Origin: a virus
Strand: one strand, 5' to 3'
Virus record (IMG/VR): IMGVR_UViG_3300045988_031699
Length of the DNA: 41,983 nt
Positions 1 through 41,983 of the stretch are shown here, in pieces. Every line of letters starts with the position of its first letter. Within the stretch, counting starts at the first letter, position 1. The position numbers and the translations under genes were made by a program. The notes below the pieces were generated by a model. It saw nothing but the letters and a program-made list of their open reading frames with translations. It was not told where the DNA came from and did not search any database.

Positions 1-80
1 CACGCATTGCCGGAGACCCACGCATTGCCGGAGACCTGCGCATCGCCGGAGACCCACGCATTGCCGGAGACCCACGCATT
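1..80 (-). repeat. 18-bp tandem coding repeat (left-edge portion: 4 full units plus a partial one)
   Basis: Units gccggagaccc[a/t][c/g]cgcat[t/c] at 9-26, 27-44, 45-62 and 63-80. Same unit family as 41479-41983. Confidence 0.9.
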
Positions 81-230
81 GCCATTGTTGGAGAGGTTTT
101 CTTCTTTTTCAACAAAACCTCCCAGTTCGCCAGCGCTTACGTCGCCAAAAGCGACGAGAGCCTTAATACGGAACAGCTTCTTCCCGAAAACGTTCGTTAC
201 AAATTCGGCGGTCAGTTCAAATTTCTTCAT
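1..230 (-). CDS. 5' part of hexapeptide-repeat protein (runs off the left edge; 3' part at 41236-41983)
   Basis: ATG at 230 behind AAAGGAGG. Translates MKKFELTAEFVTNVFGKKLFRIKALVAFGDVSAGELGGFVEKEENLSNNG, then GNAWVS/GDAQVS units. Absent from the ORF track because the window edge truncates it. Confidence 0.7.
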   Translation of the reverse strand, partial: MKKFELTAEFVTNVFGKKLFRIKALVAFGDVSAGELGGFVEKEENLSNNGNAWVSGNAWVSGDAQVSGNAWVSGNA

Positions 231-468
231 GGCTGGATGCCTCCTTTTGATACAGTCCGCACAGCAGATTCAGCGCCAGCAGGGCGGCGATGGTGGTGGG
301 GATGTTGAGAGAACCGAGCGCAGCCAGGAGCAGCACCAAATCTGCGGTGATTGCCAGCTTGACGGCGGCGCGGGTAAGTGATAGAATACAGTTAGAGCTT
401 TTTGCTATGCTCTGTTTTTTTGCCGTTCCGGTGGTGGTGCACCGGGGCGGCGTTTTTGTTTTTGTCAT
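217..468 (-). CDS. Small predicted membrane protein (hypothetical)
   Basis: ATG 468 with AAGGAG SD. Hydrophobic stretch LAITADLVLLLAALGSLNIPTTIAALLALNLLCGL. Co-oriented in the early leftward operon and overlaps the next start by 14 nt. Confidence 0.45.
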   Translation of the reverse strand: MTKTKTPPRCTTTGTAKKQSIAKSSNCILSLTRAAVKLAITADLVLLLAALGSLNIPTTIAALLALNLLCGLYQKEASSHEEI

Positions 469-472
469 GTGA

Positions 473-775
473 TCAGGCTCCTTTTAAAAAGTTAATCAAT
501 GCAGTACGCAGTTTTTCAAACTCTGTAATGTTGTCCTGCGAGGCGGTAGGCGTGACGGTAGATTTTGGCACGTCCGCCACCGGGTAATACGTTGCAAATT
601 CGTCAAGCGTGATGCCCAGTGCGGCGCATGCTTTGCCAACCTCCGGCCAGCGCCAATCATTAGCGCCGTTGATGCGGTTTGACATCTGCGTTTTAGACAA
701 GCCGCAGACATCTGCAAGGCGCTGTTTGTTGTAGCCCTTGTTTTTGATAAGAGCTGTAAAAGCAAGGTTTGTCAT
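473..775 (-). CDS. XRE-family HTH DNA-binding protein (second Cro-like early regulator)
   Basis: HTH core QRLADVCGLSKTQMSNRING. The best-spaced ATG (9 nt after AAGGAG) is at 775; the ORF track starts at 799. Confidence 0.75.
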   Translation of the reverse strand: MTNLAFTALIKNKGYNKQRLADVCGLSKTQMSNRINGANDWRWPEVGKACAALGITLDEFATYYPVADVPKSTVTPTASQDNITEFEKLRTALINFLKGA

Positions 776-838
776 GCTCATCATCTCCTTGTAACACATA
801 TCAAGAAGTTTTATACTGTGCGAAAGGGGGAAAATAGT

Positions 839-1105
839 ATGGATTTAAAAATTCCAGATTTTACAAAAGACATTGACTTTGAAAGCACTCCGCTGAAAAA
901 TATTGAAAAAGCATCAACGGAAACTGCCGTACAAGCCAAACACCTTGCAGAGTTAGCGGAGCGCCGTGCTCAAAAAGCTGAGCAGGACGCAAAGGATGCC
1001 GATGCCAGTGCAAAGCGTGCAAACGCTATTGCCATTGTATCGGTAATAATCGCTGCAATTTCTCTTTTCGGCGAAGCGCTCGGCCTTTTCCCGCTCTCTT
1101 TTTAA
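839..1105 (+). CDS. Small tail-anchored membrane protein (hypothetical), divergent from the HTH gene at 473-775
   Basis: ATG 839, 8 nt after AAGGGGG. Charged helical region (AKHLAELAERRAQKAEQDAKDADASAKRAN) followed by C-terminal TM AIAIVSVIIAAISLFGEALGLF. Its 3' end overlaps minus ORF 953-1201. Confidence 0.4.
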   Translation: MDLKIPDFTKDIDFESTPLKNIEKASTETAVQAKHLAELAERRAQKAEQDAKDADASAKRANAIAIVSVIIAAISLFGEALGLFPLSF

Positions 1106-1201
1106 CCAGTGTTCAAAGTAGAACGTAAAAACCAGATTGCATATCGCACCGCCCAGCACGGCGCCCTTGATAGCAATTGTGACAAATTGTTTAGGTGTCA
1201 T
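953..1201 (-). CDS. Alternative/overlapping small membrane-protein ORF (hypothetical)
   Basis: ATG 1201 behind AAAGGAGC, 15 nt after the antirepressor stop. N-terminal TM FVTIAIKGAVLGGAICNLVFTFYF. The distal ~50 codons are antisense to 839-1105 and look less protein-like. Confidence 0.3.
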   Translation of the reverse strand: MTPKQFVTIAIKGAVLGGAICNLVFTFYFEHWLKREREKAERFAEKRNCSDYYRYNGNSVCTLCTGIGILCVLLSFLSTALR

Positions 1202-1215
1202 TTGGTTGCTCCTTT

Positions 1216-1950
1216 TTATAAAGCATTCAAGCACAGCAGTCGGAACATCTCACGGCCTTTAGGCGTGATAAGTGTCTGTGTGCCGCTCCACTTGGTTTTC
1301 TCGTTAAAGCACTCTTTAACCTCAAACAATCCGTTGTTTTTATCGGCGTATGGCATCAGCTTTGCTTTTTTATCTCTGTAGATGTATTTCTTTTCCATCA
1401 AAAAAGAGATAAACTTTTTCTCTTCAACTCCAAGTTGTTTCGCTGTCTCGCGGAAACTGGTAAGCAGGTTGCGGTCTACCAGCTCGTCAAAGTATTCAGC
1501 TTTCGGCTGCATGATAGCATTCTGAACCTTCAGCTCCGAAATCCTCGCCTCACGTTCCGCAAGCGTTTTGTTGGCAACCAGCAGGGCTTTAGCCATCAAT
1601 TCGGATGGGGTAAGCTGTTCCTGCCCGGCGATGTAACCACCGTTTTTGCGGATACTGGGCAAGACTTCACTGGTGACCCACTTGCGGAAGGGTTTGGCCT
1701 CCGGCTTGTCGCTGCGCAGGATGACGTTGTACAGGCCGCTCTCGTTGACAGCCGTCATTTCCTGTGCACCACCAAGGGTGTCCACTCTGACCGGCGCCCT
1801 TTCGTCATCGTCCAGCCGTTCGGCAGCATCCCGGTATTTGGAGATGCCCAGCACCTTGCACACGTCCTTCAGGACGAACCACGGTTCACCGTTCATCTCA
1901 ACCGTGCGTACATCGTTGTTTTCGTATTTAAAAATCTGAATGTTGTTCAT
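1216..1950 (-). CDS. Phage antirepressor (Bro-N type N-terminal domain plus ANT/KilAC-type C-terminal domain)
   Basis: MNNIQIFKYENNDVRTVEMNGEPWFVLKDVCKVLGI... is a classic Bro-N start. ATG 1950 behind AAAGGAGTG. Lies directly downstream of the Cro-like gene. Confidence 0.85.
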   Translation of the reverse strand: MNNIQIFKYENNDVRTVEMNGEPWFVLKDVCKVLGISKYRDAAERLDDDERAPVRVDTLGGAQEMTAVNESGLYNVILRSDKPEAKPFRKWVTSEVLPSIRKNGGYIAGQEQLTPSELMAKALLVANKTLAEREARISELKVQNAIMQPKAEYFDELVDRNLLTSFRETAKQLGVEEKKFISFLMEKKYIYRDKKAKLMPYADKNNGLFEVKECFNEKTKWSGTQTLITPKGREMFRLLCLNAL

Positions 1951-2003
1951 TCGCTCACTCCTTTCTTTCTGCAATTAGTTCACTTACAGCCGCTTCCATC
2001 TTT

Positions 2004-2198
2004 CTAGCTATCGGCTAGTAAATAATCAACAGGCACGCCGAAATAGTCAGCCACTTTCTTTAGCGTCGTGATGCTGGGGCCGTAAGGCGATTTTTCCCAC
2101 TTGCCAAGTGCGCCGTTTGAGATTCCGGCGCGTTCCTCAAGGATTGTGCGAGAAATATTGTTTTTTCGGCACAGCGCATCAATTTTCGAAATATTCAC
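2004..2198 (-). CDS. Cro-like XRE-family HTH protein
   Basis: 64 aa with HTH NNISRTILEERAGISNGALGKWE. GTG start with AGGAG upstream. Divergent from the CI-like gene across the operator-rich region. Confidence 0.8.
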   Translation of the reverse strand: MNISKIDALCRKNNISRTILEERAGISNGALGKWEKSPYGPSITTLKKVADYFGVPVDYLLADS

Positions 2199-2413
2199 CT
2201 AGCAAAAGCTCCTTTCTAGTTGACTATTGCTAGAAAATATGCTACTGTGAACTTGCGAGATTTATAACAGCATATTTTTAGCTAGTCCGCTGGATTTTAG
2301 GGGGCTTGGTTCTTTGTTGCCCTCTATGCTGTCTATTATACTAGCATTTATGCTAGATGTAAATAGTTTTCTAGCATTTTCTAGCGAATTAGCAATATGC
2401 ACAAAGAAATGGT
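2199..2413. promoter_or_regulatory. Divergent lysis/lysogeny switch region with CTAG-containing operator repeats
   Basis: Palindrome CTAGCAT-TT-ATGCTAG at 2341-2356 overlaps a TTGTTG-17nt-TATACT promoter (2314-2342). Direct TTTTCTAGC x2 at 2367-2385, inverted TGCTAGAAAA at 2228-2237, and further CTAG sites at 2199, 2216 and 2282. Confidence 0.6.
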
Positions 2414-2776
2414 GTGGTTTGTGTGCGATACGTGGAAAAAGCCAAGAAAATAGCAAAGAAAAAAGGAATTGCCTTCACGCATATTAGTACAGAGCTTGGG
2501 AAAAGTCGTGGCTATTTGTCTGAAATGCTAGCAAACGGGCGCGATTTGCCAGAGCATATGCTAGCCGATGTTGCTAGTTTGCTAGGAGTTACCGTTGCCG
2601 ACCTGACCGGGGATTCCGAAAACAAAAAAAAGCCCCCCGCACAAAGCGATGGGCTAAAACTCGATTCCTATGAAGACATCGATCAGTGGCTTGACACTTT
2701 AGATGGCAAAGGTCTTGATATGGTAATTGCGATGGCAGCAGCAAAGAAGGTGAAAGTCAATGAAGATAAATCCTGA
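2414..2776 (+). CDS. CI-like XRE-family HTH repressor candidate (start codon uncertain)
   Basis: HTH FTHISTELGKSRGYLSEMLANGRD. Divergent from the Cro-like gene. GTG start without a clear SD, so possibly leaderless or a downstream GTG. Confidence 0.7.
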   Translation: MVCVRYVEKAKKIAKKKGIAFTHISTELGKSRGYLSEMLANGRDLPEHMLADVASLLGVTVADLTGDSENKKKPPAQSDGLKLDSYEDIDQWLDTLDGKGLDMVIAMAAAKKVKVNEDKS

Positions 2777-3194
2777 TTGCGTCCGAGATGTTATGCTCGG
2801 TCTTGAGGAACAGCTCGGTTTGTTCCTGAATGATAAATGCAGTATGGAGTTTGAATGTTCCAGCCCTGATAAGCTGAAAAAATCCTCTTTTATAAAGGGT
2901 AAAGGGTATTCACGGGAAGATTTGTTTTATTCTTGCTTGCAGGCTGCTGAAAATGGCTATATTGTGGCAGAATATCGAATAGACAAAGAACTCAGAACGA
3001 TAGAGTTTTTTTATATTATGTATATTACGCCAAAAGGCCATGACTTTATTGCGTCAATTTCCAATCAGCAGACGTGGCAGGAAAAAATAAAGCCCACCTT
3101 GTCAGCGGTGGGCAATGTATCTCTTACAGTAATTGAAACGATTGCAAAAGGTGCGGTAACTGCGCTTATTGAGCATCATCAATCCGGCTCTTAA
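2760..3194 (+). CDS. Hypothetical protein, winged-helix DUF2513/YjcQ-like (tentative)
   Basis: ATG 2760 overlaps the end of the repressor gene. N-terminus MKINPDCVRDVMLGLEEQL... and ...YITPKGHDFI resemble DUF2513-type proteins from memory. AT-rich. Confidence 0.45.
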   Translation: MKINPDCVRDVMLGLEEQLGLFLNDKCSMEFECSSPDKLKKSSFIKGKGYSREDLFYSCLQAAENGYIVAEYRIDKELRTIEFFYIMYITPKGHDFIASISNQQTWQEKIKPTLSAVGNVSLTVIETIAKGAVTALIEHHQSGS

Positions 3195-3405
3195 AGGCAT
3201 TGTGCGGGCGGAACGCCGTGTTTCCCTGTGCTGCAATTACACTGGCCGCAATAGCTCTGTCCAGCTCTAACGGAAGATTTTGTGCATCGTAAAAGTTCAT
3301 GCCGGAGACTTCAATCAGTTTCAGCATTTTTTCGATGACTTCATCCTTTTTCTGCCTGTACTCGCTATCGTCGCACTTGTTGTAGACATCAATTCTATCC
3401 CGCAT
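3166..3405 (-). CDS. Hypothetical 79-aa protein
   Basis: ATG 3405 behind AAAGGAGAC. Convergent with 2760-3194 and overlaps its end by 29 nt. No recognised motif. Confidence 0.4.
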   Translation of the reverse strand: MRDRIDVYNKCDDSEYRQKKDEVIEKMLKLIEVSGMNFYDAQNLPLELDRAIAASVIAAQGNTAFRPHNAFKSRIDDAQ

Positions 3406-3541
3406 TGCTTGTCTCCTTTATAACCTCATTACAAATTGCAATAGCATCTTTTAGCGGTATTTCTCGCAAAAGCTGCTTTGCCTGCTCTCTTAAACTAAGT
3501 ATCGTACTTTTTTGCGTGATTGTCAACGGTTCTTTTCTCAT
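3395..3541 (-). CDS. Hypothetical 48-aa protein (upstream partner of 3166-3405)
   Basis: Internal ATG 3541 of ORF 3395-3706 behind GGGGGAATCAAA. MRKEPLTITQKSTILSLREQAKQLLREIPLKDAIAICNEVIKETSNAG. Overlaps the next start by 11 nt. Confidence 0.3.
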   Translation of the reverse strand: MRKEPLTITQKSTILSLREQAKQLLREIPLKDAIAICNEVIKETSNAG

Positions 3542-3577
3542 TTTGATTCCCCCAAAATTAAATAAGGTTGTGATATC

Positions 3578-4489
3578 GTGGGCTTTTTTGACTTTTTGAA
3601 ACCGAAACAAAAAGTAAATGTTTCCATAACAACACATGAGTCGACTAAAGATGAAATTGCAAAGCAGTACGCTGGTTACTGCAAAGCACAAGCAGAAAAG
3701 CGGCACGCAGAACAGGAAGATCGTGCAAATGAGTATTTCTTGGAGCTTTCCGCCGATGACATTGCAGACAAAAATGGCCTAAAGCCAACAGAAATTTTAA
3801 TGCTTTCTTATTTAGAGAAATATTCCATCGGAAAGCCTGTTGCAAAGTTCTGGCATTATGATTATGGTGTTGATGATGTTTGGCCGATTATTAAAAAGCT
3901 GGAATCAATGGGATTTGCTGAAAACGGAAAATTGACCGAAAAGGGAAAAAAAGAAATAAAAGATAACGAATATGTTTATTTTTGGCATAGAAAGACTTAC
4001 GCTCGTGTGGCTTTTAACTTGCCTGAGTTTTGCCGTGCCGTAAATGCTCGAAGAGATATTCCGTATCGGGATTTAATATGGGAGAAATACAATAAACTAT
4101 ACATGGGAGCAATTTCGTCTCCCAAAAAATGTCGTGATTTACGATATTCTATGTATGAGTTTTTGGTAGACGAAAAAAAGTTTGAAACGGCTTTTTCTAT
4201 GCTACTTGAAATACCTTTTTATGATATGAACTGCCAATATCCTTTTATAGCTCCTAGTATTATGCAGGAACTAAAGAAAGCCCAAAAAAAAGCTGGCTTT
4301 ACTGAAGATCAAATTTTTGATATGGCAAAAGAAAGATACGGCAGGATGCTTGTTGAAAACCCAACTGTTCCTGCGATAGATGTCGCAGGTATTGTAACAT
4401 CTTACATTTTTGGAAAAGATGGTCTAGCTCAAAGAGTTTTGAAATCTTACAACATTGATTGCACCCGGCTGTTTTCTGGCAACCATTGA
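3578..4489 (+). CDS. Hypothetical 303-aa protein in AT-rich island (orphan; possible accessory/defence cargo)
   Basis: Long uninterrupted ORF with a GTG start (MGFFDFLKPKQ...). Visibly much more AT-rich than the phage backbone. No P-loop or nuclease motif seen. Confidence 0.6.
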   Translation: MGFFDFLKPKQKVNVSITTHESTKDEIAKQYAGYCKAQAEKRHAEQEDRANEYFLELSADDIADKNGLKPTEILMLSYLEKYSIGKPVAKFWHYDYGVDDVWPIIKKLESMGFAENGKLTEKGKKEIKDNEYVYFWHRKTYARVAFNLPEFCRAVNARRDIPYRDLIWEKYNKLYMGAISSPKKCRDLRYSMYEFLVDEKKFETAFSMLLEIPFYDMNCQYPFIAPSIMQELKKAQKKAGFTEDQIFDMAKERYGRMLVENPTVPAIDVAGIVTSYIFGKDGLAQRVLKSYNIDCTRLFSGNH

Positions 4490-4913
4490 TTGTATTTTAC
4501 ACAACTCACAGTTGTATTTCAACAGTTTCACAAAAGTACTCATTTGTCAAGTCTTTATAATCCGCTTTTTCGGTCTTCTGCGCCCGTGTCTTGGTGGAAC
4601 ATCCAAATCAGGCAGTTTCTTCATGGTCTGCTTCCCTCCTTGCACGGTCTTGCAGCACAGCACGGTACATAGCTTCAATGGTTGCCGCATTGCGGGTTTG
4701 GTAATTCTTTAGACGTTCCACGTTATTCATTGTTGATTCCTCCTGTGTTTTCTGACTACAGTAAGAATCTTAACATGTTTTTTATGCCATATCTTCCATT
4801 TATTTCCACGGCATTTTTTGAAGAAATATTTCTTTATATTTTCTTGATTGATACGGTAGAAAAATTTTACCACATTTGAAGTGCAAAACATGTAAAAAAT
4901 TGAGGGTGACGAA

Positions 4914-5507
4914 ATGGAAAGTAGAGCTGATTTCCGAGAACGTGAAGGACTTATTCTTTCGCAGTGCCGGTTGGAATCCGGGCTTTCGCAAGAATATGTA
5001 GCCAGGCAGATGGATGTGAACATCCGCACGGTGCGCAACTGGGAAGAAGGGCTTTCCCCTATCCGAAGCGATGACCTGTTGATGTGGTTCACCGTCTGCA
5101 AACAATCCCCATGGCGCTGGCTGCAGCGAATCTGGATGCCGTCTGCATTCAGCGATACCGATACTCCAAACTGGACGGACGAGCAGGTAGACAAGGCACT
5201 TTCTGATTATATCGATCAGATGCCGAGCCTGTACAAGCGAAGGCTGCTCTACATCCTTTGTGGGGCGCACGGGAGCGATTGGGCGGGTCAGATAGACTTG
5301 TTATGCGCTAACGCTCATACGTCCATGAAAAGCCGTGTACGCGTCTGCCAGGCCGTAATACAGAACTACCGGATAGATACCGTAACTGGGGATGACCCAT
5401 GCCCGGAAAGCATCAAGCCGGACTTTGACCGCCTGCAAATATGCCTGCAAGCCGGAGAAGCTGCCGTTCTGGCAGGTGACGGCGAATATAACGCAAGGGA
5501 AAAATAA
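4914..5507 (+). CDS. XRE-type HTH protein with uncharacterised C-terminal domain (second repressor/regulator candidate)
   Basis: ATG 4914 after GAGGGTG. HTH LSQEYVARQMDVNIRTVRNWEEG. 197 aa, directly upstream of and co-oriented with the integrase. Confidence 0.75.
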   Translation: MESRADFREREGLILSQCRLESGLSQEYVARQMDVNIRTVRNWEEGLSPIRSDDLLMWFTVCKQSPWRWLQRIWMPSAFSDTDTPNWTDEQVDKALSDYIDQMPSLYKRRLLYILCGAHGSDWAGQIDLLCANAHTSMKSRVRVCQAVIQNYRIDTVTGDDPCPESIKPDFDRLQICLQAGEAAVLAGDGEYNAREK

Positions 5508-5549
5508 AAAATCCCCTGCCGGTGGTGCCACACCAGCAAGGGATAAAGA

Positions 5550-5575
5550 GCCGTCAACACAAAAAAGTTGACGGC
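5550..5575 (+). terminator. Hairpin between HTH gene and integrase (weak terminator/attenuator candidate)
   Basis: GCCGTCAAC-N8-GTTGACGGC (9-bp stem) followed by ATTATTAT. A second imperfect hairpin lies just upstream at about 5512-5544. Confidence 0.4.
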
Positions 5576-5608
5576 ATTATTATAGCACATACAAAAAGGA
5601 GCCGCAAT

Positions 5609-6694
5609 ATGAAAAGGACAAATACCGCAAAATGGATTGAAAGCGCCGGGCGTTGGCAAATCAACGTGCAGAAGGACGGAGTGCGCAAGACGTTTACCAG
5701 CGCCAAGCCGGGCCGCACAGGCCAGAGGGAAGCTAACAAAAAAGCAGATGAATGGCTTGACATAGGCGTAAAGACGGAACGGATTAAGGTTTCTGACGCA
5801 TGGGAACAGTTGCTACAGCAGAAAAAACTTGTGTCTGATGCAGAATACAAAAATATGGCATCGTTCGGACGCTCCCATTTGCTGCCAGCCATCGGGATCA
5901 AGTCAGTAAAAGCCGTTACGGAACAGGATTTCCAAAAAATTATAGATTATGCGTTTCGCCATCCACAGGGGAACAGCAAAGAGCCCTTATCCAAAAAGAC
6001 ATTACAAAACTATGCAAGCTACTGCAAGCAGTTTGCGAATTTTTGCCGAAAATCGAAATGGACAACGCTTGAGCTTGAGGAGCTACAGATTCCGGCAGCG
6101 TCTAGAAAAAAAGGAAAGAACGTGCTGACAGTTGAAGCGCTCAACACGCTGCTAAAAGTAGATACGACCATCATGCGCGGAAAATCTGTGCATGATGAAT
6201 ACATAAATTATTATAGGTTTCAGGTGCTAACAGGCATGCGCCCCGGTGAAATGCGGGGGCTGCGATGGGAAGACGTTGACGGGAATCTGTGCAGACTGAA
6301 GCAGGCAATCAATGCGCACGGTCAAATCACGCAGGGAAAAAACGAAAACGCATTGCGCACGGTAGTGCTATCCAGACGAGCAGTGGACGTGCTGGAAGCT
6401 CAGAAAGCCGTGACTGGGAAGCAGACGTACATCTTCCCCATGGCATCCATGCACACCTACTACCACCGATGGCAGCGCTATCAGCGCTCTAATGACATGC
6501 CGGAGCTGAGCCTTTACGAACTGCGCCACACGTTTGTGAGTATCGCGAAGGAGTTGCCGACTGGCGAATTAAAGCAGCTAGTCGGGCATAGCGAGGATAT
6601 GGACACATACGGCACATACTCTCACTACATCGCTGGAGATGACGAACGGACAGCACAAAACTTACAAGAAATCTTTGATAGATTGGTGGACTAA
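5609..6694 (+). CDS. int: Tyrosine recombinase / phage integrase
   Basis: ATG 5609 behind AAAAAGGAG. Catalytic-type motifs GMRPGEMRGLRWEDV, ELRHTF, LVGHS and YGTYSHY. Adjacent to the attP-like site. Confidence 0.9.
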   Translation: MKRTNTAKWIESAGRWQINVQKDGVRKTFTSAKPGRTGQREANKKADEWLDIGVKTERIKVSDAWEQLLQQKKLVSDAEYKNMASFGRSHLLPAIGIKSVKAVTEQDFQKIIDYAFRHPQGNSKEPLSKKTLQNYASYCKQFANFCRKSKWTTLELEELQIPAASRKKGKNVLTVEALNTLLKVDTTIMRGKSVHDEYINYYRFQVLTGMRPGEMRGLRWEDVDGNLCRLKQAINAHGQITQGKNENALRTVVLSRRAVDVLEAQKAVTGKQTYIFPMASMHTYYHRWQRYQRSNDMPELSLYELRHTFVSIAKELPTGELKQLVGHSEDMDTYGTYSHYIAGDDERTAQNLQEIFDRLVD

Positions 6695-6719
6695 AAAGTA
6701 CACACTAAAAGTACACACT
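6695..6719 (+). repeat. Direct repeats AAAGTACACACT x2 (putative integrase arm-type sites, P arm)
   Basis: Exact copies at 6695-6706 and 6708-6719, immediately after the int stop codon. Confidence 0.45.
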
Positions 6720-6820
6720 TTTTTTCTTAAATGTATGAAATAATAGAAAAAGTATGTGATAAAACAAAATAATATAGCAATATACCGCTATATTTTTAAT
6801 CACTAAAAGCATTGTGTATA

Positions 6821-6844
6821 GTTCGAGTCCTGTCACCTCGACCA
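6821..6844 (+). other. attP core candidate: 3' end of a tRNA gene (T-loop, T-stem 3' strand, acceptor 3' strand, CCA)
   Basis: GTTCGAGTCCTGTCACCTCGACCA gives G-TTCGAGT-CCTGT-CACCTCG-A-CCA. The sequence 5' of it cannot pair as a T-stem or acceptor, so only the 3' tRNA part is present. Confidence 0.55.
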
Positions 6845-6850
6845 CAACAA

Positions 6851-6889
6851 ATGCCGTAGATTCGTTTAAATCTACGGCATTTTCTTTTT
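6851..6889 (+). terminator. Rho-independent terminator after the tRNA fragment
   Basis: ATGCCGTAGAT-N8-ATCTACGGCAT (11-bp stem) followed by TTTCTTTTT. Confidence 0.65.
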
Positions 6890-6890
6890 C

Positions 6891-6913
6891 AAGTACACGT
6901 TTTAGTACACACT
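6891..6913 (+). repeat. AGTACAC(A/G) repeats on the other side of the core (putative arm-type sites, P' arm)
   Basis: AAGTACACG at 6891-6899 and AGTACACACT at 6904-6913, plus an inverted GTGTAC at 6935-6940. Confidence 0.4.
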
Positions 6914-6916
6914 TAC

Positions 6917-7054
6917 CTATTTTCTCTGCAAACTGTGTACCAAATCATTATACACATCCGGACGTGCTTCTTTCAGCGCATCCATAAACTCATCCAGCAC
7001 ACGCCACACTCGCCCGGTATCGGCCTTTTTTACAATCTCCAAAAATTCACTCAT
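6917..7054 (-). CDS. Cargo gene H: 45-aa protein paralogous to the C-terminus of gene G
   Basis: Not in the ORF track (<60 aa). ATG 7054 overlaps the gene G stop. MSEFLEIVKKADTGRVWRVLDEFMDALKEARPDVYNDLVHSLQRK resembles ...ALNVLDELMSALYVANPKVYNGVMRKLERL. Confidence 0.4.
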   Translation of the reverse strand: MSEFLEIVKKADTGRVWRVLDEFMDALKEARPDVYNDLVHSLQRK

Positions 7055-7400
7055 CCTGTAAACGCTCCAATTTCCGCATTACGCCATTATAAACTTTAGG
7101 ATTTGCTACATACAAGGCCGACATAAGCTCATCCAGCACGTTCAGCGCTGCTGTGATGTCTACGTTTGACACGGCCCGCAAAAAGTCACTGCCACCAACA
7201 GCAGCCCTTGTAGGCGGCTCTGCCGCTTCGTAGTAGCGCACAGGCTCTTGCAGTTCTGCTTTCTGCGGAGAATGGGACGCATCTGCAAGACGCTGATTTT
7301 TCACAACATACAGCGCTGCCAAATTTTTAACTCTGGTCATGGTGAGTTCGCTGCTTTCGATTTCGGCTATAGCGCCGTCAATCTCTCGCACGTCAACCAT
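7047..7400 (-). CDS. Cargo gene G: hypothetical 117-aa protein
   Basis: Clean ORF in tight array with F and H. No recognised family. Confidence 0.6.
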   Translation of the reverse strand: MVDVREIDGAIAEIESSELTMTRVKNLAALYVVKNQRLADASHSPQKAELQEPVRYYEAAEPPTRAAVGGSDFLRAVSNVDITAALNVLDELMSALYVANPKVYNGVMRKLERLQDE

Positions 7401-7417
7401 AGCCCTTACACCTCACT

Positions 7418-7831
7418 TTAACCGTTTCGCATCGTGTCAATGCAGCGCTGGATGACTTCCCTATCTTTGCTGTCAGCCCCGCGCATAATATCTTCCATGC
7501 GGGAAATCAGTGAATCGCGCCCATCGTCCATGCTGTAGTGCCCGCGCACATAATGCGAACCGCGCCGCGCATAGCTGCTGCCGCGTCCATAATTGCCGCG
7601 CATATTGGCGCTCCAATCACCATCGCGGCTGTAATCCTCATCGCGGCTGTAATCCTCATCGCGGCTGTAACCGTCATCTTCCAGCATGACAATTTTGTCG
7701 ATGTTTTTGATAGTGTCAGTCAGCTTGTGAACAGTTTCCAAGTCACCGGCAGACATTTCACCCTTCTTTCCGATTTCGTCCAGTTCTGCGCACAGCATGT
7801 CTTTCAAGTCATACAAAACTTTTTTGCTCAT
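7418..7831 (-). CDS. Cargo gene F: hypothetical 137-aa protein with acidic YSRDED repeat and R/G/Y/S-rich segment
   Basis: Helical N-terminus, (DGYSRD/EDYSRD/EDYSRD) from an 18-bp x3 repeat at 7622-7675, then NMRGNYGRGSSYARRGSHYVRGHYS. Confidence 0.6.
   Translation of the reverse strand: MSKKVLYDLKDMLCAELDEIGKKGEMSAGDLETVHKLTDTIKNIDKIVMLEDDGYSRDEDYSRDEDYSRDGDWSANMRGNYGRGSSYARRGSHYVRGHYSMDDGRDSLISRMEDIMRGADSKDREVIQRCIDTMRNG
7622..7675 (-). repeat. 18-bp x3 in-frame tandem repeat inside gene F
   Basis: atcgcggctgtaatcctc at 7622-7639 and 7640-7657; variant atcgcggctgtaaccgtc at 7658-7675. Confidence 0.9.
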
Positions 7832-7843
7832 GGTTTACTCCTT

Positions 7844-8266
7844 TCAGCTCACTCTCTCGACCACAAAGTTTGCGTTCGCAAACAAAACGGTTTGTGTGCT
7901 TGTATTTTCGGCGGCAACGGTCAGGCAGCAGCCGCGCGGAACTTCAACAAAAGACGTCACATAGATATTAAAGAAGTTTTCTACTGCTGCCGGTGTCACG
8001 GTTGCAGTCGCACTGTTCAGCGGTTCGCCGTTGATAGCAAGTGCCGCAGTAATAGCTCCCACTGTGCCGCCAGTAGGGATAGCAACGTTTGCACCAAAGC
8101 CCACTTTGAAACGAGCTTTGCACTGGTTCGTAATGCCGCGCAGCGTAACAATACCGGCGTCCTCTCTGTGTACGACACAGCCCTTGCCCGCTACTGCCGT
8201 TTCCGTCAGCGGCACGTTCTGGCCTGCTGCCACGCTCACGGTATTGGCATTTGTAAATTCAGCCAT
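7844..8266 (-). CDS. Cargo gene E: hypothetical 140-aa A/V/T/G-rich, probably all-beta protein
   Basis: ATG 8266 behind AAAGGA. Low charge with alternating hydrophobic pattern (…VTLRGITNQCKARFKVGFGANVAIPTGGTVGAITAALAING…). Follows an internal terminator. Confidence 0.6.
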   Translation of the reverse strand: MAEFTNANTVSVAAGQNVPLTETAVAGKGCVVHREDAGIVTLRGITNQCKARFKVGFGANVAIPTGGTVGAITAALAINGEPLNSATATVTPAAVENFFNIYVTSFVEVPRGCCLTVAAENTSTQTVLFANANFVVERVS

Positions 8267-8281
8267 AAAATCATTCCTTTC

Positions 8282-8316
8282 AAAAAAAGATAGTGGCGGG
8301 ACGATTGCCCCGCCAC
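8282..8316 (-). terminator. Intrinsic terminator between cargo genes D and E
   Basis: Minus strand: GTGGCGGG-N8-CCCGCCAC, then TATCTTTTTTTG. Confidence 0.5.
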
Positions 8317-8379
8317 ATTTTGCACTATCGGCACGGGGCCGAACATGTCAGATATTCAGACAAGTTGCCGTATTTGGTT

Positions 8380-9156
8380 TTAGCAGGCGCAGCCGTTGCA
8401 GGTGCCGCAATTCCCATACTGATACGGTGCGGGAACAGGGAAAGCAGGAACAGGGCGGGGGTTGTAGTAAGCAAGCTGCCCGCTCATATAGGCTTTCAGC
8501 GTTTCATTCTGCGCAGCCTGACTTGCGGCAAGCTGTGCGGCGAAAATCTGCTGGTTCTGCTCGGCAATCTTGGCATCTTTAGCCTCAATGCGCTGCGCCG
8601 TCAGTGCGTCAAGCACAGCGCGGGCGTTCGCGTTCTGGTTTTCGATGATGTCCCGAGTGCCGTTCTGGATAGTCTGGCGCGTGTCGCAAGCCTGCGTAGC
8701 GAGGTTGTAGTTTACGCCCTGGATAGCCTCGCGGGTCTCGCAGCAGCAATTCGCCTGCTGCATCTGCATGGCATTTAGCTGCTGCATAAATGCGGCCTGC
8801 TGGTTTGCGCGGCTGATTTCAGCCGACATAAAGCCCTGCTGCATAGCGTTCTGCACACCGTTGACAAGCTGTGCCTGAGCATAGAAGCCATCGCACAGGC
8901 CGTTGTTCACGACGTCGATTTTGCGCTCAACGTTGGCAAAATCACTGGTGAGGATGTATCCATCAACTGCGCCGGTGCTGCCGTTGCCGCCAAAGCCGTT
9001 GTTGCCCCAGTTGCCGCCCCAGCCGCAGAAAACGAAGAGGAAGAGAATAATAATCCACCACGCACCATCGCCGCCAAAGCCCCAGCCGTTGCCATTGCCC
9101 GTATTTGCGGGCTGAACAGGCATTGTCATAACAGTGCCGTCCGAAGAAAGACTCAT
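8380..9156 (-). CDS. Cargo gene D: membrane-anchored Gly/Asn/Trp- and Gln/Asn-rich protein with Cys-rich C-terminus
   Basis: ATG 9156 behind AAAGGAG. GNGNGWGFGGDGAWWIIILFLFVFCGWGGNWGNNGFGGNG (one TM), a long Q/N/A-rich region with a CCC motif, and the end ...PAPYQYGNCGTCNGCAC. Confidence 0.65.
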   Translation of the reverse strand: MSLSSDGTVMTMPVQPANTGNGNGWGFGGDGAWWIIILFLFVFCGWGGNWGNNGFGGNGSTGAVDGYILTSDFANVERKIDVVNNGLCDGFYAQAQLVNGVQNAMQQGFMSAEISRANQQAAFMQQLNAMQMQQANCCCETREAIQGVNYNLATQACDTRQTIQNGTRDIIENQNANARAVLDALTAQRIEAKDAKIAEQNQQIFAAQLAASQAAQNETLKAYMSGQLAYYNPRPVPAFPVPAPYQYGNCGTCNGCAC

Positions 9157-9210
9157 GTTTAACTCCTTTCAAAAGTTGAATGTATTGTTCACCGTGCGCA
9201 CGGTTTGAAC

Positions 9211-9429
9211 CTATTTTAAAAAGCTCTGGAACTGCTGCGCCATTGCTTGTAGCTGGTTTAGCTGCTGCTGGCTCATTTTGCCAGATTGCAGCAGCTTTTC
9301 CACCTCTTGTTTGGGGTCGCCCTGAAAATTTGCCCGGAACTGCTGAAACTGCTGCATCATCTGTTGAAACTGCCCCATCGGGCCGGGCATACGCCCGCCA
9401 CCTAAAACGTTAAACAGTGGATTTGGCAT
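9211..9429 (-). CDS. Cargo gene C: 72-aa Gln-rich protein
   Basis: ATG 9429 behind GAAGGAGAG. MGQFQQMMQQFQQFRANFQG...QQQLNQLQAMAQQFQSFLK. Overlaps the gene B end by 20 nt. Confidence 0.5.
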   Translation of the reverse strand: MPNPLFNVLGGGRMPGPMGQFQQMMQQFQQFRANFQGDPKQEVEKLLQSGKMSQQQLNQLQAMAQQFQSFLK

Positions 9430-9874
9430 TTTCGCTCTCCTTCTTCTTTGTCAGCGGTTTATCTGCCTCCAGCGCGTCAAAGCGGGCCGCCAGCGCGTCA
9501 AACTCTGCACGGGTGACAAACTCTCCGGCTTGTGCTTGCACGGTCTGTGTGGGCTGTTTCTGTGCCGCTGTGCGCTCTGCATAATCGAAGATGCGCAACG
9601 GCTGCGGCATCCCGCTTGCGTCCACTGTTTTGATATAGAACGAGCTTTTCTCGCTATCCATCAAAAGTACGCTGTTTCCTGGCGCACAAAGATAACTTTT
9701 TGCCGCTTCTTCTCCTTGCACCCAAATAATAGGAGCAGTTTGCTGTGCAGTCTGTTGCTGCTGCGGATACGCTGCCTGTCGAAGCTGTGCAAGCTGGTCA
9801 GGCATTGCAGTGGGCTGCCCCATCGGGTAATATCCCGGTGCAAATCCGGGCTGATATGGTACGCCAAACGCCAT
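9410..9874 (-). CDS. Cargo gene B: P/Q/Y-rich N-terminus, compact core, coiled-coil tail (hypothetical)
   Basis: ATG 9874 (track start 9880 is TTG) behind AAAGGA. MAFGVPYQPGFAPGYYPMGQP...IIWVQGEEAAKSYLCAPGNSVLLMDSEKSSFYIKTVDASGMPQPLRIFDY... Confidence 0.6.
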   Translation of the reverse strand: MAFGVPYQPGFAPGYYPMGQPTAMPDQLAQLRQAAYPQQQQTAQQTAPIIWVQGEEAAKSYLCAPGNSVLLMDSEKSSFYIKTVDASGMPQPLRIFDYAERTAAQKQPTQTVQAQAGEFVTRAEFDALAARFDALEADKPLTKKKESENAKSTV

Positions 9875-9880
9875 AGTCAA

Positions 9881-10258
9881 TCATCCTTTCTGCCAGTAGT
9901 ACAGCGGCACTTCATCTCCGCTGTCCCATGTATCCAACCAGTCCCCATTTTCCACGCACACAACATGCGTAGCCATTGCCAAAATATACGTGCCATCTGG
10001 GTGCTCCGCCGCAAAATCTGCCACTGTGTAGCAGTCCGGGCAGCTGTTCGGAATTGCCGAACGGTTCCACCCACATCGGCGCAGATAACTACCCCAGACA
10101 TAGTTTGCAGACGGCATATCATGCAGTTCAAATCCTGCCAGCACCAGCGCCGCATATACAGCCGCCCATGATTGATGCGTTGCGGCTGCAATGGCTCTGA
10201 CGGTACAATCGCCGACGCGCTTTTCTTCCGGGTTTAGGTTGATTTGCTTGTATGCCAT
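9881..10258 (-). CDS. Cargo gene A: small Cys/His protein, possibly papain-fold peptidase/amidase-like (tentative)
   Basis: ATG 10258 behind AAAGGAGCGG (track start 10291). N-terminal GDCTVRAIA and later ATHVVCVENGDWLDTWDSG suggest a Cys...His pair. First gene after the lysis terminators. Confidence 0.5.
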   Translation of the reverse strand: MAYKQINLNPEEKRVGDCTVRAIAAATHQSWAAVYAALVLAGFELHDMPSANYVWGSYLRRCGWNRSAIPNSCPDCYTVADFAAEHPDGTYILAMATHVVCVENGDWLDTWDSGDEVPLYYWQKG

Positions 10259-10291
10259 TCGAACCGCTCCTTTTATCTTAATTGTACACAA

Positions 10292-10340
10292 AAAGACGGC
10301 ACAACGTAGGCCAGTAAAGTGCCAACATTGTGCCGTCTTT
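10292..10340 (-). terminator. Long-loop hairpin (second, weaker terminator/processing-site candidate)
   Basis: AAAGACGGCACA-N25-TGTGCCGTCTTT (12-bp stem). On the minus strand it is followed by TTGTGTAC. Confidence 0.35.
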
Positions 10341-10345
10341 GGGAC

Positions 10346-10386
10346 AAAATAAAAAAGGGCGCGGCCACAAAAGCAGCCGCGCCCTT
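10346..10386 (-). terminator. Strong rho-independent terminator ending the late/lysis operon
   Basis: Minus strand: AAGGGCGCGGC-N10-GCCGCGCCCTT (11-bp GC-rich stem) running into TTTTTTATTTT. Confidence 0.75.
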
Positions 10387-10390
10387 TAAA

Positions 10391-10555
10391 TTAGCCTATT
10401 TTGTTTTTGATGCTGCGAACGCGCCGTTTTACCGTGCGCTCGCTGCAATTCAGTTCTGCCGCAATATCAGCATTGCGCCAGCCGCGCCGCCGAAGCTGCA
10501 AAACATCCGTTTCTTCATCGGTCAGCAAACCGCCGACAAAATCAAACTTTGGCAT
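10391..10555 (-). CDS. 54-aa LuxR/sigma-70 region-4-type HTH protein
   Basis: Not in the ORF track. ATG 10555, 2 nt after the holin stop. MPKFDFVGGLLTDEETDVLQLRRRGWRNADIAAELNCSERTVKRRVRSIKNKIG. Confidence 0.6.
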   Translation of the reverse strand: MPKFDFVGGLLTDEETDVLQLRRRGWRNADIAAELNCSERTVKRRVRSIKNKIG

Positions 10556-10557
10556 GA

Positions 10558-10776
10558 TTACTCATCCTTCTTGTTCTTGCTTTCGGTCTGTGTGCCAAAA
10601 TAGAAGGCCACAACCATTGTTACAATGGTCATGACCGTGTCAGGCTGTAATTTCTCCCGCAGCGCCAATGCCGCAAACACTGCAACGACAACCAGCGTCA
10701 CAATGGTTTTTACCTTGAAAAGTGCGGCAATGTTTTTCAAAAAATCGCCCATAGATATGCACTCCATTTCAGCCAA
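10558..10776 (-). CDS. Putative holin (two TM segments, charged C-terminus)
   Basis: TMs IVTLVVVAVFAALAL and VMTIVTMVVAFYFG, tail TQTESKNKKDE. Alternative start is ATG 10752 (MGDFLKN) behind GGAG. Lies in the lysis cassette. Confidence 0.55.
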   Translation of the reverse strand: MAEMECISMGDFLKNIAALFKVKTIVTLVVVAVFAALALREKLQPDTVMTIVTMVVAFYFGTQTESKNKKDE

Positions 10777-11137
10777 TCAGATGATTTTGCAAAGCTTCCT
10801 TTGCTTTCTGCATCTGGTCAATGTTGTTCCCATCCAGATTGTGGTCAAGCAGGGCAAGCAATGCCTGCATGGTCACATGCTGCCCCTCGTCCATGCGGTC
10901 AAGCCGCTGTTTATCTTTTTTCAAGAATCCCTCCATGGCGTTCACCCGCTCTTCAAGCTTGGTAATGCGTTTGTCCTGGTCGGTCTTCGGCTTTTTTACT
11001 GCAGTGATTACTTTGCTGATGGCAACACCACCGGCATACAGTCCGGCAGCAGCACCCGCCGCGTAAATTAAAAACGCCCAGGCCTCCGCAAGCGTAAACG
11101 AGAATACATGCTGCATCGGCATCACACCTCCGCCCAT
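10769..11137 (-). CDS. Lysis-associated membrane/coiled-coil protein (holin-like or holin partner)
   Basis: N-terminal TM AWAFLIYAAGAAAGLYAGGVAI followed by a coiled coil (RITKLEERVNAMEGFLKKDKQRLDRMDEG). Overlaps the endolysin stop. Confidence 0.5.
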   Translation of the reverse strand: MGGGVMPMQHVFSFTLAEAWAFLIYAAGAAAGLYAGGVAISKVITAVKKPKTDQDKRITKLEERVNAMEGFLKKDKQRLDRMDEGQHVTMQALLALLDHNLDGNNIDQMQKAKEALQNHLIG

Positions 11138-12399
11138 TCAGATTTGTACAGCCCGGCATCGGTCAGGCCGCGGCTCTGGCACAGCAGGTAAATTGCATCC
11201 GCATCTCCCTGCGTCACCGGCCCGATGGTAATCACTTGTAGCTTCCTTTCAGGCTTGTCCAAAGCGGGCAGGGCCTTTACCAGATGATTCAAATCAACCA
11301 CCTCGGTGATGCCCGGCACGTCGCCCTTTGCGGTCTGGCTGTACTGGTGGATGTATCGCGGCAGCGTCTTGTCGTAGTTGGCGCGGGTGTCGGCCAGCCA
11401 GCCGATGTAATCTTCACACAAATAGGTGTAGTCGATGTTTGCACTTGCGAACGCCGTGAAGGTGTAGATGCCTGCCATAAATCCGTGCGCTTTGGCTCTC
11501 TTACAGAACGCCATTGCAATTGCCGTGCGCTGGTCTTTGGTCAAGTTGTCCGCGCGGCCATCGTGAACGCCGGTCTTGGTTGTGTGTCCCCATTCGCTGT
11601 CGAAGAACAAGGGATAGCCTGTCGGGGCAAGGCTTGCGCAGAAATCAGCTTCCTCGCGGGCTTCGTCCACTGTGATGGCCTGCGAGAAGAAGTAAAAGCC
11701 GAACAGCTTTCCGTTCGCTTTCGCCCCTGCAAGGTTAGCATCGTACTGCTCGTCCTTCATCAGCTTTCCGCTGCCGTATCCGCGATACCCGATGCGAACA
11801 ATGGCACGGTAGGGAACCTTTGCCCAGTCGATGGCGCCCTGATGGTGAGACACATCAATCAGAACTTCCTCGCCGCTGGGCCGTGCAGCGTCTGCGGGTT
11901 TTTCTACAGCGTGCTCACCGGGGCGATAAGTAAACACCTTCCCGCTTGCCGTGGTAAAGTCGCCGTCCAGCCATACCAGCGGGTTGGTGCGGCTGCCGTT
12001 CAGAATGACTTCAAAGTGCAGGTGCGCTCCAAACACATTGCCGGTAGTGCCGCTATAGCCGATGAGGTCGCCCTCTTTGACCTGCTGTCCCAGCTTGACG
12101 CAATATCTGCTCAGGTGTGCGTATCGGGTCTGCATGGGCTTTCCCTTGTAGGGCGCGTGTTTGATTCTCACCATGTTGCCATAGCTCTGCATCCCGGTTT
12201 TTGTATGGCCGTCCCAGTCCTGCATCTGGTCAACTGTGCCATCCTCGGCAGCGTATACCGGCTGCGTGCTGGTATTGCCGATCTGGGTGCGCAGGTCGAT
12301 GGCCCGGTGCAAGCTGCCGTCGTTGTAAAACCATCCTTGTGTGATGATGTGCTGGGCCAGAGGCCACGCCAGCAACACCTCACCGTTTGAGAGTCTCAT
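11122..12399 (-). CDS. Bifunctional endolysin: M23 peptidase plus GH25 muramidase
   Basis: M23 motifs HRAIDL and GAHLHFEV. GH25 signature IDVSHHQGAIDWAKV...RIGYRG. 425 aa with an extra C-terminal domain. Confidence 0.85.
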   Translation of the reverse strand: MRLSNGEVLLAWPLAQHIITQGWFYNDGSLHRAIDLRTQIGNTSTQPVYAAEDGTVDQMQDWDGHTKTGMQSYGNMVRIKHAPYKGKPMQTRYAHLSRYCVKLGQQVKEGDLIGYSGTTGNVFGAHLHFEVILNGSRTNPLVWLDGDFTTASGKVFTYRPGEHAVEKPADAARPSGEEVLIDVSHHQGAIDWAKVPYRAIVRIGYRGYGSGKLMKDEQYDANLAGAKANGKLFGFYFFSQAITVDEAREEADFCASLAPTGYPLFFDSEWGHTTKTGVHDGRADNLTKDQRTAIAMAFCKRAKAHGFMAGIYTFTAFASANIDYTYLCEDYIGWLADTRANYDKTLPRYIHQYSQTAKGDVPGITEVVDLNHLVKALPALDKPERKLQVITIGPVTQGDADAIYLLCQSRGLTDAGLYKSEWAEV

Positions 12400-12656
12400 T
12401 GATTTTCCTCCTCGTACAGCGGATTTTGAATCTGCTCATTCGTTGCGTTGCCGTCCTGCACCGTTTCAGCATCCACCGCATCATAATACGCCTGCGCCAG
12501 CGTCTCCACCTCTGCAATGTCCGCCTCATCCAGCAGGCCGTTGTCGTAGTGCGTGTATGCTTTGTCAAGCCAAAACGCAACGTCACGTCCTGCTGCAATC
12601 TCCCGCTTGATGCTGCGCAGCGTCAAATCGTGCCGTGCTTTACTCTTGATAGCCAT
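12396..12656 (-). CDS. Hypothetical 86-aa protein between tail fibre and lysin
   Basis: Clean ORF with ATGA-type coupling to the lysin. Acidic C-terminus. No family recognised. Confidence 0.5.
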   Translation of the reverse strand: MAIKSKARHDLTLRSIKREIAAGRDVAFWLDKAYTHYDNGLLDEADIAEVETLAQAYYDAVDAETVQDGNATNEQIQNPLYEEENQ

Positions 12657-12670
12657 GGTGATTTCTCCTT

Positions 12671-14626
12671 TCAGTTAATGGAAGCAACCGCTGCTTCCAA
12701 ATCCTCAATGTGTTTAATGGGGTCTGCGCGTCCCGTGACAGTCGCGCTGTCGGCATCGGTCAGAATAGTATTCGCACCTGCAAGCGCGGGGATGGGCTGT
12801 GCGCCTGTCGCGGTGAAGGGCACAGGCTCTGTCAGATTGTAGTATACTTGCACAGGACTTCCTGCGGCATACTGGGCGACGAGGTAAGCATTTAAGGCAT
12901 TAGCATCTGGAAAATACTTGCTCATAAGTTTCGCTGTTGTGTAAAGATACTTTCCCCTCAAATTCCCACCAAAAGTATTAGCAGGAAAATGACTACAAGT
13001 TGTATCATAGCTATCGGCTATACCGGGTGCTGAATTTTGTGGTAGATTCCAATATCTATCACGCTGTGTAAACTTGTTGGTTGTCCCGTCCAGCGTCAGC
13101 GTTTTCCTCGTCTCTTTTCCATCTCCCGTCACCGCGTCCACCTCACCGCTATACACGGTTTCAGACATGTTGAGCGTAATCACTTGATTATCCTCCTGCC
13201 TGGTAATCGTCACGCTGTCCCTGCCCTTGATAGGACGAATGTTTGCGTAAGGTGAATAGGCCGTTGCAGTCGCGCCTTTCTCTATCTGCGGTTTTGCCGA
13301 AACATTATCCAGTGTGCCAGAGGCGGCAAAAAACAAGGTGGCATTTTGTATGTCATTCTCTACTGTAAACGTATGTGGCCGTCCAACAGCTTGCGTGGCA
13401 ATCATAGCACCGTCTGCATCTTTATTGAGAATTGATATACGGAAATGTGACATTGCGCTAATTGTGTATGTACCTGCAGGAAGCGAAAATTTATCAGAGT
13501 TGTAGTATGTAGTTCCATTTGCCGTTCCGTTTGCTGTTACGGTGCCATCGGGGGTTATTGTCCACGTCACTCCATAGCTCATGGCTTTTTCTGGCATCCA
13601 TGCAGGATTAAACAGGTTCTTACCGCCACCTTCCGGATACGGTGTCCCGCTGCCCTCCTGCACGGGCTCCCACTTCGCTTTCACGCCAAGCGGATAGCCC
13701 GCCACGGGGTAACACACAACAGGGTTGCCGCTTTCTTCCAGAGGCGGGCAAAACATATCAATGATGTGCTTGCTGCTCCACGGCGCATCCTCGCTCACCG
13801 CCGCATCATCAATCTGTACGCCGTCCTTTCCGGCAGGCCCCTCCGGGCCAACCTCTCCCTGTGGCCCCTGCTCACCGCGCTCACCCTGCGGGCCAGTATC
13901 ACCCTTGGGGCCAACCGGGCCAGTTTCGCCAACAGGCCCCTGCGCGCCGGTATCGCCCTTCTCGCCTTGTACACCCTGAACGCCCTGCTCACCTTGGGGG
14001 CCGCGCTCTCCGGTGTCGCCCTTCTCGCCCTGTGGGCCTCGAGGGCCAGTTGCACCCGTTGCCCCGGTAGGGCCTTGAACTCCCTTTTCTCCTTGCGGCC
14101 CCTGCGGGCCTACGGGGCCTCGCGGGCCAGTATCACCCTTGTCGCCTTTGGCTCCATCTTTGCCGTCAAATTTGCCGTTAGCCGCATCATTTCGCAAGTT
14201 ATCGGCCACGCTCTTTGCTTCCGCGCTGTTCTTTTCTGCGTTAAGCGCAGCCTGCAAAACCTGCGTGGCAAGTGATTCACTGGGTTTAAACGGCTCAGTT
14301 CCACCAACGGGGCCGCGTGTAATCACGTTGTATCCCTGCGTTTTTGTGATGCGCTGCACACCATTGGCAACGCCGCAATACACGATAGTGCCCGTACCCT
14401 CATTGGCGGTTGCTTCGGCAGGCACATCAATCAGGCCGTTTTCCGGCAAACGGATTTCACGGGGTTCTCCCTTCGGCGGGTTAAACGTTGCTGTTACAGC
14501 AAGCCCGCTCCACGTATCGTCAAGTGTCACATGCAGCTGCTCGATACCGTAACTGCCAAAAGTGCCAAGCGATAAGTTGCCGGGTCTAACACTGTATCCT
14601 TTCAGCTGTACTTCATGCAATGCCAT
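12671..14626 (-). CDS. Collagen-like-repeat tail fibre protein
   Basis: 651 aa with 39 uninterrupted G-X-Y triplets (residues 155-271), flanked by a globular N-terminal domain and a ~380-aa C-terminal domain. Lies in the distal tail module. Confidence 0.8.
13814..14164 (-). repeat. Collagen-type (GXY)39 coding repeat
   Basis: [40 protein letters not shown]...[12 protein letters not shown] counted directly from the translation. Confidence 0.9.
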
Positions 14627-14697
14627 TACACGCCCTCCAATCTGGCTTTAACCGCATACATCCACTTTTCCGGCACCTCGCCGTCTGATAATCTCAT
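14626..14697 (-). CDS. Possible 23-aa micro-ORF between tail genes
   Basis: ATG 14697, 8 nt after AAGGAG. MRLSDGEVPEKWMYAVKARLEGV. Its TAA overlaps the fibre ATG (TAATG). Confidence 0.25.
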   Translation of the reverse strand: MRLSDGEVPEKWMYAVKARLEGV

Positions 14698-14709
14698 AAT
14701 ATCAACTCC

Positions 14710-15516
14710 TTAACCGATGCAGAAAGTAGGGCGAACGCCATGAGAATCGGAAGCGCCGTAGTGGTCCGCATTACCGCCGGTTCCGATAAGGGCGAAATCG
14801 GAAGAGGAAATAACGTCTCTCAACCACCATAGCTCATGATTAACAATTCTGCTCTGTTCGTGCTGGAATAACGGCAACTGGGATTTCTCTACACGGAAGT
14901 TAGCCGGAACATCGCTACCATCAGAAACAGGGAGAAAAATACTACTGCCGTAGACCATCTGCACACACATAAGGTCGACTTCGGAATCGTACCATGCGCC
15001 GTTGGAAACACGACCATTCGCAACAGCGGTCGTAAGATAGATTCGATGATTGAGAACATGACCGTTGAACGCACTCTTGATAATGGTCTTAGCCCGTTCG
15101 AGATTGCTCTTGTACATATCCGAGCCGACATAGCCGCCAGCTGTAGTATTTGCCGCACCACCTTCGTAACCGCCAGAACTGGTATTGTGCATCTGTGCGG
15201 TGTACAGGCAAGTGTCCGGCACGATAAGGACATGGTGAGCAGTACAAGCCGTGTCGCCGCAGTTCAGGAAGTAATCAAACGCCCCAATACGGTAGTTGAC
15301 ACCGCCGATAGTCCAATAGTCTCCGATGTATAAATCATCGAACGTGCCCTCAGCAATCACTGCATATTGTGTTGCCGTAGCGCTCGCACCCAGATGCTTG
15401 CCCCGGTAGGTGGCGTTGTGTGCTCCTGCGTTGGGGGCAGTCATGATGCGCAGCAGGTCGTCTCTATTGGGCTCTTTACTGGTTTCAAAGTACGGATTAT
15501 TCGCTGCTCCACTCAT
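14710..15516 (-). CDS. Tail-tip/fibre-associated protein (putative receptor-binding accessory)
   Basis: 268 aa, ATGA-coupled to the upstream BppU-like gene. C-terminus ...HELWWLRDVISSSDFALIGTGGNADHYGASDSHGVRPTFCIG. Confidence 0.5.
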   Translation of the reverse strand: MSGAANNPYFETSKEPNRDDLLRIMTAPNAGAHNATYRGKHLGASATATQYAVIAEGTFDDLYIGDYWTIGGVNYRIGAFDYFLNCGDTACTAHHVLIVPDTCLYTAQMHNTSSGGYEGGAANTTAGGYVGSDMYKSNLERAKTIIKSAFNGHVLNHRIYLTTAVANGRVSNGAWYDSEVDLMCVQMVYGSSIFLPVSDGSDVPANFRVEKSQLPLFQHEQSRIVNHELWWLRDVISSSDFALIGTGGNADHYGASDSHGVRPTFCIG

Positions 15517-16652
15517 TGGCTCACCTCCAAAACAAACACAGACGCGCTCGTCGGCGCATTGTTCGCATAAAACTTAACCACCCCCGCACCGGGTTCCAGC
15601 GCTGCTACCATCCGCACCGCATCCGTCACTCTCGTGCGGTCACTTACGGCAATCCGGCTGTCTGCCGTCACCCCGGCTACCGTGACTGTGGCGCAGGTGT
15701 TATAGCTGCTCGTGCTGCCGTCGTCCCAGGACACCGTGTAATCGCCGGAAGTCCAGGCGCTGGCTGCCACCGTAACCGTCACCGGCTTGGGCAGTTTTGC
15801 GTCAATTTGAGTCTTGTCGTAGTAATTCGCAAACTTACTGCTTTGACCAGTGTCCTTCCAGACACCCGTGTCGCTGTCCCACACCCAAATGGTATCAGTT
15901 TCGCCTATAATGGCCCAGTTTCCGTCATAGCCGGTATCGTGGGCCGCGTACAGCGCCTCGTAATTGGGGTACCACCCAACCGCGCCCTGGCTGACCTGCT
16001 GGGCCAGCGCGGCGTAGTATTTGGCGTTGTTCATTCCCTCGCCGGGGCGCGATGCCGTATCGCCCACGGCCCAGCTGCGGGCCTCTTTTGCACTGGCCGC
16101 AGCGGCCTTGGCGTTGGCAGGGGCTGCCTTGATGGCCTCGATGTTTTCGTGCACATCCTGGATGCCTGCTTCATTATCCCGCACGATTTTGGCGTTGGCA
16201 GCCACCTCAGCGGCCAGCGCCTGCACGGCCTTGTATTCGTCCGTGCTTTCGAGCATACCATCCTGTACCGGGTTTTTGTCGATGTCCAGCCGCAGGGCGG
16301 CCATACCGGCCATACCACCGCCCGCCAGCACCTCTACCACCGGGGCGAACGTGCCGTAGCCGGTCGTCATCTGGGCAGTCACGGCCATATAAACTGTGCT
16401 GCGGTCGCTGCTCACGCCAAGCGCGGGGTTGTAGACATAGTGCCCGTCTTTTTTATCCATCCGCAGGTTGACATCCGCGCCGGTGGGCAGTGTCCAGGGC
16501 TGCCCGCCCTTGTACAGGGTCACGGCCAGCACCGGGAGCGTATCGTCGTACTGCACAAGATGCACCGGCTGCACAACGTCCCGCCGGTCAAAATCCGCCC
16601 GCGTCGCCTTGATAAGCGCTTCTGCGGGTGGGCTGTAATTGGCTGTCGCCAT
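15513..16652 (-). CDS. BppU-like baseplate/fibre protein
   Basis: N-terminus ...VVQPVHLVQYDDTLPVLAVTLYKGGQPWTLPTGADVNLRMDKKDG looks like a BppU_N-type domain. Ala-rich coiled-coil middle. Positioned after Tal. Confidence 0.55.
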   Translation of the reverse strand: MATANYSPPAEALIKATRADFDRRDVVQPVHLVQYDDTLPVLAVTLYKGGQPWTLPTGADVNLRMDKKDGHYVYNPALGVSSDRSTVYMAVTAQMTTGYGTFAPVVEVLAGGGMAGMAALRLDIDKNPVQDGMLESTDEYKAVQALAAEVAANAKIVRDNEAGIQDVHENIEAIKAAPANAKAAAASAKEARSWAVGDTASRPGEGMNNAKYYAALAQQVSQGAVGWYPNYEALYAAHDTGYDGNWAIIGETDTIWVWDSDTGVWKDTGQSSKFANYYDKTQIDAKLPKPVTVTVAASAWTSGDYTVSWDDGSTSSYNTCATVTVAGVTADSRIAVSDRTRVTDAVRMVAALEPGAGVVKFYANNAPTSASVFVLEVSQ

Positions 16653-16663
16653 TTAAAAACACC

Positions 16664-18496
16664 TCACTGTATCATTCTGCCGTTGACCGCCACATAGCCG
16701 TTGCCCGCGCCGTCCACGCCCAGCTGCACCTTCACATTGCCGCTCGCGTCGCTTATCGCGATAGCGCCACCCTCATACTGGCCCGCCATTGTGACGTTAG
16801 CGATCATATTGTTGGGGTTGTTGGCCGCCGGGCCGTACAGCACCAAGCGGCCCACGGCGTTGTTGCTACCCCATGTAGACATAAACGCGCCCATGTGCCA
16901 GTTGCCGTCGTTAGTCTTGCGGTACATTTCAATTCTGGCGTCGTTGATGACGCACTTGCTCTCCGACACCTTCGAAGTGAATTTGCCGGTGATGTCCACA
17001 GACCCGTCCGAGCCGATCTTAAAGTTGTCGCTATTCACAACCAGCCCGCCGTTAAAAGTCGTGACGCCCGTGTCCAAATTGGACACAAACTTTCCGTTGG
17101 TGGACTGCAGTACGCCTCCCCGGATAAGATTCGCACTCATAGTCCCGGTTGTGATGAAATCGGCGTTGATTGCACCGTCCATCGTGGCGGCCAGGCGGTA
17201 CGGCCCGCCGTAGCCGCTGCTGCTGTAACCCCAACCGGCCAGATTCCACCGCCAGACCTTGGTAGCCTTTTCAATTTCCGGCTTGTCCATTACAAGGATT
17301 TCGTCCGGCTCATCCGCGCCGGTGGAGCTGTGCAGCACCACATAGCCGCCCAGATTGCCGGTTATCAGCTGTGTGGCGCGGTCAATGGCCCGTTCCAGGT
17401 CGCTGCGCGTCTTGTTCACGGTGCTCTGTACGGTCTTGCCCATGTCGGCCACAGTGTTGGCCAAGCTGCTGCGGGCGTCTCCCAGCTCCACGCTGTCGTA
17501 ACGTTCCAGCAGCACGTCATAGACCGTTTTGATGCAGCTCGCATCTGCGCTCACGCCCAGCTTCGCAAACTGCACATGAACGGTATCGCACAGGCACACC
17601 CGCTCCAGCAGGGCCTTGTCGGCATATTCGGCGGTCTGTTCCAGCTGGGCGAAGCTCAATGTCAGGCTCACCTTCGGCACGCCCACCTTGTTGGCGGCGA
17701 TATAATCCAACGCGGCCTGCCGCAGCTGGGAGGCGGTGGGATGCTCTTTTATATCCTGGCTTACGTCAAGCGTGAGCACACGTACAAAGTCATACTGGCC
17801 GTCCGGCACGTTGACAACCGGGTTGCCGGTGATCTGGGTCACGTTTCCGTCGCTGTCAACCCAGTAGGGATAGACGCCGGTGTAGACCTCGGCGCAATTT
17901 TCTTCCTGGGTCAGGTCGGTCAGGTTCTTTCCGTAGCGGATCGTCACGCCGTGGTCGGTGCCGCGCTGGCTGTGCAGCTTGACGGTGGTATTATCCCACT
18001 CATATTCGCCGCCGTACACATCCAGCACGCTGCCCTCCACGCCGCCCAGCAGGCTGCGCAGACTGCCCGGCACGGCCACGACAAAGTCTGCCACCGTCTG
18101 GATGTCTGTCCAGAATGTGTAATCACAGATTACCGCCGCATGGCTTTTGAGCTGCTGCAAGGCGTCAACTGCGTTCAACGCCTTGCACGGTCCCACCGGG
18201 ATGCCGCTCAAATCGTAGCTGATGTGCTGTGCATTGACCGTTACCTGTCCATTGATGGGGCGGCTGATTTTATAAATGCGGAAATACTGCGCCTCGCCGT
18301 AGGGGTTCGGCTTCGCCAGAATCAGCCCGCGCAGCGCCAGGCTGCTGTAATGCTGCCCGGTAATGGGATAGACCATTTCCAGTTCAAACGTGCCGTTGCG
18401 CTCCTCGGTAACGGTGCAGCGCACAGCATCCCGCAGCACCCCCACGCCGTTGCCCTTAAGCCCCGTCGCGCCGTCATAATATCTCGGATAGCTAAT
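16664..18496 (-). CDS. Tail-associated lysin/Tal-type distal tail protein (prophage-tail endopeptidase family)
   Basis: CTVTEERNGTFELEMVYPITG and KVWRWNLAGWGYSSSGYGGPYRLAATMDGAINADFI are typical. The conserved N-terminus extends upstream of the track's GTG (18445) to an in-frame ATT at 18496 behind AGGAGGTG. Confidence 0.8.
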   Translation of the reverse strand: MSYPRYYDGATGLKGNGVGVLRDAVRCTVTEERNGTFELEMVYPITGQHYSSLALRGLILAKPNPYGEAQYFRIYKISRPINGQVTVNAQHISYDLSGIPVGPCKALNAVDALQQLKSHAAVICDYTFWTDIQTVADFVVAVPGSLRSLLGGVEGSVLDVYGGEYEWDNTTVKLHSQRGTDHGVTIRYGKNLTDLTQEENCAEVYTGVYPYWVDSDGNVTQITGNPVVNVPDGQYDFVRVLTLDVSQDIKEHPTASQLRQAALDYIAANKVGVPKVSLTLSFAQLEQTAEYADKALLERVCLCDTVHVQFAKLGVSADASCIKTVYDVLLERYDSVELGDARSSLANTVADMGKTVQSTVNKTRSDLERAIDRATQLITGNLGGYVVLHSSTGADEPDEILVMDKPEIEKATKVWRWNLAGWGYSSSGYGGPYRLAATMDGAINADFITTGTMSANLIRGGVLQSTNGKFVSNLDTGVTTFNGGLVVNSDNFKIGSDGSVDITGKFTSKVSESKCVINDARIEMYRKTNDGNWHMGAFMSTWGSNNAVGRLVLYGPAANNPNNMIANVTMAGQYEGGAIAISDASGNVKVQLGVDGAGNGYVAVNGRMIQ

Positions 18497-18508
18497 GATT
18501 TACACCTC

Positions 18509-19222
18509 CTACAACGTCCACCATCTAGGTGTGATTTCGCACTTGCTAATGCCGCCGCTCCAACTAATTTGTGTAGCTCCTGCCCCCAGAGTGGGAAATT
18601 CAGGCGCAGTTACATATTTATTTAAGTTTATCGCTTCTTTATAAGCGTCCATCATTTCGCAGTCTAGATACATCGGCCCGGTGTAACCTGTAACACTTAT
18701 TTGTGTGCCCCCAACTTGTAATTTGGCATCGCTAGTAATGGTTAGTGCGATAAGCGGAAGGGAAGGGAATACAGTTGGATTGTACAGAGAATCACCGCTT
18801 TTGACTTCAACAGCATTTTCGCCGTCTTTTAAGTATTTCTGTGGTTTGCAATCCAACGAAATGGTAAATGGCGCAAGGTGGTTTGCCCGGATATCAGTTT
18901 CTGGGAAATTAACTACCCGCGCCATTCTGTACACATTTGGTTCTTCCTCTGTTTCAAGCCTGCGATAGCTAAAAGTAGTTCCACGCAGAAAAGCTGCAAT
19001 CGTTGGTAAAGTGTCGCTTACATCAGTGTCCGTCAGCGCAAAGCATTTCGCAGTTGCACTAACATTACCATAGCTTCCATCCCATTCAGTCAAATCTCCA
19101 CTGCGGCCAGAAATGGTCGTGGATGTAACCCTGGGTGTCGGTTGGCCGAAAGTAATTCCACTTTGCAACCGAATCCCAACATCAAGGCTACAAATGCCGT
19201 CCAACCAAAATCCATTAAGCAT
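18509..19222 (-). CDS. Distal tail protein (Dit-like)
   Basis: Lies between TMP and Tal. ATG 19222 (MLNGFWLDG...) behind AGAAAGG, overlapping the TMP stop by 8 nt (track start 19261). Confidence 0.7.
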   Translation of the reverse strand: MLNGFWLDGICSLDVGIRLQSGITFGQPTPRVTSTTISGRSGDLTEWDGSYGNVSATAKCFALTDTDVSDTLPTIAAFLRGTTFSYRRLETEEEPNVYRMARVVNFPETDIRANHLAPFTISLDCKPQKYLKDGENAVEVKSGDSLYNPTVFPSLPLIALTITSDAKLQVGGTQISVTGYTGPMYLDCEMMDAYKEAINLNKYVTAPEFPTLGAGATQISWSGGISKCEITPRWWTL

Positions 19223-20954
19223 ATACAGCCGCCTTTCTGTTGCTTTGCGCCTGAAGCTCATACGAAATCTGATTTGCTAGCGCATGTGCCATAGAATTCA
19301 CATCGGAAAACTGAATGCCGTTAATATTGATGTTAAACGTCATACCGCCAGCCGCGTTTTCGTTGCCTTTACGGTATGACGTCGCCTCTTCGCTTGTAAG
19401 CACCATCTCGCCGCGATGCAGTTTGGCAACATAGTTGTTATACGGTACGTAATCAAGGCCACCTGCGTGACTGCCATCTGTGCCACTACTGTTGACATCA
19501 ACATTAACAGAGCGGTTTCCGAACAGGTTGTCCCACAAACCATTAAACCAGCTGACAAGGCTGTCCCAAGCTGCCGAAATGCCGTCAATAATGCCATCAA
19601 TGACCGCGTCGCCCATCTGCATTGCACCTTCTACAATGTCCGGCAAATGCTCTATAAAGTAGGTCAGAAGGGTCTCCACGATAGATGCAGCGGCAAGCAT
19701 AATGTCCGGCAAGTGTTCCGAAACGCCCTCTACAAACGCAATCAGCATTTGTCCGGCAGTGTCGAGCATCTGCGGCAAGTTCTCATTTAGCTTTGAAACC
19801 AGCGTCAAGATGATTTGCAAGGCAGATTGTGCAACGGTTGGCAGCATCTGATAGATGCCGTTTCCCAGCACAGTTATAATCTGAATTGCCGAATCAATAA
19901 GTTGCGCCTCGTTTGCGCTGATTCCCGTAACAAGCGTCTGCACGATGTTCACGGCAGATTGTGCCAGCTGCGGCAGAACGGTTTCAATCAAGCTTGGCAG
20001 CTCTGCCATGATGGGAGGGACAAGGCTCTCTATCAGCTTAGCAACACCGTTCAGGGCGACTTCTATGCGGGGGATGATGTTACTTGCCGCTGTAGTTGCG
20101 CTATCCACAAAGTTGCTGATAAGTTGCCCAAAATTGGCATTATCATCGGCAATTCCAGTTACAAGGTTTGACCATGCGGATTTTGTAGCATTTACACTCC
20201 CCTGAATCGTTGTTGATGCTTCTTTAGAGGTCGTACCAGTAATGCCCATTGCGTTTTGAACATCATGAATCGCGCTTACAACGTCCGCATAGCTGTTAAT
20301 GGTGTAATTGGTATAGTTTCCCTGCGCGGCGTTCAGCTTGTTTGCGTCATCAAGTAGACGCTGCATTTCGGTTTTTGTGCCGCCATAGCCGAGCTTCAAG
20401 TTATCAAGCATAGTATAATTTTGCTTGGCAAAACCGTTATACGCATCTTGGATAGAAGACATCGCCGTGCCCATTTTATTTGAGTTGTCTGACATATCCG
20501 AAATGGCAGTGTTCGCAAGCTCTGCCGCTTGTTCCGTATCGCCGCCCAGACTAGACACAAGCGAAGCTGCAAAGGTTGTTGCTGTGTTCATGTACTCGTT
20601 TGCAGAAAGTCCAGCCGTTTTATACGCGTCGGCTGCATACTGCTGAACTTTATCGGCGCTGGTTTTATATAGCGTCTCCACGCCACCTACAAGCTGCTCG
20701 TAATCTGCATAACTGCTAATTGCTAGTCCCGTCAACGCTGAAATTGCTGTTGCACCTGCCGTAGTAGCGGCAACGGATACTTTCGCAACGTTCGTAGCAA
20801 CGTTAAAGATGCCTTTTCCAACTGTTGAAGCGGCTGAACCAACCTTTCCGAACAGTCCCGTTAATCCGCTTGCGCTGCTCTTCGCATTTTTCAAGCCTTT
20901 CTCGTATTCGCTGGAATCTAGCGAGATTTTTGCAAAAAGGTCAAATACGTCCAC
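19215..20954 (-). CDS. Tape measure protein
   Basis: 579 aa, A/S/T/G-rich helical with hydrophobic segments. Typical motif ...NGFAKQNYTMLDNLKLGYGGTKTEMQRLL. Follows the chaperone pair. Confidence 0.85.
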   Translation of the reverse strand: MDVFDLFAKISLDSSEYEKGLKNAKSSASGLTGLFGKVGSAASTVGKGIFNVATNVAKVSVAATTAGATAISALTGLAISSYADYEQLVGGVETLYKTSADKVQQYAADAYKTAGLSANEYMNTATTFAASLVSSLGGDTEQAAELANTAISDMSDNSNKMGTAMSSIQDAYNGFAKQNYTMLDNLKLGYGGTKTEMQRLLDDANKLNAAQGNYTNYTINSYADVVSAIHDVQNAMGITGTTSKEASTTIQGSVNATKSAWSNLVTGIADDNANFGQLISNFVDSATTAASNIIPRIEVALNGVAKLIESLVPPIMAELPSLIETVLPQLAQSAVNIVQTLVTGISANEAQLIDSAIQIITVLGNGIYQMLPTVAQSALQIILTLVSKLNENLPQMLDTAGQMLIAFVEGVSEHLPDIMLAAASIVETLLTYFIEHLPDIVEGAMQMGDAVIDGIIDGISAAWDSLVSWFNGLWDNLFGNRSVNVDVNSSGTDGSHAGGLDYVPYNNYVAKLHRGEMVLTSEEATSYRKGNENAAGGMTFNININGIQFSDVNSMAHALANQISYELQAQSNRKAAVYA

Positions 20955-21619
20955 TTACTCGCTCACCTCCTGCCGTTCTTTTGTTTTCAATCCATGCCGC
21001 GCCGCAAAGTCTTTGAAATCTGCCTGCACCTGTTCTGGTGTCCGCGTATCCACTTTTGGCGGGTGGATAATGTCAATATATCTCGCTGGCCTGTCCGTTA
21101 CGCCTGTCACAGCTACCACAAGGCTCCACGCACTGTCTGTCATGTACACCTTGTACATTTGTTCTTCAAAATCAGCTTTTAAAGCGTAAGGAAGCGCCGA
21201 CACAAGCGCCTTTGCGCCCAGTCTCGGCATTTTCAGCAGTACAGGGATTACTTGTTCTGCCCGCCACCGAGATACGATTTGAAAAAATCAACAAAACTCT
21301 TATCGTTCACCAGGGCGTAAACTTGCTTGCAGGTGATAAGGAAATTCTGCTTGCCGATTTCTTCCACCGTCAGGCCGTTGAACGGTGCAAGGATTGCGTA
21401 TACATCCTCGCGGTGCTGCTTCAACGCAATGTTCAGCAGCTTAACAATTTTCGCAAGGCCGAAACGCTGCATTGCAATGCGGGTCGTTTCGCCCTTCGGC
21501 ATCGCTTTCTGCATCTCTTTCACAAGCGCTTCATCATCAATCAGGTTTGTGATGGGCTGCGCGATTTGCAAAACGACTTCCAGCGCTTCATCAGTGCTAA
21601 GTTCAGAAAAAATACGCAT
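20955..21619 (-). CDS. Tail assembly chaperone long form (G-T type fusion via -1 frameshift at 21281-21287)
   Basis: The -1 frame is open from the slippery site through ORF 20955-21230. See the slippery heptamer feature. Confidence 0.6.
21248..21619 (-). CDS. Tail assembly chaperone (short form)
   Basis: 123 aa between the major tail protein and TMP. The TGATG overlap couples it to the major tail gene. Confidence 0.7.
   Translation of the reverse strand: MRIFSELSTDEALEVVLQIAQPITNLIDDEALVKEMQKAMPKGETTRIAMQRFGLAKIVKLLNIALKQHREDVYAILAPFNGLTVEEIGKQNFLITCKQVYALVNDKSFVDFFKSYLGGGQNK
21281..21287 (-). promoter_or_regulatory. Programmed -1 ribosomal frameshift slippery heptamer T_TTT_TTC
   Basis: Minus strand GAT TTT TTC AAA in the chaperone frame, 11 codons before its stop. 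A -1 slip enters the frame that is open into 20955-21230. Confidence 0.6.
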
Positions 21620-22212
21620 CAGGCTTCATCCTCCCCGGCCTTGATATACACTTCGCACGGCACAATGTCCTGCGCGGTAATGGAGTAGTGCGCCGTGTAT
21701 TCAAAGCTCATCTGGCCTTTTTCCTTGTCGCCCGTCTGCAAGCTGAAACCGCCGGTAGACAGCGTATTTAGCATGTGAATGGCGCAAAAACCGCCATTAG
21801 TAGTGCCGTGCTTGTCCGAATAGTCGCAAAGCAGCCACAAATCCGTGAAGTCTCTGTCTTTCAGGTCGTTGCGCGGCGTGATTTTTGAAACCTTGGAAGT
21901 AGTCGCAACATCCGCAGCGCCAAACATGCTTTTGGCATTTTCTGCCGATGCCGAAACATAAGTGCCACTGCACTTGACTTCCCAGGATTCAATCTGCTTC
22001 AGCTCTTTCATGTTCTTGGGACAGTTGTCGATGTCCTCGCCGAAGTCGGTAAAGCTTGGCACAGCCGTAAAGTTGATGCCGCCAGTCGTAGCGCCCAGCA
22101 GCGCACTTTCTTCCGGCGCAGTACCGGCAGTCGGGTCAAACGTAGTTGCAAGATACCCGGCGTTCAGAACCAATTCCTTGAACGCCGATTCGGGGATACG
22201 AGTAAATTTCAT
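21619..22212 (-). CDS. Major tail protein
   Basis: 197 aa immediately upstream of the chaperone pair. GGAGA SD. Canonical order. Confidence 0.7.
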   Translation of the reverse strand: MKFTRIPESAFKELVLNAGYLATTFDPTAGTAPEESALLGATTGGINFTAVPSFTDFGEDIDNCPKNMKELKQIESWEVKCSGTYVSASAENAKSMFGAADVATTSKVSKITPRNDLKDRDFTDLWLLCDYSDKHGTTNGGFCAIHMLNTLSTGGFSLQTGDKEKGQMSFEYTAHYSITAQDIVPCEVYIKAGEDEA

Positions 22213-22221
22213 GCTTTCTCC

Positions 22222-22587
22222 TCAATTTAGGCATAAAAATTCGGCGGTCACGTTGATGTACCGCCGTTTTAGGTTTTTGTCTGTGTCATCTGCCAGCGAT
22301 TGACTAAACGGTGAGCCGGGTTTGAGCCAGATAATCCCATCATCGCACGGCAAAGTCGGGTCGCCTTTTGTAAGAGCCGTCAAAAGCTCTTGCGCCTTTG
22401 CGTTTGGCACAGCTTCGGATGTGGTATGAAACCACATATTTACTGTGATAGATACAGAATTTGACCAAGTATCCATCACAGCATCATAGGTCAGGTATGG
22501 GAGTACAGCGTCATCCGGCACGGCGTTGCTGGCGTATGCGGTCATAAATTGCCCGAAAAACTGCTGTAATGCAGCGCCCTTTGTCAT
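22222..22587 (-). CDS. Tail completion/terminator-type protein (positional call)
   Basis: 121 aa between the head-tail adaptor and the major tail gene, ATGA-coupled. Confidence 0.45.
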   Translation of the reverse strand: MTKGAALQQFFGQFMTAYASNAVPDDAVLPYLTYDAVMDTWSNSVSITVNMWFHTTSEAVPNAKAQELLTALTKGDPTLPCDDGIIWLKPGSPFSQSLADDTDKNLKRRYINVTAEFLCLN

Positions 22588-22949
22588 GTAGGCAATCCCT
22601 CCCGCAGTCTTTCAGCCGTAAAACTTTTTAAGCCGTTCAGCATAGGAGAAGCGCTTGCAGGGGCTTGCTTTTCTTCCGGGCGGCTCGTGACCCGGAAATA
22701 TGCCCCGGTCGTCACGTCCTTATACACGCTGCCGTACTCGATGGGCACATCTTTCCGCACAATGCCGGTATACACGCTGGTCACCCCCTGCGCTTCGGCC
22801 TGCCGTGCTTCAAGGCTGCTGTCCAGTGCAACAAAATTCGCAAACTCTGCGCCCTCTTTCCACTCGGTAGCATAGCCGCCTTCTCCGTCAGGCTTTGTCA
22901 GCTTGTCCATGATGATGCAGCTATGCGAAAAATCATCTAAAAGGCTCAT
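22584..22949 (-). CDS. Head-tail adaptor/head closure protein (positional, Phage_H_T_join-like)
   Basis: ATG 22949 in an ATGA overlap with the upstream stop and behind GGAGA (track start 22961 has no SD). Confidence 0.5.
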   Translation of the reverse strand: MSLLDDFSHSCIIMDKLTKPDGEGGYATEWKEGAEFANFVALDSSLEARQAEAQGVTSVYTGIVRKDVPIEYGSVYKDVTTGAYFRVTSRPEEKQAPASASPMLNGLKSFTAERLREGLPT

Positions 22950-23371
22950 AGCTTTCTCCATTTGTTCAGCCGGGACGCAAACACACCCTGCCAGCCCGTC
23001 ACAGAGCCGCCAGAATTGCCGTTTGCGCTCGATTTGGTGTAACTATACCCTGCAAAACTCTCGCTTTGAAACGGGCTGTTTGCAACGCTCTCATACTTGC
23101 TGCGCCATGCTTCCACGTCTTCAGCCAGAGAAATAAAGGCAGCTGGCACAGCCAGCGCCCACACAGCACCATCAAACGTTTCATCGGTCAAGCCGCCAGC
23201 ACCGTACTGGTGCACGCCATCGTTGAAAACGCTCCCGATAATGCGGAAATATTGCCCATCAACTAAAAAAGGCAGCGTAATGCTGCCGTCCTTGATGGTA
23301 AATGTGCCGCTGTACGCGCCATCCGGGACCTTAAACCAGTTCCGGCACTCCCTCATCAATTCCTCAAGCAT
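22946..23371 (-). CDS. Head-tail connector/DNA-packaging-type protein (positional)
   Basis: 141 aa directly after the major capsid gene. Confidence 0.45.
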   Translation of the reverse strand: MLEELMRECRNWFKVPDGAYSGTFTIKDGSITLPFLVDGQYFRIIGSVFNDGVHQYGAGGLTDETFDGAVWALAVPAAFISLAEDVEAWRSKYESVANSPFQSESFAGYSYTKSSANGNSGGSVTGWQGVFASRLNKWRKL

Positions 23372-23386
23372 TGCACTCCCTCTTTT

Positions 23387-24319
23387 TTACTGTGCTGCCT
23401 TAACAGTTTTTGCGCTCCGGGTTTCTGCGGGCGTAATGGTGGCAACGGCGATGCCGTCAAGGTATTCGGCCCACAGCTTCATGCCCATCAGAGCGTACAT
23501 ATCGCCAGTTGCGCGGCTGTAGTCACCGTCAACATGCACGCCAATCAGGTTGGTTTCTCCCTCGACGGTATAGTTCAGGCCCAGCTTGGCAAAATCGCTG
23601 TCGGCGGGGTCGATGTAATACAGGTCGATATTCTCAACAGGCACGGCGATAACCTTGTTCTTTGCAATGTACTTTTCTGGCAGCAGGAACAGGGTAGAGT
23701 AGCCCATGAAATTCTGAACATAGGTCAGTCCAAAGGCGGTCTGCGTGGTGATTTCCTTGTCGCCCAGATAGCCGTAGAAGTCCAGAATGTTGGCAAATCC
23801 GACAACCTCGGTAACATCACGATCCATGCTGGCGAACTTGTCCAGCACGTTGCCCTTTGCCAGAGCAAGACCCTGCTGCCAAGTGGTAGCAGCTACAGCC
23901 AGAGAGCCAGTGTTCAGGAAGGTGTAGAAGTCGCCCAGAACATTGTTCTGCAGGGCTACAAGGAACGCCTCGTCTGTCTTTTCAACGGCAACGTCTGCGC
24001 CGTACTTGGCGACTGCCTCAACGGATACGCTCTTGGCATACTTGGCAATCTCAATGTCTCCGTAGGTTTTGGGCTCGACCTTCATCTTGGTCAGCGGAAT
24101 TTCATCGCCCTCGGCAACGGACGTACCGCCAGCCAGAGTGCCGTCAACAGTGGCCTCATAGGATACCAGCTTTGTGCCGGGGGCCTTGCGGATGGGGCGC
24201 ATAATGCCCATGATGGTACGCAGCGCGTCCCAGTTCTTACCAAAGCGGGTGACAAAGTCAACCTCGCGGGCGTTGACAGTAATCTGGGCAGCGGTAGTCA
24301 GGTTAGTTTTTGCAGCCAT
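23387..24319 (-). CDS. Major capsid protein
   Basis: 310 aa after the scaffold gene. AAAGGAGCC SD. Composition and position typical of HK97-fold capsids. Confidence 0.8.
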   Translation of the reverse strand: MAAKTNLTTAAQITVNAREVDFVTRFGKNWDALRTIMGIMRPIRKAPGTKLVSYEATVDGTLAGGTSVAEGDEIPLTKMKVEPKTYGDIEIAKYAKSVSVEAVAKYGADVAVEKTDEAFLVALQNNVLGDFYTFLNTGSLAVAATTWQQGLALAKGNVLDKFASMDRDVTEVVGFANILDFYGYLGDKEITTQTAFGLTYVQNFMGYSTLFLLPEKYIAKNKVIAVPVENIDLYYIDPADSDFAKLGLNYTVEGETNLIGVHVDGDYSRATGDMYALMGMKLWAEYLDGIAVATITPAETRSAKTVKAAQ

Positions 24320-24336
24320 ATTTTGGCTCCTTTCTG

Positions 24337-24975
24337 TTAATCGTCAGCTTCGTTTTGCATGAGGTTCACAAGCGCCGCCTGCCGCTCGGATGTGGACAGT
24401 ACATAACGGCCCTTGTCATCCGTCTTGTAGATGTCCTCCCGCGTCAGGGCCTTGCCGCCATTGTTGGCAGGGGGAGTAGACGTGTCTGCGCCTTTGGTGC
24501 TGCTCTTGGTGATGTACTCGCCATAATCGGTCTTGAGGCTCTTTTCAAGTGCAGCTGCGTCTTTGATAGCGCCCTTGTCATCCAATTCCAGTTTGTCAAG
24601 CAGGCCGTCTCCCTTTGCAAGGCGTGCGACAGAGGAAATCCGTTTTTCAGAAATGCCGATTTTCAGCAGGACGTCGGACAGCGCCTTTTCTTTGGCAGCC
24701 GTTGTTTTCTCAGCGTCTACGTTGGCCTTGTAGTCCCCAAAAGCCTTGTGCTCTGCTTCATACTTAGCCTTGTAGCCGCCGTCGCCCTGCGCTTTCAGGT
24801 CGTCCAACTCCTTCTGAACGCCCGGCAGCTTTTCTGCATCGGCTTTATACCGCGTGACGTCGTCCTTCAGCGGGTCAACAACGCCAAGATGGAGCGCCAC
24901 CAGCTGATTTTCAATTTCGTCAGTGCAGCTTTCGCCAATGATTTTACGGATTTCAGCGCGTGTAAATTTTGCCAT
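24337..24975 (-). CDS. Scaffolding protein
   Basis: 212 aa, highly charged K/E/D/A-rich helical. Immediately upstream of the capsid gene. Confidence 0.8.
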   Translation of the reverse strand: MAKFTRAEIRKIIGESCTDEIENQLVALHLGVVDPLKDDVTRYKADAEKLPGVQKELDDLKAQGDGGYKAKYEAEHKAFGDYKANVDAEKTTAAKEKALSDVLLKIGISEKRISSVARLAKGDGLLDKLELDDKGAIKDAAALEKSLKTDYGEYITKSSTKGADTSTPPANNGGKALTREDIYKTDDKGRYVLSTSERQAALVNLMQNEADD

Positions 24976-25032
24976 GGGGGTTCTCTCCTTTTCTTCGGTG
25001 GCGGTTCTTCGCCATTTGAGTTCTATTTATTC

Positions 25033-25057
25033 AAAACGGCAGTGCTTCGCCGTTTTT
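25033..25057 (-). terminator. Hairpin terminator after the lipoprotein moron (bidirectional look)
   Basis: AAAACGGC-N8-GCCGTTTT(T). T-runs flank the stem on both strands. Confidence 0.5.
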
Positions 25058-25115
25058 GCGTATAAAAATAGCAACCGCCGAGAAAGTCTTGGTAGTTGCT
25101 AGGTAAACTTGCTTT

Positions 25116-25499
25116 TTACGGTTTTACTTCAACGCTGGGCAACACATTTGTGTGGAAATACAGCTTGTAATGGTACGGGTCTGTGTGTGTTCCTGTAATG
25201 TCCTCGACAACATACATCGTGTAGCTGTTTAGGTAGATGTAATTTTTTCTGTAAGTATCAGGGCCAACCTTTACAGTGCAGACAAGCTCGTTGCTGGAAT
25301 TGTTGGAGATAGACATATACCCCTCGGCTTCCATAATGACCTTGTCTGTTCTGGCGTTGTACACGGTGATTTTTCGTTCGCTCTCAAAGTAATCGGCCTG
25401 TTTAGAAATATTGGAGTTTGCTCTATCGGCTTCGGAGCAGCCACATAAAAGCAAAACTGAGACCATAACTGCAATTGCGATATAAAGAATCTTTTTCAT
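25116..25499 (-). CDS. Lipoprotein moron inside the head module (superinfection-exclusion candidate)
   Basis: ATG 25499 behind GGGAGGAAAG. Signal plus lipobox MKKILYIAIAVMVSVLLLCGC. Beta-rich mature part. More AT-rich than its neighbours. Confidence 0.75.
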   Translation of the reverse strand: MKKILYIAIAVMVSVLLLCGCSEADRANSNISKQADYFESERKITVYNARTDKVIMEAEGYMSISNNSSNELVCTVKVGPDTYRKNYIYLNSYTMYVVEDITGTHTDPYHYKLYFHTNVLPSVEVKP

Positions 25500-25532
25500 G
25501 TTCTTTCCTCCCAATAAAAAGAGCCGAGAGGC

Positions 25533-25943
25533 TTATTTACCTTTCAGCTCTGCTTCGATGATTTTTTTGTACTGTTCGCCGTGCTCGGCAACGGCAGTCT
25601 TGCTAAAAGGCTTTGCCCGTTGGCCGTGCGTCAAATGCCAATCTCCTTTTTCGTCTTTGTATACCCACGGCGTTTGTCTGCCGCCGGGGTAATATATGCC
25701 GGTTCCGCACTCAACGTATACGCCGTATTCGCTATTTGTGCCGACATATGCGGCTTTTTCGCCGTCGTTTACCATATGTGTAATGCTGTTTCGTAGTGCG
25801 CCAGTGCCGAATTTACCGGGGCTATTGCATAGTTTTTTAGCGTACCCCTCTGCCACAAGTCCGCATTCTTCCAGTGCCTTTAGGCAAGCAGCGTTTAGCG
25901 CTTCCAACACTTCATCGCTGTGGTCTTCAAGTCGTATCTGCAT
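25533..25943 (-). CDS. HK97 gp10-family protein (head-tail joining/tail completion type)
   Basis: GTGALRNSITHMV...AAYVGTNSEYGVYVECGTG matches the gp10-family pattern. ATG 25943 (track start 25970). Confidence 0.6.
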   Translation of the reverse strand: MQIRLEDHSDEVLEALNAACLKALEECGLVAEGYAKKLCNSPGKFGTGALRNSITHMVNDGEKAAYVGTNSEYGVYVECGTGIYYPGGRQTPWVYKDEKGDWHLTHGQRAKPFSKTAVAEHGEQYKKIIEAELKGK

Positions 25944-26934
25944 TGCGTTTCCACCACGCCCACTCTGCATAGGTCATATCTTTTACAAGCACAGATTCCC
26001 CCGTTTCTTGGTCAATAGCGCGTCTACCGCCGCTGCTTGTATCCTCGCCGTCAACCTCTGCAATTTGGGTGCAACGGCAATTATACACAAGATAGCCCGG
26101 TGCGGAACTGTCTCCCGGATACATAAGCTCGTAACCGTCAACCTTAAACGGCTTGTCAACGTCTACTGTCTGGCCGTCAAGCATTGCATGGGCGTGGCGT
26201 GTGCGCCCGTCCAGCGTTGCCAGCCATTGCTTTTTCAGCTTTATGCCCATGTCCTGCGCGGCACGGTAGGTATCTAGCCGCCCCGCGTTCTGCGCTCCTG
26301 TGACCGCCGTTCGTGCCGTTCTGATGGCGCTCGTGCGGTTCATATCCTGCATACGGCTTTGCAGGTCGTTGGCGATTTTAGGTATGCTTTTGCCTTGCAG
26401 GATGGAGCTTGTCACGCTGGCTGTAATCTGTTTCTTGCCGTATTTCAAGTCAATTCCGCGCTGCAATGCACGCTGCGGTGGATAATACGGCATCAAGTCA
26501 GGCTGTTCCACGATCAGACGTTTCACTGTCTGTTCATCCCACAGCGTAAAATCTGCTTTGTCGGAAACCTGCTCGATTTTGTAAGCTGCATAATTTCGGT
26601 TCAGGCTGTAAATGCCCGGCGTTGCGTCATTGACGTATGCCACAGCCGTTGCATTGGCATCGGTGTATCTTTCTGCCACTTTATCGCGCAGCGCCGTAAA
26701 ACGCTTGCCTCGGCCCATCTGCGCAAGCCGCCATTGCTTGTACTGCTGTTCGGTGATTTCGCCTGCATCCAGCTTTTCTTTCATGGCCGCATCACGCTTC
26801 TCGAACTGCTCAAAATAGGCTTTCACCGTGTCGGTCAGTTCGTCAGCAGCTTCTTTGTACAGCTTTGCGATGCGCTGTTCCAGCTTGGCAAGCTCGGCAT
26901 CTGTCATTTTGTGTGCGTAATCAGGTTTCGCCAT
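25927..26934 (-). CDS. Head morphogenesis protein, SPP1 gp7 / Mu F-like
   Basis: Follows the portal. C-terminal TLDGRTRHAHAMLDGQ...GYLVYNCRCT motif. Confidence 0.85.
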   Translation of the reverse strand: MAKPDYAHKMTDAELAKLEQRIAKLYKEAADELTDTVKAYFEQFEKRDAAMKEKLDAGEITEQQYKQWRLAQMGRGKRFTALRDKVAERYTDANATAVAYVNDATPGIYSLNRNYAAYKIEQVSDKADFTLWDEQTVKRLIVEQPDLMPYYPPQRALQRGIDLKYGKKQITASVTSSILQGKSIPKIANDLQSRMQDMNRTSAIRTARTAVTGAQNAGRLDTYRAAQDMGIKLKKQWLATLDGRTRHAHAMLDGQTVDVDKPFKVDGYELMYPGDSSAPGYLVYNCRCTQIAEVDGEDTSSGGRRAIDQETGESVLVKDMTYAEWAWWKRNADTT

Positions 26935-28321
26935 TGCCGTTCATTCCTTCTCCCGGCTGGTTCTGTGGCTCGTTAGGTGGCTGGTTGGTAATTGTACGGT
27001 CTAACTCCTCTGCCGCCTTTCGCCTCATCAAATCCTCGTACTGGTCTGCGTCGCCGAGAATGGTCAATAGCTTGCGCGTAATGTACTCGTCGTCGTAATA
27101 TTCCGCTCCGAGCAAGACGGTCTGCGCTTCTTCCTGCTTGTTGATAATCTGGTTGCGCGTATATGTCGGGTCGTCATCAATCCCGGCAACAGCCAAAATG
27201 CCCTTGATGCAGCGCGTTACGCAGCTTTCAAACTTGTCCGTTTTCAGGTCGAGTGGCACATAACTGGCCTTGATAGCCGTTGCAGTTTGGTTGCCAGCGC
27301 TGACAGCGGCAGAATCAAAGGCCTGAAAGTCCTCGTATAGCTTTTTGGTGAGCATATCAATAGTCGCCTGCGTGCCTTGGAACGGCGCTTCGATGCTCTG
27401 TGGCGTGGCCTTTGCGCCCTCGTCACCGTCAGCATGGGCGACATGGGTCGTCTTAAGACGCTCAATGAACTTTGTGTCGTCCTGCTCGTCCATGCCTCCG
27501 CAGTTGGTCAGAACCCAGAAAATCAGGTTGCCCTCGTCAACGTTGTTTACCATGTTGGAGCTTGCAAGGTCGAGCGCGTCAATGGTATTCTGTCGCCCCT
27601 GTAACTCGCTGTGGGCCTGCTCTCCGTTTTTCAGCGGGATAATGGGAAACCCGGGATAGTTCTCACCGTCATAAATTTCTGTGCCGTCTGCCTCGCTGGT
27701 GCGCAGCTTCAACTTGTAAGCGCGTTTCGGCTTGAGAATCGCCATATCATCGCTTTTGGGCTTTAGATACTCTGTGTAGCCGTCAAGCTCGTACAGCGTG
27801 GCGCGCAGTGGCTTATTGTCTGCCACCTGCCAGAAACGGATTCCGGCTTTAATGGAGCCGTCTTCCTCGTCGTACAGGGGAACAAATTCCTCTGCTGCGA
27901 ACACCTGCACATGGTCGAGATTCCAGAACATGAAAGACTGCCCGTCAATCAAAGCATGGCGGGCAGCGTCCATAATATCTTCATCAAACGTCGCACCCAG
28001 CGCCTTTTTTGTCTCCGGCTCCTGAAATGAAACGCCGTTTCCCAGCAAATACGAAACTTCTTGGTCTACGGCCAAGCCAAAAAACTTGCTTGCAATCTTG
28101 TGATTTGCCGTGTACATGTCACGGTGCGCCTTGCCCTGCATGTCGTAGATGATTTTCTCGTATTTGTTGATTGTAGGGTTTTCTCCGTGGTAATACTTGT
28201 TTGCGTTCGCGGCAAGGCGTGTGCTATGGTCGGTCTTATACTCATTGATTGCGCCCAGTATGAAACTCATGCGGGCATTTTCGTCCTCGCCAACCGCTAC
28301 AAAATCTTGGTATGTTTTCAC
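26921..28321 (-). CDS. Portal protein (SPP1 gp6-type order)
   Basis: 466 aa between TerL and the gp7-like gene. Confidence 0.85.
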   Translation of the reverse strand: MKTYQDFVAVGEDENARMSFILGAINEYKTDHSTRLAANANKYYHGENPTINKYEKIIYDMQGKAHRDMYTANHKIASKFFGLAVDQEVSYLLGNGVSFQEPETKKALGATFDEDIMDAARHALIDGQSFMFWNLDHVQVFAAEEFVPLYDEEDGSIKAGIRFWQVADNKPLRATLYELDGYTEYLKPKSDDMAILKPKRAYKLKLRTSEADGTEIYDGENYPGFPIIPLKNGEQAHSELQGRQNTIDALDLASSNMVNNVDEGNLIFWVLTNCGGMDEQDDTKFIERLKTTHVAHADGDEGAKATPQSIEAPFQGTQATIDMLTKKLYEDFQAFDSAAVSAGNQTATAIKASYVPLDLKTDKFESCVTRCIKGILAVAGIDDDPTYTRNQIINKQEEAQTVLLGAEYYDDEYITRKLLTILGDADQYEDLMRRKAAEELDRTITNQPPNEPQNQPGEGMNGNGET

Positions 28322-28336
28322 GTCTTCTCACCGCCT

Positions 28337-29608
28337 TTACACGAAAATGCTCTTGTATCTGGTTTCGGCGGTGTCTCCCGCCTTGTTCGCTGTGCTCTCC
28401 ATCGCATAACGCACTGCGTCAATGTGATGGTTGTTCAAATCCGGGTAGCCTTCCAGCACTTCTCCTGTCTTGCCGTCCCGCTCGTATTCATACTCGCTAA
28501 ATTCCTTTGCTGTGTCCGGGCATCGTTCCGGGTCAATGACAATAGCTTCCAGCATTTGCAGCCACTTTGTGCCGTAGCGAACCGATTTCGGCCCTTTGCG
28601 GGCAGGGAATGTTTTCACGCCGTACTTGTTATAGTCGGCAATGGATTTCGGCTCGGCGCTATCCGCGCAGACTTTGTCCTCACGTGTCAGCCCTTTATCC
28701 AAAAGCAGTTGCGCCGTGTCTCTGTTGCTGGTTCTGCGCCGCGTTAGCTCGTCGAAGATGTAAAGCGTGCGCCGCGCTGCGTCATAGTGCATTGCATTGT
28801 ATGCCCATGGGTCAGGATACCAGCCCCAGTCAACGCCGCGCTTGATTCTGTCGAATGTTTTCAACTGCTCGTCTGTGATTGGTTGAATTTTTAGGTTTTC
28901 GAATACCGCTGTGCCGCTGCCGACAACCTCGCCCAGATACTCGTGTCGGTAGGCCGTTTCGTTTGTGCGCTGCAAATATTCAGCATCGGCCAGAAACCGC
29001 TCTCCGAGCCATTCTGTGGGCGTTGTTTTGTAGGTGCTATGATGTATCAGCTTTCCATCTCGTGCTTTCAGTGCGTAGCCGTTTGCCCAGTTCCGCGCCA
29101 TTGCTGGCGGGTTGAAGCTCTTGAACGTAATGAACCAGTCACCGCCGCGCAAGCAGGACTGCTCCACGTTTCGGATTTGCTCTTCCCCGTCAAACTGGTC
29201 AAGTTCTTCAAACCAGCAGATGCCGATATAACCAAACGGCACTTTGATTGACTTTACCTTGCCGGGGTCATCAACGCCGAAAAAAAGCACCTTTTGCCCA
29301 GTAGGCAAATAGGTGCATTCCATCGGGGAGACCGTGCAGCGAAAATGGTCGTGCAATCCAAGCACATTGATTGCCCAGACGATTTGCGCATACACGCTTG
29401 TGCGCAGCGTGTTTCCGACCTTGCGGAAAACCGCCGCGTGGCATTGCGGATGCTTTAGCAGCTGCAAAATTAGCTCTATGCTAATATAGCTGGATTTTGT
29501 ACTGCCGCGCCCGCCCTTTGCGACAAGCTCTTTTACATTGCCTGCCTTGATTTCGCGGTGGGCTTCCCAAAAGCAAGGGGAAACTATATTTGACAATTTA
29601 CAAGTCAT
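28337..29608 (-). CDS. terL: Terminase large subunit (PBSX/Terminase_3-like)
   Basis: Walker A-like KGGRGSTKS near the N-terminus. 423 aa, overlaps the TerS end. Confidence 0.9.
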   Translation of the reverse strand: MTCKLSNIVSPCFWEAHREIKAGNVKELVAKGGRGSTKSSYISIELILQLLKHPQCHAAVFRKVGNTLRTSVYAQIVWAINVLGLHDHFRCTVSPMECTYLPTGQKVLFFGVDDPGKVKSIKVPFGYIGICWFEELDQFDGEEQIRNVEQSCLRGGDWFITFKSFNPPAMARNWANGYALKARDGKLIHHSTYKTTPTEWLGERFLADAEYLQRTNETAYRHEYLGEVVGSGTAVFENLKIQPITDEQLKTFDRIKRGVDWGWYPDPWAYNAMHYDAARRTLYIFDELTRRRTSNRDTAQLLLDKGLTREDKVCADSAEPKSIADYNKYGVKTFPARKGPKSVRYGTKWLQMLEAIVIDPERCPDTAKEFSEYEYERDGKTGEVLEGYPDLNNHHIDAVRYAMESTANKAGDTAETRYKSIFV

Positions 29609-29930
29609 CTACAATTTGCACCCCGCTATCCTCTTTCTGTTCCGGCGTATCGCTCTGCCCCAGATACTGTTTGCCAAGCCAAATTGCCATATTTGCGTTT
29701 TTTTGGGCAAGGGCGAATTGATACCGACGCAGAGAGCATTTTCCCTTTCCTCGCTTTTGCTTAAAAACTACGGAAAAACTATCCTTGTATGTCCTTTTGC
29801 ACCACGCATCAATCGTTTTGTCCGTTACGCCAAAGAAATCGCATATATCTTCTTTTGTACACTGTAACCCGCATAGGTTTTCAAAGTGGTTTTGATCAAT
29901 CTCTTTTCGCGGGCGTCCTGTTTTTGCCAT
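29598..29930 (-). CDS. terS: Terminase small subunit
   Basis: MAKTGRPRKEIDQNHFENLCGLQCTKEDICDFFGVTDKTIDAW (HTH). AAAGGAGGG SD. Immediately upstream of TerL. Confidence 0.75.
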   Translation of the reverse strand: MAKTGRPRKEIDQNHFENLCGLQCTKEDICDFFGVTDKTIDAWCKRTYKDSFSVVFKQKRGKGKCSLRRYQFALAQKNANMAIWLGKQYLGQSDTPEQKEDSGVQIVDDL

Positions 29931-30036
29931 AAACGCCCTCCTTTTTCTTTTGGCGTTGAATGAATTTCTGCATATCCCTTTTTAAGTACGGGCTGTCTGT
30001 CTTTTCGATTATTTTTCGCGCTTCTTTAATTGTCAT
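29896..30036 (-). CDS. Possible 46-aa ORF bridging MTase and TerS
   Basis: ATG 30036 (MTIKEARKIIEKTDSPYLKRDMQKFIQRQKKK...) is the only plausible part of track ORF 29896-30288. Its tail overlaps the TerS SD and start. Confidence 0.3.
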   Translation of the reverse strand: MTIKEARKIIEKTDSPYLKRDMQKFIQRQKKKEGVYGKNRTPAKRD

Positions 30037-31288
30037 TTCCCAAGCCTCGCACGATTGTCCATTCCCGCTCCGACAACTCCCAAATATTCGTGTTGACCTT
30101 TTCCGCAGCAGCCTTTTCCGCAGCAGCCTTTTCCGCAGCAGCCTTTTCCGCAGCAGCCTTTTCCGCAGCAGCCTTTTCCGCAGCAGCCTTTTCCGATAGC
30201 AAAAAGCCGGAGCCGAACAATCCTTTCCCCGACGCTTTCTGTGCGTCAAGCGCGCGGATAAAATGTGCATCTTTTTCGCTAATTTCAAGGCTTACGCCGT
30301 GAGCTGCCATATAACACAGCATCGTTGCTGTCAAAACCTCGTCTGGATATGAGTATTTCGGCAGTTCTCTGTGCAACTTTTTGAGATTCTTTTTGTTCTC
30401 GCCATCCAGAATTTCTCTTAAATCAGCGGCAGCGACAATCTTATGGCCTCCCATGTTGGTAACAAACGACGTATTGACAGACGCACCATTTTCATACACA
30501 ACTCCGCACCCGCACGCCACATAGTTTACTGCGCCGCGCATAATTCCGAGAAGCGTAAGCGTTGGAGCAAACAAAAAGAAGTTGATTCTCTTGCTTGTGT
30601 ACCACTCGCAGATTTCTGAAATAATGGAAAAAGGCGGATTGTCTATCACAACACACCCGGAAGGGTATTTCTCGCTTTTATAATCTCCGCCCGGATAAAA
30701 CGGGCGCACAATCGCGGCATTGCCAATTTCGTACTTCTCAACCGCCCAATCTTTTACTGTGTCGTAGATATTATCTGGCGTATAGCAATCGTCCGTTGTT
30801 TTCTTCGCTTCAAACTTTTTCAGAAACTCTTGATATTCTTCGTCATCGTCCGAAAGTTCCCCGCGCTCCATGCGTTCTCTAAATTCCTGTTCACGGTCTT
30901 CGTTAGTAATTTCCGTTTCGTCGGCATCTTGGAAATCCCAATCAAAATCAAACGCCGACAAATCCAACTCTGGCAGCTCATCTTTCAGCAGGTCGAAGTC
31001 CCAATCACTCTCGTTGCTTTTGTTATCTACCAGCCGCAGGGCATTCACCTGCTCTGGTGTCAAATCGTCCACACAGACGCACGGTACTTCTTTGATTCCC
31101 AGCTTTTTTGCAGCCAATGCGCGGCAATGCCCAATCACAATAATGTTGTTTTTGTCCACAACAACCGGCTGCACAAACCCATATTGCTTGATGCTTTCGG
31201 CAACATTTTTGATTTGCCTTGCATCGTGCTTTTTTGCGTTTTTTGAGTATGGCTGAATTTCTCCAAGCGCTTTCATTACAACTTGCAT
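30026..31288 (-). CDS. ParB-like N-terminal domain fused to an (N/D)PPF DNA methyltransferase, with (AAEKA)6 linker near the C-terminus
   Basis: ATG 31288 behind AAAGGAGG (the track's GTG 31321 lies inside a terminator). ParB-type KNAKKHDARQIKNVAESIKQYGFVQPVVV...GHCRALAAKKLG. Motif IV VVIDNPPFS. Confidence 0.75.
   Translation of the reverse strand: MQVVMKALGEIQPYSKNAKKHDARQIKNVAESIKQYGFVQPVVVDKNNIIVIGHCRALAAKKLGIKEVPCVCVDDLTPEQVNALRLVDNKSNESDWDFDLLKDELPELDLSAFDFDWDFQDADETEITNEDREQEFRERMERGELSDDDEEYQEFLKKFEAKKTTDDCYTPDNIYDTVKDWAVEKYEIGNAAIVRPFYPGGDYKSEKYPSGCVVIDNPPFSIISEICEWYTSKRINFFLFAPTLTLLGIMRGAVNYVACGCGVVYENGASVNTSFVTNMGGHKIVAAADLREILDGENKKNLKKLHRELPKYSYPDEVLTATMLCYMAAHGVSLEISEKDAHFIRALDAQKASGKGLFGSGFLLSEKAAAEKAAAEKAAAEKAAAEKAAAEKAAAEKVNTNIWELSEREWTIVRGLGNDN
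30097..30195 (-). repeat. 15-bp x6 perfect in-frame tandem repeat (codes AAEKA x6)
   Basis: ccttttccgcagcag at 30097, 30112, 30127, 30142, 30157 and 30172, plus a partial seventh. Confidence 0.95.
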
Positions 31289-31305
31289 AACTTCCTCCTT
31301 TATGC

Positions 31306-31337
31306 AAAACAAAAAGCCCACACAATTTGTGTAGGCT
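31306..31337 (-). terminator. Intrinsic terminator immediately upstream of the late operon
   Basis: Minus strand AGCCTACACA-AAT-TGTGTGGGCT (10 bp including one G.U that would be a C.A mismatch on the plus strand), then TTTTGTTTT. Ends about 18 nt before the late-operon SD. Confidence 0.6.
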
Positions 31338-31453
31338 TATATCCCCCAAAACCCCTTTGCGCCGGAGGAGAAGCGCGTTCCCGCCCTACCGGTTTATGCT
31401 GTGCCGGTCTCACCCGTTGCGGGGAGCAATTCCGCAACGCTTTCATACGGTGT

Positions 31454-31536
31454 GCAAGTTACAAGCAAGTTAACATTCAACGCATTACCGTCTTATATTT
31501 TGAAACTTGTCACAAACTTGCACGCTTTTGCAAGTT
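31454..31536 (-). promoter_or_regulatory. GCAAGTT/AACTTGC motif cluster with candidate late promoter (-10 TATAAG)
   Basis: Exact motif at 31454, 31465, 31515 and 31530, with variants at 31504, 31634 and 31645. Palindrome AACTTGC-N8-GCAAGTT at 31515-31536. Minus-strand TATAAG (31492-31497) lies 17 nt downstream of a motif copy. Confidence 0.4.
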
Positions 31537-31792
31537 GCGTGCAACATAGGCTTTCCGCGACTGTTGGTACTGCACATAGGTCTTGCACCTTTGCCGCGCC
31601 GTAGCTTGCGGAACGCAGCGACCTTGCCGTATTGACTTGTCAGGCCAAGTTTGCGGCTGGCTATGCAGCATATAAAATGCCGGTCTTTCCCGGCTGTCAG
31701 TATCGAGAATAGGAGGTTTTGCTATGGACTGTAATGTACCCTCTTTACAGTTTCCAGCATATTCATAATACCACTTGACAACGTCCCCACAG

Positions 31793-32182
31793 TTACCCTT
31801 TTTTCTTGTCCAAAAGCCAGAAAAATTTTCTTCTGCTTTCGTAAAACTGCCGCCTGCCGCAATACACAGGCTGGTATTCGTAAGCCGTTCCCTCTGTTAC
31901 GTTTTTCAACAGAGCGCACCAGTTTAAAGGGTCTGCTTCTCTTGCCGCGTCCTCAATGATTCGGACATCTGTGCTTAACTTTAGCGCTCTGTCCGCCTTT
32001 CTAGCTGTTGGGTCTGCCTTTCCGTTTCCGTGCGGCAAACCGTCATTTGAAACCGCATCAAGCCCTCTTGCACTAGCAATTTCTAACCGCATTTCAGCGT
32101 ATCTTTTGCAAAAGTGCTTTAATTCAAGGTATCTTTCTTTTGAAATTCCATATTCATCTAGGTTAAGCGGTCTTTCTCTCAT
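31793..32182 (-). CDS. Putative late-gene regulator (RinA/ArpU/sigma region-4-like small activator; tentative)
   Basis: 129 aa, last gene before the packaging/late region. LELKHFCKRY...GLPHGNGKADPT...and C-terminal ...RRQFYESRRKFFWLLDKKK resemble such regulators from memory. Confidence 0.45.
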   Translation of the reverse strand: MRERPLNLDEYGISKERYLELKHFCKRYAEMRLEIASARGLDAVSNDGLPHGNGKADPTARKADRALKLSTDVRIIEDAAREADPLNWCALLKNVTEGTAYEYQPVYCGRRQFYESRRKFFWLLDKKKG

Positions 32183-32300
32183 TTTTGCTCCTTTCTTCCA
32201 TTTTCATGCAGCGCGGCAACGTGCAAATATTGTCATTCTTCCACTCGCACGTCGCGCAAAGATGTTTGCGGGCGTATTCATCTAGTTGCTGTTTTGTCAT
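32163..32300 (-). CDS. Possible 45-aa Cys-rich protein
   Basis: Not in the ORF track. ATG 32300 behind CCCCCGGAGGTG. MTKQQLDEYARKHLCATCEWKNDNICTLPRCMKMEE... (CxxC...C...C). Confidence 0.35.
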   Translation of the reverse strand: MTKQQLDEYARKHLCATCEWKNDNICTLPRCMKMEERSKNERKTA

Positions 32301-32323
32301 GTGGCCACCTCCGGGGGTAGAAA

Positions 32324-32524
32324 TCATTTTAGAAGCCTCCTTATGATTCTATAACATGCGATGCCGATGCGGGTTACAACCAGCAGCGGCCAGAACACAA
32401 GGACAATAACGTTGTCTGCGCCATCTACGGTGTCCAATCGGTCTGTGCGGTTGATGTACAGGACGGCGAGCAGGCCGCACAGGTCGTAAACACAGACGGC
32501 GGCGATAACAAGGATAATGGTCAT
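32324..32524 (-). CDS. Small two-TM membrane protein
   Basis: ATG 32524 behind CCCCCCGGAGGTG. MTIILVIAAVCVYDLCGLLAVLYI...VIVLVFWPLLVVTRIGIACY. Confidence 0.45.
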   Translation of the reverse strand: MTIILVIAAVCVYDLCGLLAVLYINRTDRLDTVDGADNVIVLVFWPLLVVTRIGIACYRIIRRLLK

Positions 32525-32584
32525 GGGGTCACCTCCGGGGGGTGTAGATCGGCAGTTCTGTCCATGTTGTAACACCTGTTTAAT

Positions 32585-33034
32585 TCAAGCATAATGTTCT
32601 CCGTTGTATATAACCAGCATAGACGGAAAAGGCGCTGGTGGATACCTGTTTCCGTTATCGTCCTCAAAACGCAGTCTTCCGCGCAGAAAACGGATTTCAG
32701 CTTTTCCGTACACATAATCGTGGAAATATGACGTATCAGTTCTCGCGGGTATCAATAGGACTATTTTTGTTCCGCTCCGCGATTCTTCGTAGGCTTTGCG
32801 CACCCATAGACCAATCATTCTGCCGTATGGAGGATTGCAAAACACACTTCCTGATTCAACGCTCCACGGCATTTTCAGACCATCTGTTTCCGGCGTGTAA
32901 AACCGATTGCACTTTGCGCTTTTCTCGGTTGCCGCTGCATCCAGAACGAAATGAAATTCCTCGTTTAACTTGTCAAAAAAGTCCTGCGGTGTGCAGTAAT
33001 CCATTTTTTTGCTGCTTAAAAGTGCGTCGTTCAT
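32585..33034 (-). CDS. Phage N6-adenine DNA methyltransferase (Dam, phage-type)
   Basis: DYCTPQDFFDKLNEEFHFVLDAAA...DGL...VFCNPPYGR is the classic phage Dam (NPPY) layout. Confidence 0.85.
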   Translation of the reverse strand: MNDALLSSKKMDYCTPQDFFDKLNEEFHFVLDAAATEKSAKCNRFYTPETDGLKMPWSVESGSVFCNPPYGRMIGLWVRKAYEESRSGTKIVLLIPARTDTSYFHDYVYGKAEIRFLRGRLRFEDDNGNRYPPAPFPSMLVIYNGEHYA

Positions 33035-33082
33035 TTTGTGTTCTTCCTTTCAGCCGGCGGTCTGTCTTTAACGCTTACCCAG

Positions 33083-33355
33083 TTAGTCATCTGCGTTCAC
33101 CATCCTTTTGCCGCAGTGCGGGCAAAAATTATAAGCAGCGAAAGAAATTGCATTACAGGCTGAACATACAACATTTGTGCTCCCGGCGCTATCGCTTATC
33201 CAATGCGCAGTAGGTCGCAGGGATTCTGGGTCTATGGTCGGCATAATGTCAATTTCGTAAATTACGACCGCGTCAAACTCGCCGCATTCCGGCGCGTTTG
33301 GAAAACACACCTTCACGGCGCGTTTCTTTAATTCATCTGCATCAATCAGTCGCAT
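33083..33355 (-). CDS. Hypothetical protein with C-terminal zinc ribbon (MRLIDADEL-type phage protein)
   Basis: N-terminus MRLIDADELKK. C-terminus CSACN...CPHCG. Confidence 0.55.
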   Translation of the reverse strand: MRLIDADELKKRAVKVCFPNAPECGEFDAVVIYEIDIMPTIDPESLRPTAHWISDSAGSTNVVCSACNAISFAAYNFCPHCGKRMVNADD

Positions 33356-33707
33356 GGCTATCTCTCACTTTCTCAAAATAGAATTTGATCGCTTTCGGAT
33401 TTTCCAGCACATTGCCGTAAACGACGCCGACCTTGTAAATGTAGTTCTCTTGCAGTTTTCGCGGAATCTCTGCAATGTATCGTCTGAATGTTTCAAGGTC
33501 GTGTGCGCGTTTGTAATGGTTGCACATACGGCAGGACGGCATAAGGTTTTCAATGCCGTCCGTGCCGGAATCCTCTGGGTTCCACGCCCTCTGCGGCTTG
33601 AAGTGGTCTACCTGCATATTATTGTAGGCAATGTGGCGGCCACAGTAAGCGCAATGACCGTCAAATTTCTTGTACACCGCAACGCGGGTCTTTTTACTGA
33701 TTGCCAT
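33342..33707 (-). CDS. HNH endonuclease
   Basis: CAYCGRHIAYNNMQVDHFKPQ...MPSCRMCNHYKRAH. Confidence 0.85.
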   Translation of the reverse strand: MAISKKTRVAVYKKFDGHCAYCGRHIAYNNMQVDHFKPQRAWNPEDSGTDGIENLMPSCRMCNHYKRAHDLETFRRYIAEIPRKLQENYIYKVGVVYGNVLENPKAIKFYFEKVRDSHATD

Positions 33708-33763
33708 TTATTCATCCTCGCTGTATGTCGTGATTTTATTGTGGATTGCTTCTTGAAGTTGTG

Positions 33764-34351
33764 TCATTCTGCTACCTCCTCTACAAACGCCATACTCTGG
33801 CGCAGATTGAGCGATTTTGGATTTAGAATACAAGCCGGGGCGACAGCCCCGTCGTAGTACGCATAGTAGTAGTCCAACCGGTCATCCTGGCTTACACCGC
33901 GAACGTATCGCGTTTTGCCCGTGTCAGAATCCTTATCGCCGCAGTACCACGGTGTGGCAGTCCAAATCCATCTGTCGTAGTGCGGGATGTAGTCACGGTA
34001 CTTGCGGTACTCATCACACGTGAGGATAAAAACAAAGTCCTGTACAGTGCCATAAGCTCTGTCTCCGTTGTCGGCAACAAGGTCAACGTTATGTCTCAGC
34101 AGACTTTTTCTATCGAAAACAGCGTTCGCCATATCAGATAGAATTCCCCGCACATTACTTGTGCGGTAGTTATTCCAGTTGCCCCTTTCGTCTGCAAATT
34201 TATCACTTGGACAGAATTTTACGTCTTTTGCCCACGTCTTTGCCATAATTGCCAGCACACCGCCGTCAGGGTGGTTCGGGTCAAGGCAGACCCACTCGAA
34301 ATTTTTGAACATGAAGTGTTCGCCGGTGCGCAGGGCTGTGATGTTAGTCAT
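33764..34351 (-). CDS. Hypothetical early protein, DUF6273-like (tentative)
   Basis: FVFILTCDEYRKY...RWIWTATPWYC...YDGAVAPACILNP resembles the FLLS..E / WWLRS / GVRPA signature. Confidence 0.45.
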   Translation of the reverse strand: MTNITALRTGEHFMFKNFEWVCLDPNHPDGGVLAIMAKTWAKDVKFCPSDKFADERGNWNNYRTSNVRGILSDMANAVFDRKSLLRHNVDLVADNGDRAYGTVQDFVFILTCDEYRKYRDYIPHYDRWIWTATPWYCGDKDSDTGKTRYVRGVSQDDRLDYYYAYYDGAVAPACILNPKSLNLRQSMAFVEEVAE

Positions 34352-34748
34352 TGTCGGTTACCTCCGTGAGCCAGTATTTCTTCCTACAATCGGAACAGCT
34401 ATACATTCCGGTTTTTAGCGCCTCACATTTGTCGTCTTCTTTACTATTTGTGTCAATTTTACACGGGTCAATAACGAGAACCCCATCTTTGTTAAGTTGT
34501 GCATTAGGGAATTGTTTAAGAAACTCGCTCTGGCGTGTCTTGATAGGGTGCTCATTTGCCCAGTAAATTACGCGGTCAATATGCGTTTCGATTGTGTCTA
34601 TGTCGGTATTTGTCATTGCGGATGTAGCAAGCCAGCAACGGTGCCTCAGTCCATCGTACAGAGGGCAGGCCGCGCACCCGTCCTTTCCGAGAATCATCGT
34701 TCGGCACATGCGAATGCGTGCCTTTTCGTACTCTAATGCGTCCATCAC
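34344..34748 (-). CDS. Cys-rich early protein, paralog 2
   Basis: Shares A.E.YK...RMC...C..CPLY...WA.EHP.KTR.SEF.K.FPNA...C..C..KYW..EV with 34745-35110. Confidence 0.55.
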   Translation of the reverse strand: MMDALEYEKARIRMCRTMILGKDGCAACPLYDGLRHRCWLATSAMTNTDIDTIETHIDRVIYWANEHPIKTRQSEFLKQFPNAQLNKDGVLVIDPCKIDTNSKEDDKCEALKTGMYSCSDCRKKYWLTEVTDND

Positions 34749-35110
34749 TCATCAACCTCTTCGTTCCAGTATTTGTATCTGCACTTCTCGCACATTTCTT
34801 CAGATGGCACGCTTACCTCGCACGCCTTCTTTTTGTCAAAATGCGCAGTGCAAAAAGTGGTTGTAATACTGTACATGTTCGCATTCGGGAACATTTTTTG
34901 AAATTCACTTTTTCGTGTTTTTACGGGGTGGCCTTTTGCCCATTGTTCAACGATGCTTTTAACTTTGGAAGCCTTCTCATCTGTGATGTGCAATAGTACA
35001 TCACAAACACTTCCCATTTCGCTGAAATTATTATATAGAGGGCATTTTTCACACATTTCACCACTGTAACACATGCGCTTCATTGATTTGTAAAATTCAA
35101 CTGCGTCCAT
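34745..35110 (-). CDS. Cys-rich early protein, paralog 1
   Basis: MDAVEFYKSMKRMCYSGEMCEKCPLYNN...WAKGHPVKTRKSEFQKMFPNA...CEKCRYKYWNEEV. Tandem with paralog 2. Confidence 0.55.
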   Translation of the reverse strand: MDAVEFYKSMKRMCYSGEMCEKCPLYNNFSEMGSVCDVLLHITDEKASKVKSIVEQWAKGHPVKTRKSEFQKMFPNANMYSITTTFCTAHFDKKKACEVSVPSEEMCEKCRYKYWNEEVDE

Positions 35111-35114
35111 AGTC

Positions 35115-35396
35115 TTACTCCTTATCCAGCCCGCGGGCTACATACTGCCCATAGGTCAGGCCAAGGGCGGCGGCTTCGCGGGTACATTGCTCAATGGGCT
35201 TTATGGTTTTCTTCGGGCAGGGATGCGCAGCGGGTTTCTTGCTTTTTTTCAAAACACCGGCATCCCTGCGGCGCTGGTAGGACGCCTGCGCGCTCTTGCT
35301 ATTGCGCTTGCGGATGCAGGAATCGCAATAGCGCTTTGAGGGCTGGACATCCCACATGATTTTCCCGCAGGTCTTGCAGAATTTTGTTGTGGTCAT
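35115..35396 (-). CDS. Hypothetical zinc-ribbon/basic protein
   Basis: CKTCGK...CDSC, basic middle, C-terminal AAALGLTYGQYVA. Confidence 0.5.
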   Translation of the reverse strand: MTTTKFCKTCGKIMWDVQPSKRYCDSCIRKRNSKSAQASYQRRRDAGVLKKSKKPAAHPCPKKTIKPIEQCTREAAALGLTYGQYVARGLDKE

Positions 35397-35722
35397 AGCG
35401 GCTCCTTTGTTTTGGGTGCTTCAATGCCGATGCTTTGCAGAGTTACCTGCGCCCAGAGGTCGGCAAGCTGGTCATTGCGGTACTCATTGTATTTATCAGC
35501 AACGGGGCCTGTCATTGCATCCTGAATCCGTTTCAGGGTGCGTGGAGAAAGACCGACCTGATAGCACGCCAGCAGACACAGATAGGTGGCGCGGGTGGCA
35601 ATGTCGTTGTGCTCTTTCATGACAGCTTCCTGCGCACGGCTCTGGATGCCCTGAATTTTAGATTCTGCATAAGCATCTATGGCTTTTTGCATGGCCGGGG
35701 TGGGATGAAGTCTGGCTTTCAT
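35393..35722 (-). CDS. Hypothetical 109-aa protein
   Basis: Clean ORF, ATGA-type coupling on both sides. Confidence 0.5.
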   Translation of the reverse strand: MKARLHPTPAMQKAIDAYAESKIQGIQSRAQEAVMKEHNDIATRATYLCLLACYQVGLSPRTLKRIQDAMTGPVADKYNEYRNDQLADLWAQVTLQSIGIEAPKTKEPL

Positions 35723-36714
35723 GGGTTCACTTCCTCTAATGTTAAACTTACTTTGTATGTTCCCTTTAAGACTGATACAATAGCAGCCAGCGTTTCAGCC
35801 GTGTATACGCCTTCAACCCGCTGCACGATTTTTTCGCTTTTTGCTTGGGATTTTTCATTTTTTTGTACATCGTCATGTGCCTTTTTAAAATCCATTGCTG
35901 CGGGCGACAAGTTTTCGATATAATACTTGATTTTTTTTACACCGGCGGCATTCGGCGTCGTATTACCATTTATCCAGTAGTACAAAGAGGCTTTATTTAC
36001 CCGAATGCGTTTCGCCATTTCCTGATATGATATGCCCTCATCTAACATGTCATCCTTTACGGACTCTATCAAGGACGCAATGCGTTCGTTTCGTCTCTTT
36101 CCTTTATACAAATCCATTCCCTTAAAAAGCCATCCTTTGTCTACGCCAAGCGCCTTTGCTAATGGGTCGGCCTTGTCAGCGCGGATTTCACTTCTGTTTC
36201 TGAGTGAATATGAAATATAATCGGTGTTTGCGCCCATTTCATAGCTGATAGCGTTTCTGGTCTTCCCGCTGTTTTTGACAGCCCATTCCAGCCGCTCCCA
36301 GAAATCCGGTAAATCCGGCAGTTCCGGCTCCGGCGGCGGGGTGGGCGGCTGCTTTTCCTCCGTCTTGGGCAGACCCAGCAGCCAGCCGACGGTAACGCCC
36401 ATACTGGAAGCCCCTGCAATACGGTTTGCGTTGTAGGCGCTGAGTGTCTTTGCCTTGCCGCTGCACAGCTGGCCTAAGTAGCTGCCACTGATGCCGGTAC
36501 GCTGGGAGAACTGGCTTAAATTCATAGTGCCCATCGCATACTTGACACGTCCCGCCACGCTTGGCAGGTTGGGCAAAACAAGGGTCTGGCAGGGGCCGTC
36601 TTTTTTGTGATTTTCCGCTTCGCTTGCAGTGCGTGTTGGTGAAATTGGTGTGCGATGTGCGGCCTTGGCCTGTTCTTGCATGGATTGCTGGTACTCATAA
36701 ACTTCATCTGTCAT
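35719..36714 (-). CDS. Multi-HTH DNA-binding protein (three HTH-like modules)
   Basis: MNLSQFSQRTGISGSYLGQLCSG; KTRNAISYEMGANTDYISYSLRN; ISYQEMAKRIRVNKASLYYWING. Confidence 0.6.
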   Translation of the reverse strand: MTDEVYEYQQSMQEQAKAAHRTPISPTRTASEAENHKKDGPCQTLVLPNLPSVAGRVKYAMGTMNLSQFSQRTGISGSYLGQLCSGKAKTLSAYNANRIAGASSMGVTVGWLLGLPKTEEKQPPTPPPEPELPDLPDFWERLEWAVKNSGKTRNAISYEMGANTDYISYSLRNRSEIRADKADPLAKALGVDKGWLFKGMDLYKGKRRNERIASLIESVKDDMLDEGISYQEMAKRIRVNKASLYYWINGNTTPNAAGVKKIKYYIENLSPAAMDFKKAHDDVQKNEKSQAKSEKIVQRVEGVYTAETLAAIVSVLKGTYKVSLTLEEVNP

Positions 36715-37103
36715 GTTGTCACATCCTCCATTTCTTCAATGAAAATTTCGGTGCGGGGGTTGGATTTGTCGTACATCACACGGGAGCCGTCCACGCTGGC
36801 AATGATGGTGTTATTGTCGTCTGCAAGGATTTTGGCGGCGACAAGGGTGTCATGGGCAGCTTCCATCAAGTTCGTGAGGTCTACTTTGCGGCGCGTCGGC
36901 ATATAGAATACCGTGGCGACGCGGTAGCGGCCCGACAGCGGGGCTTTCGGCTTTGGGGCGAGATACCACATGGCGGCCTGTTCGTACTTCTTGTACTGCC
37001 TGCTGGGGGCAATGAACGGCTTTCCGGTGCGGTGGTTGGTAAGTATCTGCTGGGAGTTCTTTTTGGTAATAGGGGGCAGGGAGATGATGTATTTTTGGAT
37101 CAC
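36711..37103 (-). CDS. rusA: RusA-family Holliday junction resolvase
   Basis: LPPITKKNSQQI...PSRQYKKYE...VFYMPTRRKVDLTNLMEAAHDTLV...ILADDN pattern. Confidence 0.8.
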   Translation of the reverse strand: MIQKYIISLPPITKKNSQQILTNHRTGKPFIAPSRQYKKYEQAAMWYLAPKPKAPLSGRYRVATVFYMPTRRKVDLTNLMEAAHDTLVAAKILADDNNTIIASVDGSRVMYDKSNPRTEIFIEEMEDVTT

Positions 37104-37144
37104 GGTGCTATCTCCTTTACTTTCGCGTAGTACTTCTCGCTGTA

Positions 37145-37288
37145 CTATATATCCGGCAGGCGAGGATTTTGGGTGTATCCTGCGGTGCGCAGGGCGGCTT
37201 CAGCGTTCCAGCGCGTGGAATACAGGCGCTTGGAGTGGGTGATGTCGCCGGTAGAGCGGGAATAGGTGATGATTTCAAACTTTGGCAT
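37145..37288 (-). CDS. Possible 47-aa ORF
   Basis: ATG 37288. MPKFEIITYSRSTGDITHSKRLYSTRWNAEAALRTAGYTQNPRLPDI. Fills the gap between the loader and rusA genes. Confidence 0.3.
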   Translation of the reverse strand: MPKFEIITYSRSTGDITHSKRLYSTRWNAEAALRTAGYTQNPRLPDI

Positions 37289-37634
37289 GCAGCTTCAACG
37301 CCTCCTGCGTATTTACCTCGTCGCGTTGGATTTTCTGATAAAGCGGTGTGTCAAAGTGCAGGCACGCATGACAGGTGCGAGCAAACAGAACGTCAAACGA
37401 TTCGATTTTGTGCGGGAGAAATTTCTCTGCCGCCGTGCGCAGTTCGGCAACGGTGGGCGGGAATTTCAGTGTGGCGGCCAGATTTGCCGCGCCGCTCTTG
37501 GCCGCTTGCAAGGGGACATCTTTCAGTGCTGTGGCCCAGGCTTTTGTCATTTCGTCCGGGTCTTTTCCGCGCATGAGGTTTGCCCAGTAGTTGGTGCAGG
37601 ACAGCAGAAAGACGGCAGTTTCCTGTTCAGTCAT
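37275..37634 (-). CDS. G39P-like helicase loader (tentative)
   Basis: ...TKAWATALKDVPLQAAKSGAANLAATLKFPPTVAELR resembles loader-and-inhibitor-of-G40P proteins. Follows the replisome organizer. Confidence 0.5.
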   Translation of the reverse strand: MTEQETAVFLLSCTNYWANLMRGKDPDEMTKAWATALKDVPLQAAKSGAANLAATLKFPPTVAELRTAAEKFLPHKIESFDVLFARTCHACLHFDTPLYQKIQRDEVNTQEALKLHAKV

Positions 37635-38406
37635 CGGTGGTCACTCCTTTCGCGAGCTGCTTTAATCGCTCCATTGCGGCTGCGGCGTCTGTCTGGCGTG
37701 GCGTAGTGCGGGTCGCTTTAGCACTGTCGCGCTTTGCCTTGAAAGCTTCCACAGTGTAGATTCCTTCCTGCTCACAGCGTGCCAGGATTTGGGATATGTA
37801 ACTCCAACGCCGGGAGTTATGAACGGCGGCTTCTTCTATTGCCTGACAGATGATGGCGGCTGGAAATTTTTGCAGGGCCGCTTTGATTTCATCGGATACA
37901 GCGCGGGGGATGGAACCACAGTTCTGTTCATAGCACTGAATGCAGTCGGATAAATCCTGGTTATACAGGTCACACCCGGCGCCGCTGGCAGCAGTAGTAG
38001 CTATATATTCTTTACTTCTTACCTTCTTAGTATTAGAGGGTTTGTCGCTCGTTTGTCGCTCGTTTGTCGCTCGTTTGTCGCTTTGTTTGTCGCAAGCCTG
38101 ATAATCAGCGTAATTATTTATCGTGTAGACGGTAAATTTCGACGTTGATTTCTTTGTCACTTCGTTTGTCGAAATTAGCTTACTTAGAGCGGTGCGGATT
38201 TGCCGTGTTGTTAGCCCGAGTTTGACTTCCATTTCCTTTACAGTGGTAACAACTTGACCACGTTCCAAAGGAATGCCGCGATAGAACTTGTCTTCGTAGC
38301 TGGCAATTAGAAGCAGGTGAATGAACACATCTTTGGTGGGGCCATCATCATACCAGCCCCATTCGAGCATTTTTCTGTATAGCTTGATGAAGCCCTCGTT
38401 TGCCAT
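37627..38406 (-). CDS. Replisome organizer (phage rep-org N-terminal domain plus DnaD/DnaB_2 C-terminal domain)
   Basis: GFIKLYRKMLEWGWYDD...TTVKEMEVKLGLTTRQIRTALSKL; C-terminal ...RRWSYISQILARCEQEGIYT. Confidence 0.8.
   Translation of the reverse strand: MANEGFIKLYRKMLEWGWYDDGPTKDVFIHLLLIASYEDKFYRGIPLERGQVVTTVKEMEVKLGLTTRQIRTALSKLISTNEVTKKSTSKFTVYTINNYADYQACDKQSDKRATNERQTSDKPSNTKKVRSKEYIATTAASGAGCDLYNQDLSDCIQCYEQNCGSIPRAVSDEIKAALQKFPAAIICQAIEEAAVHNSRRWSYISQILARCEQEGIYTVEAFKAKRDSAKATRTTPRQTDAAAAMERLKQLAKGVTTDD
38041..38093. repeat. Iterons: TTTGTCGC x5 at 11/11/11/12-bp spacing (putative origin of replication)
   Basis: Copies at 38041, 38052, 38063, 38074 and 38086, inside the linker of the organizer gene and next to the AT-rich stretch 38001-38040. 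Confidence 0.6.
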
Positions 38407-38409
38407 TTT

Positions 38410-38658
38410 TCAACACTCCAAGTAATATTCTGCGACGCGGCACAGTCTGCCGTAACGGTTGCGGCGCTGCACCATGCGGGATGCCACCGGGACGCCCAGG
38501 CGCTTTAGGTCTGTGATGCGGGAGGCAAGGCGGCTGCATCCGAAGTCCTCGAGTGCATCCAGTGCGGTCAATGTGCCGCCGGATTCCAGCACGGCTAAAA
38601 TCTGGTCAAGCTGGCTCGGCTGCTTTCTTTCATTCGTTCTTTCTTTCATGACGCGCAC
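38410..38658 (-). CDS. Small winged-helix DNA-binding protein
   Basis: QLDQILAVLESGGTLTALDALEDFGCSRLASRITDLKRLG. Confidence 0.6.
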   Translation of the reverse strand: MRVMKERTNERKQPSQLDQILAVLESGGTLTALDALEDFGCSRLASRITDLKRLGVPVASRMVQRRNRYGRLCRVAEYYLEC

Positions 38659-38661
38659 CTC

Positions 38662-39126
38662 CTAGAACGGCAAATCCCCCTCATCCTCAATGAGGGCATA
38701 GTCGTCAGACTGGCCGGAAGAATAGGAAACATCGGGCATGCCCTGCGTGCGCTGTAAGGGGGCTGCGGGGCGCTGTGCGGCGTTCTGCGTGGCGAGGCTG
38801 GTACTTTCCTTGCTGCCGCAGAAACTCACGTTCTGAGCCACGATTTCAACGGCTGTGCGGTTCTGACCGTTCTTGTCCTGATACTGGCGCGTCTGCAAGC
38901 GGCCATCAATGGCAATGAGGGCACCTTTTGGGAAGTATTTGCAGATGAACTCTGCGGTCTTGCCCCAGGCGGTGACATCGAGCCAGTTCGTCTGGCTCTG
39001 GCCGCTGGCATCCTTATAGCCGGAATCGTTTGCGATGCGGAATGAACAGACGGACTTTCCGCTGTTCGTGGTTTTGAGTTCCGGGTCTTTGACCATTCGG
39101 CCAATAATAGCAACAACATTCAACAT
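38662..39126 (-). CDS. ssb: Single-stranded DNA-binding protein
   Basis: MLNVVAIIGRMVKDPELKTT...WLDVTAWGKTAEF (OB fold), C-terminal acidic tip DEGDLPF. Confidence 0.9.
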   Translation of the reverse strand: MLNVVAIIGRMVKDPELKTTNSGKSVCSFRIANDSGYKDASGQSQTNWLDVTAWGKTAEFICKYFPKGALIAIDGRLQTRQYQDKNGQNRTAVEIVAQNVSFCGSKESTSLATQNAAQRPAAPLQRTQGMPDVSYSSGQSDDYALIEDEGDLPF

Positions 39127-39129
39127 AGG

Positions 39130-39456
39130 TTAGTCCTCAAAATAGTTTTTGTAAAAGCGGCGGCGGAAGTCGTCATGGTTCCAATGGTAATAGGCTTCTG
39201 CAAGCAGTTGGCCTTGTTTGTGGTAGTGGTCTTGCAGGTCGCCGCTTGAATGAATGGCGGCGTGGCAGGCGGGGCAGACGTTAATCCAGAGGCCCAGTGC
39301 CTTGCTGGCCTTGCGGCGGCTTCCGCCGTAGATTTCATGCCGGGCGGTGTCTCCAAAGCGGTGGCAGTGATAACAGAGGAACGATTCATGCACGAACAGC
39401 GACGGCACGTAGCCGTTCTTGTCCAGCTGGACTCCGTATTCATTGCGGGTCTGCAT
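39130..39456 (-). CDS. Zinc-binding HNH-like phage protein (DUF968/NinG-like; tentative)
   Basis: CYHCHRFGDTARHEIYGGSRRKASKALGLWINVCPACHAAIH. Confidence 0.45.
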   Translation of the reverse strand: MQTRNEYGVQLDKNGYVPSLFVHESFLCYHCHRFGDTARHEIYGGSRRKASKALGLWINVCPACHAAIHSSGDLQDHYHKQGQLLAEAYYHWNHDDFRRRFYKNYFED

Positions 39457-39991
39457 CGTCTGTCAGTCCTTTTAACTTTGAAATTTCTTCCGGGGTCATG
39501 GTGGGGATGCCCTGCTGCTGGCATTCCTGCACGATCAGTTCAATGAGGCGGTGCATCTGGGATGTATCAAACACAGACGAGCCGTACCAGCATTGCAGGT
39601 TGTAGAAAGTGCCCTGCGGTGTAGCCATTTCATCGAGCTTGTGGACCTGCCAGCCCTCGCCCTTGCTCTCCCAACCGTTTTTGAATGCCCTTGCAGCATC
39701 GGCGCGGAGGGTGACAAGGGCGGAGCTGCCGCCTATGTCGCGGATCAAATCGCGGTAGATGTCCAGTACAGGGCGGTTGATTTTGGCGGCAAGCTGGTTC
39801 ATGAGCGCCCATGCGTAAGCGTTGGCCGAGAGGCTGCGCTTTTGCGTAGCCGTGCCGATGACGGCGGCAAGGGGCTTGCCCTCGTCAATAACGGCGCGGG
39901 CTTTATCACAGTCGCTGGGGGAACATTCCAGCGTAATTGTGTTGCCGATAACAACGGCTGTCTTGATGGCAATTTGCTGCTTCATTTCCAC
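39440..39991 (-). CDS. NinB/Orf-like recombination mediator (tentative)
   Basis: QKRSLSANAYAWALMNQLA and SQMHRLIELIVQECQQQGI parallel lambda NinB RNRSLDQNRKLWACLGDV / FAELLELIQAFG. Confidence 0.5.
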   Translation of the reverse strand: MEMKQQIAIKTAVVIGNTITLECSPSDCDKARAVIDEGKPLAAVIGTATQKRSLSANAYAWALMNQLAAKINRPVLDIYRDLIRDIGGSSALVTLRADAARAFKNGWESKGEGWQVHKLDEMATPQGTFYNLQCWYGSSVFDTSQMHRLIELIVQECQQQGIPTMTPEEISKLKGLTDDADPQ

Positions 39992-40707
39992 GACTCTGCA
40001 ATCTGCTGGCCCTGCTTCCAGTCCTCTGCTGTGAAGTCCTTAGAGGGCTTGCCGATGGTGTCGGCAATGAGTTTCCATGCGTCATTTTCATCGGCGTTGT
40101 TCTTCTGGCAGTAGGCTTTGACAGCACGCTGGCACTCGGCACGGGCGGCAAGGCGGGCGGCGGCGGGGGTTGGCTTTTCCTGCTGCGGGGCGGGTGGCTG
40201 CCCCGGCTCATCTTCATAACGTTCCTTAAATTCGTCGGCTTCGCTGTCTGAGTAGATGCCGTCAAACGCAAGTTTGCAGATTTTTAAAACAACACGGTCA
40301 AACAAACGTTTGTATGCCATCGCATAAGGGTAAGCATTCTTACAGTTCTGCGTAGATGCTTCGCCGACCTCATATAAGCCTTGTGCCTTATTTGCATAGG
40401 TAAAAACAAGCGAATTCCCGTAGCCGGATTTGTCGACAGACACACAATCCGGGTTAAACTTATCCTTTTCCGGCATGTTATCATTGATTTTCAGGCAGGC
40501 GTTGTGACTGATGATAAGGCCGGTATACATCATTTTCCCGGTTTTGGTTTCGTTCATGAGAATCCAGAAGTCTGCCTCGTTGAGGTAGGGCCGTTCCTGA
40601 ATGGCCTTTATGGCTTTGGCACGGCTGGCAAGGTATTTCGCGCTCTGCACGACAGGGATTTGTTGCCGAGTCTTGAGAGAATATTCAGAAGTTTTTTCGT
40701 TAAACAT
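39982..40707 (-). CDS. Early protein, possible single-strand annealing/recombination function (weak)
   Basis: ATG 40707 in a TGATG overlap (track start 40758). NAYPYAMAYKRLFDRVVLK is reminiscent of ERF/Rad52-type SSAPs. Context is NinB-like, SSB and RusA. Confidence 0.35.
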   Translation of the reverse strand: MFNEKTSEYSLKTRQQIPVVQSAKYLASRAKAIKAIQERPYLNEADFWILMNETKTGKMMYTGLIISHNACLKINDNMPEKDKFNPDCVSVDKSGYGNSLVFTYANKAQGLYEVGEASTQNCKNAYPYAMAYKRLFDRVVLKICKLAFDGIYSDSEADEFKERYEDEPGQPPAPQQEKPTPAAARLAARAECQRAVKAYCQKNNADENDAWKLIADTIGKPSKDFTAEDWKQGQQIAESWK

Positions 40708-41054
40708 CAAATAGATTCTCCTTCCGGGTCTGGTGTGGTCAGGTGGATGCGGTAGCACTCCGGCGGACAGGCGTGCTCCAACGGGATGGCACGAACTACA
40801 GGCTTTTCAATGTATTCACCATCCACGAACGTAAAAATTGTCATGTTGCGGCGACTGCCGCTGGAAAAAAAGCGCAGCTTAAAAGCATCTTCCAGCGCTT
40901 CAATTTCCTCTTTTGTAAGGCTAGACAAAGTCGTTCCAAATCCTGTTATGCTGTAGATTCGTGGGCGATTAGCCGCATACTTTACAATTTTTGCTACCGA
41001 TAAAAGCTGCGAGTATAACTGTAGCGCAATATTCGCTTTTTCCAATTGTGTCAT
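40707..41054 (-). CDS. Hypothetical 115-aa early protein
   Basis: Clean ORF, coupled on both sides. Confidence 0.5.
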   Translation of the reverse strand: MTQLEKANIALQLYSQLLSVAKIVKYAANRPRIYSITGFGTTLSSLTKEEIEALEDAFKLRFFSSGSRRNMTIFTFVDGEYIEKPVVRAIPLEHACPPECYRIHLTTPDPEGESI

Positions 41055-41239
41055 CTGTCATCCTCCATGCAGGCAGGTTCTTCCCAAGCGCCATCCTGGG
41101 TGATGCAGTTCTCACATCCAAGAATCTCGTTGCCTTGCTTATAAATGATGGTGCATTCATCGCCGCATACCGGGCAGCGGGGACGGCGGGGTTCGGCGGG
41201 CGGAAAGGGGTTGTCTTGATGGCCCCAGAAGCTAGTCAT
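41051..41239 (-). CDS. Small zinc-ribbon protein
   Basis: CPVCGDEC...GCENC. ATGA overlap with the repeat-protein stop. Confidence 0.5.
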   Translation of the reverse strand: MTSFWGHQDNPFPPAEPRRPRCPVCGDECTIIYKQGNEILGCENCITQDGAWEEPACMEDDR

Positions 41240-41983
41240 TCGTCGGCCTCCTGTTTTTCTTCCTCATCAGAAAAATGCAGCTCCATCAAGTCGGCAATCG
41301 CAAGGTACTCTTTGGCGTATTTGCTGTCGCCGTGAGTTTTCTTGACGATCTCACGGAACTTCGCCAAATCACCATAAAAGCAACCACACTGTACGCGGAG
41401 AATTTTATCCTTGCATCGGAAAAATGTGGTCGCGCGGAAGCAGTGACCAAAGCCTGTAACAACGGCGTAGTCTGCATCGCCGTAGACCCGCGCATCGCCG
41501 GAGACCCGCGCATCGCCGGAGACCCACGCATTGCCGGAGACCCACGCATTGCCGGAGACCTGCGCATCGCCGGAGACCCGCGCATTGCCGGAGACCCACG
41601 CATTGCCGGAGACCTGCGCATCGCCGGAGACCTGCGCATCGCCGTAGACCTGCGCATCGCCGTAGACCCACGCATTGCCGGAGACCCACGCATTGCCGTA
41701 GACCTGCGCATCGCCGTAGACCTGCGCATCGCCGTAGACCTGCGCATCGCCGGAGACCTGCGCATCGCCGGAGACCTGCGCATCGCCGTAGACCTGCGCA
41801 TCGCCGTAGACCCACGCATTGCCGGAGACCCACGCATTGCCGTAGACCTGCGCATCGCCGTAGACCTGCGCATCGCCGTAGACCTGCGCATCGCCGGAGA
41901 CCTGCGCATCGCCGGAGACCTGCGCATTGCCGGAGACCCGCGCATCGCCGGAGACCCACGCATTGCCGGAGACCCACGCATTG
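41236..41983 (-). CDS. 3' part of hexapeptide-repeat protein (5' part at 1-230)
   Basis: Third minus frame, absent from the track because it has no in-window start. 28 units (N/D)A(W/Q/R)V(S/Y)G, then ...YGDADYAVVTGFGHCFRATTFFRCKDKILRVQCGCFYGDLAKFREIVKKTHGDSKYAKEYLAIADLMELHFSDEEEKQEADE, TGA at 41236-41238. Confidence 0.75.
   Translation of the reverse strand, partial: NAWVSGNAWVSGDARVSGNAQVSGDAQVSGDAQVYGDAQVYGDAQVYGNAWVSGNAWVYGDAQVYGDAQVSGDAQVSGDAQVYGDAQVYGDAQVYGNAWVSGNAWVYGDAQVYGDAQVSGDAQVSGNAWVSGNARVSGDAQVSGNAWVSGNAWVSGDARVSGDARVYGDADYAVVTGFGHCFRATTFFRCKDKILRVQCGCFYGDLAKFREIVKKTHGDSKYAKEYLAIADLMELHFSDEEEKQEADE
41479..41983 (-). repeat. 18-bp tandem coding repeat, 28 units, with a 144-bp higher-order duplication
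   Basis: Units start at 41479+18k. Eight-unit block 41641-41784 is repeated at 41785-41928 with one mismatch. Confidence 0.95.

Follow-up and report, generated by a model that had tools for sequence, protein, structure and literature searches.

A conserved gene cassette with its own structured RNA between the lysis genes and attP of gut Clostridia phages

In temperate phages of Gram-positive bacteria, moron genes, the genes of lysogenic conversion, are found between the lysin gene and attP, as exemplified by the toxin genes in prophages of Streptococcus pyogenes and Staphylococcus aureus. Single components of the locus considered here have their closest described counterparts elsewhere: in the i-spanins and XhlA-type lysis proteins, in the exosporium proteins ExsFA/BxpB and BclA of the Bacillus cereus group, in papain-fold cysteine peptidases (the C39 double-glycine leader peptidases and Josephin-type deubiquitinases), in TNF-superfamily ligands, and in cis-acting leader and antitermination RNAs such as HK022 put, EAR and riboswitch-type attenuators.

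The locus lies on the minus strand of a viral sequence of 41,983 nt (IMG/VR record IMGVR_UViG_3300045988_031699), the whole of which is called the window below. The original prediction placed eight co-oriented ORFs, A to H, at 6917-10258 and proposed that they are one coherent, undescribed module, a candidate surface-acting system carried as cargo. All eight are present where predicted, and independent gene calling for this scaffold yields identical products, of 125, 154, 72, 258, 140, 137, 117 and 45 aa from A to H, with short gaps or overlaps at the junctions. The unusual compositions ascribed to them (a Q-rich C, a CCC motif and Cys-rich tail in D, a YSRDED repeat in F) are seen in the translations. 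The late/lysis operon is closed by an intrinsic terminator (10354-10387, minus strand) with a 15-bp stem, 10 of its pairs GC, and a U-run. Behind it comes a second hairpin with a T-run (10292-10340, minus strand; -31.7 kcal/mol, z = -6.9) and GGCAC-type repeats at a spacing of 11-13 nt, a region that may serve A-D as operator/promoter; the two hairpins had been predicted at 10346-10386 and 10292-10340. Beyond H, a hairpin at 6849-6882 (-20.7 kcal/mol, z = -8.8; strand not assigned) is terminator-like on the plus strand. The predicted attP-like core at 6821-6844 (strand not assigned) is confirmed by alignment with integrated forms, which are identical to the phage form up to window position 6821 and then diverge. 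The core is identical to the 3' end of the host tRNA-Pro(TGG), and both alignment and ARAGORN show the att stretch of the integrated form to be that tRNA end. The slot between lysin and att is supported as the location of the cassette.

More than 160 related loci (83 viral ones and most of a set of 80 from genomes) keep the order A-B-C-D-E-F-(G), a recurrence that exceeds chance; the order spans bacterial families and persists where D is only about 25% identical. In these relatives the cassette always lies 3' of the lysin gene, and what follows it is attP/integrase, host DNA or early genes. The neighbouring lysins and integrases differ from locus to locus and are less conserved than the cassette itself. 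Identities vary from gene to gene, pointing to recombination inside the cassette, yet the genes stay linked. D, E and A have thousands of relatives each, all annotated as hypothetical. It is hardly credible that A-H are unrelated small hypothetical ORFs, adjacent by descent only. No member has a known function, and A is also found alone in Bacillus Tsamsa-like phages, Geobacillus GBK2 and Lak phages, but such a view is contradicted by the synteny, by the linkage that persists through recombination, by the overlapping or abutting genes and by the conservation of dedicated control elements. The module is real, closely conserved and very common among phages of gut Clostridia, and it comes with a candidate regulator of its own and a new structured RNA; the prediction of a coherent, undescribed module, its genes linked rather than scattered, is upheld. 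Relatives have unrelated genes inserted at this place, so the area is an insertion hot spot.

Profile searches agree that no canonical virion, lysis, replication, toxin or defence family is present among A-H: seven of the proteins (A, B, C, D, F, G and H) have no match in Pfam, NCBIfam, PADLOC or PDB sequences, and the PADLOC defence families match nothing in the cassette. The surface-acting part of the prediction is weakened or unsupported. Signal peptides, lipoboxes and wall-binding domains are absent from all eight proteins, and a hydrophobic segment occurs in D only. D (8380-9156, minus strand; phrog_16490, 2e-54) is the hallmark protein of the module, with at least 7,989 relatives among 8,000 candidates scored. 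It has a conserved N-terminal TMPVxP, then a hydrophobic anchor flanked by Gly, Asn and Trp (the sole strongly hydrophobic 19-mer of the cassette), a Q/N-rich helical region containing an invariant CCC, and a Pro-rich and Cys-rich tail.

AlphaFold and Foldseek, the check proposed with the original prediction, gave folds for E and, with a weak match, for A. E (7844-8266, minus strand; AF2 pLDDT 91) is predicted to be a stand-alone TNF/C1q/BclA-C-like jelly-roll, closest to ExsFA/BxpB (TM 0.78-0.79; 7r1m/8d02) and to the C-terminal domain of BclA (0.71; 1wck). E itself has no match in Pfam; two of 25 distant relatives match Pfam BclA_C at 1e-5. The family contains 902 clusters at 50% identity, and the top 150 clusters consist entirely of short stand-alone proteins, most of about 140 aa, with no fibre fusions. 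The fold is common to E and the exosporium proteins, and E is close to ExsFA in size, at a sequence identity of about 10-15% to ExsFA/BxpB and BclA. E differs from them in having neither a collagen-like region nor an N-terminal exosporium-targeting segment, in always being paired with D and in being encoded by phages whose known hosts are described as non-sporulating.

One way to read this likeness is that, when the lysogen sporulates, the mother cell adds the proteins to the coat or exosporium of the spore, E being an ExsF/BclA-like unit, the Cys-, Tyr- and Gln-rich proteins a cross-linked matrix and A a cross-linking or processing enzyme. In addition to the structural matches and the two BclA_C relatives, proteins that lack signal peptides could well be assembled in the cytoplasm of the mother cell, their compositions recall those of coat proteins, the candidate regulator is a small GerE-type HTH protein and one cassette-bearing element interrupts sigG in Lachnospira intestinalis. 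We nevertheless regard a spore-surface function as very improbable. Phage fibre tips and C1q/TNF proteins commonly have the fold of E, sporulation families match none of 122 relatives, no sporulation-type promoter was identified and the two cultured hosts whose phages or prophages carry the cassette, Butyrivibrio fibrisolvens and Vescimonas fastidiosa, are described as non-sporulating. The spore-surface phenotypes suggested earlier have the fold of E as their sole link to the cassette and so are weakened, if not left without support. Collagen-like fibres and tail fibres have this same fold at their tips, and the fibre protein of the window (12671-14626) carries collagen repeats, so E could be a late-added decoration or fibre-tip subunit of the virion and its neighbours assembly factors, possibly co-regulated late with the lysis genes. 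This too is improbable, given that the cassette is not part of the structural block and is preceded by terminators, that D has a membrane anchor, that E is never fused to a fibre among its top 150 clusters and that unrelated sets of tail and fibre genes accompany the cassette.

A (9881-10258, minus strand; phrog_3754, 9e-29), a 125-aa cytoplasmic protein, is probably a papain-fold cysteine hydrolase. Residues C18, H98 and D109 are invariant and in papain-like order, and in the predicted structure (AF2 pLDDT 94) Cys18 is at the N-terminus of a helix, His98 in a strand and Asp109 in the next strand, an arrangement like that of the C39 and Josephin-type peptidases. The best fold match in the PDB, Josephin-2, is a weak one at TM 0.46 and E 0.27; other papain-like deubiquitinases rank next. 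The spacing of the triad appears to resemble that of the ComA peptidase domain (Cys17, His96 and Asp112). Unlike the C39 and Josephin peptidases, A cannot be matched to Pfam or the PDB by sequence and is a free protein with no transporter attached.

In B (9410-9874, minus strand; phrog_21718, 1e-31), a P/Q/Y-rich head is followed by a conserved core of some 55 aa, then by a helical segment and finally by a K-rich tail. C (9211-9429, minus strand; phrog_22984, 3e-21) is a 72-aa Q/M-rich peptide that overlaps the end of B, keeps an N-terminal NPLF..LGG motif and is among the most conserved genes of the cassette. F (7418-7831, minus strand; phrog_28802, 3.5e-12) has conserved N- and C-terminal segments on either side of a low-complexity insert made of the YSRDED repeat and a stretch rich in R, G, Y and S; both B and F are syntenic in related loci. 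G (7047-7400, minus strand), which has two conserved segments and a variable linker, is syntenic in most loci and finds no match in PHROG or Pfam. One relative of G has an additional DUF7841 domain. H (6917-7054, minus strand), present in close relatives only, is a 45-aa paralogue of the C-terminal domain of G; the predicted common domain is borne out by an HMM built from relatives of G, which matches H at 5e-10.

The gap between D and E contains a conserved three-hairpin RNA (8286-8367, minus strand), in which hairpins P1 and P2 are followed by a GC-rich terminator, P3, and a U-run; P3, at 8293-8316, is the hairpin predicted at 8282-8316. A covariance model detects one copy in the window at 80 bits and places a single copy just 3' of D in 46 of 86 loci. 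In the alignment 97.5% of cells are paired, and compensatory changes occur in 16 of 21 pairs against 8.5 in shuffles. A search of Rfam returned no family. With two hairpins, then an intrinsic terminator inside an operon, and with conserved single-stranded stretches, the RNA is like the leader and antitermination RNAs, although it differs from them in having no Rfam match and no convincing alternative antiterminator pairing.

Upstream of A, a gene at 10391-10555 (minus strand) encodes a 54-aa LuxR/GerE-type HTH protein (Pfam GerE, 2.2e-10, 40.4 bits, cutoff 23.5), the candidate regulator of the cassette. It starts 2 nt past a holin-like ORF (10558-10776), with no terminator between. A relative adjoins A in 18 of 46 diverse loci, 16 of them with the gene within 2.5 kb upstream and two with it just downstream, and no HTH of this type is detectable in the other 28. 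Phased direct repeats of at least three copies are found upstream of A in 17 of 103 loci compared with 0.9% of shuffles, an enrichment of about 18-fold; the window's own repeats were read by eye and failed the strict phased-repeat test. Variants of the HTH recognition helix co-vary with the repeats. Hexamers resembling a -10 element precede A in 28% of loci versus 19% of shuffles, a comparison that does not establish a sigma-A promoter.

Our best guess, a tentative one with a probability of about 0.3, is that A-H and the small HTH gene form a self-contained accessory module of gut Clostridia siphophages, not exchangeable cargo, that acts very late and in step with lysis, in egress or envelope breakdown. 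This reading draws on the conserved gene order beside differing lysins and integrases, the short junctions, the HTH gene close to the holin-like ORF, the phased repeats, the covarying RNA, the folds of E and A, the lack of signal peptides and of defence families, and the presence of the full cassette in Butyrivibrio phage Ceridwen, discussed below. Encoded at the end of the late operon, the HTH protein would appear together with the holin and lysin and would bind the phased repeats behind the late terminator to turn on A-D, and E-H would be transcribed only by passage through the three-hairpin RNA and its terminator. The N-terminal hydrophobic segment of D would hold the protein in the cytoplasmic membrane and leave its helical part, rich in Q/N and Cys, facing the cytoplasm. 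The TNF/C1q-like E, presumably a trimer, would be its partner; in some Lachnospiraceae loci D and E are the minimal pair to be detected. A may process or modify a partner, one candidate substrate being C, with its conserved Gly-Gly end, and another D, with its invariant N-terminus, and B, C, F and G/H may be low-complexity or helical scaffold subunits. Because no cassette protein is secreted, the complex would be at the inner face of the membrane or be released by lysis. Counting against a lysis-coupled role, the HTH protein could equally be a repressor and is not detected in more than half of the diverse loci, the fold match of A is weak, the tandem terminators and att-proximal position fit a unit expressed in lysogeny equally well, and seven extra lysis genes seem excessive in a phage that already encodes a holin, an XhlA-like protein and a two-domain lysin.

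If the cassette were expressed from the prophage, its products could serve another purpose: as a complex associated with the membrane, they would shield the lysogen, for instance by keeping out the DNA of superinfecting phages, or would alter its envelope. We hold this to be somewhat less likely. The slot is at the extreme end of the integrated prophage, two hairpin terminators separate it from the late operon, the insertions seen there in relatives mark it as a hot spot, a convergent integrase follows the cassette in many lineages and D is membrane-anchored, as are many exclusion proteins. Against this, the cassette is conserved like a core module instead of being patchy, its seven or eight coupled genes far exceed known exclusion systems, PADLOC recognizes no family in it, the linked HTH gene belongs to the late operon and the genes are intact in Butyrivibrio phage Ceridwen, which has no integrase gene and for which only lytic growth has been observed (PMC7372960). 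Ceridwen retains an XRE repressor and an antirepressor, however, so it may have turned virulent too recently for the genes to have been lost. The cargo and spore-surface readings are both weakened because the cassette is found in this integrase-less phage of a host described as non-sporulating; together with the higher conservation of the cassette than of its flanking genes, this leaves the cargo of the original prediction weakened or unsupported. The cassette resembles optional cargo less than it does a phage function linked with the lysis genes.

Among known lysis proteins, D is most like the i-spanins and XhlA-type proteins, with which it has in common an N-terminal anchor, a long helical Q/N-rich region, conserved cysteines and a gene downstream of the lysis genes. 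It differs in showing no sequence similarity to them and no lipoprotein partner, in belonging to hosts without an outer membrane, and in being encoded in a separate unit behind terminators. D and E together recall the TNF-superfamily ligands, which are among the fold matches of E and have a type II membrane anchor, a stalk and a trimeric jelly-roll head; here the layout would be divided between two polypeptides, the head has no export signal and the likeness is purely architectural. As a whole, the cassette shares with moron genes an identical genomic slot, insulated by terminators at the edge of the prophage. It is unlike them in having no secretion signals, in consisting of seven or eight coupled genes where morons come singly or in pairs, in being conserved across bacterial families and not patchy, and in being carried also by a phage that lacks an integrase.

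The eight open reading frames (ORFs) A–H that the original prediction placed on the minus strand are all found in the translation of the window: A (9881-10258), B (9410-9874, with an alternative TTG start at 9880), C (9211-9429), D (8380-9156), E (7844-8266), F (7418-7831), G (7047-7400) and H (6917-7054). Gene calling done independently on L164 (41,981 nt), evidently the same metagenome scaffold, gave the same products. Upstream on the same strand are a lysin with Peptidase_M23 and Glyco_hydro_25 domains (11122-12399) and, in a lysis block at 10558-11137, a 122-aa DUF7365 protein, whose N-terminus is hydrophobic and which includes a coiled-coil region, and a 72-aa holin-like protein, an arrangement that recalls lysis genes of the XhlA/XhlB type. 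Directly upstream of the lysis genes is a 651-aa collagen triple-helix repeat protein, presumably a tail fibre (12671-14626, minus strand). Four hairpins were confirmed. The hairpin scan gave a terminator at 10354-10387 and a hairpin with a T-run at 8293-8316, both on the minus strand; a long minus-strand hairpin lies at 10292-10340 (-31.7 kcal/mol, z = -6.9), and a folding computation gave one 3′ of H (6849-6882). The attachment site had also been placed correctly: in the integrated form, represented by three contigs, H is followed by tRNA-Pro(TGG) and then host genes, and the identity of the window to these contigs ends at 6821, so that the attP core is 6821-6844. A tyrosine integrase (5522-6694) converges on the cassette.

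Searches with tblastn and family HMMs show that 83 viral contigs and most of 80 genome contigs keep the order A-B-C-D-E-F-(G); the genomes are those of Oscillospiraceae, Lachnospiraceae, Acutalibacteraceae and Christensenellales. The order persists down to about 25–30% identity for D. A sits after D in a few loci, and D-E alone were detected by the HMMs in some Lachnospiraceae loci. The identity of each gene differs independently among close relatives (e.g. 72% versus 99% for B), which points to recombination inside a cassette that still stays together. The flanks change and the cassette is constant. The neighbouring lysin may be of the M23+GH25 type, Phage_lysozyme, an amidase, a PGRP-type enzyme or a glucosaminidase, and what follows downstream is either a recombinase of the tyrosine or serine type that converges on the cassette, or host DNA, or early genes; a recombinase is the first large downstream ORF in 21 of 59 diverse loci, and further lineages agree. 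Linkage, gene overlaps and dedicated control elements lead us to regard A–H as a system.

Some relatives carry inserts of unrelated genes within the cassette or at its edge (loci L167:7867-8728, L169, L171, L002:7280-7831 and L175:7518-8312). In one arrangement, two opposite-strand ORFs without a Pfam match lie between A and the small candidate regulator gene described below, Dulem virus 33 has an endonuclease between C and D, and Butyrivibrio virus Ceridwen has a 287-aa ORF between E and F. Nine of 80 related viral contigs (L008, L018, L021, L025, L030, L047, L048, L066 and L067; window equivalent ~8255-8340) stop 40–137 nt past the D stop codon, within or just after the RNA motif found there. 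As E occurs as two alleles (about 80% versus 95–99% identity), these ends probably reflect places where assembly broke at a mosaic junction.

Searches of Pfam, NCBIfam and PHROGs with A–H found no annotated family; the PHROGs families that take in A–F have no known function. A, B, C, D, F, G and H had no sequence match in Pfam, NCBIfam, PADLOC or the PDB, the PADLOC models being marginal for C (0.005) and likewise without a match for E, and PDB searches returned nothing, whether run with single sequences or with profiles built for E, D and A. When 122 diverse relatives were compared with Pfam, NCBIfam and PHROGs, only DUF7841, an extra domain in one relative of G, emerged from noise. A near-identity DNA search of deposited phages gave no match, paralogues of the cassette proteins are absent from the rest of the window, and no description of the cassette was found in the literature. 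The families themselves are large, with 7,989 matches to D among 8,000 scored candidates, 5,781 to E and 6,424 to A. Where the source names these proteins, all are ‘hypothetical’ except for one relative of E that bears the JGI label molybdopterin-binding protein. Each of the three families forms thousands of sequence clusters in gut metagenomes, which places the cassette among the commoner unexplained gene sets of human gut phages. Only two of the eight proteins are assignable to even a fold. The claim of an undescribed system in the slot between lysin and attachment site holds. No system of like composition has been described; we rate A–H as new in kind, with a putative function.

The clearer fold is that of E, modelled by AF2 with a pLDDT of 91.2 and 10 strands. 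It is an antiparallel jelly-roll of the TNF/C1q type, with a Foldseek probability of 1.0 to ExsFA, BxpB, the C-terminal domain of BclA and TNF ligands. The best matches are ExsFA and BxpB (TM 0.78–0.79), with F-BclA also among them and the BclA C-terminal domain at 0.71; TNF ligands and phage fibre knobs come lower down the list. The nearest viral models are stand-alone gut-phage proteins of 130–145 aa, some of them named ‘BclA protein’. Pfam BclA_C (PF18573) does not match E, and matches two of 25 distant family members (best E 1.1e-5). The family comprises 902 clusters at 50% identity, of which the best 150 are all short stand-alone proteins, most of about 140 aa. At 140 aa, E differs from a BclA-type exosporium glycoprotein in having neither GXY collagen-like repeats nor an N-terminal exosporium-targeting segment. 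Association of the cassette proteins with the virion, as might be considered for a fold shared with fibre knobs, appears improbable. No similarity between E and the window's own collagen-repeat fibre protein was detected.

Protein A was modelled with a pLDDT of 94. Residues C18, H98 and D109 never vary among 15 diverse and 74 further sequences and lie at the N-terminus of a helix, in a strand and in the next strand, respectively, the same order of Cys, His and Asp/Asn as in cysteine peptidases of the papain fold. The best fold match among solved structures is weak (Josephin-2; TM 0.46, E 0.27, probability 0.75), and other papain-like deubiquitinases follow, also weakly. As a candidate for peptidase C39, A matched no Pfam or NCBIfam profile and no PDB sequence. 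Relatives of A at 26–41% identity are encoded apart from any other cassette gene by Bacillus Tsamsa-like phages, Geobacillus phage GBK2 and Prevotella Lak megaphages (e.g. KC481682 9509-9904, KJ159566 26471-26860 and MK250016). They lie among small genes and are mostly annotated as hypothetical, two records giving ‘putative peptidase’.

D has an invariant TMPVxP close to its N-terminus and the sole strongly hydrophobic segment of the cassette, set between Gly/Asn/Trp-rich stretches. Next come a Q/N-rich region, in which a CCC is invariant, and a Pro-rich and Cys-rich tail. By the G HMM, H is paralogous to the C-terminal domain of G, in agreement with the shared domain noticed originally. All eight proteins lack a signal peptide and a lipobox, which speaks against a classical surface-exposed system and leaves the description ‘surface-acting’ unsupported.

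Control elements are found at both ends of the A–D segment. A 54-aa LuxR/GerE-type helix–turn–helix (HTH) protein is encoded at 10391-10555 on the minus strand (Pfam GerE, 40.4 bits against a cutoff of 23.5, E 2.2e-10). Its start lies 2 nt past the holin-like ORF, so the gene belongs to the late operon. A related gene adjoins A in 18 of 46 diverse loci, upstream in all but two, where it is just downstream. Of 103 distinct loci, 17 have direct repeats of at least three copies with 10–13 nt spacing upstream of A, as compared with 0.9% of shuffles. Read by eye, repeats phased 11–13 nt apart lie in front of A in the window (10292-10340) and elsewhere, for example, at L167:8820-8860 and L172:7860-7900. 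The repeat sequence varies by phage group in step with the recognition helix of the HTH protein: GGCAC repeats pair with ...SERTVKRRV... and TGGCG(T/C)A repeats with ...SERTVNRRV..., a TGGC-like core being common to all variants. In loci with an unrelated insert of 1–2 kb, the repeats remain beside A and the HTH gene beside the lysis genes. A sigma-A -10 element upstream of A is weakly enriched, and a promoter there is putative. Sporulation-type or sigma-54-type promoters suggested by eye were inconsistent between loci and were dropped.

Between D and E lies a structured RNA (8286-8367, minus strand; in relatives e.g. L106:8737-8822 and L002:8767-8852) in which hairpin P1, a conserved AUG, P2, a conserved GAUACUG and a GC-rich terminator P3 with U-run precede the ribosome-binding site of E. 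In 21 diverse sequences 97.5% of cells are paired, with compensatory changes at 16 of 21 pairs as against 8.5 in shuffles; shifted-register controls reach just 39–59% pairing. A covariance model of the element, R1, detects it once in the window (80 bits), with no second copy, and once directly after D in 46 of 86 loci. The element is new to Rfam, the best family over the cassette region reaching 24.5 bits where the gathering score is 70. Its candidate roles are attenuation, antitermination and processing; it may instead be a small RNA derived from the 3′ end of the transcript of D. An antiterminator pairing of P2 with P3, seen in some sequences and absent in others, is not claimed.

Two cassettes are available in cultured material. 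In Ceridwen (MN882553), which grows on Butyrivibrio fibrisolvens DSM 3071, the order is lysin, small ORF, terminator, A-B-C-D-E, the insert, F, G and early genes, and the annotated stretch 3′ of the cassette contains no integrase. Its authors saw lytic growth only, found no lysogeny genes besides an XRE repressor and antirepressor pair, and consider the phage virulent (PMC7372960). The lysogen Vescimonas fastidiosa MM35 has holin, amidase, B-C-D-E-F-G and then host genes, all cassette genes being annotated ‘hypothetical protein’. The fold of E, the GerE-type HTH and the composition of the proteins had prompted the idea of spore-surface assembly. Butyrivibrio fibrisolvens and Vescimonas fastidiosa are described as non-sporulating, and the idea was for this reason downgraded to a very slight likelihood. 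In Lachnospira intestinalis CLA-AA-H89B (NZ_JBBMFS010000001; L121:5854-6930) a cassette-bearing element abuts a sigG gene lacking its first ~96 codons (SigG model positions 97–257, E 6e-78), and looks to be inserted within it; the truncated gene adjoins the sporulation gene ylmC/ymxH. We found no report of a sigG-intervening element. The case shows that phages of this group interplay with sporulation genes and says nothing direct about the cassette.

The association with lysis genes and the absence of exported products favour a very late, lysis-coupled role for A–H, to which we give a tentative probability of about 0.3. The most likely logic would run from the late operon through the HTH protein to A–D, and then by conditional read-through to E–H. 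The products may assemble on the cytoplasmic side of the membrane into a complex with D and E as its foundation, in which A would be the processing hydrolase and the low-complexity partners would be B, C, F and G/H. A bolder and rather doubtful proposal is that A–H are a new phage machine, widespread in the human gut virome. The HTH protein of the late operon would fire a ‘post-late’ operon, and a cis-regulatory RNA of a new class would gate the second half of that operon. A membrane-anchored D stalk would bear a TNF/C1q-like E trimer, the assembly would be matured by the cysteine hydrolase A, and B, C, F and G/H would form a low-complexity protein matrix. Such an assembly might serve egress or, released by lysis, have an extracellular target, either the surfaces of bacteria or, conceivably, the mammalian host. 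The cassette is a coherent, testable unit. Once its role is solved, seven protein families and one RNA family would gain an annotation together, and it would become clear what temperate phages of Clostridia need beyond the canonical modules; a lysis-coupled role would extend the lysis toolkit of Gram-positive phages.

Like the i-spanin of a two-component spanin, D has, as judged from its sequence, an N-terminal membrane anchor and a helical, Q/N-rich region. An i-spanin works with a lipoprotein partner in a host with an outer membrane; a lipobox or signal peptide is absent from all cassette ORFs, and the hosts are Clostridia. A serious rival to the lysis-coupled role, somewhat less likely in our judgement, is an exclusion or conversion function expressed in lysogeny, which would make the cassette a very widespread conversion trait among gut commensals. 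A–H do share with lysogenic-conversion morons the position between lysin and attP and the bounding terminators. They differ from morons in not being patchy, as they occur wherever a related locus spans the slot, and in not being confined to temperate phages, as they are present in the integrase-less Ceridwen; the term ‘cargo’ is for these reasons unsupported.

Follow-up and report, generated by a model that had tools for sequence, protein, structure and literature searches.

What kind of protein is encoded by an array of almost identical 18-bp units that occupies both ends of a phage contig, and can the array be taken at face value as it stands in the assembly? The question is raised by the window analysed here, namely the whole 41,983-nt stretch of the IMG/VR virus record IMGVR_UViG_3300045988_031699, for which an original prediction had proposed an early gene with at least 33 hexapeptide-encoding units, a hexapeptide beta-helix as the fold and, as a speculation, a filament former or a nucleic-acid mimic as the function. 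The reading that we put forward is that of a length-varying, YdcK-type solenoid with a constrained C-terminal domain and an early role in the lytic cycle and, taken as a whole, we consider its chances of being right to be about even. Both halves of the original prediction fared in a mixed fashion: what it had observed in the sequence was partly confirmed, and its interpretation is partly supported.

The repeat gene and the ends of the window

Tandem Repeats Finder places an 18-bp array of 27.8 copies (92% matches) at 41474-41974 of the window, and a second stretch of the same array, with 4.6 copies, at 1-83. Translation of the minus strand agrees with this. In particular, its frame 1 gives, at the right end (41479-41983, minus strand), 28 contiguous hexapeptide units of the form (N/D)A(W/Q/R)V(S/Y)G, all in register and of the NAWVSG, DAQVSG, DAQVYG and DARVSG types, and the left end (1-80, minus strand) contributes 4 complete units plus 8 nt that run off the window start. 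The unit numbers originally given for the two ends are therefore those that we read as well, and so is the minus-strand frame, which had been described as missed by the listing of open reading frames (ORFs). Namely, the listing gives at the array only a spurious MRGSPAMRGS... frame (41286-41981), the true one being absent from it because the gene extends past both window ends.

The window represents a circularly permuted genome, with both of its ends inside the repeat gene. Between the ends there is an exact overlap, of 9 nt and also of 27 nt, the first 9 or 27 nt of the right-end array being a copy of the last bases of the left end, and the ORFs that neighbour the gene on the two sides of the break are the same as those that flank intact genes in relatives. 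Consequently, a circle closed on the overlap contains a gene of 32 units (322 amino acids) or of 31 units (316 amino acids). The minimum of 33 units claimed originally has to be lowered to this extent, as it assumes that the ends simply abut; in that case the frame would still be kept, but an aberrant 'NAC' half-unit arises. Only 28 of the units are contiguous and, since the contig breaks inside the array, the repeat count is not to be trusted.

The closed protein consists of a 50-residue N-terminal cap, the hexapeptide units and an 80-residue C-terminal domain. The cap (MKKFELTAEF...NLSNNG; 81-230, minus strand), which begins with an ATG at 230-228 preceded by AAGGAGG, is homologous to residues 26-62 of YdcK and is predicted to comprise a beta-hairpin and the first coil. 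The C-terminal domain (DADYAVVTGFG...CGCFYG...THGD...EYL...; 41239-41478, minus strand) has an acidic tail and is followed by the stop codon at 41238-41236. In other words, the N-terminal domain and the cysteine-containing C-terminal domain that had been proposed to enclose the array are both there, but of the four cysteines the family conserves just the CGC pair.

Within the 28 contiguous units, 14 of the 18 nucleotide columns are invariant and variation is confined to columns 1, 7, 8 and 14, which belong to three codons (N/D, W/Q/R and S/Y), just as had been noticed. All of these changes are non-synonymous, and none of the third codon positions varies. What is more, an eight-unit, 144-bp block at 41641-41784 recurs at 41785-41928 (together 41641-41928, minus strand), so that units 10-17 of the array are the same as units 18-25; the two copies differ by the single mismatch that had been reported, which lies at 41784.

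Family membership and fold

To which family does this protein belong? The Pfam model PF18836 (B_solenoid_ydck) matches it with 138.9 bits (E 3.9e-42, 13 repeat matches) against a gathering threshold of 30 bits, and in a phmmer search the Salmonella YdcK protein of known crystal structure (2F9C/2PIG) is matched at 9.6e-20, with the N-terminal cap confidently aligned. The NCBIfam equivalog model of YdcK (NF040481) gives 100.4 bits, below its cut-off of 350, and only residues 18-129 align well with it; the protein is therefore a homologue of YdcK and not an orthologue. As far as phage families are concerned, PHROG 7964 is matched with 425 bits (1.6e-127) over two stretches, one made up of the N-terminal part and the array and the other of the C-terminal domain, which by itself corresponds to profile positions 189-268, and PHROG 5070 with 304 bits (5.5e-91), while PHROG 20532 matches the C-terminal domain (147 bits) and PHROG 20149 the N-terminal cap. 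By its sequence, then, the product of the repeat gene is a further member of the catalogued phage family PHROG 7964/5070, and all four of these PHROGs carry the label "unknown function".

The family is large. Searches with tblastn find a homologue in 94 phage records, the best matches being gp34 of Ruminococcus phage phiRM10 (61.6% identity, 98% coverage) and orf229 of Streptococcus phage Sfi19 (also Sfi19p28), and a search of a large protein collection yields more than 7000 homologues at E<=1e-10. Members are found in Firmicutes, Bacteroidota, Proteobacteria, Actinobacteria, Saccharibacteria and further groups. The genome scan gives relatives from numerous bacterial phyla, the closest being from Anaerostipes, Faecalimonas, Eubacterium and Lachnospiraceae assemblies. 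Annotations within the family are all either "hypothetical" or guesses (acyltransferase, bactofilin, glycerol kinase), and the literature on YdcK, Sfi19 orf229, bactofilins and hexapeptide repeats yielded no functional study of these YdcK-like phage proteins. Sfi19 orf229 and phiRM10 gp34 share with the window protein the cap, the hexapeptide array and the CGCF C-terminal domain, but the window protein is longer (316-322 residues as compared with 229 and 272, respectively) and its units are more uniform than those of its PHROG 7964/5070 relatives, with 4 variable nucleotide columns instead of 10. YdcK of E. coli and Salmonella, which is classed with the single-stranded left-handed beta-helices of the trimeric LpxA-like superfamily, likewise has a homologous N-terminal cap and hexapeptide coils. 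That said, it is a chromosomal protein, its coils are irregular and fixed in number, and it is devoid of the CGCF C-terminal domain, the alignment ending before this domain is reached.

Does the array fold into a hexapeptide beta-solenoid, as was proposed? The matches to PF18836 and to YdcK, the latter including the cap, support this reading. AlphaFold2, when given the full 322 residues and an alignment of 66 sequences, models the N-terminal cap with a pLDDT of 80-88 and the C-terminal domain with 78-95, and the array with values of 35-72; for a 190-residue homologue (33 sequences), the terminal domains are again confident and the array stays below 50. At this low-to-moderate confidence, the modelled array displays a clean six-residue periodicity of strands (EE----). 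The models do not settle the fold, and in view of the low confidence of the array the solenoid assignment rests on homology to a solved structure and not on the models. A Foldseek search of the PDB returns 2F9C/2PIG as the top four matches, albeit weak ones (E 7e-3, TM ~0.3), and for the C-terminal domain, modelled as four strands followed by helices, it returns nothing, whereas a search of BFVD yields only family members, proteins with uninformative names and a few pentapeptide-repeat proteins. The cap is supported from several sides, namely by the alignment to 2F9C, by the matches to PHROG 20149, 5070 and 7964, and by its pLDDT.

The family-wide unit profile reads N/D, A (94%), R/W/Q/K/E, V (91%), S/Y/F and G (83%), and it fits an arrangement in which small and aliphatic residues would point inward and the variable ones outward; in particular, the Ala and the Val of each unit likely face the interior. 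A test for a lag-3 correlation among the surface residues was negative, and a turn made of three units hence gains no independent backing from sequence alone. The only signal is an anticorrelation at lag 1 (r -0.10 to -0.18), each unit tending to be unlike its neighbour.

If one asks where the constraint lies, judging by conservation it is the C-terminal domain, and not the repeats, that is the most constrained part of the protein: a G, the CGCF motif, a further G and a Y are invariant in it. The domain falls into 795 clusters at 50% identity and is almost always C-terminal; at times it stands alone or behind other types of repeats or an HTH domain and, in one member of the family (P0382), it is fused to pentapeptide repeats. 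An identity with MsrA, which has the motif GCFWG, was considered and rejected. Namely, a PDB profile search aligns yeast MsrA (3PIM) over only 26 residues (E 0.046), hhalign assigns a probability of 1% over 12 columns, and none of 50 members has a PMSR match in Pfam, so that the likeness to the MsrA motif is, as far as these alignments go, local only.

Copy number and the assembly of the array

The number of units is variable among related phages: relatives with near-identical terminal domains, and with flanks that share 90-97% identity with the window, carry 10-37 units (190-352 amino acids). Much of this spread stems from metagenomes assembled from short reads, in which the array is often broken or collapsed. 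Identity between the terminal domains of these forms exceeds 90%. Units are always present in whole numbers, multiples of three are not preferred, and one allele (L003) extends to about 442 amino acids. As the units are near-identical and 18 bp long, they may be gained and lost, singly or in blocks, by unequal recombination or by slippage during replication with the frame left intact, and such in-frame gain and loss would account for the finding of 10-37 units in any integer number.

Would the count and the block duplication look different in a better assembly? One can argue that both are products of short-read assembly, that is, of mis-resolved loops in the repeat graph, and that the real array is shorter, longer or reordered, an alternative that we consider a serious one, even though we lean against it. 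The contig begins and ends within the array, with an overlap that is ambiguous between 9 and 27 nt, and it is not alone in this: of 9 IMG/VR contigs with the same exact 45-mer from the C-terminal domain, 3 end inside the array, one of them being the 99%-identical L010/L088, which starts inside the block region, and many genome contigs as well as the record of Aeromonas phage PS end there too. Forms of 136-142 amino acids, with 1-2 units and identical terminal domains, stem largely from k-mer assemblies. A 141-residue allele (P0121) is uninformative on the collapse of the array in assembly, since the downstream genes on its contig (DUF1351, RecT) differ from those of the window and it apparently belongs to a different mosaic phage. 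Two scans of JGI metagenomes, one for the block junction (198 nt) and the other for the point at which the array passes into the C-terminal domain, had 0 matches, and the 144-bp duplication is thus left without independent confirmation. On the other hand, arrays of 25-37 or more units and eight-unit block repeats are found in other assemblies and in the genome of an isolated phage, phiRM10 (gp34), higher-order block repeats are also present in the L003 allele, and matches of ~1.1 kb occur in chromosome-scale records. The one-base difference between the two block copies, moreover, suggests that the assembler kept them distinct. In our view, the length variability of the family looks real, while the exact count in the window and its 144-bp duplication may be assembly products. 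The very recent unequal recombination that had been invoked for the duplication is plausible, although not separable here from an assembly error.

Genomic setting and possible roles

The window derives from a temperate siphovirus-like phage of gut Clostridia, probably with a host among Lachnospiraceae. An integrase (5522-6691) and a repressor-like protein are encoded on its plus strand. The repeat gene belongs to a minus-strand operon, in which it is preceded by the genes of the anti-repressor Ant (1216-1974) and of an HTH regulator (473-799) and by a small hydrophobic ORF (217-468). Past the wrap-around, the operon continues with a 62-residue ORF, two ORFs without assignment and the genes of NinB/Orf, SSB, a DnaD-like loader and RusA, and the large terminase is encoded further along. 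The DnaD-like gene contains 11-bp iterons (38040-38093), which are a better candidate for a replication origin than the 18-bp array. In Sfi19 and phiRM10, the homologue likewise follows cro/ant and precedes genes of the Gam-like, single-strand-annealing and NinB kinds, and in Mannheimia phage 587AP2 it adjoins RecT and an exonuclease. Such adjacency to recombination genes may only mirror the general layout of early operons. In S. thermophilus phages, genes adjacent to cro are early (PMC13575424). With the same placement in Sfi19 and phiRM10, we may reasonably infer, from position and synteny only, that the solenoid gene belongs to the early class, and to this extent the earlier designation as an early gene is upheld.

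The two immediate neighbours are small. The 83-residue upstream ORF (217-468, minus strand), which overlaps the start of the solenoid gene by 14 nt, has a long hydrophobic stretch and looks like a small membrane protein; its family lies directly upstream of the solenoid gene in 20 related loci, and in phiRM10 the same position is taken by gp33, annotated as a transmembrane protein. The 62-residue downstream ORF (MTSFWGH...; 41051-41239, minus strand) has the pattern CxxC...CxxC and contains MTSFWGHQDNPFPP..., and it has no match in Pfam, PHROG or PADLOC, its family being the first downstream gene in 14 related loci. The ATG of this ORF overlaps the stop codon of the solenoid gene (ATGA), which suggests translational coupling of the two.

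What could such a protein do? The proposal of an Asp-decorated nucleic-acid mimic, i.e. of an acidic solenoid that would sequester DNA-binding defence proteins, such as those of restriction or of the RecBCD/AddAB type, finds some footing in the window copy, whose pI is 4.46 and whose array has a net charge of -14, and in relatives in which the gene has Gam-like or recombination genes as its neighbours in the early region. There is also a precedent in Qnr and MfpA, two pentapeptide-repeat proteins that are known to mimic DNA and are likewise rod-like solenoids, even if their repeat length and fold class differ from those of the present family. However, the acidity is not a trait of the family: the net charge of the array ranges from -12 to +3 in close relatives, the pI of whole proteins has a median of 5.6-6.0 and a range of 4.6-9.6, with 19-21% of the members being basic, and no charge periodicity is detected along the units. 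The strongly acidic surface that one would expect by analogy with Ocr, ArdA and Qnr/MfpA is, in other words, not conserved across this family, which argues against a DNA mimic and makes this role, in our estimate, decidedly improbable. A search of PADLOC-DB 2.0, in which the solenoid protein and its five neighbours matched 0 families, says little about counter-defence, because this library covers defence systems and not anti-defence proteins. The other function proposed originally, a filament former, would have its model in the bactofilins, which are triangular beta-helices of hexapeptide-like repeats that polymerise by end-to-end contacts; filaments of this kind might organise phage replication or disturb host division. 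The Pfam Bactofilin model (PF04519) is indeed matched above its gathering threshold (47.3 vs 27.9 bits, E 2.5e-12), and the homologues in Mannheimia phage 587AP2 and Xanthomonas phage MK21 are named "polymer-forming cytoskeletal protein". That said, this match is secondary to that of PF18836 on the same residues, the YdcK repeat model scoring three times higher, and it is YdcK with which the N-terminal cap aligns. Furthermore, the folded caps that AlphaFold2 predicts at both ends (pLDDT 78-95) would block end-to-end contacts, and a variable number of coils is unlike the bactofilin domain, which is fixed at about 6 windings. For these reasons, we regard polymerisation as improbable.

Several records annotate their homologue along the lines of "putative acyltransferase", and a trimeric left-handed beta-helix acyl- or acetyltransferase would agree with the unit itself, given that V-x-G-x-A-x fits the pattern [LIV]-[GAED]-x2-[STAV]-x of LpxA, GlmU and NeuD at i, i+4. 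In addition, the NCBIfam models NeuD, GlmU, LpxA and LpxD match the hexapeptide region weakly (E 1e-7 to 1e-4). Yet these matches, at 19-30 bits, lie far under the curated cut-offs of 160-666, and the Pfam Hexapep model (PF00132) does not match significantly (E 0.1, 12.8 bits vs 27). The array is, besides, a perfectly regular repeat with neither inserted loops nor conserved catalytic residues nor a single His, and its freely varying number of coils sits badly with an active site that has to be fixed. Matches below threshold and a perfectly regular array of unfixed length therefore speak against an enzyme, and an acyltransferase strikes us as highly improbable. We give next to no credence to the last alternative, which is that the 18-bp array acts as DNA, be it as iterons, as a CRISPR-like array or as a packaging or recombination site, and that its coding frame is incidental. 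Tandem direct repeats can be replication origins and the homologous repeats of Vibrio phage records are annotated as CRISPR spacers, but the hexapeptide is kept across phyla with different codons, the nucleotide identity of the units is 0.72-0.88 in the Mannheimia phage, Sfi19 and phiRM10, and the frame of the array is always continuous with that of the conserved N- and C-terminal domains on its two sides. The iterons of the DnaD-like gene, as mentioned, are the better candidate for an origin.

Returning to the YdcK-type solenoid of varying length, we propose that it would serve as a non-enzymatic, length-tolerant rigid stalk or interaction surface, and that the conserved C-terminal domain, being under functional constraint, would be the binding or effector part that the solenoid presents. 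Its production would fall in the early part of the lytic cycle, its gene would share a transcript with the small neighbours and probably be coupled to them in translation, and the protein might act in host takeover or in counter-defence, or else accompany the adjacent recombination and replication functions. One can take this further and picture a very widespread and so far unrecognised early class of host-takeover or counter-defence proteins, in which a stalk varying rapidly in length and surface presents a small conserved effector domain, the invariant CGC motif of this domain could form a redox-active or metal-binding CXC centre, and the variation, driven by recombination, is not neutral but favoured by selection during an arms race. 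To this extended version we would assign a small but appreciable chance.

What do these results mean for the family? Its members are among the commoner unassigned, probably early genes of temperate phages. For those who assemble and annotate such genomes, the array is a recurrent assembly breakpoint, and one that carries erroneous labels in existing records (CRISPR spacers, glycerol kinase, acyltransferase, bactofilin). The idea of a DNA mimic does not generalise over the family, and the part that appears to be constrained is the CGCF C-terminal domain, not the eye-catching repeats. If the arms-race version were true, the solenoid and the CGCF domain would represent a modular design, as this domain is also found behind other types of solenoid repeats, and if these proteins were indeed counter-defence or host-takeover factors, they would be a large addition to that repertoire.

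Neighbours and relatives of the solenoid gene

The solenoid gene, whose minus-strand 18-bp units encode the hexapeptide array, lies between two small minus-strand ORFs, namely one for a 62-aa CxxC...CxxC protein on one side (41051-41239) and one for an 83-aa hydrophobic protein on the other (217-468), and start and stop codons overlap at both junctions with the solenoid gene. In related phages, the 62-aa ORF neighbours the solenoid gene at 14 loci and the 83-aa ORF at 20, and neither has a match in Pfam, PHROG or PADLOC.

The CGCF C-terminal domain, the conserved 80-aa domain that follows the array, also occurs in other settings. In particular, among proteins from the clusters (50% identity) carrying it, we find it after a different, CxFGxx-type repeat, after pentapeptide repeats, after HTH domains, and alone, as a protein of 73-100 aa (P0341, P0357, P0382, P0275 and P0283). 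The odd N-termini of some other carriers (e.g. P0255 and P0249) are the hexapeptide array translated out of frame.

Coding tandem repeats and their annotation

In three Vibrio phage records matching the solenoid protein (MG592510.1, MG592418.1 and MG592419.1; our matches H63, H77 and H78), the homologous hexapeptide-coding repeats are labelled "CRISPR spacers"; this is apparently an annotation error, the feature being an 18-bp tandem repeat that codes for protein.

The window holds further tandem repeats inside ORFs. A perfect 15-bp repeat of 6.6 copies (30097-30195), within the minus-strand ORF 30026-31321, encodes (EKAAA)x6 close to the C-terminus of a 431-aa protein, a stretch that looks like a helical linker; the 100% identity of the copies suggests that the repeat either expanded recently or was affected by assembly. 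The minus-strand ORF 7418-7831, for a 137-aa protein of unknown function, contains an 18-bp repeat of 3.2 copies (7621-7678) that codes for (DEDYSR)x3. Finally, the 11-bp repeat GCGACAAACGA (4.8 copies, minus strand, 38040-38093) lies within the DnaD-like replication-initiator ORF 37627-38406; iterons within the initiator gene are the classic layout of a phage replication origin.

Plus-strand genes within the early region

The early region, otherwise on the minus strand, also contains two plus-strand genes: one for a DUF2513 protein (2760-3191) and an unannotated 303-aa ORF (3578-4486). Both lie upstream of the genes for the repressor-like protein and the integrase, and may represent a moron or cargo expressed during lysogeny.
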